Origin: Vitrella brassicaformis CCMP3155 | Taxonomy: Eukaryota > Protista > Chromerida | DNA: 64,000 nucleotides | NCBI GenBank assembly: GCA_001179505.1 | Contig: CDMY01000225.1 | Location: 62,001 to 126,000, forward strand | Direction of reading: 5' to 3' | Part shown: piece by piece, positions 1-64,000 of the stretch | Layout of the letters: each line of letters starts with the position of its first letter | Numbering within the stretch: position 1 is the stretch's first letter | Translations under genes and position numbers: made by a program | The notes under the pieces: generated by a model | Seen by the model: the letters and a program-made list of their open reading frames with translations, nothing else | The model's database searches: none | Told to the model about the DNA's origin: nothing

Positions 1-1755
1 ACGGCGCGAGCCCCCTGTCCTCGAGCACCTCGTCGAAGCGGTAGTGCAGGTGGCCCTCCGACCCATCGGCACTCGCCCACACAACCTACACATACACATG
101 ATCGCAGAAAGGTGTGGAAAGCTGATGTGGTGCTGGTGCCTCTCTCTCTCGCTCTTACTTGGTCTAGCACGACCATTCGCTTCACGGCAGTGTGCAGTGC
201 GGTGGTGAAGTGTGTCAGCTGACCCCAAAAGGCCGTCAGCTGACCGCTCACAGAAGCGTTCAGAATCGGCTGCATCAAACAACGCATCAACCAAACAGAT
301 TAACTAACACGTTGTGTGTTGTGTGTTATGGGTTTGGCAGCATACCTTGACGTTGAAGTTGTCGTCTACCTCTGCCACCTGCTCAGCGAGAGCCCCCTCG
401 AGCTGCTCACCGAGGCAATTCAGGTTGTAAAACACTTGACACGCCACGTTCAGATCCAACTTGCTCTGGACACGGCACACACATAGCGGAAGCTCTGTGT
501 GTGAGTGAGTTGGGGGGAGGGGGGTGAGGGCAGCTGGTACCTGGTTGCGCATGCCTGTTCTGAGTCTGGTCCTGGCCTGGTCGCGTATCTCTTTAGACAG
601 GTCCCGCACCCACTGCGCCTCGGCGGACAGTGTGCTCAGCAGCGATGCATTTGGAACACCTGAGAGAGAAACACACGAGTCCACACGCGCTCATAGCAGC
701 TGACGCATCTCGTTTCTTGCATCATAGCACAGATCCACGTACCTCCCTCTGGAAGGCCGCCTGCTCCTCTGCCAGCGTTGAGAAGGCCCTCCATCTGAGC
801 GACCATTGGAAGGGGCACATGCGTATGTACGCGCACTGACAGGCAAGTGTTCGTCTGTCTTCCACAGGTCACCTCGAAGAGTGTCTGCGCCGCTTTTGCG
901 ATGTCGGGTGTGTGTGGGTCCATCTGTGCCCTCAGCTTCTTCACGCTCAGGTTGAAGCGCAACACGCTGCGGATCAGGTCGCTGGCAGCATACAACCTGA
1001 CTCGACACACCCACATCAAGCAGTTGCGTGCATCTGTCTGTCTGCAAGCCATTTACATTCACACACCTTTCGAGAGTCTCCACTTGCTGCTTCATGACTT
1101 TGAAAGGGTCGAGGGTCTCCTTTTCCACTCTGTGTGGAGTGCACAAAGCACACACACAAAGAGAGACCCATCCATCCATCCATCCATCCATCTCTGTCTC
1201 TCTCGCACTGTCCGGCACGCACCGCATGAGTGTGTCCTTGATGGTGTCGACGCTCTGCCGCACTGCCCCCAGCTCCCGGTCCAGGTCATCTATCGAACTC
1301 ACATTCTGCAACAGATGCTCGTGGCACGCAACCACCTACACACACACACACACAACACCCATTTGTGTGAAGAACATGCACCAACCAGGGACTTCCCTCG
1401 TCAGCTCACTCACCTCGGAGTGCAGTTCAGAGTCGATTCTGTTGACGGCCTTCTCGAGCAGCTGTGCGGCCCTGAGGACGTGGTCGGGCCCCCTCTCTGC
1501 CGCCGCCCTCACGTAGGGCACCACATCCTCCGTCTCCTCAAACAGCGCCGACAGCTCGGGGTCGATGCGCTCGCGAAGCACAGCTGATAGACACACCGCA
1601 CAAATCCACACACACAGATGTTCGTGCGCATGAACGTGTCCGCGAAGTGCGTCTATGCCTTTGATCTGGCCGGATGCCTGGTTGTTCTGATTGAGCGGGC
1701 TGCTCTGCGACAGCCGGTGACCGACAGGCGAATTCCCACGTGAATTCCCAGACAT
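1..1755 (-). CDS. COG5: Conserved oligomeric Golgi complex subunit 5 (multi-exon; 3' part runs off the window)
   Basis: Spliced translation RIDSELHSEVVACHEHLLQNVSSIDDL...LYAASDLIRSVLRFNLSVKKLRAQMDPHTPDIAKAAQTLFEV...DLNVACQVFYNL matches the COG5 N-terminal pattern (LDKELHxQV..HEDLL; EITKAAQSL; ALQVFYNL). First ATG is at 1755. Confidence 0.85.
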
Positions 1756-1918
1756 CTCGTGATCTGCGGACGGCAATGACGCAAGGCAGCAAGATTTTTA
1801 CATAAGCATGTGCAGCGGTCGATTCGGTGTGCTGCTTCATGGTCCTTCTTACCTTTGGGAAGCGTTCCGCTTCTCGACGCGACGTGCAGATCTGCGCAAG
1901 CTTGGCTCGCAAACGCCA

Positions 1919-3237
1919 ATGCGCTTCCTCGCCTTCGCCGCTCCCCTGCTCGCCCGTCCATCAGTGCGGTTTATGTCCATGTCAACAAAGAGCGCCCCGC
2001 CACTCATCTCGACTCATGACCTGGCAGCCCGCCTGGGCGTCACGCAGGGCAGCAGCACTGTGCCGGCTTCTCTCCCCGCCAATCTGAAGCTGTTCGACTG
2101 CAGCTGGCTGAAGCTGCCGGTGTTTGGCGGCCGCGACGCTTACAAAGAGTTCGTTGCGCAGAGTAAGTGGGCACACAGACAGGCAGATCTGCACAGGGGA
2201 GCATCATAGATGGCTGGATGGATGGATGGATGTCTGTGTGCGTTGCATGGCATCAGGGATCCCCGGCGCGATGTTTGTGGACATTGACGAGGTGGCCGAC
2301 CAGTCATCGCCTTACCCCCATATGCTGCCCTCCCCCATGGAGTTCTCTGAGCACACGAGCCGACTTGGGGTGCAGAGCGGCGACTATGTGGTGTGCTACG
2401 ACTCGATCGGCATCTTCTCGGCGCCCCGCTTGTGGTGGATGTTCCACTTCTTTGGCCTGCCGAATGTCAGCGTCCTCGATGGAGGTGCTGTGCGATGGAA
2501 GACAGACAGGAGATGCACGTCATCATGCCCTCTCTTTGTGTGTGTGTCTTTGGGTGGTGTGTGTCAGGTCTGAAGAAGTGGCTGAGTGACGGCTACCCCA
2601 CGGACGACAGCCCTCCTGCCCCGTTGCCCTCCCCCGCCCCGCCCCTGCCCATCAGCACACAGGCGCACATGCTGCGCAGCTATGAGGACATCAACGCCAA
2701 CATCGATAATTACAACAAGGGCATGACATCAGGGGTTGAGCAGATGCTTGACGCACGCCCACTCAACCGCTTCGAGGGCAAGGAGCCTGAGCCAAGACCG
2801 AACCTGCCATCGGGTCTGCAGTGAAGACACTCGCACTTCGTTCCCCTCCATGCTTTGATGGATGGATGTGGTGTCTGTGTGTGTAACCAAGGTCACATGC
2901 CGCACTCCAAGTCACTGTTTTTCGGCGATTTGGTGACCCCCGAGGGGCCATACAAGGACAAGCAGGCCCTCATGGACGCTTTCAATATCACAAACGTCGA
3001 CCTCGACAAACCTATCGTACGCCAATCAACCGCCAAGACGGCGCGCAAAGCACCGCGCTGTGTGTGTGTGTGTGTGTGTGTGTGCAGGTGTGTTCGTGCG
3101 GTTCGGGTGTGAGCGCCGCCATCATAGCTCTCGCGTTGGAGCTGGTGGGCAAGCGTGAGGGGGTGGCTGTTTACGACGGCTCGTGGACAGAGTGGAAAAT
3201 GAGACAGATGGACGAGGAGAAGGCGGCGACCAAGTGA
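1919..3237 (+). CDS. MPST: 3-mercaptopyruvate/thiosulfate sulfurtransferase (two rhodanese domains) with probable mitochondrial presequence
   Basis: GIPGAMFVDIDEVAD..PYPHMLPS, VVCYDSIGIFSAPRLWWMF, LDARPLNRFEGKEPEPRPNLPSGHMPHS, active-site CGSGVSA and C-terminal VYDGSWTEW. Stop TGA at 3235-3237. Confidence 0.95.
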
Positions 3238-3795
3238 CGAATGAATGCTGTGACAGAGTAGACTCTTTTTCAGTGCCCGTCCTGATGTCGCGGATGGCTA
3301 TTTTTCTTTTTGCGTACCTGCGGCTCGATTTGTTTTGTTGTTTGCATTGTGTATCCCTCGCGATATAGCGAATACATGGGTGGCTGCTGACGGATTTTAT
3401 GTCTGAAGGTGTGTCCGACCGTCCGTCCTTACATCAAGGCTACTCACCCGCTAAACGACATGCAACACCATCACACGTCACACGAGGAAAAATGGGCCAC
3501 TCGGACGAGAAATGACCCTCTCTTGCCGCGTCAATGCGGCTGTATTCACACACACGCTCACCAACGCTCAATACGTATACACACACAGAAGTGCTCGAAA
3601 ATTGGCTCTCCGACGATTCAAACGACTGGAAAACTGATACACTCATGTACCACTCACATGCTGAATCAGCTAGGTAGTCGACGCACGGACCACCATCTCC
3701 ACAGAAAATTTGCCCCGCTGGCCGTGGAAAAACGACGAGAGTGAAAAACACACACCGCCCCACGAGTGTCATCTGTTTGTGAGTGAGTGGTATGG

Positions 3796-4306
3796 TCAAA
3801 TGATTGCGAGCAGTTTGTACTCGATGTATCTCGTGTCCTGGGACAGCTCATTTAGCTCCGGCGGCACAATCAGGCGGCGTATCTCCCCCACCCGCATCGA
3901 CAACAATGCCTCCCGACGCCACTTGGAGTGAACCTGCACACAGGCACAGACGTGCTCGCCTTTGTGCATATGTCTGTGTGTGCGTGTGCTGACCTCACTG
4001 ATAGCGGCCACCACGCCCTTGAGCTCTGGCTGCTTGAGCTTGCCGCCGAAGGCATCCAACGACTTGAAGTCATACTTGACGCGGTGGTGGTGTTGTGGCT
4101 GCGGCCCGTTGCCCTCGCGCAGCACCTGATACGACACGCCCAGGGGGCTGCGGCGCAGTGAGGGGACGGCCTTCTCGGAGCTCTCGCTGTCTTGCTCACT
4201 GCCCGATGTGCTGAGTGGCACAAGGGAAAGGAACACATGACTGTTGATGATATGTTTTAAGTGAAATTGAAGCATACCTGCAGCTGTTCGCCTGATTGCG
4301 GTCCAT
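3796..4306 (-). CDS. Stand-alone degenerate FKBP-like protein (~130 aa, 3 exons)
   Basis: SPLGVSYQVLREGNGPQP...VKYDF...REALLSMRVGEIRRLIVPPEL...IEYKLLAI keeps the FKBP scaffold but lacks the FDSS, GWDEG and AYG..IPPN motifs. Inferred first exon is MDRNQANSC from ATG 4306. Confidence 0.7.
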
Positions 4307-4672
4307 AGCACCCGCCAAAGACGGGAGATGACGCCGCGAGACCTGGAAGTCATCGGCGAGCTTTTGATTCGATCGGGATTGGAGGGGAGAAAGAGGCGGA
4401 AAGAGCCTTTCCCAGCTTCTTGCGGCAAGCACCAGCGCACAGAGTGCAGGGATCTATCGTTTTAGAGCCAAACAACTCATCACCAAGGGCGAAGAAGCCT
4501 CCCTCGACAACAACTGCTCGTCACTGCGCGAAGGTCTCTCTCCGGTTCGTGGGGCACGAGAAGAGGGCACGACAGCTCCCAATAGGGCGCATCGCTACCA
4601 AGTGACCTCATCGAGCTGCGAGGCCGGACACAAAACGTCATCGACAAGACACGCCGTCGCTACAAGGAAGGG

Positions 4673-5754
4673 ATGGCGGCTCTCTATCTTGCGATACTGG
4701 CGTTGGCCCCTCATGGTATCAGCGGCTTCCAGGTACTTCAAGTGCCCACCGCGGCTCACACGAGCCGCACACAGCTGCTGAGATCACGGAGGAGACCATC
4801 TCGTAAGAATGGGGCTGAGGATGATGGATGGATGGATGTATGAGGGATGCCTGACGAGTTCCACGTGGCTGTGTTGGTGCAGGTGTGGCTTTGGCGATGT
4901 CCGGGACGGACAGAGCGGTAGGCCTCCTGCATGGCTGCGCCGTGTACTTCGACACTGCCGACGGCTATCAAGTCGACGTGGACGGCAAGCGGCGACCTTT
5001 CCCCCAGAAATGCTGGCAACACATCGGTAGGTTTGGCGACGTCAACATCGAAGCGGGCCTGCCGCAAATCAGGTGCACACACACACCAGGAGGATCTAGG
5101 TCGATTCCGTACCCAACAACCCTCATTGCTGCGTGTGAATCGTTGGTGCATCAGCGCGAGCGCACACGTGAGGTATCCCGCAAGAGCTGCAGCTGTGGGT
5201 CTTTTCCGGGGCAGCCCCGCCCACATCGATCAGACAGGAGGCTTCATTGTCAATGTGGGCGGCGAGTGGCGGCCCATTCGTAAAGAGGATTGGAAAGAAG
5301 TCATGGTCTTGACCGATATCGACATCCCCAAGATGCGCAGAGAGATGTAACTATGCATACAGACACATGGCAACAACAGATCGCTGCCTGCTGCTGCATT
5401 TGTTTCAGTGTTGGGGATGGAGGGGTGAATTCGACATTTTACGACGACAGCACCTTCACCCGGCATGGGAACTGCATGTATCAGGTCGTCAGACGCGGCA
5501 CTGGCGCGTGTCCGACATCCGGCGACACTGTCAAGTACAAAATAAAGAGGTGGGGCCACGGGTTCCCAGGCGAAAGAAACAGCGAATTCAGGGAGGAAGA
5601 CGACAGGACGCTCGAGGACTGCCAACGGTCCCCGAAGGGTTTTGAGCACGCCATGCTTTGGTCCATGAGGGTCGGCGAAGTCAGGCCCGTAATCAGCAAT
5701 GAATGTGTGAGAAGTGAATGGTATTTCGAAATTGAACTGCTTGACATAGAGTGA
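4673..5754 (+). CDS. Putative plastid-targeted protein with two short beta-rich modules and a C-terminal degenerate FKBP-like domain
   Basis: Exon 1 MAALYLAILALAPHGISG-FQVLQVPTAAHTSRTQLLRSRRRPS looks like a signal peptide, Phe+1 and a Ser/Arg-rich transit peptide. The last exon reads CMYQVVRRGTGACPTSGDTVKY...MLWSMRVGEVR...WYFEIELLDIE. Confidence 0.7.
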
Positions 5755-5866
5755 GTATCTGAAGTAGAGACGCTGCGCTCCAATGGACAGACAATGATGA
5801 CGATAGATATTCCTGTGCCAAGCGCAGAACACGCTACTGCTGAAGGTTTGTTTGAGGTGTGTTGAG

Positions 5867-7353
5867 CTATTGAGTGAGCATCTTGTGTCTGATCAGGATG
5901 GTCCTCCTGTCATTATCGACAGCCGACATCTCACTAGTATTGCTATTCACCACATCATCACCGCCACCACCACTACTACTCTCTAGAAAAGGCGCTAGCT
6001 GGTTCAGCCACACGTACGATACAAGGCACGTCAATCCCACCCCCAGTATATCCATCAGCACCTGTATACACGCGCTGGCATGGGCAGGGTCCACCCCGCA
6101 CGCCCGCAGCACCAAAGGCAGCAGCGTCCCCAACAAAGCACTGGTCAGGACGATCACGAACATGCTGGTACAAATGGCCATCGACTCGATGAGAGTGATG
6201 TCAAATAGGAACACCCGTATAAACGACGCCAGGAACAGGCAAGTGGCCAGCTGCACGCCGGTCCACAATTGCGATAGAAGGAAGCGCCATAGGCCCTTGT
6301 CGGTCGGAATCTTGCCGACAGCGATGCCGCGGATGACCAGGACGGCACTCTGGCCGCCCGTGTTGCCGCCAGCACCCACAAGCTGACAGCAGAAACCAGA
6401 CGCACGTTGTGCGTGTTTGTGTCTATCCGTGTGAGCGTGTGAATGTGGGTATTACCATTGTGAGGAAGTAGACGACGACGGGGTGCTGTTGTATGAGGGC
6501 ATCGAATCGCTTGAGGATGAAGCTACTGGTCGACTGCAGCAGCAACAAACCCACCAGCCAACACACACGGTGCCTGACGCCACAGCAGACAGACAGACAG
6601 ACAAGACACACGTACACCCACTGCTGCCGCACAGAGATGTATGGTCGTGCTGCCTGCCCATCCACACCAGAATATGTCCAGCGAGTCGGTCATATGCGTG
6701 GGAGTGGAGGGGGGAGGCGGACAGTGGGAACCGCACCTGAGCGAGAAAGAGCATCACAGACACACGCATTGACCAACGGACACGACAGCATGCTCATCCT
6801 GACAGGGTGCGACGTACCTCCTGTCGTGCGATATTGCGGTACCGTCCACGTTGCCCATATCGCCCATCTCACGGCCGTCGACGCCGCCCTGCCGCTGCCG
6901 CTCCAGAAGGCGAACAACCTGAGAACCCGCAGAGATTGCGAAGACGGGAAACTATGTAGGCGTGTGTCTGTGTGTGTGTGTGGTTGGCTGACCTCCTGCA
7001 GCCTTCTAATCTCTGCTCTATGCCTTGAAATCTCCTCTTCGTGCTGCAGCGATAGGGAGAAGGGGCTCTCGATGTCATTCCCCAGCACCTGAAACGCACA
7101 CAGCAGGTGAGAAAAGGTGAGCATGTGCCTGTGCATCGTCTCTCACCTCCCCGTTGGCGTCACAGCAGCTCCCGTTGCTTTCATTCTCAGCGAAGGATGT
7201 CAGTGGGTAGGTCTCCTGGACGAGCTCGCTGCTGCTGCTGCTGGCATCTGATACGTTGTGGTGTCTACGCATAGCGGAGGGGGGAAACAGCGGCATCCAA
7301 TTTGGCGGACCACGCGATCTGCGAGCCAAAAGCTGGGGGCCGCCCCCAGCCAT
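5867..7353 (-). CDS. mgtE: MgtE/SLC41-type magnesium transporter (membrane domain only, no CBS)
   Basis: FWHRVCWLVGLLLLQSTSSFILKRF, YFLTMLVGAGGNTGGQSAVLVIRG, GTLLPLVL..GVDPAHASACIQVLMDILG. The start codon is uncertain (candidate ATGs 7272-7377). Confidence 0.85.
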
Positions 7354-7375
7354 GTTTCCCCCTTCACCCCCGACC

Positions 7376-10300
7376 ATGGATATCATCAGTGGGAAGAAGC
7401 ATGGTGTCAAGAGGCCGCACATGCGGCTGAAAGTGCAGTGCAAAAGCAAGTGCTTCGACATCTACGTTGGCCACGGTGACAAAGGAGCAAACGCCGAGAT
7501 GCGCGGATGTTCGCGTGTCTGCAGGTGACCAGCATGTGCGTTGGCTGGGTCTGGTGACAGCCCTCGAGTATCAGAAGGCCGTCTACCCGCACCCGCTGCT
7601 CCTGCCCAAACGAGTCACCACAAAGGTGAACACACATACATGCTTCCCCTTGTTTGTGTGTGTCTCCCCGCATTTGTGTATGCATTGACAGGATGGGAAG
7701 CTTTTGCGTCCCCGGACAGTGCTGAACAGCGTGTTTGCCGACGGCGACACGGTCATTGTGGAGCTCAGGGACGGCGTGGGCGATGGCTATGGCGCCGGCC
7801 GCCCGCCGTTGTCGGTGCAGGGTCCGCCGAGCGGGGATGACGATGATGAGGAGGAGGCGGCCCAGTGGATGGACGACTCGTATGGCGCCGACAGCCACCT
7901 CATGGAGGCTACCATCAAGTATGGATGGACTGATGCTTGCTGATGGGGGGACGTGTGTGTGCGCACGCAGGTGGGATGTGGATCAGAGCAACTCCGCCAG
8001 CATCCCTGTCAAAGTGGTCGGCGAGTACACCGTCAGCAACAAGGTGAGACGACAGACGTACATTTCATACCATCTGAGCAGCGTAGTTTGCGTGTGTGGC
8101 ATTCGATGTCAGTGGGATGACATCTATCCGCAGTCAGTGTATGGTGGCCCCTTCGAGCTGCCCCTCGAGCCGATAGAGATCAATGAAGGCCAGTTCGAAT
8201 GGATCGCTGTGCGGGTGGGCTTAGGGAGACTCACACATAAGAATACAGTGCGACATGGGGATTGCTTTCTGTGTGCAGAAGTCCGTGCCAGGCTCATGCA
8301 CCTTCAAATTTGTGATGGAGGTGAATGGCCGCAGACACCCACAAACAACATGCGTGTGTGAATGGATCCATGCATACACACAGGATGGGAAGGAGTCGCT
8401 GTCGGAGAGCTTGCCCAAGACGAGGTCGGCGGCCTACAACACCCTCGAATTCACATGGGACTGCCCCATACACAAAGACCCAACAGGCAGGCTCTCTCTC
8501 TCACGCACACACACACTCTGTTTGGGTATGCATCCCCCTCTCTCCCTCTTTCGCCGCTCTGTCAGCTGTTTGTGTCCCAGACACAGCAGAGGAAGCCGCA
8601 GACGAGGCCCTGGAAGACGGTACATGACCTCACACCGTGTCCCACAGACGGCCAGCACACATACACAGCTTTTGAATGAATGTATGTGTCAGTGGTGGAT
8701 CCTCTCTTGGAGGTCACGTGGCAGAATATGCGGCTGTCGTGGCTGCCGCCCGACAGCCGCGAGTGCCTATCAGACGTCGTGAGGGAGTTCTTCGCCGTCA
8801 TCAGGGGGCTTTTCGACACATGCACGCTGCTGGTGCGTGCAGATTCAAATACTCGCACAAAAGATACGGATGCATTTGCGTGCATTTTGTGTATGTGCTG
8901 TTCGGCCAGTCGCCTGAGCTGTCCGATGAGCAGGTGCCGTCCATGTGTGTGGGCGACCTTGCGCATCTGCTGAAGCGAGCCCACTTGCTGCCGATGAAGC
9001 TCTCACTCAACCACCTGATGATGTTCTACAGAGACACCAGCAGCGCTGGTGAAAGGGGGCAGGTGACCTGAGACGAGACGACGCTCGTGTGTGTGCCCAC
9101 ACATCCGTGCAGGGTTTGGTGTGTGCGTGTGTCGTGTGTGTGTCTGTAGGATGCTCTGCCAGATGTGGGCAGTAGCAGTGCGTCGATTGTGTTGTCACAG
9201 CCGGTCGACCTGCCCCTCTTCATCGTGAGCTGAGAGGGAGACACACACCACACACGCCGAATGGATGCTTATCATTGGATGTGTCTCCATCTTTCCTCTG
9301 TTTCGTCGATTGGCCAGGATTTGCTGGTCCGTGTGTCGTGTGTGGTGCCGATGTCGGTGCCCCTCGCGGATGATGCCAAGCCGCAGACTGACGAAATATT
9401 CTTCCAATTCTGTGGCAGTGAGTGCGTCTTACTTCTATGCACAAAGCCCTCTGTTTGTGTGTGTGTGTGTGTGTGTCAGGTTGCCTGGTGCCCGCGTGTG
9501 AGGCGATATGTGCTGACGCCCTGGAGACGCAGGCAGACCTGCCACACCCAAATCTTCCTGAGGGCCTCGCATTCATCAAGGCATGCACACGCAGAGACAC
9601 ATTAGGGACACACTCACACACACGCGCCTGGGTGCTGGTGTGGTTTGGTATGCAGGAGCAAGCAGGTTCATTTCGCTCTCTGTTTTCCCTCCTGGCGGAG
9701 CCGTGTGACATCGGCGGCGATGAGACAGGTCCCTGCACACACACACGCATTCACAAGGCCGCACACAAAGCCAGTCTGTGAGTGCATCTGTCTGATGTTT
9801 CCATCATCGTCAGTTGCCTTGGTGCGTGTCGCGTCGGTCGATTCGCTGCTGTCTCGCGGGGCTGAGCTCATCAACCAGTCGTTCGCCAGACAGAAGACAA
9901 AAAACGACGGTCGGCCGACACAGACGCACACAGAGAAGAGGACAGATGCATCCTCACGTGTGTGCAGGCACGTCCAGCAGCGAGCAGCCGAGCAGCTCCC
10001 GCACAGAACACCAGCAGAATGCCCAAGCACAGGGCGAACAACAAACACAGCAGCAGCAACAGCAACAGCCACAGCCACAACAGCAGCCGCAGATCACCGA
10101 CGGCACCCAACAGCCAGGTACACACACCACCCATATACACGCACACAACCAGCCGTGTCTCTCTACCTTCCTGTCTATCTTTCCCGCCCTACCTGGCTGT
10201 AGAGGAGGGCAAACAGCAGCAGCAGCAGCCGCCGCCAGGGATGGAGGCCATTGTGCCGCAGCACACGCAGAGCGACGACCTCAGCGTCAACGAGGACAGA

Positions 10301-10752
10301 TTCATGACCGAACAAGAGGTAGGTACTGCTGGAGGTCAGGCACTTGACTCACATGAATTGGACACACACCTCTGCACGAGTACGTGTGTGTGTCAGTTGT
10401 CCGAGTGTCTGTCGTCGGCTGACTTGGACCGCCTCAGGGGCGAACTTGACAACCAAGTCCGAACGGTCAGCACACAGATACGGCCAGACACACTCAAAGA
10501 CACGTTCAGCGCCGGTTTTTGCCATCGTGTGTGCTGCAGCTGGGCCCCGCCGTGCCGTCGTGTTTGTTGTGTTGGGAGTTGGTTCAGCTGTGTGTGCGGC
10601 TGGGGTGTGCTCTGCACCCCATCCAGACGGAGATCGTCCAGTGGGAGACGCGTGTGGAGCCCCTGCTGCACACACTCATGACGCTCACCAGACGCATACA
10701 GATCGCCAACACCACCACCACAGCCGTGGCCAACATACAGCCCGCAGCATAG
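7376..10752 (+). CDS. Uncharacterised multi-exon protein with a Par3/HAL-N-like ubiquitin-fold N-terminus and an E-set/AMPK-CBM-like domain
   Basis: MRLKVQCKSKCFDIYVGHG..QHVRWLGLVTALEY..GKLLRPRTVLNSVFADGDTVIVEL resembles the HAL/Par3 N-terminus. IPVKVVGEY..W..FELPL..VPGSCTFKFVMEDGK resembles CBM48/AMPK1_CBM. Downstream exons were joined by eye and are less certain. Confidence 0.55.
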
Positions 10753-10997
10753 GGCGGGGCAATGTTGATGTGTCTGATGTCTGATGTATTTGTTGATGTG
10801 CATATTGATGTGTGGGGGGAACTTTGCTGACAGGGTGTTCGTCTGATTGCATATGCGTTCATCGTTTTCGACTTGAGTGATCGATGACCGTCTCACATCA
10901 CGAGCAAAGCACACATCTTTCATCGCTCCTATAAAGCTCGTCCGAGAAGCACGTCAATGCATCAATCAGCCACACAGCCAATGTGTGCTCGGCCCAT

Positions 10998-12608
10998 CTA
11001 CCCCAGCTTCGCCTTGGCAATCGACCACACAAGCGTGCCAAATATGGCGATGACAGAGCCTATCGCACCCAGGGGCGTGATGGGGTTGCGGAACACTATC
11101 ACGGTCGTCACTATCACCACCACACGCTTCAGCGTGTTGGCCACGGCGTGCGTCAAGGCATGTATACTGATCAATGAACAAGCGCGCACACCAGACAGCC
11201 ACGGACACACGTGAGGATGTGCTTGTGGTTATCCCCACACGGACACGTGTTTATGTGTACCTACCGACTAAGGGCGATGAAAGCGGTCTCGTTGTAAAGG
11301 TAGAAGAACAGGCCGGACCGTGCGGCTGACCAGATGACGGTGTCCCAGCCGTATTCCCGCACACCCTCGGCCCACGCGCCCTCTGGACTTGTCAGCTCGT
11401 GGTAGTCCACCACAAGCGCTATGGGCAGCGACAGGAACTGAACCAACATGGCACATGAGACGAAACGACCCATCTGTGGCTCCATCACAAGTGAATGTTT
11501 TGCTGACCGTGCTGACGATTGTGAGCAGAGAGAATATGTTCCCAGGTGTCATATTCTCCCCCAGAGCCTTCTTGTCCGACATCACACGCTTAGCATACAC
11601 GCCTGAACCACCACCCATTGCCACACACAAACACACGGATGCATCCCTACCGCCCCTGTCAGGCTGTGTCAGTCGTCCTTTGCTCACTCCTGAGAGCCGA
11701 GAAGAGGGCCGAGAAGATGGCGCCCCACAGGCCGATCCACGTGAATGAGAGCTCCTTCAGGGCGGCCAATGCCACACCGAAGATGATGGGAAGCAGGAAC
11801 AGATACGTCCAGATCGAGAACGTCTGCTTCAGCAGAACCATCGACAGTAGAGCGGTGAAGACGGGCTCGTTGGCCTTGACCACGTGGGTGAAACTCACGG
11901 CACCTGCCGCTGCACGGACACACAGACAGACAGACAGACACACATTGCGAGTGTGAAGAGCTCGATCGCCTGCTTCTTTCTGGCCTCTCTCTACGTACCG
12001 AATGAGAGCTGTCCGGTGACGTGGTTGCCAATGTGCATGAGGGCCTGGGGCACAATGGCCACCCAGAAGACCTCCCAGGACATGAGCCTCGGCAGCTTGC
12101 GGATGCCCGTGCCCCACAGCGTGACGAACCACACCCAGCTGACCAGCATCTGGATGGCCGACACTGTACACGGCAGACTCACCTGAATGCAACGAGGGAC
12201 AACGAACCAGCCACCCACGGCATTCAGTTGAGTGATTCATGAGTCATCGACTCACCCATCAGCACTCACCATGTTGAGTGTCCTCTTGTTCTCGACGTTG
12301 GCAATAGTGTTGAAGAAATACCAGCCGCATATCAACAGTGCGGTGTATGCGGTCGACAGCCATCCGGTGGTTGTGTCAATTCCCGCCCTCCCCTTGTTGG
12401 ACAGAAGCAGGATGTTCGTCTGCGATGCCGATGCGGGCGGGAGATCCGCAGTGACGTCATCGCGAGTGCCTGCTCCGCCGAAAGTCCAGTAGATCTGAGC
12501 TGTGTCCTGCCTGCCGACCCTCGCCTGCCTTCCTCCTTGTCCTCCGCCTTGCTTCAGCGGAGTGGCCTCACTCGGCTGCGGTCCTCCACCCTCCGCCGAC
12601 ATGCTCAT
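10998..12608 (-). CDS. Plastidic phosphate translocator (TPT/PPT/APT family)
   Basis: GWYFFNTIANVENKRTLN, GAVSFTHVVKANEPVFTALLS, KELSFTW.GL..A, LFFYLYNE.AF.AL, THAVANTLKRVVVIV...FRNPITPLGAIGSVIAIFG are canonical pPT motifs. Confidence 0.93.
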
Positions 12609-12678
12609 TCACAGTGAATGTGGCACGACGTACTACGTTGACAGACCAAGGCCAGATTTGGGGAGGAAGCCAATCGCG

Positions 12679-12730
12679 CAGATCTGCAGGGTTTGGGTCA
12701 CAGGGTTTGGGTCACAGGGTTTCAGGGTCA
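12679..12730. promoter_or_regulatory. Candidate promoter of the translocator: CAGATCTG palindrome plus three tandem CAGGGTTT (telo-box-like) motifs
   Basis: CAGATCTG at 12679. CAGGGTTT at 12687, 12701 and 12715 (14-bp period), 70-115 bp upstream of ATG 12608. Confidence 0.45.
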
Positions 12731-12742
12731 GGCCAGGTCCCC

Positions 12743-13760
12743 CCTCCCATGGACGGAGACAGAGTGGCCGACAGAACCGAACGCACTGCTGTCGTCCATG
12801 GCAGAGATGGGAGGGCACACTGTCACATAGACTGTCAGCTCAAAAGCGCCCCTGCGATGGCTAAGCGGATAAGTATGTCAGTGAGTATCGACACAGACGA
12901 AGACGGCACGTCGTGTCATCGCTGGCAGCACAAAAACAGATACACGAGTCGAATAAAAGTCAGCACACACACACGGCAGATGACATAGACACCCCACGTC
13001 GATCTCGCCGCCACACGCACACACACAATGGACAGAAGAATAAAAACCACTGCGATCACCACACACACGACAGGCCGACGGAGAGCACACACACACGACA
13101 ATCCCACTCAGCCATCCAACACACGCACTCACGCAGTCAAAACTCTCTGTCGCTCTCACAGACCATCCCGTCGAATGAAAAGGAAACACACACGGCAGAC
13201 AGAAACCGCCGCATGAGTGTGTGGGGGGCCGACAGACAGACAATACACTCATTCCTTCGCTCAAAACCGAGGCACAACGAGGGAAGAGCCCCCGGCCGCA
13301 CACATGAGTGTGTGACACACAGCCGCCCCCACGTGTGTGTGTGTGTGTGTGTGTGGACTCTCTCCTACCCTATGCGGATCAACCGCAGCTGAAAGTAGCA
13401 GACAGCATAGATGGCTGGCACTATGATTTGCCTCACTTCCCCCTCCCGCATCGACAGCATCGCCTCACGCAGCCACCAACCCGTACTAGACACACGCCAC
13501 ACCGCCCCACGGTCCTCGCAGACTTTGTCCCGGCCGTCGAATGCATCGCGCCACCCGATGCGGTCATACTTGATGCGGTCGGTGTCCGTGGGCCATCTGC
13601 CGGTGCCCTCCGTGACGATGCGATAGCGCACACCCAACGGGGTCACAGTGAAGCCATCAATGTTGCTGTAAAGGAAGGGACCAAACATGACAGACGGCGA
13701 GGTATGTCTTGTCCGTCCTCCTTTGCACCTGGCCCGCTGTGCTGCGGTGGTGTTGGCCGA
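12743..13760 (-). repeat. Segmental duplication, copy A (FKBP-like last exon, preceding intron and ~600 bp 3' flank); paralogous to 16067-17300
   Basis: Shared blocks such as cagagtggccgacagaaccgaacgcactgct, aaactctctgtcgctctcaca, cacacatgagtgtgtgaca..cacagccgcccccacgtgtgtgt and cgatgcgatagcgcacacccaacggggtcacagtgaagccatca occur in the same order. Confidence 0.9.
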
Positions 13761-14703
13761 CTGCTGCTGCTGCGTGCCGCTCGGCTGCGGTCCAGCGGTG
13801 CCGGCAGAAATCCTCACCGGCGCACCGCCACCACTGGCCACACTGACACACACACACAGACACGTGAGCCAATGGATCAATCAGTGTGGCAGTCATGGGC
13901 AGTCGATTTGCTTGGGATGCACACCTGCGGCTGTTGGATGTCCGCTGGGCCGTCGGCCGCTGGGGAATCCCACGCAGCCTGTTTAATGCAGCCACACAGC
14001 CCATGAGGGCGAGAGAGAGGGTGGGAGATGGCATATCGGTGTGTTTGATTGATTACCGGGGGTCTTGTTGGTTGCCTCCTGCTGTGCCGTAGATGGGAAT
14101 GAGGCTGTCGACCGTCACGCCCGCCTTGCACACCGGACAGTCCGTCATGCGGTGACCGACCAGCCACTCGCGAAGACACGCCCAGCAGTACTACGCGGCA
14201 CACGACACACCCCACACTCACACCACTCATGTGCGACGTACCCTGTCCCGTGTCCTGCATCATGTGGTGCATCATGGGTGGTCTCCCTCACCAGGTGGCC
14301 GCATCGCGTGACGACCGGCTCCGTGACCTCCTCGAAGCAAATGCCGCACGCGAACGGCGAGGCATCGTGGTTGTCGCCACTGCTGGCCACTGCTCCCTCG
14401 CCGCTTGCAGCTGCTGGTGGTGGTTCGTTGTGGTCATGGACAGGTGACCTGACACACAGGAGGGCACACCAAGTCAGGATCAACACACGTGTGTGTGCTG
14501 TGCTGTGTGAAGATCCCTCACGTGTCTGTGTCAGCGGAGCAGAACTTGATGCGGTCGTGGAATGACCGGTCGATGGCCACACGCCGCCCCTGCACGTCCA
14601 TCTCGTAGCCGCCACGGCCGTCCTCATACACACGACACTCAAACACTCCGACGCTCGACGGCGATGGTGCGGTGGGACCCGCAGACGACGCAGACGAGCT
14701 CAT
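13365..14703 (-). CDS. RNF5/RNF185/RMA1-type RING finger fused to a degenerate FKBP-like domain
   Basis: FACGICFEEVTEPVVTRCGHLYCWACLREWL..TDCPVCKAGV...LIPIYG..GNQQDPR..GIPQRPTAQR (C3HC4 plus RNF5-type tail). Phase-consistent splices lead to TPLGVRYRIVTEGTG...WLREAMLSMREGEVRQIIVP...FQLRLI. Confidence 0.85.
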
Positions 14704-16066
14704 TGATTGATGCAGTACTGCAGGCGGTGCGACGAACGATGCCCGGTCTGCATCCAGCACACACACACAGACACGGGCACAAGTGAGTGTCTGTGTGCAT
14801 GTGTGAGGCTGATTATCAGAGTGTCATTGGGCGTACCTGTGCGGCTCTGATGCGAATAGGGCGACGCGTGACGAATGAGAGGTAATGGAGAGGACACCGA
14901 CACAAACAACCCTGCTCACCCACCAGCACACACAACACTCGGAGACCTTCTCTGTGTGTGTGTGTCCTCACCTGTTGTGTCTGAGGGCGAGCGACAGAAA
15001 TGCAGTCAGTCAGGCCGTCACCGAACGCGATGATGATATCCCTCCCGCCACACACCACACAAACCACTAATGGACCTGACAGTGTGTGATGACAGACACA
15101 AGGATGGGCGCATGCTTGGCCAGGGCTGCGCTCATGTGTGCAGGCCGACCTCTCTGTGTTTGTGTGACGATTTCACTGATCAATCTTGATAGTTGCCCTC
15201 ACAAAGGCGCCACATAAACAGACACACGAGATCTGACACACCAACAATGAGGCGCCCGTCACCCGTGCTGCATGTGTGTGTGTGTGGGTGCCTTTCCCTC
15301 ACCCCTCTGTCTGATGCCAATGAATGCGGTGAGATGACGACCACCGCCTGCACACACATATTGGACACACGGCAGGAACTGATGCATTTCTGTCATCGGT
15401 CGACGGCCATGTGATTGTCGTTGGCTCACCTGTGCCCTCACTGACAAACCGAACGAGACCAGCAGCGCCAAAAAGGTGGTGACGATCTGCGAGCTGATGT
15501 TTTTGTCCAAGCAAAGATCGGATTCATCGGTTTGGGTGAACGGTCGGCAGATGAGCGTGAGAGGCGGCCGAGGAGCCATTAAATGAGTCAATGCGACGAA
15601 TTCGTCCACTCAGCCGTTTGTCCAATGGCTGCGTCTGTCTGCCATTGTCGCCCGTCTGTGTCGGCCGGCCGCTCGTCGAGATGAGATGCCACTCGATGGC
15701 CAGGCGGACGACAGAGACCGAGGCACGACGGAAGCAAACAGCGCAGCACGACCGACACAGACACGATTGGTGGATGCATCATCTCACGGCAGCTTTCGCT
15801 CTCTCCCCCTATCCATGTGATTTGGGTGCCCCCGTGTGTGAGCACTGGCGCACCGTGGAGTGAATCACCGGCCCATCGGTGTGTGTGACGTGCCGGCACT
15901 TCACCGAACGACGCCCCGCCCACCGCACACACACGGGAGCAGAGAGGGGGAGAGAGAGTTAAAACACACCATACACACACGGATGGATGTCGGCAGGCAG
16001 AGTGGATGGAAAAAGGCTTTCTGTCTGTCTGTCTGTCTGTCTGATTGGCCGCCGCATTTCAGTGTT

Positions 16067-17300
16067 GCCTCCCACCACACACATGGACGGGGGCAGAGTG
16101 GCCGACAGAACCGAACGCACTGCTCACGACCGTGACAGAGATGGGAGGGCACACAGGGGTACAGCTTTGGACCAAAGCAGATATCACATAGATGCCCCTC
16201 ACTGACAGCTCAAAAGCGCCCGCGCGATTGAAAAGTGGATGAATATGTCAGTATGGACACACCCAGACAGAGAGGAAGACGGCACATTGTGCCATTGCCG
16301 TCGGTCGGACCGCAGACAACACAACACATAGAGGGAAGAACACGTCGATCGCAACACGAACAAAACAGTACCACCACGTCGTCGCCACCGCATCTGCAGT
16401 AGATATTTATTCGTATACACATGTGCAGATGTATGTGTATGTATGTATGTATGTGTACATACAGGGATCCCTCTCTGCGCCGGGGTCGGTCGATACAATC
16501 ATGTTCCGCTGCACCCCCCGGGCCCACACAGCACATAGAAAGACACGTACGCGATCCCCACCCCCGTACGCCACCATCACCACACACACAGTCTCTCTGT
16601 TTGGCCAGTGGCACACACAGTCAGGACAATCCAATTAAGCCATTCAACACACGCACTCACGCACCGTCACTCTCACGCCGTCAAACTCTCTGTCGCTCTC
16701 ACACCATCACGCCGAATATAAAGGAAACGGACACACGAGCAGGCAGAAACCGCCACATGAGTGCGTGGCGGGCCGGCAGACAGACAGCTCACTCACTCCT
16801 TCGCTCAAATCGGAGGCACACAGTCAGCCAGGCGACGAGTGAAGAGCCCCCCGCCACACACATGAGTGTGTGACAGACACAGCCGCCCCCACGTGTGTGT
16901 GGACTGTGTCCTACTCTATGATGCTGACCAACCGCAGCTGAACATAGCGGAGAAAAAATTCATATCTGGCTGGCACTATGATTTGCCTGACTTCGCCCTC
17001 ATTCATCGACAGGAGCGCCTCACGCAACCACTCAGGCCGATCAGACACACGCCACACCTCCCCACGTTGATCGATGAGTTTGTCCCGGCCGTCGAATGCG
17101 TCGCGCCACCCAACCCAGTCGAACTTGAAGCGTGCGCAGATGCCGGTGCCCTCCGTGACGATGCGATAGCGCACACCCAACGGGGTCACAGTGAAGCCAT
17201 CACTGTCGCTGCAAAGTGGATGAAGAGGACAAATGGCGACAGAGGCCTTTCTGGTTCTGTCCATCTGCGTACCTGGTCTGCTGTGCGCCATGTGTGTTGG
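16067..17300 (-). repeat. Segmental duplication, copy B (paralogous to 12743-13760)
   Basis: Same conserved non-coding blocks and FKBP exon as copy A. Homology extends into the preceding exon end (NTHGAQQT-ag|gt versus NTTAAQRA-ag|gt). Confidence 0.85.
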
Positions 17301-18595
17301 GCGTGTCGGTCTTGACAACGCCATACATGGCCGCGTTGACATCGAAGGCCGCCTGCTCTCGGGCGTTGTCCATCCGCAGCGGCACGTTGGCCTCGGCGGG
17401 CGAGGCGCCGAGTCGCTGCCGGCGGTGGTGGTCGACGATGCGGCTGATGTGGTCGGGCTGCACCACATCCACCGGCCGCGGCCACCTGAAGACACACACA
17501 ATACACACAGCCATCCTCGAGTGGGCATCGCTGTCACTGAGTGCTTCGATGGGTCGATGCTCACATATCGAATCTGTTTGTCAGCTCTTGGTTCATGGTA
17601 TCCACAGTCGACTGAGTGGTCGATATGACCTGATAACCACACACGTCGACAGACCGGATGGGGTCACCGCCACTCAGAGGCAGCAGGAAGGGCTCGACGG
17701 CCTGGGGCAAACAGGTAGCAACGAGATGAGCAACAGGCAGCATCAACCCCCCCCTCCTCCCCCCCCCCTCTCTCTCTTTGTGCCAATCTCGTCACCTGTA
17801 TCTCTTTGTTGAGGTTGTCACGTCGTGTGTTGGCGGCCCGCAGCTGTGCCTCCAGCCGGGCCTTCTCAGCGGCGAAGGCCTTCATGATGCCTTCAAGCGT
17901 CTTGACGGTGTCGCCCATCTCGGCGGGGATACCCGTGGTGGGCAGCCGCAGGTCGGTCCCAACGCTGCCACTGGAAGTGGCCTCTGTTGGAGTCTTGTCG
18001 AGATGCGACATCATCAGCTTGACCCGAAAGTCATGAGGACCTGCAACACACAAACAGCCGGCCGAATGAATGATGAGTGCGGATTGGTGATAAGTGTGTC
18101 CCCTCTCGTTGCCTTACAGTACTTACCGGTGTGGTGCCGCTTGGCCGCGTCGTCGATCAGGTGTTTGACCGACGCCGCCTTGCGGGAAGTGCGCATCGTT
18201 TCGGCGTCGAGGATGGCCGTGTGGATGGTCTTGAAGGCCTCCGAGTCCATGTTGAGGAACAGCCGCTGCTTGTCGTCCTTGATGAGTCGCCCGTCCCAGC
18301 AGCCCGAGAACAGCGCCGCCAGCAGAGTGCCCTCCACCCCCTCCCCTTGAGTCAACATCTTCCGCTTCACTCGCCACTCGCTGCCGCCCACATTGAGCAG
18401 CAGCATGTCATCGGGCGATGCTGTTGATGGGTCCGATGCGCCGTGTTTGGTTCTCTCTTGCTGGGCATCGTCGTCAGCTTGGCGGATCTGTGCGCGCAGC
18501 TGGCTGATGGCGTCGCCGATGGCCGTCACGGGCACGTGCAGCTGATTGAGAATCGCATGGGCGCTGAACTGGCCAGCGGCCGACTCGGCCTCCAT
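16911..18595 (-). CDS. KCTD-type BTB/POZ + coiled coil + second BTB-like domain + degenerate FKBP-like domain
   Basis: LLLNVGGSEWRVKRKML..EGTLLAALFSGCWDGRLIKDDKQRLFLNMDSEAF. Second unit reads SVDVCG..ISTTQST...DHISRIVDHHRR. Last exon reads TPLGVRYRIVTEGTG...WLREALLSMNEGEVRQIIVP. Confidence 0.85.
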
Positions 18596-18970
18596 CCTTT
18601 GTCGCGGCGCAACAGATCTGTCAGCGATGCCTGACAACCACACAAAACCGAGCACACATCAATGAGCATGCTTGAGTGTTGTTCCATTGTCGTCCTTGCA
18701 CACCTGATGCCCAACACAAAGGCGATGCCAAAGTCCTTGGGATGATCAGCCGGAGGTTGTTTTGGGTTCACTAGCTGGCAGGGTTTGATGTGCAGGGTTT
18801 GCAGCCTCTGAGCTCCCCGCGAGAACGACACGATTCAGGTACAACACGCGCTCAGATCTGGACAGATCTCCACAGAAGATGCATGTCTGTTTGTGTGTTC
18901 GTTCAGATCTGACCTTCCTGTCAGCAGTCATCACAGCAGTCGTCATCCGCCTACATGCTGGTGTGAGGCG
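18596..18970. promoter_or_regulatory. Bidirectional promoter between two BTB-FKBP paralogues
   Basis: 375-bp divergent spacer with CAGATCTG at 18613, 18853 and 18904, CAGATCTC at 18863, and CAGGGTTT at 18779 and 18793. Confidence 0.55.
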
Positions 18971-20675
18971 ATGATGCATCCCTTCACGCGCCAGCAGGCG
19001 ACCATGCAACTCGACACAAGGGTCCGGCTCGCCATAGAGGGCCTGCAGGCACAGCGGGAGGAGATCGCAGCCTTGCACGAGACTAACAAGGTGCTACTCG
19101 ACGCTGCGGATCTGTCCAACGAGATCCTGCAGCTCAATGTGGGCGGCTGTCATTCATCTGTCAAGCGCAAGCACATGACGAGCGTCGAGGGCACTCTGCT
19201 GGCGGCTCTCTTTTCGGGGCGGTGGGATCAGCGGCTCATCCGGGACGGCAGCAGCAGGATCTTCCTCGATGTTTGCCCGCATGCCTTTGAGGCCATCCGT
19301 GACGCCATTTATGCGGGTGGGAAGGAGGCTGTCGAGCACATGAGAGACCAGGCGGCCGAGAGAGACCACATGGGTATGCACCGGACACAAACACACTTAC
19401 GCTCCTGCACCCAGATGTCTGTCCACTGTTGCCTGTGCAGGTATTCACGACTTCTACGTAAGGCTGCTCTTATCGCCATTGCACAAAGGCGCAGCTGATG
19501 AGTCGTCGAAGGGCCGTGATGGGGAGGTGTGTGGGCCCGAGGCCGAGCATGAGCTGTTGGGGGGATTCCTCAGCACAGTGAGAGACTTCGTGCGCGCCTT
19601 CGAGCATGAGCAGGCCGAGATCGACAGGCAGCTGGGAGCGGCCAAGGTCGAAATAGAGGTGAATCATCCGACAACACAGGCCGAGAAATCCACCTCTGTG
19701 ACGGACGCATTGTGTGTCGTTGTGTCCGATGTTCGTTGCAACAGAGCGTCGGTCCGTTCGTGAAGCCCCTGCACGGCGAGGAGCCCATATGCTCCCTGGA
19801 TGTCAACGGCAAGTCAATCTCGACGCTGCGGTCGACCACAGAGGAGATGGGCAACTCGGCGCTTGGGCGGAGAAACGATGCTTCAGTGTAAGCTGCACAC
19901 ACCCACGTTCCACACAGCCCCCTCCTCCCACTTGCCTTTGTCTCTTGTGGCTGGCCTGGCTGTTGCTTTCAGGTGGTCATCGCCCGTTGAGGGTGTGTCG
20001 GAGGACCATATTCGGCGGCTCATCGATTTCTACCGCCGCAAGCGCCTGGCGGCCAACTCCACAGACCCACAGCTGCTGGGCAGCGTTGGGGTGCCCCTCC
20101 TGATGGACACACGCACTGAGCAACGGTTCTTTGAAAAGGTGAGGCTGGTGTGCAGACGAGGAAGGGGTGCGCTGCGATGCGGTGTGGCATGTCAACTGTC
20201 TTTCCCTCCACGTGCATGGTTCTGCAGACGTGTGCCATGTATGGCTGTGAGGTTGCCGCTGATGTGTTTCGCACCCAACAAAGGTACGTGCACGCGCACA
20301 CCTCCAGCTCCCATGTGTATTCCTCGCTCCTGTGTCTTTTCGACGCGCAGCTCATTCCTGCGGTCGCCGATGGGTGTGCGTTACAGAGTGATCCAACAAG
20401 GCACCGGACCACGACCAAGGACACACCACCGTGTTGAGTTCAACCACACATCATGGAAAGATGGCTTCGAGGGACAGCACGTTCTACAGCACCAGACCAA
20501 CATCGTCCACGCCTTCCCCGGCATGTACGAGTGGGCCGCTGAGGCAGTCCTGTCGATGCGCGCGGGTGAGGTGCGGCGGTTGATAGTGCCGGAGGAGCTC
20601 TGGTCGCCGTCAAGCTCATTTGCGAAGGGAAAGGCGTATGCGGAGATCCAGCTGCTGCGTGTCGTGAGCGACTGA
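18971..20675 (+). CDS. KCTD-type BTB/POZ + coiled coil + second BTB-like domain + degenerate FKBP-like domain (paralogue of 16911-18595)
   Basis: LQLNVGG..SVKRKHMTSVEGTLLAALFSGRWDQRLIRDGSSRIFLDVCPHAF; SLDVNGKSISTLRST; DHIRRLIDFYRRKRL; SPMGVRYRVIQQGTGPRP..WAAEAVLSMRAGEVRRLIVPEEL..YAEIQLLRV. Confidence 0.85.
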
Positions 20676-21226
20676 CGCTGATCGCGGCGTGGCTTGTGCT
20701 GGGCGAAGGGAGAAGGAGACAGAGGTTGGTCTCGCCTTGTGCCCTTGGCTTCATACGATGGCCACCTGGTGTGCCGTGTCCGTGTCCATGTGGGTGTCAC
20801 TGTGTGTCCGTTGTGTCGAGTATTTGTCATGTCAGTTTATAATCTGCTGGTCGTTTTCATTGAAGTGTTCTCTTTGGTGCCTGTCTAGAGGGGTGTGGAC
20901 AAGTGTAAGGCGCTGTGTGTGTTTTTGATGGACCTGGCCAAGCGGTCTGTGTAAATGCCGTCGATGTTTGATGGATGTTTGATTTCATATCGAGTTCGAC
21001 ACACAAAGCAAGAACCAGCCGAGAAAACGAAGAAATAGATCAGATAATGCCGAGAGAAGGCTGCCGACCGGTCCCGATGCGAGCTCATTCGTGGGGCCAA
21101 AATCGTTCCCCTCCCTCCCCGACCCCCGATGCCTGTCGACACATTGCAAGAGTGTGGTGTCCAGTCCCTGCCGCAGTCGCAGCCGCCCTGACCTGTTGGA
21201 CCTCTCTGAGCGGCGGCGTCGCTGCA

Positions 21227-24200
21227 ATGCTCTTCTTGGACCTCAGGCTGGCGCTGCTGGGTGTCCTCTGCCTCGTCTGTCCGCTCACACGTGCTGTTGA
21301 CGGCCGCATTGTCTTGTCGAAGACCAACGCGAGGCGGCAAAGGGCACTGGAGAGGAACGAGGATGAGAGGAGAGACCCTGGCGGGCCTCCTGGGCCGCCC
21401 CGAATGGCTAACCTGCCAGGTAAGGGAATGCTATGCTTGCAACATTGCAACTGAACATTTATGTGTGTGTGTACTTCCAGGTCAGCAGCAGATTGATGCC
21501 CCATTCAGCCCCTCCTTTGCAAACACCCCACGTAAGCTGTGCGCACATTGTATTGTGATCTCCTCTGTCCACTGCAATGGCGATCTCAGAAGGCGGTGCA
21601 GCTGCACCGTCCACGGTCCAGTCGGCCGCACCACGCAATTCTGTTGACCCGCCAGCGGTGAGCTCCGCCAGCCTCCTGAGCGCTTTCGATCACCAGCCGG
21701 CCATTGCCGCTGCCGATCCATTGCAATCCGCCCACGGTGAGATGGCTAGAAAGTAGCTTGAACATTCAATGCAGTTCATCTGAGGTCACAATGCTGCAGG
21801 TGTGCCTTCCCCAAGAGCGGAGACGCAGGGTCATGAGTCAGCGGCGTACCGCAGCGCGTCCGTTGATTCTAAAGGCATCATCGACACTGTATTCGGTCAG
21901 TGAGTGTACTGGGGAGAGAATGGCTCAAGCAGTAAGTACCCTGCCACCTCTCCTTTCAACGCAGGAACAAGTGCCCCATCGACAAGCACCACGGCTGCAC
22001 CGCCATGGACTGACGCCTTCGTACGGCAGCAAGGGCCTCCATCGCCGGTGACGTCCACAGCCGCCCCCAGCACCACCCAAATGCCCACAACATCATCCAC
22101 CACCAGCACTAGCACCAGTACAACCACAACTAGCACAACAACGAGTAGCACGACCTCCTCTGCCGCCCCCAGTCCGCCCCCTACCACCACTACCCCTTTA
22201 CCAACAACCCCCAGTCCGTCTGCCACCCCTACCACGGCTCCCTTTGCCGCATCAACGGCCAGTCCCACGTTATCGTTGAAAATTGAAGATTTCTCGACCT
22301 TTCCACCGCCCGCTCAGACGAGTTCTACCGCAGCGCCCCCCACCGCAACGACGAGCACTGCTGTGCCTTCCACCAGGGGTCCCTCGCCGCTGGCAGCCGG
22401 AGTGCCAGATTTGTTTGCCACGGGTGAGCCAGAGGCTACCACAGGTGCCCCCGGTACAACGGAGGCGCCATTGACAACCACAACAGCACCAACACCGACA
22501 TCCACGCCGTTGCCGTCGACAAGCACGACCCTGTCACCGCTGCTGGCTGAGACGACGACCCCTCCCCCTGCTCCCCCTGTTGTCCCTACCACCACTGTCA
22601 TGCCGACGACTTTACCTGCCATTGCCCCTTTTGCGGCTTCATTGCCCACCACGACTGTTGTGGTGTCGACTGCCTACCCAGAGACCACACCTGGTCCCTT
22701 GAGTGAGAGAGGCACACACAAGTGTACTCTGGAGAGGGACGGGTGTGTGGTTTCTGTGTTGGGGTTCGTGTGTGCAGCGTCTGAGGAGCGGGGTGCGGGT
22801 ACGATTGCCTTTGATGACGGCATCAGTGGGGTCTGGGAGGCCGACTGTGAGAACAACCCATGTAGAGGTGACAAGGTGACCTTGGGAACACACGACACTA
22901 TCACAGTAGAACCTGAGTCTTGGTGTGGATTGTGGCTGGCGTCTCTCCTCTCTTCCTTTCTTGTGTCGGTCTGCAGGTGATGAGTGTGCATCAGGAGTTT
23001 GGTCCTATGGACTTTCATGGCACCGGCAGCTACAAAGTGACGCGCTCCTACTGCTACATGGACGGCTCCACACGCCAATGCAACCCGGTAAAGCCATCTC
23101 CACCTACCGAACAATCACACGATGAACCTGACTTGTCCTGTGCTGGTGTGGTGGTGCAACAGGCCACGGCTGACTATGTGCTGCGCGCGAGTGGGTTGGT
23201 GACGATTGCGGGTCTTGCCGGTGCTCCAGATGGGGAGGGGGTCATCCTTTGTGAAGCCGATTACGAGTATGGAAGAGCGAGATGTGTTCATGACCATACA
23301 AGGAGGGCTTTCTGACGCACGTCTCTGTCTCTGTCTCTGTGTGGTGACAGTACCGTTGTGTTGGAGATCCACAATGTGTTCCTAAAGGGTCAGCTGGAGC
23401 AGCACTGCCGCTGCGGCTCGCAAGTGGCGCACTCCACTGCTGAAGGCAGCTACGGTAAGACTCTTCGCCACACGAGATTCCTCTATCACGTCTGTGAGTC
23501 TGTCACATTCTGGTCAGATCTGTCCCACTGTGATGGCGGCTGCGAGAGTCTGTACAACCGCACAGAGTTCTTCCGCGTCATCAACATCACCGACCTAATT
23601 GCCAACGCCACCAAATGCGGTGGCCGAGGCTCGGAGCACGTCAGCATCCTCGAGACACCTACTGCGGTACACAAACAGACCAGAAGCAATGCAGCCGCAC
23701 GCACTCCTTCACCTGTGCTTCCCCGAATGTGTGCGTGTTCAGGAGAGTAAAGAGAAGACGCTTGCATACCCCCCAAACCAGTGTTTTCGCCGGACCAAGG
23801 CCTTCACCAAGACAACCAGAGGGCTGGCAGAGGAGAGGGCGGCCAGGGAGGGGGGCGCCGTGGTGCCCAGCCACGTCATGGCGGCCAAGCTGGCGGCGCC
23901 TTTGATGCCCGGCGAACACAAAGTAGACGTGACGATTGAGTCCAGCAACAACATCCGGTTCTGGTGCTACGCCATGCTGACCTCACACCCACACGATCTG
24001 CCGGATGAGTTGCTGATGAATGGCAGCTTCGTTAGGGACTATGCTGTCTCTGAAACAATATACGGCATCAACGGCACACTCAACACAGGGACGGTAAGTG
24101 GTGTGAGAAAGGGAACACACACACGATGTATGGAGCTCCTTCCCCCCCCCCCCCNNNNNNNNNNNNNNNNNNNNNNNNNNNNNNNNNNNNNNNNNNNNNN

Positions 24201-24454
24201 NNNNNNNNNNNNNNNNNNNNNNNNNNNNNNNNNNNNNNNNNNNNNNNNNNNNNNNNNNNNNNNNNNNNNNNNNNNNNNNNNNNNNNNNNNNNNNNNNNNN
24301 NNNNNNNNNNNNNNNNNNNNNNNNNNNNNNNNNNNNNNNNNNNNNNNNNNNNNNNNNNNNNNNNNNNNNNNNNNNNNNNNNNNNNNNNNNNNNNNNNNNN
24401 NNNNNNNNNNNNNNNNNNNNNNNNNNNNNNNNNNNNNNNNNNNNNNNNNNNNNN

Positions 24455-24485
<31 letters not shown>

Positions 24486-27400
24486 TAGGTGAGTGTGCAC
24501 AATCTGGAGCCGGCGACAGAGTACCTCCTGCGGTGCTTCGCCGTCAACCTCGACAACTCCACCCAGCGAGGCTCCATCCTCAACGAGACCTTCACCACAT
24601 AGCCCAGCCACATGACTCCATCCACGCCACCACCAGTACCCACAGCAGCTCCCGGCACCTCGTTCGCAGCCGGTCTGGCTGGGCCGGTCATCCCTGGGTT
24701 GAGGAAGGTAGAGGTGCCTTTGCAGTCCAGCGATGACGTGCAGCTGTGGTGCTATGCGATGAACGCGTCTCTTGAGGCGCCCCCTGAGCAGTATTTGATG
24801 TCGGATACCTTCAAGAGGGAGTTTGCCGTGGGGATCCGGCTGCTGGGGAAGAACCAACAGCCGCCGAACAACACTGGCACAGTAAGCGATACAAGACACG
24901 TCTCTGTAAGCTGCAGGTGTGAATGTGCCTGTCTGTCTGTCTGCCTGTCTGTCGTCAGATCACGTTGCTGAACCTGCAGCCCGCCAGCCGATATCGGTTA
25001 GAGTGCCTGGGCTCCCCCCTGGCCAACCCGAATGAATCGGCCGTCATCGTACGAGAGGAGTTCACCACCAAGGGCACACTCAACACTACCGACGCATCCA
25101 CCACCAGCAGCAGCAGCATCGTGCAGAAAGCAGCGGACGCCAGCAATGCCAGGGCGACAGGAACGGGGATCTTTACCAGCGACCCGACGCCCTCCCCATA
25201 TGACCTTTCGGGGCTGGTGCTGCAGAACACTGCAGACGTCGAGGCAGCACCCAACGAGATCACACTTATCAGTGTACGTGCCTTGGCACATTGACGGAGG
25301 AGACGATTGTCTCTTTTTTTCTTTCTCTGTGGTGCGCGTAAGACGGAGGAGCCGATAGTGGACGATGAGGGTCTGAAGAAGATAGTGACGGTCAAGGTCA
25401 AAGTCAATCGTCCCGCAAGGGTCAATGAGAACACACACAAATAAAGCAAGTATACAGGCACCGTCACGTCTTCGGTGTCGTGTCTCAGGTGCAATGTCTC
25501 GCAACGACCAAGGACGACGCCGTCCCATCAACAGCTGATATTGACGTGACAATGCAGATGACACCAACAGAGCCGTCAGCCTTGTGTGTGCTGCCTTCCT
25601 GCCTACAGGTTGACCCCAACACGGTGGCTGTGATGGCCCTGCCAGGGGAGACAAAAGCCGTAAGCCTCATCCGTCCCATCCCCAGCAGACAACTTGTGTG
25701 GTTACGCTGTGCTGTGTTACGCAGATCACTTTGCGGAAGCCTCGTGGTGGTGAGGGCCTGCTGGTGGGTGCCAAGTACCGCATCACGTGCTACGCCAGGG
25801 GCAACGAGGGAGCCACCTCCGATACACTCAGCTTCCCCATACAGGTAGCAGAGACACCACACACACACACAGGCGGGCAATGTGGGTTCTGTCAGTTTCT
25901 TGTGTGCAGATGCCCGTTGCTGGAGAAGGTAGACGTGGCATCCACGACCTCTTATCGGATCAATGGTCTGCGTGCGCTGTTGTTGTTTGTATGTTTACTT
26001 CAGTTGCGGGTGAGGTTGACATCAGTTTCAGCGTCATGATGGTGGGGTCCATCAAGATCGGCATGTTCGCGTCATCCAACTGCGTAACACAGACACTCAC
26101 ACAGACACACACGCAGAAGAAGCAAATGGACTTGCTTGTTGCACTTGTGTGTCCGCAGGAAGAGGCGCTGCGTTTTGCGGTGGCCAACCACTTGGCGGTG
26201 CCGATGGATGCCGTCAAGCTGACAGGAGTGAAAGACGAAGCTCTCGCTGACAGTCAGAAACCATCACCACAGACACACACACATACACCTATGCGCACAG
26301 ACAAGCAGAGGTGTTTTCCCCCTCTCTGTGTCTGATTCATTCAGACTACACACAGCTGGCAACGGGCAGGAAGATCGTCATGGGTGCAGGGGGTGAGTGC
26401 GACCACTTGGGACAGAGGGCGCGAGCCTGTCGACAACATACGGGTCAGATCGATTCATCAATTGTGAGACCAGCCAGCCACTCGTCTATCTCTACTTATT
26501 GGCGACAGGAGTGTGGCGAGCTGTGTGCTGCTGTGGGCTGCAACGCCTTCAGCTACAACAACCAACCTGGGGCACGGTACACAACCTCACACGCACATGC
26601 ACTCCTCTCTCTCTCTCTCTCTCTGCTGCTTGGCTGTCCAGGGTGTGTGAGCTATGGCGGTGCTCAGCTGACACCGTGCAGAACGCCACAGCGCTCCTGC
26701 GGGCAGCGGAGCCCTCCTGGCAGGTCTACGCCAAGGCCGAGTCTCAGGAGATGGTGATGCTCGACTACACCGTGCGCGTGGCCAAGAAGCAGCAGCGGGA
26801 GGTGCAGAACGGCCTGCTGGGACTCAAGAAGAAGAACGTCACCACACAGATATACAAGAATGCAACCGCGTGCAACCCAGACATTGCACAGCAGGACGTC
26901 AAAAAGGTGGAGTCCAACCCTCACACACACCCACGACCCCGCTTTTGTCGTGTGCACAACGCTTCGCATTTCCTCTCTCTGTGTCCGTCTGTGTGTCAGG
27001 CTCGGATGGTGTCTCAAGTGACTGTCAATGACAATGAAGGGGTGAGTCAAGAGAAAGGAGATGGCAAAGCCGACACGAGGCATTGACACGTGTATGCATG
27101 TGTAGGGATGTCCGGACGCCGCTGGCCCCAACTTCGACCCTTCTGCGACTGACGGGGAGGAGGGCAATGAGAGATGCATCCCCAGAGGTAGGACTCTTCT
27201 CCCGTCTCATCTCGTCTCTGGCGTCGTGTGGTGTGCGTCTCTCCCCTTCGCAGATGAGCGGAATGTGAATGGGTCTTTGACGTTCCGCTTCGCGATGCAG
27301 AGCTCTGAGAAGGACATGTGCAGCAATCACCGACTTGTACACGGGCTCATCTTCAACTGGACCGTCCAGTACACACACACACATGAAAAGGAAGGCGGAG

Positions 27401-29632
27401 GGTGGGATGTCCTGTGTGTTTGTTCGTGCTTCTTGCGTTCAGGGAGGCGTTTGCCAAGGCGCTGGGTATTCCCAACTACAGCTCTCTGTGGCGGCCCGGC
27501 GACTACGTGAGACATGCGATGGACATGTTGGAAGACGAAGACCTCATCGAGTACACACACACAACAGGACAGCCAATAACAAGGCATCAAGCGAGAAGCA
27601 TCCTTTGTGTGTGACTTTGTCTTTCGCTGCAGCTGCCAGGAGAGCCCTGAGGGCGCCAGGCTTCAGGTGAGACGGTCATAGGATGGAAGGATGGCTGGCA
27701 CGCACCCATTTCCTGTCGCCCTCTTTAATCGATTAACCAGCTGTACATCACGTTCACATTCGAGCCCGACATCGACAAGGTGAGAGAGACACAGAAAGAT
27801 ACCCTCCCACCACATACGCACACTGAGTGGTGTGTCGTGCTGACGTGTTAGATGGAGGATTTGAAGGTCAAGGCCCTCGAGCTGGCCGAGTCGCCCGACA
27901 GGGTCACACAGCTCGTCAAGACCGACGGCCACGTCAACCTCCCCGACCTCACAGCAGAACTCATGAACGAACCTAAAATCAAAACCAGAAGTGCGTGCGA
28001 AAGCACCACACGGCCTCCCATCGCGCATTCTTTGGTGTTTCTCTGTGTGTATGCGCAGTATTGGTTGTTGGCTGCATGGACAGCAGCGATCCCGAGTACA
28101 ACCCCTCCCACCCCGCCGACATCGAGCTGCTGTCCTGCAACGGGCCGCTGGCCGCCAACGAGGCACACATGGAGGTCTACCCCTGCACCTGCAGAAAGGG
28201 CATCACCGAGCACCACAAGGCAGCGGGTGCACCACACGCATACGCAGCCGCCTTCATCCAGAGGGAGGCCGCACAGTCCTACTCACACATGGTACACAGA
28301 AAGAAAGAGGGAGTGGACAAGGAACCGGCAAAACGATGCATGCCTATCGACTCAGGCCGCCGTGACGCGGAGGAAAGGCGCCAGGAGGCGGGGTGCTGAT
28401 GTGTCTGAAGTGGAGTTGTCTGCGTATGGGTATGCGTCTGCACCGACGATCGACTCTCTGGGCATCAACTGCAACGACGACCAGGAGGTGTCGAGCTGCT
28501 TTGGGGAGGAGGTGTGTGCACTGGAGGTGCAGTGGTTCATCGGAGGCAACTATGACACCTGCTTCGTCGTGTCCAGAAGAGTAGGCATGACGCCCATGTT
28601 CACAGACAAGTGGATCTGACACCCATTTTGTGTGTTTGTTGTGTGTGAATGTAGCTTCTGCGGTTAGAGAAGTCCCTCAAGGCCGAGATAATGAAGATGC
28701 TGCCGGGAAGAAGAGTCGAAAATGTGGTGCTCGAAGGTACATACACTCATGCATCCGTACTCACCAAACGCTACGTACCATTTCTGCGTTTGTCGTGCCA
28801 CACAGCTGGCGAGTGCCGCAAGGTGCCGCCGCCAGCAGCTAGGGCGTCGTTTATTGAGGAGAGGGCCGACGACCGCCAGGACCCAGGAGCATCAGCAGCA
28901 TCACCAGAGGAAGTCATCGAACTCACAGTAAGACACGCAAATCCACACACAGTAAGACAATTAGGGTTTAGCATGTTTCTCCCTCTTTCTCCCTGTGTGT
29001 GTCGATTCTCAGGTGGTGCAGAGGTGTATTCCCTCGCAGTCCGCCCCCCCACCGCCAGGCGGCGCTGCTATGTATGAGAGGGGCCTGAGCCTCGGTGGTG
29101 ATGGTGTCATGATGCGTTGCGACGAGCTGACGGCGCTATATAGGGAGAGGTTAAGGGAGGGACCGGCACTGCAGGCCGCCGTCGACAGTGCACTCACACA
29201 TAAGACCAACCTCGCACAGCAGTGGGCCATACAGGTGGGTGCGTGTCTGCCGAACATACGGAGAGACACAGCACTAGAGAGAGAGAGAGAGAGACATGTG
29301 TGTGTGTGTGTGTCGACAGAGTATATGTATGAAGGACCGTAAGCTGAGGAGTCGTGTGGGCTGCATGGACCAGCAGGCCGAAAACTACGACCGAACCGCT
29401 ACGCTGCAAAACGACGACTACTGTGTTTTTCGAATAGGTGATGAACACCCACACTCGCTCTGTCTCTCTCCCTCACCTCCGGCTGCCTGCCTGCCTGCCT
29501 GTATGTATCGTCCGATCAGGTTGTATGGATGTTAATGCGGTGAATTATGACGAGTTCGCCACTAAGTCTGATAGCTCCATGTGCATCAGGCCACAGGAGT
29601 GCGCGTGCGAATGCCCAACCACCATAAGATGA
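21227..29632 (+). CDS. Very large secreted/surface protein: signal peptide, Thr/Pro/Ser mucin-like tract, Cys-rich region, FN3-like repeats, PAN/apple-like motif and GCMD..A.NY repeats (spans a gap; in-frame TAG at 24600)
   Basis: Signal peptide MLFLDLRLALLGVLCLVCPLTRA. Mucin ORF 21904-22700. Repeats of V.V..L.PA..Y.L.C..F.T type at ~24490, ~24960 and ~25730. ECGELCAAVGCNAFSYN at ~26510. GCMD repeats at ~28070, ~29360 and ~29520. Exon joins are partly uncertain. Confidence 0.6.
24155..24454. other. Assembly gap (300 N) next to a poly-C tract
   Basis: Run of N in the sequence. Confidence 1.
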
Positions 29633-30050
29633 CGCCCGCAGGCGCTTGTTGTGTCTATGTGTTTATGGCTTGATGCTTGGTGTGTCTTTTCGGGGCCCTT
29701 GTTGTCTTGCTGCTCTTCTGTTGCCGTCATTTCCCAACTGCCCTCTTCCTGCCTCCCTCCCCTCCTTTCCTCGCTTGGTGGGGCATTTGTAGATGTGTGT
29801 GTGTTTTGTGTATAATGTGTATCGCAGCACATGCAGTGTGGAAATTGGCCGTTGCGCGTGAATGTTTCGGATTTCACTCTCACACCGATGAATTGCACTG
29901 AGAGTCAGTAGTCAGCTGTACACAATTAAACGGGAAAAAAGCATCACACTGTCGAGCATAGACACAGACACACACACACAACACCTTATCAACGACACAA
30001 CACACTGAGACTGAGTTTGAGACAGAAAGCCTCAGCCACCCATCTGCTGT

Positions 30051-31136
30051 CTACGTCCGCCTTCCTCTCCTCCGTCTTGCCGTCTCCCTACTGGGAGGCC
30101 GCGCCCCAACAGCCGACAAGATATCGCTCGTCCGGAAGTAGTAGATCTCCTTGTCACTCTCATACTCGGGCGTATTCCCCGTGGTCAGCACCTCCTGCAC
30201 AGGAAACACGCCTGCCGGCTCCACGCCCATCGCACGCAGCTCATCCAGGCCTGAGGGGCCGATATAGAGTACACCCCCCTCACCCAACACATGGCTGATG
30301 TCGCTGTCGGCGGCCGATAGCGGTCCTGCGCGGAGGTTCTTGGCGACCCACTGGATGAATTGGGGCATGTTGGTGACGGACCTGGCCACGACGAAGTCAC
30401 ATAGGCCCCGCAGCTCCTCGACGCGCATGCACACGGGCTGCAGCATGCAATGTTGCAATCAAGGACACACAGTGGTCGCCTCTTGGCGTATTTGTTACCT
30501 CGACGTTTCTGAGGTTCAGTCGCTTGACTGCATCGTCGACCACCATCACCTGCATGGCCATGACACAGCCAAAGAACACAGAAATGCTCCATTGCGGTGC
30601 CCCCTTTCCTCTGTGATCGATCATCTCACCTTCTTCCGAATGCTATCCACGAGGGTGAAGTCCACATCAGGGTTGCATATAGCGAGCGGCATGCCGGGGA
30701 ACCCCCCGCCAGTGCCCACATCCATCACACGCAGCCCCTGCCCATCTCCCCCTCCCTCTCCACCTCTCCTCTTCTGTGCCGCCTTGAGCAGTGGGTGCAG
30801 CGCGAGTGAGGGCAGCATGTGGTTGCCCCACACATTCTGCACGTCCTTGCGGCTGATGAGGTTGATCTTGTCGTTCCACCCACACACGATGTCGACGAAG
30901 TGCTGCAGCCGCAACACCTTCTCCCTCGACAGGCCGAGGCACTGCTCGAGGATCTGCCGCTCAGAATCGGTGGGCGATGGGTATGCGACGACGCTCTCAG
31001 GCTCGTCCCTTCGGACCGCTCTGGCTGCAGCAAGTGTTGCAAAGCCACTACTACTCGACGGAAGGACAGCTCGCTGCGATGGGATGTGATGAAGTAACAA
31101 AGGCCGGAGGGCAAAGAACAGGATGGGATGAATCAT
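30051..31136 (-). CDS. rsmG: 16S rRNA (guanine(527)-N7)-methyltransferase RsmG/GidB with an N-terminal organelle-targeting extension
   Basis: WNDKINLISRKD..NHMLPSL, VMDVGTGGGFPGMPLAI, FTLVDSIRKK, ARVEEL..DFVVARSV. Confidence 0.92.
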
Positions 31137-31156
31137 GATGAGTCAGGTGGAGGCCG

Positions 31157-31420
31157 CTAGTTGCGCTGCTGTGTGTCAGAAGAGCCTGCCTCGGCCTCCT
31201 TCTTCGCCTGCTCTTGCATCATGTCGAGGATTCGTCGGGGGATGACGATGCGGTCGTTGCAGCCCTTGCAGCACCGTCCGTTGTTGACGGGATCTGCGCT
31301 GTTGCCGAACGCCCATCCACTCGCTTCCGGTTTGATAAAGATTCCACAGATGGAGCACTTGAGCTCCCCTTTCTCGGCGTCTTTCTTCCACTGCTCCCAC
31401 TGACTGTCCTCCTGCCTCAT
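31157..31420 (-). CDS. Small intronless Cys4 zinc-binding protein (87 aa) with a phage-like CxxCG...GN.A.PV..GRCC.xCN..VIP motif
   Basis: MRQEDSQWEQWKKDAEKGELKCSICGIFIKPEASGWAFGNSADPVNNGRCCKGCNDRIVIPRRILDMM. Confidence 0.65.
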   Translation of the reverse strand: MRQEDSQWEQWKKDAEKGELKCSICGIFIKPEASGWAFGNSADPVNNGRCCKGCNDRIVIPRRILDMMQEQAKKEAEAGSSDTQQRN

Positions 31421-31449
31421 TTCGCTCGGCGCGGGGGATCGGCGCGGGA

Positions 31450-31495
31450 GGGTTGCAGGGTACGAAACCCTGAGGAATTTCTGACAAGCTCGCAC
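31450..31495 (+). promoter_or_regulatory. 46-bp element, copy 1 (CAGGGT-loop-ACCCTG hairpin plus AGCTCGCA), upstream of ankyrin-TRP copy 1
   Basis: gggttgcagggtacgaaaccctgaggaatttctgacaagctcgcac differs from 36252-36297 at 2 positions. Confidence 0.6.
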
Positions 31496-31563
31496 ATGCA
31501 GCTGGGGGCGCCAATTGGGCCGGGGGCTGGGCGTCTCGCGCCAGGACAGCCCATGTAGGAGAG

Positions 31564-34500
31564 ATGTGGGGTTTGTTGCGCACGCAGCGCAGCCCCCGTG
31601 TGCAGGGCCAGGAGGGCAACAGTGTGAGAGACGGCCACAGCCGCCCCAGTGGTGTTGACGAGGCGTGCTACATCCAGCTGCCGAGAGTCGACGAGGGCGA
31701 CGCTGCCGAACAGCAGGCCATCCACCACACCCAGACAGACCATCCCAAGGTCACCCTGCAATGCCCTTGTGGCACAGTGACCATCGGCTGCCTCTGACGA
31801 GTGGTGTCTGTGTGCGTCTGTCCACTGCAGATGGCGTCGGCCTCGAGTGAGCACATTCCTCTGCTGCTGGACGATGGCCAAGGGCTGATGGAGCCCCAGC
31901 TGCCCGACGTCACCGATGACATCACCAAGGCACCGAGACGCTTCGAGCAGGTGTGTTGGTGTCACTCGACTCTGAGGCCTCTCGGACGTCTGTGTGTCGT
32001 CTGCAGGTCCCCGTGGTGGGTGCCCCGGCCGCCGACGATTGGGAACCGACAGACGCACTGAGAGGCAGCATCAAAGAGTCCATCGATGACTCAGATGTGG
32101 AGGGCCTGCGGAAAGTCCTCGGCGGTCTGTCGCCTGAGCAAACCGAGAAAGCGCTGACGACTGGATGGGATCTGGGTTTGCAGACAACTGATCAACAGGC
32201 CTGGCCATTACCATTCATCAATTACGCCGTATGTACGCCTCTTCGCACACACACGGTGATGCACCTACGCGGCCCCTGTGTGTGCTTCTCAGAGGAGTGT
32301 AAGGATGTGGCGGTGTTTGAGGTGCTGCTGGACAACCGACGCCACCTGCTCAACCTGAAAGATGAGGTATCGTGCTCGACAGCTACACTCATTCTGCCCA
32401 CCAGCTGACCGGTGTCTTCACTGCAATCTTCATGCTGTGTCTGTAGGGTGGCGGGACGCCTCTTCATTGGGCAGCAGGAGAAGGGTCAGTTGGTGTTGTG
32501 GAGAAGTTTGTCGAGTGGGGCGGAAAGGAACTGCTGGAAACAACGGACGACGTAAGGACGAGGGAATCTCGACTGGTGGGGGGGGGAAACTGTCATTAAC
32601 CGTAACACTCGTCTGTGTGTCCGTGATACTCATACAAATACAGTCCCATCAGCACGCAGACTCAAACAGGCTCAAGGGGAGGAGGGATCAATCCCCGCTC
32701 CATCAAGACACCCCAGTCCCGCAAACCCTCCCCTCCCTCCCCCACGCAGACAGAAGCTAGTCGCACGCGCGAGGGCGAGACACAGTTAGTGCAGAGGCGC
32801 TTGTAATTCCGGCAGTCACATCGTCGGCTGCATGTGGACAGCGCAGACGTCCCTTTCTCGTTGCATGCGCAACAGGGGGGCCCGCCGCCGACTGGCGGCG
32901 GAATAAATCTCGACTGGTACATTGAACAATGTCTCTTCTTTATGCTGTGGATGTAGAAGGATGGCGAGACGCCTCTTCATTTTGCAGCAAGTCAGTCCCT
33001 CCTGTAAATGGCAACCACAAGTACATAAGTCTTCAACATGTCTCTTGGCGCTCTCCTGCAGCAAAGGGCCGTGTCGATGTGGTGGAGTGGATGTTGAGGG
33101 TGGACCCACAGCTCCTGAAGATCAAAGAAAATGTAGGCTGCACTGCATTCATCGACCTGCGTGTCGATATTGTCCCTGCTCATGATTCTGACAGAATGGA
33201 TTTGCGCCTCTGGATTTTGCCCTTGGCATGAAACCGTCAGTCGTCGTAGCGATGGTTGTCATGGCTGACGACGTGGCCATGATGCTGCTCGAGCGAGGCG
33301 CGATAATGGAAGGTGTTGATGCTCAGGGCTTTAAGGACGTGGTGCCCTTCACGAAGGGGTTCCTGAAGGACCGCTCTGAGTCGGTTGGCCTCGATAGCCT
33401 TCGCTGCTGTGCCTTCTTCCGCAAACTGATGCAGAGACGACAGCGGGACTCCCTCACAGAGTATGACTGAAGAGAACGAGAGCAACACAATGCGAACGTC
33501 TGCATGTCTGTGTGAGTACCTGCAGTGACCTCGGGACCATTGCGGACTGGCAGGAAGTAATCAGGAAGGAACACACGCAGCGTCTTTACGTCCTGCAATG
33601 ACGGATTGGTTTAGGCTCTCACAGCCAACTTCTGCAGCGATACCAGCGAAGATGAGTTGTGATTGTCACTCGCAGGCAAGGAAAGACAATGGTTTGCGCT
33701 ACTGGAATCGGCGGAGCCCCTGACAGTCGTCACTCAAGGTAACCCACAGGAGAGTCCCCTGCCTGTCGGTCTGTCCCCTCGTTTCTCCTTATTCGTCTGC
33801 TGCCCATCTTGCGACAGCCAACTGCATCTCTTTCGTCACAGAGCATTGGAAACCACCAATAAAGGCCTCCCTGCAGCTGTCGTCCCGTGAAGTCTTCATC
33901 AGCCGCGTGCTGTCGATGCTCCTAATGTAAGAGGTGGCCTTGCACCACGATGGAAACAGAGACACACATGGCACCTGTTGTGTATGTGTTGCAGGGTGGC
34001 CCTTGTGCTGCTGCACATCGAGTCTATCAAGGGAGACAGCGGCATGATGATGGCGGGGGTGTGGCCGTCAGTGTGGCTGTGGGGGGCACTGCTGACGGGC
34101 ACCGGATTCATCGTTCAAGAGATCTTCCAAGTAAGCCAGACGATGAGACATGACTCGTCAAGGCTAACACTCATCACGCATCGTCCTCTGCGTGTCCGTA
34201 GGGCGTACGACTGAAGGCAGCATACTGGGCCGACTCATGGTGGGCGTCAGAAGCGTACAGCCAACCGATGGCTTGGTTTCATCTCTATGCTATCGGTGTG
34301 TCTGGGCTCACCATTAAGGAATTACGTCGACTTCGCAAGCGGCGTCTCCATCGCTGCCTTCATTGCCATCCACTTCATGCGCTACTCTGCCGAGGCGGAA
34401 GTGAGCTCAGGGATCGTCATAGCGCTGCTCTTTGCCCTGCGTCTCGTCCAAACTGCCAGCCTGCAGCCAGCCGTGGGACCACTCATACTGTCAGTGAGAG

Positions 34501-36004
34501 GGAGAACCACACAGAGAGAGATGTCTGATGCCGTGTCTCATGTCTCCATCTGTCAGTGCCATTGTGAGGATGTTATCGGACATCAGCATGTTTCTGTGTC
34601 TGTACGTCTACATCTTGCTGGTCTTCGCGGTCGTCTTCACCCTCCTCTCGTCCGACGAAGACCACCAGTACTTCGGCTCCTTAGCCAAAGCCACACTCAC
34701 ACTGTACTCGATGACACCAACACAGAGAGAGCCGCCAGCCGTGATATATTAGAAGGTGCGGTAACGTTCTGATATGATTCTTTGTCCATTAGTTTCTACG
34801 CGGGTCTTGGCGACTTCAGCGACCCATTGAACAACGCCATAGAGAGCCACGACACACTGGGGGCCGTCCTGCTGTTCACATACGTCATCCTCTCGTCCAT
34901 CATACTCGTAAGTCGGCAGCACTCAGGCACTCAGCAACACACGATGTACCATGATTGACTCCCCTTGTTGTCCTTGTCTCTCTCTGTCATCATAAAGAGC
35001 TCAACCTCCTCATCGCCATCATGGTGAGATACACCTGAGAGTGTATAATGCAGGGCCCAATGATGTGTACGTCAGGCGTCGACGTTTGCGGCCATCGAGG
35101 AAAAGCAAACCGCACAATACCAGTCAGTAGACAGCAAGGGAGACAGACAGACAGACAGACAGACAGACAGCGGCACATAAGGGCCCTCTCTCCCCTTTCT
35201 CTGCAGGCTGCTGCGCGTCCCCGTGTTGAATGAGTACCTGACAATGCCACACCATGAGCGCCTCCCGCCACCCTTCAACCTCATCGGTCAGGCACGAGAC
35301 ATGAGACTTAAAGTGCATCCATCACATGTGACCATGATCTGTGTGTGTGCAGCTGTGGTCGTGTCGGAGCCCCTGCGATACCTCGCCTCCCTCATAAGCG
35401 GACAGCAGTCGGCACTCTGCCGCATTGCCTTCTGTTTGATGAAGGTCCTCTACTTTACCATCGATGCGCTCCTGTGCGCCGTCGCCTTCACACCCGCATT
35501 CATCTACAAAGCACTGGAGGCGTTCCCACGAGCCATACGGCAGGGCTACTTGGCGGCACTTTCTGTTGCACTTGTCATTCTCCTAATGCCCGTTCTTCTT
35601 CTGTACCAATACGCCCGGAGAGTAAGGCTACAAGTCACATGATATGAGACAAACAGTGGCCTTGTCTCATCTCTCCGGAATGGTCGGGTAGGGGTTGTCG
35701 TTCTTTTCTTTTGAGGCCACTGAAAGTGACAATTCGGAGATGGCTGATAAGAGGCGTAAAGCGCGGATATTCCTCAGAGACAGCATCGACAAGTGGATCG
35801 AGGCGGCGGATCAACACGACTCGAGCGTGCCGGACGTCATGGCAGGTCAGACACGCAGGCAGGCACTCACAGAAAGACTGAGCAATCTTGAATGTAATTC
35901 ATGCAGCATTGGAATCCATGGACAGACGACACGCCGCCCGGCATTCACAGATCGAGAAGCGGCTGACGGAACTGGAGGCATACATCAAGGCGAAGCTCAA
36001 ATAG
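31564..36004 (+). pseudogene. Ankyrin-repeat TRP-like cation channel, copy 1, with a nonsense codon at 33660
   Basis: Ankyrin exons (GGTPLHWAA, GETPLHFAA), YWADSWNYVDF, 6-TM region, ILLNLLIAIM and TRP-box-like LPPPFNLI. In-frame TGA at 33660-33662 where copies 2 and 3 have CGA (Arg). Confidence 0.8.
32565..32918. mobile_element. 328-bp insertion in an intron, flanked by a 13-bp target-site duplication, with a G9/C9 tract at one end and a GC hairpin at the other
   Basis: AATCTCGACTGGT at 32565-32577 and 32906-32918. The insert is absent from the homologous introns of copies 2 and 3. Confidence 0.8.
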
Positions 36005-36251
36005 GCGGCGTGGCGCAGCGACCGATTGCACGGCCTTTGAATGACAAACATACAATTGCCGACGTGCCTCAATAATCTGTGTGACGCCCATGCTTCGGAA
36101 TGATGAAACGACACTGTGACACTGCATGACGTGTGCACAAGTGTCGAAGAATTGATCAATCGTTCTGTAGTTGGCGCCGTCGTACGCGTGTGCGGGTCGT
36201 GCAGCACCAGGAGGCAATTTTTGCCAGCAGCGTGAGGGCCGTCTCCATCTG

Positions 36252-36297
36252 GGGTTGCAGGGTATGAAACCCTGTGGAATTTCTGACAAGCTCGCAC
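36252..36297 (+). promoter_or_regulatory. 46-bp element, copy 2, 28 bp upstream of the TOM1-like ATG
   Basis: gggttgcagggtatgaaaccctgtggaatttctgacaagctcgcac. Confidence 0.6.
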
Positions 36298-36324
36298 GGC
36301 AAAGCCTTTTTTCCCCGGATCACG

Positions 36325-39273
36325 ATGACAGAGAAGCAGTTGGTATGCAGAAAGCACATAAATGATGGACGGTCACTCCGTGCTTGTTTGTGTTTGTTTC
36401 ATCAGGTTGACGCCATCGAGGAGGTGACTGACGTGAGCCTGGAGATAGGCGGCCGCGAGGCCACCAACCTGCAGAGGGACGTCTGTGACTTAATCAAGGA
36501 CGTACCCAATGGACCAAAGGTACACACACACACAGTGAGGAACGATGGTGTGTGACTCATTCATCTCGTTCCACCTCCCTCGTGGCCTCTCCCCCCTCCC
36601 CCCCCGAAACGATGTGTGCAGATTGCCGTGCAGCACCTCAGAAAGAAAGTGACGGTGAGGGAAAGAGAAGCGAGCAATGAGTCTCAAGCACAGACACAGC
36701 TGTTCCTGATGTGTCCGTTTGTGTCGCTTCGATTGGTGTGTTGCCTGTCCGCGTTCGTCTGTCTATCTGCAGGCCCAGAATGCGAAGATCCAGCTGTTGG
36801 GTCTGCAGACGCTTGAGCAGGCCATGAGGGAGTGCACACTGCCCTTCCACCAAAAGGTGGCGGAGAAGGACTTCCTCGGCGCACTTGGTATGAATGCACC
36901 GACCGACACACCGAAAAGAACCACAAAGGAAAGTGCTTGCGTGTCATCATCGCTCAGTTCGCGTCCTCCAGCGGCCCAATCTCGACAGCAGAGTCCGAGA
37001 CAAGGTCGGCACGAGAGATTGCGGCCACCCACAGACGCCTGGTGTCTTTTCCACTGCTCTGCTGTATTGATATGTCCCTGCAGATACTCCGTATGGTGTC
37101 ATCGTGGGCCAACGAGTTTGCGAGCGAGGCCGACCTGCTGCCGGGCTTCCAGCACGTCTTCAAGCACCTGCAGGACAAAGGTGCATTTGCGAAGAGAAAG
37201 CAGCGCGTCCGACCCACCAAGGCACCTCTCGTGGCTGTGTGTTAGGTTTCCACATGCCTGGCGGCCCACGGATGCCCGCCGAGACCGACGCAACGGCATA
37301 CAAACGAGGGGTGAGACGAGGACCACGACACCGTCTCCACCTCGCGCACCCAGATGCTTTTGTCGATGTGCGTCACTCAATCTAGGTTGACCGTGACCTG
37401 AAGGGTCAGCTGGCGACCTTCAGAGAAGCCACCATCCTCTTCAATGTAAGCACATGGCTGGTAGGGAGGCGATCGAGAGGAGAAAGGCGTATGGTGTGGT
37501 TGCTTGTGTATGTGATGACGTCACCTATGTCGCAGGAGATGCTTAGCAGCTGCAAGCAGAACGACAACCTGGCCAGAAACGATGTAGGCCATAATGACAT
37601 ACACACACAGGCCGCCAGAGGTGACATAGCCATTTGGCTGCACCTCTTGCTGCGTGTGTGTGTGTTTCAGGCCCTGCAGACCCTGCTCATAACTCTCAAG
37701 CAAGCCGCCCATACGCTGCAGACGTACGCACAGACACACACACGATGGCTTGTCGGATGTCATTGCCCTTTCCCTTCTCGATTATATGTGCAGTGAGATC
37801 GAGCGCGAGTCGTCCGGCGATGCCCTCAACGAGTGCATCGAAGTCAACGATATCGTACAGGCGGTCAGTGTCAGCAACCAACAAAAGGAACCAAGGAGGC
37901 CATCAGGTGCCTGTGGGTCTGTCTGGTTGCTGCAGGCGCTTCGTCAGTACCAAGACCAGCTGCGTGGCGCCCCGCCCCTCCGCCCACCAGCTGCAGGTGG
38001 TCGCTCGGCCCCTCCTGCGTCGGGCACCAGTGCCGTCAAGAGCGGCAGAGTCGTCGACCACCGCAGGTCGGTGGGCATCCCCCCAACACCCACCAACACT
38101 CACCAAAACAGCGGAGCGGACAATACCATGACGACCGGTCGTCTGTGTGTGTCTAGGGACGAGTCTGATGAGGACGAGGAGGAGGAGGATGAAGACGAGG
38201 ATGAGGAAGAGGAGGAGAGCGAGTCAGAGGACGACGAACGGCAGCGGCCGCAGCAGGGCAGGGCCAGGCAGACGCAACAACAACAACATCAGCAGCAGCA
38301 GCGGCAGGCACCTGCTGCTGGACAGCACCCACAGGGGCGAATGATGGTGAGGACACAATGCAGACGAGGAGAGAGGTGCGAATGCCTCCACGTGTGTGTC
38401 TTTCGCTGCCGTGTGGTTCTTGCAGCCTGGGGCTGCTCCTCAGCGCCCAGCGGCGATGCACCACCAGCAGCAGCAGCAGTATCCCTCGCACCCCCAGGCG
38501 ATGCGGCCCACCCACACCCAGGGCACCACCCCGCCCATGCAGGCGACATACGCCACAGCAGCAGCAGCGTCATCCACATACCCCTCTCAAACACAGCCAC
38601 AGCCCGGGCGCCCCACACAGTCTCTGCAGCAGCACCAGCAGCAGCCGTCATACCCCAACTACCCACAGCAGGCCACCAGCGCCTACCACCAGCAGCAGCA
38701 GCAGATGCGCCCGCAGCAGCAGCAGATGGGTGGTGGTAGTGGCGCTGTGAATCCGTTTGGTGGGTCTGTATCGGCTTCTCAGCCACAGGGCTATGGTGGT
38801 CAGCAGGGGGTGGGTGGGGGGTATGGCGTGGCGGGCAGGGCCGGCAATGTGATGGCCACTGCTGGGGGGCAGCAGCAAGCCGCTGGTTTGCAACAGGGCA
38901 TACCGGTAGGTATATGAGTGATTTAGAGTGAGAGAGAGAAAGACTTGGAACCGACACGCACGGCATCCTACTGAGTCGCTCTGTGTGTGTGTGTGTGTGT
39001 GTATGTGTGCAGGGATACAGTGTGATGGGTGGCGGTCAAGGCGGCTATGGCTCAGTGCAGCAGGGCATTCAGGGTCTGCCCATGCAGGGAATCCAGGGCT
39101 TCCCGGCCGCCAGTGCTGGCGCCGGCCGCCAGCAGGGCGCCTACCCCAACCAGTACGGCTACCAGCAACAACAACAGCAGCAGCAGCAGCAGCAGTACAC
39201 CCAGATGCAGCAGATGCAGCAGAGGAGGCGGCAGCCGGGGGAGAGGGACGATCTGTCGGACCTGCTTGCCTGA
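36325..39273 (+). CDS. TOM1-like VHS + GAT domain protein with an acidic tract and a Gln/Gly-rich tail
   Basis: VCDLIKDVPNGPKIAVQHLRKK..NAKIQLLGLQTLEQAMREC..PFHQKVAEKDFL (VHS), ILRMVSSWANEF, and DALNECIEVNDIVQ.AL..Y (GAT). Confidence 0.85.
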
Positions 39274-39574
39274 TTTTTGGTGGCCACTGCGCTTGTGGGC
39301 TCCTGTGCGTTGTGCGTTTTTCTCCACTGCATGTGGTTGCGTAGTGTAGCATACCTACGTGGGGCAGATTTTCATGATAACGAGAACGACGGGGACGCCC
39401 CGTACACAGTGAGGTTGGTTGCAGAGAGAGAGAGATGTGCGCGCGTGTGTGTGCAAGGGACAGAGAGAAATGGATCGGTATGAATTGGTTGGTGTTAATT
39501 TCTGCTGTCCATTCCATGCATCCATCCATCCATTGTCGGCAGCACAAATCCTAGACTACACGACAAGACCACAC

Positions 39575-39995
39575 ACAAGAGCAGCCACACATCCATCCAT
39601 CCTTCCATCCTTCCATCCAGACATGCAGGTCAAGTCACATCCACGAGAATCTCTCTCTTAAGACTGTCATGCCTCAACGTCATCACTCTGACATCACGAA
39701 ACCCACCCCCTCTCCGCCCCCCTCTCTGCCCTCTCCGCGCTATCTCTCTCTCTCTCCCTCTCTCTCTCCACGCGAATTCGCGTACTGTATGAAGCCCTTC
39801 CCTCCCTCCCTCCCTCCCTCCCTCCCTCCCCAATTAGCCACCCAGGTCGACACATGAATCACAGAGAATCACGCCTGGCTGGCGGGCGGGCTGGCTGCCT
39901 CTAATCCTACACTCAGCCAGCCAGCCAGCCAGCCTCAATTGCCACGTCTCCTTCGCTAAGCCGCTCGTTCGCATCTTCGTCAGTCAGTCAGTCAG
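39575..39995. repeat. Microsatellite cluster between convergent 3' ends: (CATC)n, (CT)n, (CCCT)n, (AGCC)n, (CAGT)n
   Basis: Directly visible tandem repeats. Confidence 0.9.
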
Positions 39996-42449
39996 TCATT
40001 CGAACTTGAAGAAGGATTCGTTAGTGAGTGCGAGGATGGGGTCGGTCAATGGGTCGTCGAACGGATCCACATACTCGCTCCGGTGCTCCTGCGTCCTCGC
40101 TGTCGCATACTCGCTCGCCGTCGACATCTCCTCTGCCCCATAAGGGGGTGGGGGGCCGTAGGGCGGCTGCTGCTGCTGCTGCTGCTGCTGACGGTGCTGC
40201 TCTTGTTGCGGTTGCTGCACGTAAGGCAGGTCCCTCCATTGGTTCAGGTAGGGGTCCTCTCCTGAGCGAATGGGCACGTCTGCCCCTTCTCTCTGCAGCA
40301 GCGGGGAAGAGGATGAAGGGGCCGGGGCTGGGGCTGCGGTGGGATGGATGGACGAAGGCGGGGTCATGACGTTGATGACGTGTCGCGCGTGCGATGTGCG
40401 CTTTTCATAGGACACCCCATCGCAAAAGCCCTCCAAGTGGCCGCTAGTAGTGCCCTCGACCCGCCCCCGTGAAGAGGCAGACAAGTCCTGAAGATGCTGA
40501 CCCTTCGGCTGATCAAACGCCGCCTGCCGATGGTGAGGGCGATACTCGTCAGGTGACATCACCCCACCACCACCACCACCCTGGTCATGCTGCTGCGGCC
40601 TCTTCCCCGGCCGCGTGTAGTGAGGGCGTGGCCCTGGGAACAAAGCGTTGGATGGGGCCATACCAGCGGCGCCAGCAGCAGCAGAAGGGTCATGATGGGG
40701 GGGCCGGGAGATGTGGGGCGGTCGGAAGGAACCGTGGGAGTGCTGGCCGTGTGGCTGCAGGGGTGGAGAGGACGGCAGAGCGGTCACTGCTGACCGCTCG
40801 CTGGCGAGGTGGACGAACACGATTTGGCCGTCGACGATGCGCTGCGGTTCGAGCAGCACCTGCTGGGCGCTGTCGGTGTCGCGGTATGTCACAAAACCTG
40901 TACACATACCATGGAGGGATGGACGGATGGTCACACGCCTTTGTGTGAGCTGATCAACTGGATCGTACCGAATCCCTTGCTCCGTCCGTATCGGTCATGG
41001 AGGACCGTCACATCATCGACCTCGCCTTCCTGCTCGAACACACGCCGCACGGCGTCGCACGACGTGCGCTGGTTGAGATTCCTGCGGATGGATGGATGGG
41101 ATGGGCAGGAAAGGAACGAAATGAGCGCTACACGACTCTCGCTCGAGAGCTGTGCTCGAGCAAAGCAAAGCTTGCCTGATGAAGAGCTTCCTGCTCGCCA
41201 GGTCGTTGGTCCCCCCTCCCGGACAGGCACTAACGTCAACCGGGCCTGAAGTGGAAGCAAAAAGCATATGGATGAGGCAAACGAGCCAGTTTCCGTCAGT
41301 CAGTCCATCAAAAGCCCACCTGGGCTTGTGAAGTCGGCAAACGGGTTGAGGGATGTGCGATTTGTGGGGTCGGACGCCAGCCCAACCTGAGAGAGAGAGG
41401 AAGGACAAGAAACAGGCAGGCCACAATGCGAGGCGCCGCCGAGGTGGTTTGGGTGTTGTTGTGGTTGGGGTGAGCATACGATGATGCGTCTCCCGTCGAG
41501 AGAAAGGTTCGACTGGATGGCCGCAACGGCGGCCTCCCGGGTGAGGAAGGTCACAAAGCCATAGCTAAGAGGAGAGCAGAGACAGGCACACAGCCAGAAT
41601 GCATCTCTGCGGGCGTCTTTATCTTTCTCGCCGTGTGCCTGCTGTGCTGTGTGTACCCTCTGCTGCGTCCGTAGCCGTCACGCACGACAACTGCACCCAT
41701 TCACAGATCCCATGTTGAGGTGTGGATGCTCAGTTCTGTACAGTGCAGCCATCCCACCCCGTCCCACCCACCTGCTTCTTCAGTCTCCCCGAACGACGAG
41801 AAGAAGTGCCGCAGCTGGCTGTCGTCAGTCGCGTAGGCCAAGTTCTGCACACACGCACACACACACACACACGCACACACACTCTGCAGAAGACAGGAGG
41901 GAGAGAGGCGAGGAAAGCGACGCACCTTGACATAAAGCCGACGATGAGCACGGCTCTGCAGAGCACACACACACACCGAACAGACCCGCCCGTGGTTGCG
42001 GCCGCCCTCTTTCTGTGCCGTTCCTGTCGTTTGTTTGTTTGTTTGTTTGTTTTTACCTGCGATGCGACCTCAATGATCCTTGACCTGGCCTCTGGCACCG
42101 ACTGAGCCAGCCGGACAAGCAGCTCGATCAACTGCGATTTGTTGAGCGGCGCCAGCAGCCGCCTCAACTCCGCCCTGCCCTCTGTGGCGCCGTGGAAGCC
42201 GCCGTCATAGTTGGCCATGCCTCTCGCCTCGCCGCCTCCTTCCCACTCGAACGGCTGGATCCTGGGCGGCCACTGCGATGAAGGTTCGCTGCCGAAAGAG
42301 GCAGCATCTGCCATGCCATAGTGGTCCAAGTGCTTGGCAGCCGCTGGGTCGGGCTGATAACTGAAGGGCGGTGGCGGAGACGACGGGATTGTCTGCTGGT
42401 GATACTGAGGACACTCCTCGATCCAACTTGTCGCCGAAGCTGATAACAT
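39996..42449 (-). CDS. RRM RNA-binding protein, UBP1-associated protein 2-like
   Basis: LLAPLNKSQLIELL..RSRIIEVAS..AHRRLYVKNLAYATDDSQLRHFFSSFGE matches the plant UBA2 pre-RRM helix and RRM1. RRM2 reads RKLFIRNLNQRT..VFEQEGEVDDVTVLHDRYGRSKGFGFVTY..LLEPQRIVDG. Confidence 0.85.
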
Positions 42450-42567
42450 AGTGCTGGGGAGGGACTTGAGAAGCTAAGGCGGCACATCCGCGCTCTTCTG
42501 CACCGATCGTTTGCTGCCAAGCTCGCAGTGAGAAAAGCACCGAAGGAGAAAAAGAGAGCGAGTGACC

Positions 42568-43328
42568 ATGTGGAACACACAGTCCACCATGCGCGCCTTG
42601 TGGAGGAGATTTTTGTCGAAGGGGGAGGCTGAGACGCTCCTGTGTCTGAGGAAAGGCGCCGGCAAGGCGTCCATCAGGGCGGCCCTCCGTTTTGTGTCGG
42701 CAGCGGGGGCGCATCCCGACAAGGGCGGCAGCGACCAGCAGGCACAGCAGCTGCAGAAGGCCCGGGACCTCCTCCTGAACCACAAGGACACCCCCGACAC
42801 ACCGCGGCAGCCTGAGGACATCCCGTGCCTCGTCAAGCCGCTCACGTGTCTGCGGGAGCGCCAGGAGATCTGCCGCCTCTGCCAAAGCCGCATAGAGGCA
42901 TGCATGCGCTGAGAGAACTTCTCATGTCGTGTGCACAACAGTCGAGAGCGCCGCTCACTCCTCTCCTGTTTATGTGGTGCCTTGCTTTATTGCAGAAGGA
43001 GAAGCGCCGCATGAAGAAGGACGAGGAGGAGATCCAATTCAACCTCGCCAGCACCATGGTCCCTCAGGAAGGCGCCCTGCCCACCATCCGCACGACGCCA
43101 CCGACACGCAGCGGCGCTCTGCCAACCTCCCACCCCGAGCCGGCCTCCCACACCAAGGCCACCACCAGCCGCACCGACGCCGGCACCACACAGGAGGACG
43201 GCGTCATCGAGGGAGAGGAGGCCGCCATCGGCGGGACGGGCTGCTGCAGCGGCAGCTGGGGTTGCTGGAAGTTCTTCGAGATCCTCCGCGACCCCTTCGG
43301 CTGCTGCTGCCCCACCACAGCCCACTGA
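42568..43328 (+). CDS. Pam18/Tim14-type J-domain protein, possibly extended through a GC-AG intron into a Cys-rich C-terminal exon
   Basis: LSKGEAETLLCL...KASIRAA...HPDKGGSDQQAQQLQKARDLL. The first ORF stops at 42912 unless a GC donor near 42898 is used. The second exon ends GCCSGSWGCWKFFEILRDPFGCCCPTTAH. Confidence 0.6.
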
Positions 43329-43539
43329 TGGGCTGTTGCTGGCGGGGGCGTGTTGTTAGGCGCGACCCCCCAGCAGCAGCCCATCAGGAATGACTAGACG
43401 GTACGGACACCACACACAAACAGACAGAGAGAGACAGACAAGTGCACTCCTACCTGCCATACACACCAACCTGTGGGTGCTTGCTCTTGTGGCCTGTGTC
43501 TGTTTGATCTGTCACTCAATCAGTGTTGTCGTGTGTATC

Positions 43540-44234
43540 GGGTTCTGAGCAAGGTCAACCGGGGCGAGGGTGGCGGGGCCTCGCCTGCGTCCTCCCTGCA
43601 GTCGAGCTTCAACGAGCCCTTCGCCAAGGTGCTTAACGAGGTGTGCCTGTCGTTGCGGACAGGAGACCCTCAGAGGGGCGGCACTCACCATCTCGAGCGG
43701 CTACCTGCGGTCGGCATCGGCTGCGAGCAGGCCCCCCTTCCCCCGCCCCTCCCAAGTCCCCCGAGATGCCCTCTCCCACCCAGCCACCCAACGCGCAAGG
43801 AGACGCCTCGCCCACCGACAACGGCAGACGCTCTCCAAGAAGCCCTCGTTGTCGACTCTCCACAGAGTGATCGGCTAATGAGGAGTGTCGACCTCGTCTG
43901 CATGGGTCGAGGGGTGTCTTCGGCGCTGGAGCGGGGCGAGACGGTCGGCCACTGGGCTCGGTCGGCGTCGATTGACGAGGAGCGGGCGGGTCATGCTGAT
44001 GGGGCGTGGTACGGCCAGAGTGGGGCGTGGTACGGCCAGACTGTGTCCATCGAGCAGGCCCCTGTCTCAGACCTACTTGGACACTTCCTCGGTAAGCCAG
44101 CCACACACAGACCAACCAGCCGACCCAAAGAGGTGATGTGTCTGTCCGTATTTGATACTGTCGTCCCTTCAGGCTTGTTGTGCCAGGGTCCTGACGTCAA
44201 GGTGGCGAGAACGCCTTCGGCATCGAGCCCCTGA
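43540..44234 (+). other. Possible hypothetical-protein fragment or pseudogene with a 21-bp tandem duplication (GAWYGQS/GAWYGQT, 44001-44042)
   Basis: Long open frame and one plausible GT-AG intron. No recognisable domain and no convincing start codon. Confidence 0.25.
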
Positions 44235-44603
44235 GCTCACTCTTTCACCTGAGTCTACGCGCCCTCCTGCTGGCCGGCCTCTGTGCGCAGATCCCCCGCA
44301 TCGGCCCGCGTGGCGCCACCTACCAGACCAACAGCGGCGGCAAGGGCGGGCAGGGCAGGGCACCCGCTCATTCCCCAAAAAACGATCTGGAGCCGCAGGG
44401 AAGCAGCTCCCCCACTCGAGGTCGGGTGGAGTGAGGCCAGGCTGCCGCTGTCTTGCCCTACTCGGATTTCAGCATTGCTCGCAAGTAGACGATGGTGCTG
44501 TTCGGGCTGCAGCCCATCTCTGAGACCGTGCGGACCAGACCACCATGAAGGAAATGATAGATACGGTGAGAGAATAGGAGAGGGGGGGGGGGGGGTGTGA
44601 ACC

Positions 44604-44903
44604 NNNNNNNNNNNNNNNNNNNNNNNNNNNNNNNNNNNNNNNNNNNNNNNNNNNNNNNNNNNNNNNNNNNNNNNNNNNNNNNNNNNNNNNNNNNNNNNNN
44701 NNNNNNNNNNNNNNNNNNNNNNNNNNNNNNNNNNNNNNNNNNNNNNNNNNNNNNNNNNNNNNNNNNNNNNNNNNNNNNNNNNNNNNNNNNNNNNNNNNNN
44801 NNNNNNNNNNNNNNNNNNNNNNNNNNNNNNNNNNNNNNNNNNNNNNNNNNNNNNNNNNNNNNNNNNNNNNNNNNNNNNNNNNNNNNNNNNNNNNNNNNNN
44901 NNN
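44604..44903. other. Assembly gap (300 N) at a poly-G tract
   Basis: Run of N. Both flanks carry G-run + TGTGAACC. Confidence 1.
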
Positions 44904-46438
44904 GGGGGGGGGGGGGGGGGGGGGTGTGAACCCACGGTGCTTCCATGCATTGCTTCCTGCCTGTTGTGTGCAGACGGTGTCATTCATGTTGGTTCAGTGG
45001 GGTGACCCACTTGCAGCGCAACCAATCCCTCGTTTGTGTACAGCCTGGTGCAGTCGACCTCCTCCTCCAGTCTTCACAGCGGCGCCCGACGACGCCCTGT
45101 GGGTAGAGGCCACACACCAAGACCAGGCCCCTCGACACGGCGAGGTACGTCGTGCCCTTCCTCCACCACCCTGCGGCTGGTCACGACCGTCATCATCAAG
45201 GTGGCTGACACGATGCGCACAGAGGGGCCCAGCGGCGGTGGTCCGGCCGCATAAGCAGCAGCGAGTTTAACGCGACAGAGAAGTTTGTCGCCGACCTTCT
45301 GGGGGCGCTGCGCGGGTGCGTGCGGCAGTCGTCCAATATGTACTGCCCTCATGGTTCTCAAGTCTCTACTGCGCATCCACTGGGACCCCACCTCACCTCA
45401 CAGGCAAGCATGCGTGGGTGTCAGGGGTCAGATTGACGTCATTCATTGGTCCTGTGTCATATCGTGTGTGTCTGCAGGGTTGCCTCGATGGTGCCTGACA
45501 CACCTACAAGTCGCCGGGCAGCGCTCACTCCCCTTCTCACGCACGAGCGAAGCCGACTCGAAGCGAAGCCGACTCGACAGGCTCGGTACGGGCGAAGTCG
45601 ATAATTCGACAGACCCGTCGACTCGACGCGACAGACCCGTGCTTGCACACGCACACCCAGCGAGGCCACGCGCGCGGCGAAGGACCCCCAGCCCAGCAAG
45701 GCGACCAGTGCAGACACCGCAGTGGGAGTGGGGTGGCGTCGGTCGGCTGTCGGGTTTGTCGGTCTCTGTCTTTCCCCAGTGATGATGTACGGCGCTAGAG
45801 GGAAGTGTGGGAGTGCAAAACTCGTGCGGGAGGAGGAAGGTACGAGACCTACACATACATATGGCGGAGGTCATATCATCTCATGTCACATGTGGGCGTA
45901 GAGGTGCTGGTGGGTTCGTGTCCGGCCGCGGGAGTGCCGTCTCCGCGCTGCAGATGCCCCCACACCATCTCGCAGCAGCCCACACACCTGAGCGACGCGA
46001 CACATCTGGCCAGATGTGCCCCGTGATCCCGGAAACCGACCAGGTGGGTGCACAGGGAGGACAGGGGAGGGAGAGGCCAGTGGGGGGAGCAAGGAGCGTC
46101 AATCAGTCACCACAACGTGTGTGTTGCTTTCTCTCTGCTTCTCCCCCTCTCTCTCTCTCTGTGTGTGTGTGCAGCCGTCAGCTGTGCATAGCCACAGCTG
46201 ACGCCAACGCCACGGCGGTTAACAGCACTGCTCCAGCCAAGGCTTCACTTCTTCTCGCACCAAGCCATTTAGGAGGAAGAGATCCTGACGCTGTGTCACA
46301 AGGCCCACTACCGCTCACTCGCAGGCTTCTCGTGTTGTCCATTCGTTCTTTTTTCCCCATGAACCGATTTCCTTTGCCGCCGTTTCGTCTGTTGGCTGGC
46401 CGGCCTCTCCAGGGGCGCGTGTGTGGCGGTCACTGCTT

Positions 46439-46787
46439 GGGGCGGGACCTGATATCCCGACCCCCTTGTGTGTGTCGTCACTGCGTGAACCTGGGGATGT
46501 GCCGGCCAGCCGAGCCAACACCACCACTCGTTTAGTTTCTCTCACTCTTTTCGGTCGCTGGGTCGCTCGCCATGGAATGCGTGTGTGTGTGTGGGTGTGG
46601 TGGGTTGGTTTATGGGGCTGTCTGTGTTGTTTTGTGTGTTGGTCTGGCTGTGGCGTTCTGTGGTGTGTCTGTCGTGTCCCGTCTTCCCTTGTGCTCGTTG
46701 CGTTGCGTCGCCCAGCAGCCGGTCGTCTGGCCTTTCTGTGAGCAGTGCGGCGGTCGCAGAGTGGGGGCGGGACCTGATATCCCGACC
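46439..46787 (+). repeat. Pair of identical 24-bp direct repeats GGGGCGGGACCTGATATCCCGACC
   Basis: Copies at 46439-46462 and 46764-46787, with an internal CGGGA/TCCCG inverted repeat. Confidence 0.85.
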
Positions 46788-47884
46788 GGCCGACCACAAC
46801 TGCATGACACGGGATGCGCCGGTCGGTGGGCAGTGTCGTCGCCCATTTGTCACAGTCACGTCTGTTTTTCTTTGCCGGCCAGTCGGGTACATACTACGTG
46901 CCGACATCGACCCATCATTGCCTGACATATTTTTGGTAATAATGCACTCACTCCGTGCTGACTCTCTCCGATGTCCGTGTACGATGCAGCGCTCTGCAGA
47001 CCCACACAGACACAGACACACATACCTGATGAGTCCACGGCAGGCAAGACAGCTGGAGAGGCGGCCTCTCTCCCTCCCTCGCTGCAGTCTGCTTCTTACC
47101 CCTCCCGGATTTCGTGCTGCTGTAGTGTTTGATTAGGTTGCTGTGCTGGTTGGTATCTGATTGCTGTGTGTGTAACTGAACTGGTAGCCCAGCTAAGTGC
47201 CCTCGATGAGTGCATTTCCACGTTCGTCAGTCAGCCAGCCAGCCAACCGCACAGACACGCATCAGACCTTCTCTGGCTAGCCAGATAGCTAGTCTTGGCT
47301 CCATCGAGAAGGTCGGGATACGTCCACACCACCACCTCGTCTCATTTGCCTCCTTCGTTTTCCTCATCGTTTCTTCGTCGCTGGGAACTCACCAGCTGGG
47401 GCTCATTTGTGGGAGGGAGGGATCTCATGGAGGGAATTCTGTCGTTTCTTTTCGTCTGGAAGATGACTGTTGGTCCTCGGTCATTCTCATTGTCGGTTGC
47501 GTGTTCAGCGAGGAATGGTCATGAGCTCGACTTGTGTGACCCACTCTTTGCTTCAACCATCAAATTAAAGTCAACAGTTCGTTGGATTATCCGTCGCTCA
47601 CTGCAACGGGTTTGCTGTTCGCTTCGACAAACCATCATATGCTCACGGCGTTCGTCTCAGTAAGCATCATGCACTCACCCTCACAAACCAGAGCACGAAA
47701 AGTGTAGAGGGCCGAGTCGCATTGGTATAGGAGGTGCTATGAGATGGATGTTTCATAGCATTGATTCATGTCTCAAGGTTCGCCAAATGGTGCCTCCCGC
47801 TTATCTGTGACCAGTACTGTATGAGTCTGGAAGGTAAATGGCGTCACACAGACTGAGGCACGTCGGCAATTGGTGTTTTCATGT

Positions 47885-50800
47885 TCATTTGAGCTTCGCC
47901 TTGATCTCTTTGATGTGCTCCTCCATCCTTGCCTCCATCTCCGTCAATCGCTTCTCGATCTGTGAATGCCGGGCGTCGTGTTGTCTCTCCATCGATTCCA
48001 ATGCTGCATCAATACAAACAAGAGAAAAGGGAGAAGTCAATATAGATTGCTTTGTCGCCTTCGGCATGAAACGCCTTATGCCTGCCTATAGGCCCTGTCT
48101 CACCTGCCATGACGTCAGGGAAGTTAGAATTGTGATGATCCGCGGCCTCAATCCACTTGTCGATGCGGTCCTTGAATTTGATCCCTGCTTCGCGCATGTC
48201 ATCAGCCATCTCCGGACTGTCAGTGTCAGTTTCCGTGGCGTCAGAAGAAAACAGCCCCTGCCGAGCGAACATTCCATAGAAACGAGACGAGGTCATTGAT
48301 TCTCTCATTTGACGTGTCTTTTGACCCTCACTCGCTGGGCGTATTGGCACAGAAGAAGAACGGGCATTAGGAGGATGGCAAGGGGTACGCACAGTACCAG
48401 CCCAAAGTCTCTCTCCCGTATCACTTGTGGAAGACGCTCAGTCAGCAGTCTGTAGATGGTCACGGGTGTGAAGGCCACGACAAGCAGGAGTCCGTCGACG
48501 GTGAGGGCCTTCATCGACCAGAAGGCAATGCGGCAGAGTGCCGACTGCTCCCGCCGTTGTTCGCTGATGAGGTTGGCGAGATATCGCAGGGGCTCCGACA
48601 CGACCACAGCTGCACACACACAGGCAGATGCCCTCATGTCTCTTGTGGCACACAACTGACCGATGAGGTTGAATGGCGGCGGCAGCCTCTCGTGCCGCGG
48701 CATTGTGAGATACTTATTCAACACGCGAATCCGCAGCAGCCTGAGTAGATGAGCGGAGAGAGGGCCATTATGTGCCGCTGTCTGTCTGTCTGTCTCCCTT
48801 GTCTCTGATACTGATATTGTGCAGCCTGTGTCTCCTCGATGGCCGCATACGTCGACGCCTGATGCACACAGGAGCGTTGATCAGCCACATGGCCCACTCG
48901 ACGTCTCTTGTGTGTCTCGTGTTTGTCTCACCATGATGGCGATGAGCAGGTTGAGCTATCGATGGATGCCGGCAGACACAGAGACAGACAGACAAAGGGA
49001 GTCTTGTGTGCGTCTTGCTGAGTGTCTGAGTGGTGCCGCCGTACGAGTATGATGGAGGAGAGGATGACGTATGTGAACAGCAGGACGGCCCCCAGCGTGT
49101 CGTGGCTCTCGATGGCGTTGGAAAGAGCCTCGTTGAAGTCGCCCTGTCCGGCAAAGAAACTGCACAACACAACAAGACGAAGAGGGGCCGGTGTCCCCTT
49201 CCTCTGTGTGTCTTCTCAGGAGGTCCCATGCGCACAGAGTGAGTGTGGCTTTGGGGAAGGAGCCGAAGTACTGGTGGTCTTCGTCGGACGAGAGGACGGT
49301 GAAGACGCCCGCGAAGACCAGCAGGATGTAGACGTACAGACACAGAAAGATGCTGATGTCCGAAAACATCCTCACTACCGCACTGACACACACACAGCAT
49401 GAGACATCTCTCTCTGTGTGTCCGTGTGGTTCTCTCTCTCACTGACAGTATGAGTGGTCCGACGGTTGGCTGCAGGCTGGCCGTTTGGAGGAGGCGCAGC
49501 GCAAAGAGCAGCGCTATGACGATCCCTGAGCTCACTTCCGCCTCCGACGAGTAGCCTAGGAAGTGAATGGCAATAAAGGCGGCGATCGCCAGGCTTGAAG
49601 ACATGTCGATAATATTCCTGCAGTGATGTATGCCATAAAGATGAGGCCGCCAGCACGGCTGCCTCTGCATTTCAGACTCCTACCATGAGTCGGCCCAGTA
49701 CGCTGCCTTCAGCCGGATGCCCTGCACACACACAGAGGGGATGTCAGCGTTTCTCAGTCATATCTCCGCGATACTGTATGTCTCACTTGGAAGGCCTCCT
49801 GAATCACGAAGCCACTGCCGGTCAGCACCGCCCCCCACAGCCACACCGACTGGCCCATCACGGCACTCTCAATCATGCTGTCTCCTCTGATAGACTCGAT
49901 GTGCAGCAGCACAAACGCCACCCTGCAACACACAGAGAGGGGAGGTGCCATGCGCTCTCTCTGCCTCCATTGGAGTCCATAGCTGCAGCCTCACATCAGC
50001 AGCATTGACAGCACGCGGGTAATACACCACGGGGTGCAAACTGAAGCGCCCCTGCTTCATATGGTGGTGGCTGCCAATGCTTTGTGACGAGAGAGATGCA
50101 GTTGGCTGTCACAATCATTGGCAGCAGGACGACGCCATGAGCGGCCGACAGCCAAAAAGGGGGGAAGTTCTGCTGTGGGTTACCTTGAGTCACGACGGTC
50201 AGGGGCTCCGCAGATTCCAGCAGCGCAAACCACTCTCTCTCTTTGCCCTTAAGTGAGTTTCGGAACAAGGCTTCGTCTGTATCGCTGCAGAAGTTAGCCG
50301 TGAGCGCCTGAAGCGATTGGATAATCACACGCAAAAGTAGAGGACGCCGTGTGTGTGTGGAACATTTACTTCGGTCCAGCCTGCTGCCCTCTCAAAGTCA
50401 CTGCACAGAAAACAAAAGGGGGAAAAAGGCGCAGACTCGCATTGTGCTCCGATTCTCTGTCCATCTCACTCTGTGAGGGAGTCATTCCGCCGAGTCTTGA
50501 TCAATCGGCGGAAGGTAGAGCACCACCTGAGACTGTCGACGCCCGGCGAATCACATCGTCGCACGTACTGTCCTAAGCCGTATTTCGCGTAGGGAACCGC
50601 TTTGGGAAGGAGCTCTGGATCCTTCAGCACGTGGCTGAGTTCCTCCTCATCTTCCCCGAGCAGCTCCATGGTCAACTCTCCAGCTGCGGCAAGCATCGCA
50701 CCGACGACTTCCTTTCGGTAAAGGGCACGGTCGAGAGGCGTCTTTCCGTCCTGTAACAGTCATGAAGATGGACGACACGCAACTTGATATGTGCAGCACA

Positions 50801-52018
50801 TCTTACTTCGTCTTTGATATTCAACAGCTGTGGGTCCACCCTCACCATCGCCTCCACCACATCAACTTCGCCATAGTCTGCAGGAGAGCACAAAGAGACA
50901 CGTTGAAGACTCATGCACTCGTGTGGCTGTCATTTGCAGGAGTCACTGACTTGCTGCATCATGAAGAGGCGTCCGGCCAAGCTACAGACACAGCATGAAG
51001 AAGACACATGCTGTTCAATGCACCGGTTGACATTCCCTCGTCCTTACGGGGTCCCGAGCTTCCAGCAGCTCCTTGCCGCCCCACTCGATAAACTTCTCCA
51101 CAACACCAACTGACCCTGCGAGTGCTGCAAAATGGAGAGGCGTCTCACCACGATACAGACACAGCATGGAGGCAGCAGTGAAGACAGCTGTCGGTAATGA
51201 ACAGAATGAGTGTAATTGTCGAGAACGATACCTTGTTTTTCAGGTTGAGCAGGTGGCGTCGGTTGTGCAGCAGCACCTCAAACACCGCCAGATCTGAACA
51301 CCACCCTGAGAAGCACAAACAGGGGCCACACAGATGCATCATGTGTGTGTGCAGTGGTGCGACGAGGCGTACGTGCGGCGTGATGGATGGCAGAGCCCCC
51401 ATATTCCCACTTTCCAGTTGTCAGCGCTTTCTCGGCTTGCTCAGGCGACAGACCGGCGAGGGCCCTCCGCAGGCCCTCCGCGTCTGAATGATCGATGGCC
51501 CACGAGATGCTGTCTTTCAGTGCGTCCGTCGGTTCCCAATCGTCGGCGGCCGGGGCACCCACCAAGGGAACCTGCAGATGACACACAGACGTCCGAGAGG
51601 CCTCAGAGTCGACTGACACCAACACACCTGCTCGAAGCGTCTCGGTGCCTTGGTGATGTCATCGGTGACGTCAGGCAGCTGGGGCTCCATCAGCCCTTGG
51701 CCATCGTCCAGCAGCAGAGGAATGTGCTCACTCGAGGCCGACGCCATCTGCAGTGGACAGACAGACGCACACAGACACCACTCGTCAGAGGCCGCCGCTG
51801 GCCATTGTGCAACAAGGGCATTGCAGGGTGACCTTGGGATGGTCTGTCTGTGTGTGGTGCACGGCCTGCTGTGCGGCAGCATCGCCCTCGTCGACTCTCG
51901 GCAGCTGGATGTAGCACGCCTCATCAACACCACTGGGGCGGCTGTGGCCGTCTCTCACACCGTCGCCCTCCCGGCCCTGCAGACGGGGGCTGCGCTGCGT
52001 GTGCAGCAAACCCCACAT
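47885..52018 (-). pseudogene. Ankyrin-repeat TRP-like cation channel, copy 2, with a 4-nt deletion frameshift near 50023
   Basis: Same exon series as copy 1. Reads CCC CGT GGT GT-ATT ACC versus CCC CGC GAT GTC TTC ATT ACC in copy 3, giving a stop at 49996-49998 before the TM exons. Confidence 0.75.
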
Positions 52019-52389
52019 CTTCGCCGCACGGGCTGTTTGAGCGCGAGACGCCCGCTAGACGCCCGCCCCCATCCGGGCCGCCCCCTGCTGCATGTGCGAG
52101 CTTCAGCCTCTTCCTGCCTTTTTTTTTCTTTGTGTGAGATTGGACAGTACACCACCAGGTGCTCACGCGAAAGTGCCGAACGTGTCACTCATCGTACATA
52201 TCGAGATCCTTCCCTCCCTCCTCATATCACAATCACGTGCAACCAATCCCCCACCTGATAGACCCATCTTTGTCACTCATCCAGTCAGTCAGTCAATCAG
52301 TCAGTCGACTCCCGGGTGGAGACGCGGGAAGAGCCCGCCGGTCGCCCCCAGGGCGAGCTCAGCCTCCAGCTTTTCGCCGCACCCGTGGG

Positions 52390-52530
52390 GTAGTGTGTGA
52401 CTGACACATACCAACTTGGAGAGACATTCGTTAAGGGCCCATGTTGTGTTGTTTGTGTGGATTGTCCACTTGGCCGCCCTCTGTGCAGACATTCAATCAT
52501 CTCCATACGACAATCAGCCGTCGCTTAGGG
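52390..52530. repeat. Upstream block shared in inverted orientation with ~61380-61530 (TRP copies 2 and 3)
   Basis: gtgactgacacataccaact..gagagacatt.gttaagg..tttgtgtggattgtccacttggccgccctctgtgcagacattcaat occurs at both sites. Confidence 0.85.
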
Positions 52531-52928
52531 GAAGGATTGAAACTCATTTCCAAGGGTGGACTGGCTTCATTCCGTGGTGGACGCGCTGCTCGGCCGGCCA
52601 CAGGCGTGTACTCAGCCATCCATATACAGAAAAATGCCTCTCGTGTCACCATCCGTCCAGCAGACATGCATTGCATGTGTACATCTGCGCGGCACTGTGC
52701 GAACAGGCCGCCCTCTCTCCTCCATTCCCAGACCGTCGACACACATCCATCCATCCATCTCCCCTGGCTCACACACACACACACACACACACACACAACG
52801 AAATGCCTCTCTCTCTCTCTCGGCATTGCTCAGCAGCAGCAAGAAATACTCTCTCAGACAGATGAGCACACCAGACAGCACCCAGACACACACACATCCA
52901 TCCCTGCCTGTCAGTGTGGTCATCGTCA

Positions 52929-55900
52929 TCAGATGATGTTGAGCTCCCGAAATCTCTCGAGGAAGTATAGCCCCTTTGCGTCGTCCTTGTATCTCGCCTT
53001 GACGGCGTCATAGCCGTTCTGCGCCACATCCTTCAGCAAGCTACGCAGGGTGGGGTCCTGAACAGAATGAACAAAAAGGGACATACACACACGCACACAC
53101 ACACACACACACACAGCCACGGATGTTTGTGCGTATGGGTGGCAGGTCTTTGCGGCCGGCCGCTTACCTGTAGAGATTTCGCTAGGAACTTTTGTCCCGC
53201 CGAGTCGCCCACTGTCCTGTCGACGAATTTCTTCAAATCGGCGTCGGTCTCCTTGGCAATAAGCTCCTCGGGGCTGGGGGTGGGCGAGGGCTTCTCGCCC
53301 TCCTCTCGCACATTGATCTGCTCCCTTTGTTGCTGCTGGTCGCCCCCCTCCTCTGTGAAGATGTTGATCTGCCGGCCGCCCGGCTGCTGCATGCCGCCCA
53401 TTGGGCCGCCCCGCACGATGCCGCCACTGAGGGAGCCGAACGGCCACGAATCGCCGAAAAACTCCTGATGTGATAGAAACAAAGGGAGAGATGGGTGTGT
53501 GTTGGTGGCTGGCGTGTCATTGGCTGTGTGGTTGGGAACCTCGAATATTCTGTCGAATGGTGAGTCGAAGAGGGAGACGAGACCGGAGCTGTCAGAGTCT
53601 GACATGCACACACACACACACACACACACATGTCATGAGCCGCGTGTGGGTGTCCATGTGTCCTTTTGTGGCTTGCTTACATCCCATTGGGGACTCTTGA
53701 ACGACGTCGGGCTGACCACACACACACAATACAGCAGACACACACGATCATCCATCCATCCATCCATCCGTGAATTCTCAGTGGACGGCTTTTACCCGTC
53801 TCCTTTGTGGTTGTCCCTTTGGTTTGCCGAAGACCCTTGCGTAGGCCAGCCGGTTGATGAGCTCCCGCTCGACGGTGCAGTCCTGATAATCCACCTGGCG
53901 GACACCACAGCACACAGACAGACAGCAGCAGAGTGTGGGGTCGTTCCATCCCTCCCTCCCTCCATCCCTCCCTCTGTCTCTGTGTACCCCTCTTTCGTCG
54001 AGCTCTCGCTTGTACTCCTCAAGCTTCAGTGGCTGAGGGATGGATGCGTGGATGACACAACACACCGGACGGCAGTGAAGGTGTACATGTGTCGTGTGTG
54101 TGTGTGTGTGTGTGGTGACCTTGTCTGCTTCCGGCACTTTGTCGAACTCAAGCTGACGAGAGCACACGAAGGGAGGCGGGATGAATGCGTCAGAGTGTGT
54201 GGCCGGATTTGCCTGACTGATGGCCCGCCTCGCCTCGCCTCGCCCACCTTGATTCTCCTGGCCTCGTCTGAGTAGTTGGTGATGCTCATCGTCCCCTCGT
54301 TCTTCGACCTGTGTGCACACACACACACAAATGGATGGATGGATGGATTGCCTGTGTCCTCGTTCGTTCTTACTTTTTCCTCTCCCCGGTTGGTTTGCCC
54401 TGTAATGACACCTCATACCTAGCGTACTCACGTATCAACTCTACACACACACATACACACACACACACACAAAGACAGAGGGAGAGTGAGGCGGCCATGT
54501 GAGCCGGTTCAGTGTGCGCTGCCCACGCACCAGATGCCTTAGTGAACTGTTTGTCCATTCCGCTCTCCGCCAGTTTGGTGGCCATGCTCTCAATCATGGC
54601 GCGCTTCCCCCGCTCGTCAAGAGACCGGAACTGGCCAGACCACAGACAGACAGACAGCACACAAGACACATGAACACATGTGCATGAGTGCAGCCCGTCA
54701 GTGCAGGTGTGTCTGTGTCTGTGCGTACCTCGTTTGTCAGCCGCTCCACGGCTGCGTTCATGCGTTCCGCTGTGGGGTCCTGCAATAAATACACAGATGA
54801 AGATATGCATCAGCCAACGAGGGCTCCCCTGATCTCATGTGAGTGCAATGCTTACTGGGGGCGCCTTCTCCTCCTGCTCCTTCTTGACCACCGCAGCCCC
54901 ACGCACACGCGTCTGACCAAAGCAGCTCACACACACCACACACGTGCACATGGATAGGCCATGTTGTCGTGTCATCGCTACCTCAGCGACTCTCCGTATG
55001 AGTTCGTCGGTGCTCCTGCAGTCCTTGTAGGAGACCCCCGCTGTCTTGAGCTCATCCTGCAGCTCCGAGAACTTGACGGCCCGCTGAGCGAGCTTCTGCT
55101 GCATAGACTGGAACTCCACCTGGATGCGCTCCCTGATTGACGAATTGGCCAACACATTGCATATATACGACGTTTTTGTGGCCGGTGGGTTGTGCGACTG
55201 CTCACTTGGTTTCGGCGTCTTGTTGTGCGGCTGCCGTGTCAGCCGCCTTGGTGTCCATGTCAGCTGTGGAGGTGGAGATCGATGACACTGAGATCGGCAC
55301 ATCTGGAAAGAAAACCGACATTGCAGTGACAGTGACAGTGACGGCGGCGGTTTCTCCTCCTGCCTTGTGTGTCACCTTTCTTTTTCTCGGCGATTGGTGC
55401 TCTCAGCAGCGACAGTGTCTGGTCCTCAAAGTTCAGCAGCAGCCGACCAGCCTGCACACACAGGCGCAATGACGTGTGTTGTGGCATCTCGGCTCGTTAG
55501 TCCATTCTTACGCCCAGCACATCCAGGCCGAGCAGCATCGCAGGTTTGTCCGCCAAGCCAGCACGAGCAAACCAGGGGAAATCAGCCACATTCAGCTTCA
55601 CATCCTGCAACACAGCAGACAAACAAAGGACAGAGAAGAAAGCAATCCGTGTCACCATCCTCCTCGCCATTCCTCCCCCCTCCCCTAGATCACCCACCCT
55701 CTTGAAGGCCTTGAGCGCCCCGTCGGTGCCCTTGACGCCACACAGCGGAAAGGCCGCCCTGTCGACCTCAATCGGTGCCCCGTCAATGCCGGTGGCCTTC
55801 ATAACGCCCCGCTGCACGCCCTCGGCCTCCCTGTCGATGCCCACACTCCTCGCCGCAGGCCAGTTGACGATCGAGTAGGTTGAGCCGAGGTCCAACACGG

Positions 55901-56894
55901 CCGTGACGGGCGCTTCCTGCTCTGACAGGGCACCGTCGATGGCGAGGAGGGGCCCGGGGAGGGAGCTGACGGGCGTGGCGATGAGGGAGAGGTCCTTGCG
56001 ATCGGCCGCTGCCTCTTGCAGGGCAGCCTGTCAGTGAATGAATGAGTGAAGGGGGCAAGGCAGATGTGGCCTCTGGTGTCGTGTCGTGGTGTGGCGTGGG
56101 TCAGTGGTTACCTTTGCGGCAGCGGCCTGTCCCTTGGGGTAGAGCTTGATCTTCCCCTCCAGAAAGTCCACATCAATGGCTCCGAACTGCGATAGGAAAT
56201 CCAAACCCAATAAACCTGCACACAATCACACCATACCGACACACACGCTTGCACAGCTGCGCAACTGTTTGCCCTCCTCCCCTCCCTCTCCTGATGCCGC
56301 ACCTGCCACGCCAGCAGGCAGCACTCCCGCTTGTGTGAGTACGGCCGCATCGAGGCTGACCTCCATGCCTCCCTCGGCGCCTCCCCCCACACGCACCCCC
56401 TCCACCCGCGCCACGCCCGTCTTGACGGGCAGCCCGGCAGCCGTGTAGGTCTCCCTGTCCTGCTCCTTCAGCGCCGCTCCCAGGGAGCTCACTGTGTCGC
56501 TCGTCAAGATTGACTGAGTGGAGCCCGTGTCGACCAGAAACCGCAGGTACTCCCCGTTGAGAAAGAGCTCGGTCGCCAGGTACTCCTTGGGCACTGACTC
56601 GGTGCCCCGCATCCGCCGGAATGGCAGCTGGAAGGCCTCGGTCTGTGTGGCCACCGCTGAACAGACGAGCCGTGTTGACGACCGGCTTCGAAGGGGTGTT
56701 GGCAGGGCGGCTCTTCTGCATCGGAGGGAGAGTGCGGGGAAGGGCGAGTGGAGGAAGGCGGGGGACAGATGTCCGTGGTGGACATGGACATCGGTGCGAT
56801 GAATGGCGATTGATGGGAGGACGGCAAAGGGAATCAGGAGGGCAGCAGCCAGCTGTGCATGGCAGCGGTGCCTCCTCTCACGTGGATCTGGCAT
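52929..56894 (-). CDS. Putative plastid-targeted protein: two retropepsin-like aspartyl protease domains + two SAP/ARMET-C-like motifs + STI1-like C-terminus
   Basis: Leader AAALLIPFAVLPSIA...SPAFLHSPF..RRAALPTPLRSRSSTR. Protease domains FLVDTGSTQSIL...GLLGLDFL and AVLDLGSTYSIV...MLLGLDVL. Motifs ELQDELKTAGVSYKDCRSTDELIRRVAE and EYKRELDERGVDYQDCTVERELINRLAYAR. Tail DPTLRSLLKDVAQNGYDAVKARYKDD. Each junction was read as a phase-consistent GT-AG intron. Confidence 0.75.
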
Positions 56895-57215
56895 GGCGGA
56901 CAGCAGTCTTGTCAGCAGACAGAACCAATGAAAGAGATCAGGATTCGGGAAGGTCGAATCAAGAGATCTGGCAGATGATGCTGCTCGCTGCTGTACTCAA
57001 GACACTTCAGAGGGGAGAACAGCGGACCAGCGGCGCGTGCGAGCTCGGATGAGGTGAACGATCCGCAGTCCTGTCGCTGAATGAATGCGGGGAAGCACAG
57101 TAAGCGTACGAATCAACCATCTGACGCCTTATACGTCATTCTACCCTGCGCCTTTGATTGATTGCAGGTGATTTGCTGCGACAGGTGACTCATTTCCTCT
57201 CCATTGTGCGTGGTG

Positions 57216-60200
57216 ATGCAAGGTGTCCCTCTCGTCGCTCAGGAGGACGACAGCCAACACGAAACGCAGCCCTATGAGATCCGACACCCCCCTGCGCCCT
57301 TCGCCGACGCCGCACGAGATGCCGCCCGGCCAGAAGCGGCAGACAGCGGCACCAATAGTGACACCGTTCCGGACCGGCGGTCACGAGATGGCACGTCTGA
57401 GCGGCGGAAACGACAGAGATGTAGTGGAGAGGGGGAGAATGATGCTCATGAGGAGGCCGCCTGCATCGACCTGACTGGCGATGGAGGAGAGGGCGGGCGG
57501 CTTGCTTGCGGTGAGGAGAGTGGGGCTGCCTCTGCAGTACCAGCAGCAGCAGCAGCAGCAGCGCAAGAGGCGGAGCATGAGGGCGACGGCGAGGGCGATG
57601 GCGACAGTCAGAAGTCATCCGACACGCTGGACTCTCTGCAACTGCTGGAGCTCCTGAGGAAGGTCAAGCGGAGAAGACGCGACAGAGTCGTTCCATCTGG
57701 TGCACAACACGCCACCTCAGCTCAGCCTGCCGCCGCCGCTGCTGCCGCACATGCCAGTGTGGCTATAGGAGCTGGGACTGCAGCAGCCGAGGGTGGCCAC
57801 GGCAGCTTGATGCCGAGCGGCAACGAGGATGGGCTCTTGTCGCTTCTGAGCGGCGGTGTGGACGCAGCCCCTCCCCGGCTGGAGACGCTGCACAAGGAGG
57901 GCTGTGACGGAGAGGGCGGGCAGGGAGGGGATGGTGCAGGGGGCTAGAATGTCAGTGCTGGATGAGGATGCGTAGATCTGCGTGGGACATCTGTAGAGAT
58001 GAGTGCGTGTCGGGACCATGGGAACGGCGAGAAGCAGAGAGGGACGGGTGTGATGAACTGCGAGATACCTGTTTTCAACTCGTGTGCCGTGTCCATCCCC
58101 TTCTAGCAATGGGATAGAGACGCTCCCCGTTCTCCTGTCCGCCGGATCGCCCAGAGGGTTCGGCGAAAGGCCACGGCTCCGCGGCGTCAGCAAGGCCTGC
58201 TGCACACTCCCCAGCTCCTGGCATGACGCTGCGGCTGCAGGCCGCGGGAGGGGAGGTAGCGGTGGACAGAAGGGCGGCATGTATGTCGGGACTTGTACAG
58301 AGCTTGGCGGAAGGTGGGCAGACGCACTAGGACAGATGTCAAGAGGCAATGAAAATGGCCATGCTGCATGTCATGCATCAGGTTCCGACGAGCCGAACGA
58401 CAGCATTCCCCTTCTCAATGTGCGTGAGCTGCCTTTGCGTAAGGTGATGGACTACTGCGAGCATCATGTGGACCGGGAGGCATCGCCGATCTCCATTCCC
58501 ATCATCAAAGACACCATTGAAGAGGTAAGACGGACAGAGAGATGTGTACGCCGGTCAGTTGATTGGATGAATTGCGGTTGCGGCAGGTTGTGGATGAGTG
58601 GGACGTCCGATATCTGGAGGAAATGACCTGCCAAACGCTGTGCGACGTCATCACGGTGAGAGAGCCGGACCGCCACACGCGTGAATTCATAACACCATGC
58701 GCATGGTCCGTTTTCGTTTTGCTCAGACGGCCAGCTACTTGGATGTGGCCCCTTTGGTTGAGCTGCTGCAGGCCAAAATCGCATTCGAGCTGATGGTGAG
58801 AGTAACTCATCGGACGATGCATTGGCCGGGGGCTGTCTGAGGTTTGTTGTCCGTTGGTGTGCAGAAGAAGACCCCTTCGCACATAGCCCTGATGATGCGC
58901 AAGGCGCTGGTGCGTGACATACATGCACTGCACTGCACGTACGATGCAAATGCCGGACATGTTCGTATCCGTATATCGATGATGCTGCAGGCGCCGAAGT
59001 TATGCCCGGCGCCTCAGCAGCCCATGCAGACCTTTGCCTCGAAACTACCGGTGAGCAACGAAAGATACTGGAGAGATGCAGCGGGTGTGGTGTGTATGAT
59101 CTGCTGGTCTCTTCCCTCCCTCCCTCCCTCCCTCCCTCCCTACCTCGCTCGTGCAGTGCGATTTGCTCCTTACCACTCTGGCGTACCTGCCTCTCCGGCT
59201 CCTCGCCGACCTGCCCGGCGACGTGTGGGGCCGGCTGGCCACCTACTACACCCACCTCGTGATAGACTGCGCCGACCCGCGCTCGCGTGACTTCTTCGAC
59301 CGCCTCCCCTTCCAGCGCGCACTCGAGTGGGGCATGACGCTGGCGCATCTGGAGCGCATCACTGTGCGCCAAATGACGGGTGCGTGGGGTGAGGAGGTGT
59401 GGGTGGGGGTTGTGGAGGGCCAAGCGTCCGGCCACACGTCAGAGCGGCCGGCGAAATCCGTCGAGAGCATCGCCTTTGAGACTGTCCCAGTGTCGTCCAC
59501 GGCTCCCTGCCGTTCGCTGCTCATCCCGCCCCTGCCGCCCCTCCCCTCGCACGCACATCCATCCCTCCCCGACCTCAAGACGCTCACCGGCGTCGGCATC
59601 TCTCACACCAAGACGATCGACAGGCGGGGCTGGAAGATGAAGGCACTAGAGCGGGTGGAGGGCAACATGGTGACCAGGGACAACACCAGCTTTGGGACCG
59701 TCTTGGGGGGCGGGCAGGGCTTGCCGCGTGACGTGATGCTGACATTCATTGCGACGTCGGAGAGCCTCGCGCACCTCGATGTGGCCATGAGGATGCAGAA
59801 CCTTGCCGATGTGGTGTCTGCGATGTCTCCAGCGGCTGTGGCGGGCCTCAAGACACTCGGGCCACTCCTTCTGGCGCCCCTTCGCCGGGCAACGCCCAAT
59901 GACAATGACGACTGGGCACTTCTCGACCAAGTGAAGGTAAGGATTGACTGCTTTGCACCGACCGACAAGTTGATTGCATGTGTCTGTGAAATGCATTCGT
60001 TCAGGATATGCTCAGACAGCACGGCAGCTCACTGACGTCCATCAAGGCCACGCTGAGTGCGATCGGCATCCAGAGAGGACCTCGGTACCTCTTCCCGACG
60101 TTGTCGGCGCTCCACCGGCTCAACGCGGCGGCCGGCAGCACACCGCAGACCCTCACGCTCGACTTTCCTGACCTCGAGGCGTGTTACGTGGACAGACGAG

Positions 60201-61135
60201 AAGGACCTCTTTCATTCTCACTGCCATTCATCGACCCCCTGCTGCCCCCAAACACCTCGGGCGTCTTCGCCGACTCGATGAGCCGACTCGCCAGTGTCAT
60301 CCCAAGCGTGCACTGGCGCATACCCAGCAACCCGCAGACACTTGCCGCACTCGACACCCCTACCGAGGACGAGAAGCGCCTCGCCTCCACTTTCACCTTC
60401 AGCAAAGCCACTGTGGTATCGGTGCGCTGTGATGCCCTCCCTGACAACGGCCCTGCCCCCATTCCCGCTATTCTGCCCCACCTGCCACTCGACGCACACC
60501 CAAATGCCACCCGCCTGGAGATCCACAGCGGCAACAGACGCGGCGTTGTCGAGCTGCTGGCTGCCAAGATGCCTGCGTTGGGAGAGGTGAGTGTCCGTCA
60601 CTGGAGGCAGGGAATCCAGTTTGGCTGTTGGCTGGGCCAGCTGAGGTCATGGGGGTGCTCAAGGCGATCGGCCCAGACAAGAAACTGACGAAGGTGGAGG
60701 TGTGTGTGGACGGCCTGGGGGAGGGCGGGCTGCAGTGGGGTGAGGAGAAGGAGCAGCTGCCTGAGATAGAACAGTTGGAGTGTTTTGTCGGTACGTACAC
60801 ATGTGGGGGCAACACGGGTACTGATGCATGGAAGAACGATGGACGGCTCGTTGATCTCTCTGCGTGTGTATTCAGTGCCTGACATCACTGGCGAGTCGTT
60901 GAGGGCGAGTGCTGAGGCCGCCGCCACGACTGTTGGATCCCTGATGAAGCTGAGAGCCATCCACAAGGCCACCGTCGGCTTTCTCGGCGTCCCCAGTCGG
61001 CGGAAGAAGGCCACAGCAGAAGCCTTTGAGCGACAGATCAGCACGGGGTCGTCGGACGGCTTCAGCGTGACGATGCAGATGGCACCGGCGGGGAAGGAGC
61101 CCTCGGTGTCACTGACTGCTTCTCGACCGCCTTAA
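57216..61135 (+). CDS. Skp1 domain fused to an F-box-like motif and a long LRR-like C-terminal region (N-terminal low-complexity exon joining uncertain; Skp1 starts at 58223)
   Basis: MTLRLQAAGGEVAVDRRAACMSGLVQSL..DSIPLLNVRELPLRKVMDYCEHH..VDEWDVRYL..TLCDVITTASYLDVAPLVELLQAKIAFELMKKTP. This continues in frame to SKLPCDLLLTTLAYLPLRLL..YTHLVID and ends at stop 61133-61135. Confidence 0.75.
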
Positions 61136-61663
61136 TTGACGTGTCGCAGGTGAGCGAACAAACACAGATCTGAAATATGAATGGTTGGTCATTTACATGT
61201 CGGTTTTAGGCCATGGGTGCGAGTCCGAGGCCATGGCGGTAGCGTACGATAGAGGGAGGGAGGGAGGAGGGAGGGAGAGAGGGTTGCTCTTCTGCATGTT
61301 GATAGTGGGACAATGAATGCGGAAGTTAACAACCGAACCATGGCCAAGTTGGAATGGGTCACTGGATCGGTATACGTTGCCTGGCGGCTGGGTGTCGTAT
61401 GGAGGTCATTGAATGTCTGCACAGAGGGCGGCCAAGTGGACAATCCACACAAACGACACGACAGGCCTTAACTAATGTCTCTCTAGTTGGTATGTGTCAG
61501 TCACATGTCCACTACCCGACGAGGTGCGCGAAAAGGTGGTGCTTCGGCCGGCGAAGCTCGCCGGCGGCTCTTCGGCATCTCCACCTCCGGGCATGAAACC
61601 CTGGAATCGTTGAGCATGCAGCAGGGGGGGCAAGAGGGGGCCAGGCCAGCCTGCGTGGCAAAG

Positions 61664-64000
61664 ATGTGGGGTTTGCTGCACACGCAGCGCAGCCCCCGTC
61701 TGCAGGGCCAGGGGGGCGACAGTGTGAGAGACGGCCACAGCCGCCCCAGTGGTGTTGAAGAGGCGTGCTACATCCAGCTGCCGAGAGTCGACGAAGGCGA
61801 CGATGCCGCACAGCAGGCCAAGCAGCAGGCCATCCACCACACACAGACGTCGACAGACCATCCCAAGGTCACCCTGCAATGCCCTTGTGGCACAGTGACC
61901 AGCGGCTGCCTCTGATGAGTGGTGTCTGTGTGCGTCTGTCTGTCCACTGCAGATGGCGTCGGCGTCGAGTGAGCATATTCCTCTGCTGCTGGACGATGGC
62001 CAAGGGCTGATGGAGCCCCAGCTGCCGGACGTCACCGATGACATCACCAAGGCACCGAGACGCTTCGAGCAGGTGGGCTGGTGTGAGTCGACTCTGAGGC
62101 CTCTCGGACGTCTGTGTGTCATCTGCAGGTCCCCTTGGTGGGTGCCCCGGCCGCCGACGATTGGGAACCGACGGACGCACTGAAAGACAGCATCAAGAAG
62201 GCCATCGAGGAATCAGATGTGGAGGGCCTGCGGAAGGTCCTCGACGGTCTGTCGCCTGAGCAAACCGAGAAAGCCCTGACGACTGGAAAGTGGAACCACG
62301 ACTTCCTGACATCTGCCATTCACTATGCCGCATGTATGCATCGTCGCATCACAACACACACATGATGATGCAGCTGCCTGGCCCCTGTGTGTGCTCCTCA
62401 GGGGAGCGTAAGGATGTGGCGGTGTTTGAGGTGCTGCTGGACAACAGACGCCACCTGCTCAACCTGAAAGATAAGAAGGTATCGTGCTCGACAATTACAC
62501 TCATTCTGCCCATTGGCTGACCGATCTTCTCACTCCTACCCTCATGATGTGTCTGTAGTATGGCGGGACGCCCCTTCATTTGGCAGCAGGAGAAGGGTTA
62601 GTTGGTGTTGTAGAGAAGTTTGTCGAGTGGGGCGGAAAGGAGCTGCTGGAAGCTCGGACCAAGGTAAGGACGAGGGGACGTCGACTGGTGCATTGAACAG
62701 CATGTGTCTTCTTCATTTTGTGTCTATAGTTTGGCAACACGCCTCTTCATTGTGCAGCAAGAAAGGGGTCAGTTTGGGTTGTGGAGAAGTTTGTCGAGTG
62801 GGGCGGAAAGGAGCTGCTGGAAGCTCGTGACAATGTAAGGATGAGGGAATGTCGACTGGTGCATTGGACAGCATGTGTCTCTTTCATGCTGTGGATGTAG
62901 AGTGGCGAGACGCCTCTTTATTGGGCAGCAAGTCAGTCCCTCCTGCAAATGACAGCCACACAAGTGCATGAGTCTTCAACGTGTCTCTTGGGAATGGCAG
63001 TGTCGATGTGGTGGAGTGGATGTTGAGGGTGAACCCACAGCTCCTGAAGATCCAAGACAAAGTAAGTTGCACTGCACCTATCGAGCCCCGTGCCTGAACT
63101 GTCCCTGGTTATGTGACTCTGATAGAACGGAAGGACGCCTGTCGATGCTACCCTCAAGAGAAAAAAGGAGCCGAAAGTCCTCGCTGCGATGGTTGTGTTG
63201 GTTGAGGACCTGGCTGTGAAGCTGGTCGAGCGGGGCGCGAAAATGGAAGATGTGACCGCTCAGGATCTCAAGGAGATGGTGCCCCTCACGAAGGGATACC
63301 TGAAGGACCGCTCTGAGTCGCTGGGCCTCGGCAGCCTTCGCTTGTGTGCCATCTTCCGCAAGCTGATGCAGACACGACAGAAGGACTCCCTCACAGAGTG
63401 CGATTGAACAGAAGGGAAGCGATACAATGCTGACATCTGTATGTCTGTGTGAGTACCTGCAGTGACATCGGGACCGTTGCGGACTGGCAGGAAGTAATCA
63501 GGAAGGAACACACACACCTGCATTCTGCATTGACCCATCGGTTCAGGCGCTCACGGCGACTTTCTGCAGCGATACAGACGAAGCCTTGTTCCGAAACTCA
63601 CTTGCAGGCAGAGAGAGAGTGGTTTGCGCTGCTCGAGTCTGCGGAGCCCCTGACAGTAGTGACTCAAGGTAGCCAACACAGAGACTTCCCCCCTGTCTAT
63701 GTCAAGGCGCTCGTTTCTCCTCCCCCTTCCTGCTGCGAATGATTGTGATAGCCAACTGCATCTCTCTTGTCGAGAAGCACTGGCAACCACCGTACGAAGG
63801 AGGGCCGACGATACCCCTATCGCCCCGCGATGTCTTCATTACCCGCGTGCTGTCAATGCTGTTGATGTAAGACGGCAGCTATGGACCACAATGGAGGCAG
63901 AGAGAGCGCATGGCATCTCTTCTCTGTGTGCTTTGCAGGGTGGCCTTTGTGCTGCTGCACATCGAGTCCATCAAGGGGGACAGCATGATTGAGAGTGCCG
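61664..64000 (+). CDS. Ankyrin-repeat TRP-like channel, copy 3 (5' part; runs off the window; tandem ankyrin exon duplication; one acceptor apparently deleted)
   Basis: Near-identical first exons to copies 1 and 2. Duplicated 105-nt exons at 62559-62663 and 62730-62834. The polypyrimidine-CAG acceptor is missing at 62990. Confidence 0.7.

What the first reader, a model, noticed from the sequence alone, without database searches (positions are those of the whole stretch)
3796..20675. Five degenerate FKBP-like domains used as a mobile C-terminal module, three of them behind E3-ligase domains
Seen: FKBP-like domains at ~3800-4150 (stand-alone), ~5420-5750 (plastid-leader protein), ~13370-13660 (after a RING), ~16920-17200 and ~20350-20670 (after BTB-coil-BTB). 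All keep TP.GV.Y.V..EG.G, L.SM..GE.R..IVP and the last beta-strand. All lack FDSS and GWDEG, and most or all of the 80s flap (AYG...IPPN). Established: these regions form the PPIase/FK506 pocket; RING domains are E3 ligases, and BTB domains commonly act as Cullin-3 adaptors. Inference: a catalytically dead FKBP fold has been repurposed as a substrate-recognition domain in a lineage-specific ubiquitination toolkit, for example reading a proline motif or unfolded client.
Basis: partly seen in the sequence, partly recalled or inferred. Interest (0 to 1): 0.78.

Follow-up and report, generated by a model that had tools for sequence, protein, structure and literature searches.

The report
Fast-evolving FKBP-like end modules in Vitrella
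The five domains are real, shortened and probably enzyme-dead FKBP folds from a family of at least 150 end-exon copies found only in the alga Vitrella brassicaformis, joined to ubiquitin-ligase and other gene fronts, with a former binding pocket that changes faster than silent DNA, as expected of a target-recognition module.

Summary
Five roughly 95-residue FKBP-like domains end five genes in the window.

- **Fold and homology:** Pfam misses them (14 bits or less against a cut-off of 21). A 37-copy profile finds only FKBPs in the PDB (E 3.7e-6). An AlphaFold model (pLDDT 94) superposes on Mip/FKBP domains (TM 0.83).
- **Pocket:** The 80s loop is deleted and most pocket residues are lost. The F-D of "FDSS" survives in two of the five, so "all lack FDSS" overstates.
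- **Fusions:** Three independent spliced transcript contigs join the BTB exon to the FKBP-like exon of gene 5. Gene 4 has a public model plus two RNA joints. The RING gene has four of five joints, consistent reading frames and paralogous full-length transcripts.
- **Scale:** The genome (Vitrella brassicaformis CCMP3155) holds at least 151 matches, nearly all ending at a stop codon. Every named relative is from Vitrella.
- **Mobility:** All five window cassettes follow a phase-2 intron. Tails are interleaved among unrelated heads on a tree.
- **Selection:** Columns equivalent to the FKBP pocket have dN/dS 1.5 (1.2-1.9), against 0.65 for the rest.
- **Limits:** Only about a third of members carry RING or BTB heads. 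The second "BTB" is unproven.

The scan reached similar readings on other DNA of this genome. This is a new variant of a known kind.

The parts
3796..4306 (-). Gene 1 (public model CEL94691.1 = P0056, 127 aa): a stand-alone FKBP-like protein. Exons 4306-4278, 4210-3994 and 3933-3799, plus the stop codon. The FKBP-like domain is at 4155-3799 and is split by a 60-nt intron (3993-3934).
   Evidence: Sequence read. P0056 equals the predicted splice product. The intron before the cassette is phase 2, AG|C.
4673..5754 (+). Gene 2 (CEL94692.1 = P0047, 285 aa): a hydrophobic leader ending ISG|F, two 'GGY' modules, and a terminal FKBP-like exon at 5409-5751 (domain 5455-5751).
   Evidence: The phase-2 acceptor is at 5408/5409. 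The leader was judged by reading only; no predictor was run. Start coordinate extrapolated from the tblastn match of residue 13 at 4709.
13365..14703 (-). Gene 3: GGY module, then a C3HC4 RING with an RNF5-like tail motif, then a linker, then the FKBP-like domain. About 313 aa. Exons A 14703-14520, B 14446-14292, C 14190-14057, D 13978-13925, E 13842-13729 and F 13665-13368. The RING is at 14348-14128 and the FKBP-like domain at 13652-13368.
   Evidence: RNA-run contigs show joints A-B, B-C, C-D and E-F. Transcript P0183 joins the C-terminal half of the RING to an exon F-identical tail. Paralogue transcript P0185 has the full architecture. 5'UTR introns at 14748-14836 and 14911-14970 extend the transcript beyond this range.
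16911..18595 (-). Gene 4 (public model P0166, 453 aa): KCTD-type BTB (about 18424-18125), coiled coil, a conserved 115-aa region of uncertain fold, and a terminal FKBP-like exon at 17208-16914 (domain 17195-16914).
   Evidence: P0166 maps at 96-100% identity in five blocks. RNA joints 18038>18125 and 17482>17562. The BTB profile hits the K13, KCTD10 and SHKBP1 BTB domains. The acceptor is phase 2.
18783..21000 (+). Gene 5 (CEL94699.1 = P0036, 425 aa; transcript form P0151, 435 aa): BTB (about 19106-19381), coiled coil, the conserved region, and a terminal FKBP-like exon starting at 20351, with the coding sequence ending at 20672 (domain 20355-20672). Seven exons including UTRs.
   Evidence: Three independent spliced contigs (L031-L033) from two Logan run assemblies (ERR558152, SRR646408) and one JGI assembly are collinear with the window, with six introns removed. 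Pfam BTB_2 E 2.5e-4.

Best explanation
The five domains are terminal-exon cassettes of a Vitrella-specific family with at least 150 genomic copies. Each cassette encodes a shortened FKBP fold of about 95 residues, followed at once by a stop codon.

Shown:
- The fold is FKBP.
- The 80s loop is deleted and most FK506/peptide-pocket residues are replaced.
- Each cassette sits behind a phase-2 intron.
- Cassettes have been exchanged among unrelated gene fronts. In this window these are a short head, a leader plus GGY repeats, a RING, and two KCTD-type BTB-coiled-coil heads.
- For gene 5 the fusion is present in mRNA assemblies.
- One face of the domain evolves faster than synonymous sites, while the core is constrained. 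That face comprises the columns aligned to Y26, R42, V55, I56, W59 and F99, the loop remnant, and alternate residues of two strands.

Inferred:
- The domain no longer isomerises prolines. It works as a diversified protein- or ligand-binding module.
- In the RING- and BTB-headed members it is the target-recognition end of an E3 ligase, comparable to SPRY in TRIMs or MATH in BTB-MATH proteins.
- In head-less members it may act as a free binder or decoy.
For: - **Homology and fold:** The profile search against the PDB returns only FKBPs above the noise, best E 3.7e-6. The AF2 model has pLDDT 94 and Foldseek TM 0.83-0.84 to LpMip/BpMip/FKBP52.
- **Copy number and position:** There are 151 matches in the genome, 148 without internal stops. 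Of 44 domain hits in the first 30 loci, 39 end within 3 codons of a stop.
- **Distribution:** In the search of 1.84 billion representatives, family-type hits (50 bits or more, full-length) are cleanly separated from canonical FKBPs (12-40 bits, profile positions 3-82 only). All named ones are Vitrella.
- **Transcripts:**
- **Phase-2 introns:** 5 of 5 window cassettes. Upstream YAG falls in the phase-2 register 115 times, against 66 and 57 for the other two registers.
- **Head and tail trees disagree:** BTB tails need at least 18 changes on the tree. RING tails need 5 of 5. P0159 (BTB head) and P0158 (RING head) are a strongly supported sister pair. In the window, D3 (RING head) and D4 (BTB head) are 71% identical, while D4 and D5 (both BTB heads) are about 40%.
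- **Selection, from 38 independent nearest paralogue pairs:**
  - Whole domain: dN/dS 0.77.
  - A-priori pocket columns: 1.51 (1.19-1.91).
  - Pocket columns without the loop remnant: 1.41 (1.20-1.67).
  - All other columns: 0.65.
  - Cross-validated fast set of about 17 columns: about 1.9.
  - MxxGExR block: 0.29.
Against: - No binding partner, activity or localisation is known.
- Only about a third of 114 family proteins carry RING or BTB heads, so 'E3 substrate receptor' cannot be the whole story.
- Pocket columns were mapped by sequence alignment to BpMip, not by 3D superposition.
- dN/dS above 1 could be inflated by selection on synonymous sites in this GC-rich genome, by gene conversion, or by misalignment in the loop remnant.
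- The D-E joint of the RING gene was not displayed.
- Some transcript assemblies of this family may be chimeric.
- Several surface motifs (W.D.FDG, REA.LSMREGE.R) are strongly conserved, which would also fit a constant partner.
Confidence: 0.6

Rival explanations
1. The domain is a constant docking or oligomerisation module. The FKBP-like tail binds one common partner or other family tails. It thereby gathers many different heads (RING, BTB, SET, small proteins) at one hub. The variable positions are merely unconstrained surface.
For: Family-wide invariant or near-invariant residues include W34, D36, F38, G40, M68, G71, E72 and R74. The MxxGExR block has dN/dS 0.29. The tail is the shared element, while the heads differ.
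Against: The fast columns are not merely neutral. Their dN/dS exceeds 1, with confidence intervals that exclude 1. They alternate regularly with constrained columns along two strands (1.8-2.0 against 0.44-0.81). Most conserved residues are canonical FKBP framework positions.
Confidence: 0.2
2. The cassettes are neutral or selfish spread. They multiply by tandem duplication and exon shuffling in unstable arrays. Many copies are non-functional passengers or decaying exons, and the high dN/dS reflects relaxation.
For: The copies lie in dense arrays: 49 matches on one 228-kb contig, 27 on another and 19 on a third. Domain-wide dN/dS is high, at 0.77. Some copies are fragments.
Against: 148 of 151 matches have open frames. 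The core blocks are clearly constrained, with dN/dS 0.29-0.48. Many members are found in transcript assemblies. Relaxation alone gives omega near 1, not 1.5-2 confined to one set of columns.
Confidence: 0.1
3. The domain is still an enzyme or chaperone. It retains PPIase or holdase activity with an open, loop-less pocket. It would assist folding of clients handled by the attached heads.
For: F36 and D37 equivalents, and a Trp next to the W59 position, are kept in most copies. UniProt auto-names a few members 'peptidylprolyl isomerase'.
Against: The Y26, F46, V55, I56 and W59 equivalents are replaced or hypervariable. Y82, H87, I90 and I91 are deleted together with the 80s loop. A catalytic site would not be the fastest-evolving part of the domain. 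No single window domain reaches Pfam's FKBP_C threshold.
Confidence: 0.07

Closest known systems
Mip-type and FKBP12-type FKBP domains (Pfam PF00254; e.g. Legionella Mip 1fd9/8bk6, Burkholderia BpMip 4dz3)
   Same: They share the five-stranded sheet wrapped round one helix (TM 0.83). They also share the motifs G.Y.....G.G, F-D and M..GE.R..IP and the last strand.
   Different: The Vitrella domain is 12-13 residues shorter because it has no 80s loop, and it has a 3-residue deletion after the strand ending in W34. Most pocket aromatics are lost. It scores below the Pfam threshold. It is always the last exon of the gene, and it exists in at least 150 fast-evolving copies in one species.
Catalytically inactive FKBP-like interaction domains (FK2 of FKBP51/52, AIP; named from my own knowledge, with AIP and FKBP52 also among the weak profile hits)
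   Same: An FKBP fold with a degenerate pocket, used for protein-protein contacts rather than catalysis.
   Different: Those are single, conserved genes with TPR partners. Here the fold is a shuffled terminal cassette, hugely expanded, with a diversifying surface and RING, BTB, SET or other heads.
Expanded E3-ligase receptor families under positive selection (TRIM RING-SPRY, BTB-MATH, F-box families; from my own knowledge; a MATH-BTB expansion paper, PMC4091423, appeared)
   Same: These are lineage-specific tandem expansions. An E3 head (RING, or a BTB of CUL3-adaptor type) carries a C-terminal domain whose binding face evolves fast.
   Different: The receptor fold is FKBP, which was not described in that role in the papers I could search. 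Many members have no E3 head. No target class is known.
RNF5/RMA1-type RING ligases (motif recalled from memory, not tested)
   Same: Gene 3 and its paralogues have C3HC4 RINGs followed by CPVCKA....IP.YG....QDPR, as I recall for RNF5.
   Different: The C-terminal membrane anchor is absent. A linker plus the FKBP-like cassette takes its place, and an N-terminal GGY module is added.

Membership tests
FKBP-type PPIase domain (Pfam PF00254 FKBP_C) | FKBP fold: an antiparallel beta-sheet wrapped around a short helix | tested here: met
   AF2 model with pLDDT 94. The top 50 Foldseek PDB hits are FKBP/Mip-type domains or complexes containing one, TMq up to 0.84.
FKBP-type PPIase domain (Pfam PF00254 FKBP_C) | Match to the family profile above the curated gathering score | tested here: not met
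   D1 scores 14.4 bits and D4 11.7 bits, against a cut-off of 21.1. D2, D3 and D5 have no hit. Only 7 of 114 family proteins, including multi-copy ones, match FKBP_C at E 0.001 or better. The reverse profile search finds only FKBPs, E 3.7e-6. This makes the domain a remote homologue.
FKBP-type PPIase domain (Pfam PF00254 FKBP_C) | Conserved pocket residues (FKBP12 Y26, F36, D37, F46, V55, I56, W59, Y82, F99) | tested here: not met
   By the HMMER alignment to BpMip, only F36 and (mostly) D37 persist. Y26, V55, I56, W59 and F99 are hypervariable, F46 has become Arg, and Y82 is deleted.
FKBP-type PPIase domain (Pfam PF00254 FKBP_C) | 80s loop flanking the pocket | tested here: not met
   There are 3-6 residues where canonical FKBPs have about 16. 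Canonical hits align only to profile positions 3-82.
FKBP-type PPIase domain (Pfam PF00254 FKBP_C) | PPIase activity and FK506/rapamycin binding | not testable with these tools
   This needs biochemistry.
CUL3 adaptor proteins (BTB plus substrate-binding domain) | A BTB domain of the KCTD/T1 or related type | tested here: met
   Pfam BTB_2 E 2.5e-4 (gene 5) and 0.063 (gene 4). A subfamily profile hits the BTBs of K13 (2.2e-5), KCTD10 (6.6e-5) and SHKBP1 (1.4e-4).
CUL3 adaptor proteins (BTB plus substrate-binding domain) | Binding to Cullin-3 | not tested
   No Vitrella CUL3 was fetched, and no complex job was run.
   A profile of the region finds nothing in the PDB at E up to 10. The AF2 model has pLDDT 64. 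The best Foldseek rows are Kv4.3 T1, KCTD16, KCTD10 and Skp1, but with E above 1 and TM about 0.45.
RING-type E3 ligases | A complete C3HC4 set of zinc ligands with RING spacing | tested here: met
   Exons B and C read C-x2-C-x11-C-x-H-x2-C-x2-C-x12-C-x2-C. The half-RING in exon B gives Pfam E 2.6e-4. The RING of paralogue P0015 hits Pex10, TRIM5, RNF4 and BRCA1, down to E 8e-12.
Diversifying E3 receptor families (TRIM-SPRY or BTB-MATH type) | Lineage-specific tandem expansion with positive selection on the binding face | tested here: met
   Caveats: a pairwise counting method was used, and the pocket was mapped by sequence alignment only.
Diversifying E3 receptor families (TRIM-SPRY or BTB-MATH type) | Every member carries the E3 head | tested here: not met
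   Of 97 distinct tails, 25 have BTB heads, 5 RING, 19 short and 48 other or unknown heads.

The most novel reading that the evidence does not exclude
Vitrella has built its own variable recognition system on the FKBP scaffold. It consists of more than 100 diversifying binders, each delivered as a plug-in last exon to RING and CUL3-type BTB ligases and to secreted or plastid-routed proteins. The system would serve as an innate-defence or partner-discrimination repertoire against viruses, bacteria or the coral holobiont. This would be a new fold class of hypervariable receptor.
Probability: 0.25. Interest if true: 0.85.

Novelty: new variant of a known kind. Interest (0 to 1): 0.72.

Why it matters
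FKBP folds are known as enzymes, drug receptors and a few fixed interaction domains. A species-specific family of about 150 copies, whose old pocket is the fastest-evolving surface and which is shuffled as a last exon onto ubiquitin-ligase heads, would add a new scaffold to the short list of natural hypervariable binders.

It would also give a concrete example of exon shuffling through a single intron phase in an alveolate. And it would point to an unstudied recognition or defence layer in the closest photosynthetic relatives of apicomplexan parasites.

The Vitrella genome paper does not mention FKBP, BTB or ubiquitin at all.

Tried and rejected
- **Pfam alone:** sub-threshold, so it could not settle homology.
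- **JGI metagenome scan with the family profile:** found only one canonical FKBP at 27% identity. Records of the window's own genome are left out there, so this is weak evidence for absence elsewhere.
- **The look-up of encoding contigs for the NCBI model of gene 5:** not on record. The transcript form P0151 worked instead.
- **Word search with P0019:** only 12 hits, too insensitive to list the family.
- **Ancestral-state counting for per-site dN/dS:** I did not attempt it by other means. I used independent nearest-pair Nei-Gojobori counts instead.
- **Alternative last exons:** P0019 and P0155 share a head but differ in tail. The second tail lies on the opposite strand 8 kb away. An assembly chimera or a strain difference is as likely, so no claim is made.
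- **Second BTB:** not supported.
- **Spliced model of the RING gene:** The search was done exon by exon, by reference, as rows of alignment A4. That search did not return the gene's own public model, and the joined step was left out.
- **Complex prediction:** not run, because no specific pair is claimed to bind.
Full report
**1. Observation**

The window translates into five FKBP-like segments:
- D1: 3799-4155(-)
- D2: 5455-5751(+)
- D3: 13368-13652(-)
- D4: 16914-17195(-)
- D5: 20355-20672(+)

Aligned, they share 15 invariant columns and are 35-43% identical to D1. D3 and D4 are 71% identical. D1 contains an in-frame 60-nt GT..AG intron at 3993-3934. This was later confirmed by the public 127-aa model P0056 (CEL94691.1).

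**2. Are they FKBP?**

Pfam gives only sub-threshold FKBP_C matches, over the LSM..GE.R stretch: 14.4 and 11.7 bits against a cut-off of 21.1, and three domains with no hit. Further tests were as follows.
- A profile of D2-D5 against PDB sequences returned 24 FKBP-family chains among 26 matches at E up to 10; all hits below E 1 are FKBPs, best E 0.002.
- With 37 genomic copies (A3) the best E improved to 3.7e-6. The first 40 hits are FKBP-family: Mip-type, FKBP52 FK1 and AIP.
- AlphaFold on A3, with D3 as target, gave pLDDT 94 and pTM 0.83, with five strands and one helix.
- Foldseek placed the model on Legionella Mip, BpMip, TcMip, FkpA and FKBP52/51/12, with TMq up to 0.84 and E 2e-6.

The fold claim is confirmed.

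**3. The pocket**

The HMMER alignment to BpMip has posterior values mostly 0.9 or higher. I map BpMip numbering to FKBP12 by an offset of 7; that offset is from my own knowledge. Family columns correspond as follows.

| Family column | FKBP12 residue | State in the family |
|---|---|---|
| 31 | Y26 | hypervariable |
| 38 | F36 | kept |
| 39 | D37 | mostly kept; G, P and E in D1, D2 and D5 |
| 44 | R42 | variable |
| 48 | F46 | Arg |
| 56 | E54 | mostly Asp |
| 57, 58 | V55, I56 | hypervariable |
| 61 | W59 | variable; a conserved Trp sits at column 60 |
| 87 | F99 | variable |

The 80s loop (Y82, H87, I90/I91) is replaced by 3-6 residues. The pocket is therefore largely dismantled.

**4. Scale and taxon**

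The genome is 72.7 Mb in 1064 contigs, and the window is C225:62001-126000. It holds at least 151 matches to the D2-D5 profile. Of these, 148 have no internal stop, and E reaches 1e-44. Forty-nine lie on one 228-kb contig (C1000), 27 on C748 and 19 on C364. A sixth copy on C225 lies 15 kb before the window.

In the first 30 loci, 39 of 44 domain hits end within 3 codons of a stop.

The exhaustive search of 1.84 billion representatives gave 782 hits at E 0.001 or better. They split cleanly:
- Family-type proteins score 50-141 bits per domain and cover the whole profile.
- Canonical, often multi-domain FKBPs score 12-40 bits, cover only profile positions 3-82, and have about 25-30 residues after the match.

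Every family-type protein that carries a name is from Vitrella brassicaformis CCMP3155. The others come from unnamed MMETSP, JGI, ENA or Logan assemblies. The nearest canonical relatives I checked are from other MMETSP organisms and keep the 80s loop.

**5. Are the fusions real?**

*Gene 5.* The 435-aa protein P0151 is in the same 90% cluster as the NCBI model CEL94699.1. It is encoded without interruption on three contigs of 1.7 kb, from two Logan run assemblies (ERR558152, SRR646408) and one JGI assembly. These contigs align to window 18783-21000 in seven blocks, with six introns removed. mRNA therefore joins the BTB exon to the FKBP-like exon.

*Gene 4.* The NCBI model P0166 (453 aa) maps at 96-100% identity in five blocks, 18595 to 16914. 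Contigs of RNA-like runs show the joints 18038>18125 and 17482>17562, with CT..AC ends. A DNA-like run (X3) shows none.

*Gene 3 (RING).*
- Reading the sequence together with the joints 14446>14520, 14190>14292, 13977>14056 and 13665>13729 gives six exons, A to F.
- Their frames are continuous, for about 313 aa.
An exon-by-exon alignment (A4) was used as the search query.
- It returned transcript P0183 (181 aa). This links the second half of an RNF5-like RING, the linker, and a tail identical to exon F. Its upstream part differs slightly from the window, so it is an allele, a paralogue or a hybrid.
- It also returned P0185 (381 aa), a full-length paralogue with the architecture GGY module, RING, linker, FKBP-like domain.

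*Heads.* The RING has all eight zinc ligands. Paralogue P0015 hits Pex10, TRIM5, RNF4 and BRCA1 RINGs, down to E 8e-12. BTB1 is a genuine KCTD/T1-type BTB: a subfamily profile hits the K13, KCTD10 and SHKBP1 BTBs at E 2e-5 to 1e-4.

*The "second BTB".* The region between the coiled coil and the tail has no PDB sequence match. Its model has only pLDDT 64. The BTB/T1/Skp1 fold matches it gets are not significant, with E above 1 and TM about 0.45.

**6. Partner domains**

There are 114 family proteins in hand.
- Pfam sees RING in 5-6, BTB_2 in 3, SET, HMG box and SLBP in one each, and FKBP_C in 7.
- By homology, about 30 proteins share the architecture BTB, coiled coil, conserved region, tail.
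- On 97 distinct tails the heads are 25 BTB, 5 RING, 19 short and 48 other or unknown.
- Eight proteins carry 2-5 family-type copies by the 45-bit criterion; P0001 shows six matched stretches in all.
- 85 of the 114 end within 5 residues of the domain.

E3 heads are therefore common, but they are a minority.

**7. Mobility**

All five window cassettes lie behind a phase-2 intron. Four of them split a serine codon as AG|C. Among 96 copies, many share the acceptor ...cctttgcag|C GAC AGT GAT GGC TTC. Upstream YAG occurs 115 times in the phase-2 register, against 66 and 57 in the other two.

On a tree of tails, head types are interleaved. BTB needs at least 18 changes and RING needs 5 of 5. A BTB-headed and a RING-headed protein form a strongly supported sister pair.

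In the window itself, the RING gene's tail is the closest relative of the tail of BTB gene 4. The two BTB genes, by contrast, have distant tails.

**8. Selection**

I therefore used 38 phylogenetically independent nearest pairs among 96 unique copies, each with nucleotide distance 0.35 or less, and Nei-Gojobori counts. Global pS is 0.26.

| Site class | dN/dS (95% bootstrap interval) |
|---|---|
| Whole domain | 0.77 |
| 16 pocket-equivalent columns, defined a priori | 1.51 (1.19-1.91) |
| The other 79 columns | 0.65 (0.57-0.73) |
| Pocket columns without the loop remnant | 1.41 (1.20-1.67) |
| Strand columns 29/31/33/35 | 1.8 |
| Strand columns 48/50/52 | 2.0 |
| Neighbouring columns 28/30/32/34/36 | 0.44 |
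| Neighbouring columns 49/51/53 | 0.81 |
| MxxGExR block | 0.29 |

No permutation out of 20,000 reached the observed value for the pocket class. A cross-validated test chose the fast set of about 17 columns on half of the pairs and scored it on the other half; this gave about 1.9 (1.6-2.4).

Caveats: this is a counting method, and codon bias and gene conversion could distort it. The loop remnant may be misaligned. The pocket was mapped by sequence, not by 3D superposition.

**9. Interpretation**

The best reading is a catalytically dead FKBP scaffold turned into a diversifying binding module. It is spread as a last exon, and in the RING and BTB members it plausibly serves as the target-recognition end of an E3 ligase. 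Rivals are listed with odds: a constant docking module, neutral or selfish spread, and retained PPIase or chaperone activity.

**10. Literature and earlier notes**

Full-text searches found nothing on this family. The Vitrella/Chromera genome paper (PMC4501334) never mentions FKBP, peptidyl, BTB or ubiquitin.

The scan has noted the same family on other pieces of this genome. Follow-up agents there reached similar readings. I saw these notes after my own selection analysis. The phase-2 lead came from one of them, and I tested it here.

Noticed in passing
window 14650-14540 (-), window about 4880-5300 (+), and proteins P0013, P0018, P0115, P0185: A second family-specific module of about 45 aa, 'G[LV]F...VY.D..GGY.V.V.G..RPI'. 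It occurs once in exon A of the RING gene and twice in gene 2. A crude regex finds it in at least 11 other family proteins. Pfam has no match.
   Followed up: partly
G000:C1000:180260-181380 (+) and 189133-189621 (-): The NCBI model P0019 and the JGI transcript P0155 share an identical 172-aa RING head but carry different FKBP-like tails. The second tail lies on the opposite strand, 8 kb away. This could be an assembly chimera, a strain rearrangement or something stranger; it is not resolved.
   Followed up: partly
L021:1137-1788 (G000:C327) and G000:C748:215816-219954: Tandem cassettes, each ending in a stop codon, are nevertheless spliced into proteins with 2-6 FKBP-like domains (model P0001; transcripts P0184 and P0007). 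The stop codon of an upstream cassette must therefore be removed by splicing.
   Followed up: partly
window 18595-18838: BTB genes 4 and 5 are divergent, head-to-head paralogues. Their 5' ends are under 200 bp apart, which suggests a shared bidirectional promoter.
   Followed up: no
window 13846-13863 and 15269-15290: (GT)n/(CA)n tracts inside introns. Contigs of all four runs, DNA-like and RNA-like, break there, and this hid one splice joint of the RING gene.
   Followed up: no
G000:C225:46543-46737: A further copy or fragment of the FKBP-like cassette lies 15 kb upstream of the window start.
   Followed up: no
proteins P0057/P0152, P0058, P0113: Exceptions to the 'always C-terminal' rule. 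In P0057/P0152 the cassette is followed by a transmembrane stretch and a Cys-rich extension. In P0058 it is followed by an HMG box. In P0113 it is internal to a 1202-aa protein that contains an SLBP domain.
   Followed up: no
window 5867-6379 (-) and 10998-12600 (-): Between the family genes lie ORFs that, on reading, look like an MgtE-type magnesium transporter fragment and a sugar-phosphate/phosphate translocator-like membrane protein. No tool was run on them.
   Followed up: no

Follow-up and report, generated by a model that had tools for sequence, protein, structure and literature searches.

The window analysed here, a stretch of 64,000 nucleotides from Vitrella brassicaformis CCMP3155, carries on its forward strand, at positions 58223–61135, a multi-exon gene whose public entry (CEL94714.1/A0A0G4EH65, 727 aa; hereafter P0001) is uncharacterised. 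A splice model of ten exons with GT-AG borders yields an open frame of 747 codons, from ATG 58223 to TAA 61133–61135. A single spliced contig of 2,624 nt from the RNA-like run X5 (record 14, 58161–61454) spans the Skp1 exons, the exon for a 20-aa linker and the exons downstream, so that this is a fusion gene and not an annotation chimera. The transcript does not end after the Skp1 exons and, as a preliminary description of the locus had proposed, Skp1 is joined via the 20-aa linker to a receptor-like region. This confirms that the Skp1-to-LRR fusion is genuine and transcribed within one mRNA. The 5' UTR (58161–58222, from the first position of the X5 contig) contains no ATG and follows an upstream in-frame stop at 58115.

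Exon 1 (58223–58313, with the joint 58311/58380 seen in RNA) holds the start codon and codes for the initial beta strands of Skp1 (MTLRLQAAGGEVAVD...). The N-terminal Skp1 strands absent from P0001 are regained by starting at ATG 58223, and in Smith-Waterman comparisons exon 1 scores 51 against residues 3–31 of the paralog P0004, with shuffled sequences scoring 18 +/- 3.7 and 0/2000 of them reaching 51. The public model thus begins 20 aa late, at 58283, the true ATG being that at 58223. Exon 2 (58382–58524, spliced in X5; IPLLNVRELPLRKVMDYCEHH) encodes the Skp1 BTB/POZ core, and on its own it matches the Pfam model PF03931 Skp1_POZ with E 6.3e-5 and 23.5 bits, above the cut-off of 21.9; the N-truncated P0001 reaches 19.6 bits and P0004, 45.7 bits (E 7.7e-12). 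From phmmer alignments with human SKP1, exon 3 (58587–58655; VVDEWDVRYLEEMTCQTLCDVIT) runs from H4 to the start of H5, exon 4 (58727–58795; TASYLDVAPLVELLQAKIAFELM) covers H5-H6, and exon 5 (58865–58909; KKTPSHIALMMRKAL) corresponds to H7 and to the end of the Skp1 homology. The joints of exons 3 and 4 are found in X5, and exon 4 has an intron position in common with P0004.

These alignments, which for both P0001 and P0004 include human, plant and yeast SKP1, pair P0001 residues 9–112 with human SKP1 34–135, up to ...KTPEEIR (E 5e-9), and P0004 with SKP1 2–135 (E 1e-11), both ending at the same SKP1 residue. Helices H5-H7, which form the core F-box-binding groove, are therefore present, and AF2 predicts helices at P0001 residues 73–86, 89–104 and 108–119, the last one being H7. 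Beyond SKP1 residue 135 we obtained no Pfam match to PF01466, the Skp1 dimerisation domain, neither of the two alignments extends into H8, and the exon after H7 encodes an unrelated linker. The preliminary description had a Skp1 without its terminal helices; this holds for H8, whereas H7 (KTPSHIALMMRKAL) is present, so only the last helix is gone. Additionally, the SKP1 motif AANYL reads TASYL in exon 4, and (T/A)ASYL across both fused paralogs, P0001 and P0004. The replaced Asn is presumably the one that contacts CUL1 in the 2002 SCF structure, and CUL1 binding could thus be altered in the fused Skp1.

The linker is encoded by exon 6 (58991–59050, joint 58908/58990 in X5), contains a predicted short helix and ends in ...TFASKLP, with the FAS.P ending also kept in P0004; the letter count of the X5 contig agrees with exons 3 to 6. 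Exon 6 contributes the LP of the downstream motif (...KLP), and exon 7 (59157–59936) opens with CDLLLTTLAYLP. It had been claimed that the frame runs without a stop, spliced or unspliced. This is correct for the spliced frame; however, without splicing the frame of exon 1 meets a stop at 58328, and retention of intron 6 (59051–59156) puts exon 7 out of frame, with a stop at 59288–90. The region of the junction is also where the DNA-like contigs of X4 and X6 break (58902/58913) and where depth is low (58903–59155, the junction intron region), as could be expected if two neighbours, a short paralog of Skp1 and an LRR gene with an F-box-like motif, had been wrongly merged in annotation or assembly. 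Nevertheless, one spliced contig crosses exons 5, 6 and 7 in frame, no stop separates the parts, and the independent P0004 locus has this architecture too, with identical intron positions, as in part do P0003 and P0036; we therefore reject such a merger, which is scarcely credible on the strength of the X5 contig and of P0004. Intron 6 contains a (CCCT)n microsatellite (59109–59144), passed over as a repeat in the read comparison, and the 3' UTR contains an (AGGG)n run (61252–61283). As an inverted pair these two bracket exons 7–10, but the arrangement is probably a coincidence, because the window contains such runs at four sites, and none lies in the homologous intron of P0004.

Exon 7, which encodes the three-helix motif (CDLLLTTLAYLPLRLLADLPGDVWGRLATYY) as well as the initial LRRs, corresponds in HMMER searches to a conserved family module of 164 positions. 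In the AF2 model (pLDDT 79), the downstream part consists of three short helices where the LPCDLLL motif lies (residues 140–147, 152–155 and 160–167, pLDDT 76–88), followed by the beta/alpha repeats of an RNI-type LRR solenoid. The spacing LP-x-D-L-L...Y-L-P...L-L...W is kept across the family (37 sequences) and fits F-box H1-H2 spacing with its conserved Trp. Sequence models did not detect the motif as an F-box: Pfam F-box (PF00646) and F-box-like (PF12937) gave no match, with E <= 10 for exon 7 and E <= 0.1 for P0001, only one of the 37 family module segments matched in the Pfam F-box scan, with E 0.18, and a family profile retrieved 0 matches at E <= 10 from PDB sequences. The F-box identity thus leans on motif spacing, fold and language-model leads. 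Among the latter, F-box clusters rank first by atlas language-model features (0.91, 16/30 hits), which by the tool's own calibration are leads only, and the atlas structure comparison gives a TM of 0.51 to a plant F-box cluster, likewise a lead. Of what had been described as an F-box-like motif, then, three predicted helices ahead of the LRR stand, although sequence models do not see them. In apicomplexan relatives, sequence-based detection of F-box proteins is acknowledged to be difficult (PMC11570480).

The LRR solenoid after the motif is found by both AF2 and fold search, and the best Foldseek matches of the downstream part are the F-box-LRR receptors COI1, TIR1 and D3. We suggest from these models that the three-helix motif is a divergent F-box. 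Alternatively, helices 139–170 might merely cap the LRR at its N-terminus, and the Skp1-like BTB would tie the LRR directly to a cullin, as do the BTB-Kelch and BTB-MATH CUL3 adaptors, without an interface of the Skp1/F-box type. The negative Pfam and PDB sequence profiles and the loss of H8, which is a normal F-box contact, are in line with this; however, the BTB is of the Skp1 type by sequence and retains its core F-box-binding helices, the motif has F-box spacing, the nearest named families by language-model features and the top Foldseek matches are F-box families and F-box-LRR receptors, respectively, and the motif of Skp1-less family members lies near the N-terminus (at 40–60 residues from it), as it does in F-box proteins. 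We thus consider a simple LRR cap unlikely, and favour a divergent F-box.

The LRR solenoid continues in exon 8 (60005–60586 as annotated), which is supported by AF2 and the fold search and is followed in the public model by a 59-nt "intron" (GT..GAG, 60587–60645) and by exon 9 (60646–60790), with a further LRR unit. Both RNA-like runs keep these 59 nt, as pieces 60003–60789 of X5 and 60232–60734 of X1 are contiguous, and the dominant assembled mRNA consequently stops at a TGA in frame A, at 60686–60688. There is no intron at the equivalent position of P0004, the GAG acceptor is the only one of its kind among nine introns, and a paralog profile tracks frame A up to ...EVSVRHW to pick up in frame B at AEVMGVL, within the 59-nt segment. 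RNA retention, the intronless paralog and the switch of frame together rule out this intron as the main form, and 60587–60645 is probably ancestral exon sequence with a frame-breaking length change. Indeed, the LRR unit of exon 9, kept in at least 25 paralogs, is readable only in the shifted frame (profile match in frame B, E 7.5e-14), and its GC by codon position is 0.71/0.29/0.81. The main mRNA product would be of ~647 aa and would lack ~134 residues from the C-terminal end of the public model, and the ~550 aa assigned in the preliminary description to an LRR-like region are an LRR solenoid whose stated length needs the removal of the 59-nt segment. The public model requires two fixes: that of the start codon, and that of a frame break over which a false intron has been placed. 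Exon 10 (60876–61135, with the annotated stop) is joined to exon 9 in X1 and X5 (60789/60875) and fits the C-terminus of P0001; 14 nt past the stop, the 3' UTR contains a 60-nt intron (61150–61209), deduced from the X5 coordinates and from a loose end of X1 at 61150 that resumes at 61211, and then extends over 61210–61454.

The frame break with its premature stop, and the long branch of P0001 in the family tree (1.32, the longest of its clade), indicate that this copy may be decaying. The architecture of the subfamily would then be real, but this locus would be on its way to a pseudogene, with a main mRNA that ends upstream of two exon junctions and a truncated or unstable product of little or no function. 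Besides the RNA retention, the intronless P0004, the change of frame and the atypical acceptor, the alignment points in this direction, since it is precisely at the exon 8/exon 9 junction that P0001 falls ~11 residues short of its paralogs. Against decay, no stop interrupts the 134 codons of exons 9 and 10, the intron between them is spliced correctly and their GC3 still has a coding signature; transcript depth is ordinary, minor isoforms are dropped from contigs and a spliced minority could hence exist, and the first ~613 residues, with Skp1, the motif and most LRRs, are unaffected either way. In our estimation, decay of this particular copy is on the unlikely side, though it is the one of the alternatives that deserves most weight.

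The module formed by motif and LRR defines a family with at least 36 representatives (36 HMMER matches), and all those sampled (20/20) are from Vitrella. Skp1 stands in front in four members, which group together in the tree (support 93/90), and P0001 and P0004 have intron positions in common, including that of a 106-nt intron splitting (L/I)P|xD. A single clade of four with common intron positions fits a single old fusion, and a copy of a Skp1 gene was probably fused once to one member of the receptor family. Word-based protein searches for relatives of the whole protein and, with P0004 1–150, for further long proteins containing a Skp1 domain yielded nothing but the query itself or paralogs from Vitrella, which does not imply that the fusion is absent elsewhere because these searches are weak, length-limited and dependent on shared 5-mers. 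Likewise, no natural Skp1-F-box fusion was described in the literature that we searched, with incomplete coverage. The fusion could serve as a "Rosetta stone", suggesting that the orphan Vitrella family consists of cryptic F-box proteins.

As for its working, the chain would run from a Skp1 domain (BTB/POZ and H4-H7) through the 20-aa linker with its short helix to the F-box-like motif and the RNI-type LRR solenoid. Docking in cis, the motif would occupy the groove formed by H5-H7 of the Skp1 domain to which it is fused, the covalent tether would make H8 dispensable, and the BTB face of Skp1 would bind CUL1, so that an SCF-type ligase would receive its SKP1-Fbp substrate receptor as one preassembled module. 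The modelling that bears on this arrangement is that of residues 1–300, with a pTM of 0.67, H5-H7 at pLDDT ~80 and the Skp1 part modelled less confidently than the rest of the chain; structural matches handle residues ~20–150 as a single unit, and the structure search returned no significant match for the 1–300 model.

Alternatively, the fused Skp1 and the motif could pair between chains, in dimers or oligomers formed by domain swapping, or could take up free partners: the motif might bind canonical Skp1, for instance, and the H8-less Skp1 might sequester other F-box proteins or CUL1, acting as a regulator or decoy. An engineered linear fusion of ASK1 and SLY1 has been interpreted with cross-interaction oligomer models (PMC13096574), the linker is of ~20 aa in P0001 and ~45 aa in P0004, so that its geometry is not obviously conserved, and the lower confidence of the Skp1 part also accommodates pairing in trans. 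Yet the pTM of the single chain points to a defined arrangement within the molecule, and a linker of 20 aa has sufficient reach, which makes pairing in trans quite improbable. Taking all this together, it is probable, if by no great degree, that Vitrella has a single-chain SCF-type module with a Skp1 lacking H8, a linker, a divergent F-box-like motif and an RNI-type LRR, derived from one fusion event, packing in cis and binding CUL1. Such a module need not be "non-exchangeable". The first proposal of this property assumed that Skp1 holds an exchangeable F-box in its clamp, an assumption that is off, because SCFs are built from pre-formed SKP1-Fbp subcomplexes and CAND1 swaps these whole modules on CUL1 (PMC10156175); the fusion would behave as an ordinary SKP1-Fbp module.

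It is more tentative, and in our view somewhat short of an even case, that this is a natural and selectively maintained single-chain SCF receptor in which the tether replaces H8, and that at least 36 Pfam-less LRR proteins form a hidden F-box family. If true, a SKP1-Fbp pair can work as one chain, with H8 dispensable once the partners are tethered, and the fusion hints, on genetic grounds, that very divergent F-box proteins make up this orphan LRR family, which is specific to the lineage. Sequence models would then underestimate the F-box repertoires of chromerids and apicomplexans, and designers of single-chain degraders would have a natural template in the fusion.

Skp1 and F-box proteins are a textbook modular pair of adaptor and receptor, normally separate chains. 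With SKP1, the adaptor of SCF/CRL1 (human SKP1, Arabidopsis ASK1, yeast Skp1), the Vitrella protein shares the BTB/POZ (PF03931) and helices H4-H7, but it is without H8 (SKP1 residues ~146–163) and without a PF01466 match and, where SKP1 ends, it carries ~600 further residues covalently. With receptors of the FBXL type (Skp2, FBXL3, FBXL17, KDM2A/B and plant TIR1, COI1 and D3/MAX2) it shares a three-helix LP...L...W motif directly before an LRR solenoid of the RNI/CC type; unlike in these receptors, the motif is unseen by the Pfam F-box and F-box-like models and PDB sequence profiles, the loop before the conserved Trp is ~2 residues shorter, and the family is confined to Vitrella (in the sample above). 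In FBXL-type complexes, moreover, H8 is inserted between F-box and LRR (PMC13237083).

The CUL3 adaptors (BTB plus 3-box/BACK plus Kelch or MATH, such as SPOP and KLHL11) also combine in one chain a cullin-binding BTB fold and substrate-binding repeats, and their helical "3-box" beside the BTB stands where Vitrella has the F-box-like motif. However, the Vitrella protein does not have a CUL3-type BTB with a 3-box/BACK extension, its BTB is of the Skp1 type by sequence and its matches to these adaptors are at noise level, so the likeness is one of design and not of membership. A man-made analogue, the ASK1-GS linker-SLY1 construct designed for protein production, joins Skp1 and an F-box partner in one chain via a flexible linker and contains full-length Skp1 with H8 (PMC13096574), whereas the fusion in Vitrella arose in nature, no longer has H8 and has persisted while its paralogs diverged deeply.

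The gene at window 58223-61135 (+) is eukaryotic and multi-exon, with ten exons and GT-AG borders: exons 1 to 5 at 58223-58313, 58382-58524, 58587-58655, 58727-58795 and 58865-58909, exon 6 (the linker) at 58991-59050, and exons 7 to 10 at 59157-59936, 60005-60586, 60646-60790 and 60876-61135, all on the + strand. Joined, they make 747 codons with zero internal stops (length and stops counted by script). With exon 7 as the query, exhaustive HMMER searching recovered the public protein of this gene, P0001 (CEL94714.1 / UniRef A0A0G4EH65, 727 aa; automatic name 'SKP1 component POZ domain-containing protein'), which differs from our model only in beginning at the second Met; full-length searches and folding used P0001, i.e. 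lacked the 20 N-terminal residues of the 747-aa model. These 20 codons align to residues 3-31 of the fused paralog P0004 with a score of 51 (shuffles, 18 ± 3.7; 0/2000 reach 51), and the stretch from the transcript start to 58223 contains no ATG, which confirms the start first proposed.

Contigs of four public sequencing runs were placed on window 57400-62400; X4 and X6 retain introns and behave as DNA. In the RNA-like run X5, one 2,624-nt contig spans 58161-61454 with introns 58314-58381, 58525-58586, 58656-58726, 58796-58864 and 58910-58990 removed (all GT..AG), and it also skips 59937-60004 and 60791-60875 (both GT..AG). The joint across 59051-59156 is masked because that intron holds a repeat, and the record has 244 letters from 58522 to 59156, exactly as exons 3 to 6 require. 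Since this spliced contig is continuous and that of the upstream gene stops at 58095, the Skp1, linker and downstream exons belong to one mRNA; transcripts do not end after the Skp1 exons, and the proposed fusion stands. The upstream neighbour (57204-58095) has an ORF to 57947 of low complexity, rich in Ala, Gly and Glu; its transcript is separate from that of the fusion gene, is more abundant, and in X5 ends near 58095.

Both the public model and ours remove 59 nt (60587-60645, GT..GAG) as an intron, with acceptor GAG at 60645 versus CAG at 8/8 other acceptors. The segment is unspliced in both RNA-like runs (X5 contiguous over 60003-60789, X1 over 60232-60734), and P0004 has no intron at the matching site. 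A paralog-only profile matches frame A to beyond the annotated donor (...KMPALGEVSVRHW; E 5.6e-21); from AEVMGVLKAIG on, the match is in frame B (E 7.5e-14). Together, these observations rule out the intron for the assembled mRNA and, from the profile and paralog comparison, point to a segment that was once exon and whose length has changed by +2 (mod 3). As assembled, the mRNA reaches a stop at 60686-88, giving a protein of ~647 aa. Exons 9 and 10 are still open, keep a coding GC pattern and show conservation across at least 25 paralogs, and a 3'UTR intron (61150-61209, 60 nt, GT-AG), 14 nt past the annotated stop, is spliced in X5 and X1; thus, either the frame break is recent or it is partly rescued by minor splicing, the contigs representing main forms in which minor splice forms are not visible.

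Exon 2 by itself scores above the Pfam threshold for Skp1_POZ, and all PDB matches of P0001 (33/33) are SKP1 orthologues. Residues 9-112 of P0001 align with human SKP1 34-135 (E 5e-9), and the P0004 alignment covers SKP1 2-135 (E 1e-11); the AANYL motif of SKP1 reads TASYL in this gene and AASYL in P0004. Because both alignments extend up to the KTPEEIR helix, where they stop, and AlphaFold2 predicts H7 at P0001 residues 108-119, H8 is the only Skp1 helix absent. The preliminary description, in which the terminal helices were missing, thus holds for H8 but not for H7. In FBXL-type complexes, the F-box and LRR have H8 (residues 147-163) inserted between them (PMC13237083).

Pfam found no F-box in exon 7 or P0001 and, across the family, a match in only one of 37 members (E 0.18), and the family profile matched zero PDB sequences at E <= 10. 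In an AlphaFold2 model from the 37-row family alignment (pLDDT 79.3, pTM 0.72), three helices (140-147, 152-155 and 160-167) exactly cover CDLLLTTLAYLPLRLLADLPGDVWGRLATYY, and strand/helix repeats then continue regularly up to residue 724. Foldseek against PDB puts three plant F-box-LRR receptors at the top, COI1, TIR1 and D3/MAX2 (E 4e-7 to 1e-5), with NLR-type LRRs next, in agreement with the LRR-like region originally described. By eye, the H1-H2 positions of an F-box (L-P-x-D/E-L-L...L...Y-L...L-L) can be matched in the motif, as can the Trp of H3, with a loop about two residues shorter. As leads only, language-model features rank F-box clusters top for residues 128-200 (0.91, 16/30 hits), and an Atlas model gives TM 0.51 to a plant F-box cluster. 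'F-box-like' is thus a reasonable term for the predicted fold and motif, with membership in the F-box family unproven.

The module beginning at this motif (~164 profile positions) occurs in 36 representatives (E <= 1e-3) among 1.84 billion proteins searched with HMMER, and all 20 carriers looked up are from Vitrella. In most members it starts 40-60 residues from the N-terminus, with no Pfam domain; four have a Skp1-like N-terminus: P0001, the 847-aa P0004, and P0003 and P0036, both of them partial models. A maximum-likelihood tree built on just the module places the four together in one group (support 93/90; in 92% of bootstrap trees), nested within the family. The P0004 gene shares intron positions E3|E4, E4|E5, E5|E6, E7|E8 and E9|E10 with this gene. 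The intron at the linker/motif border is shared too: it is 106 nt long in each gene and interrupts (L/I)P | xD. The single group and common introns fit one fusion event, in which one Skp1 copy would have joined one family member once, followed by duplication and then divergence to ~40% identity; this divergence of fused copies argues that the fusion has been kept.

The P0004 gene lies at 6001-9443 of its contig, L001, just downstream of a RING (zf-C3HC4_3) gene and an Arm-repeat gene. About 4 kb downstream, a partial opposite-strand copy (13483-14141) is a called gene of 190 aa matching P0036 (191 aa). Some family gene models carry two tandem modules (P0002, at 46-208 and 461-620; P0006; P0008), P0025 has a TLDc domain and P0014 is named 'SH3 domain-containing'; such models may be arrays merged by annotation or true module shuffling.

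Contigs of X4 and X6, from two studies, stop at 58902 or depart from the window at 58913 into at least 248 unlike letters (TCACCAATGTG...) absent elsewhere in the window, and their depth over 58903-59155 is far under that of the flanks. The interval 58902-59155 corresponds to the intron that separates the Skp1 part from the linker, and the mRNA contig is unaffected; an insertion polymorphism, branching at a repeat or an assembly problem could each explain the divergence. Both runs also join 61826 back to 59528, with CAGTCG between, and 61575-62400 has 10-20x the gene depth, which suggests that a repeat lies downstream and that a copy, paralogous or rearranged, exists elsewhere. A (CCCT)n run at 59109-59144 (intron 6) and its complement (AGGG)n at 61252-61283 (3'UTR) exactly flank exons 7-10. 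This bracketing is probably coincidental, because similar runs occur at 39796-39831, 53946-53973 and upstream of the P0004 gene (L001 5093-5148), and the homologous P0004 intron has none.

No natural Skp1-F-box fusion was found in the literature searched; engineered Skp1-F-box single chains are known (PMC13096574). SCFs are built from pre-formed SKP1-Fbp subcomplexes, and CAND1 exchanges whole modules on CUL1 (PMC10156175). The cis fusion would thus function much like any SKP1-Fbp module: its Skp1/F-box pairing would be fixed, but the module could still be exchangeable on CUL1, contrary to the 'non-exchangeable' receptor first envisaged. In design, the fusion most resembles the one-piece BTB-3-box-Kelch/MATH adaptors of CUL3.
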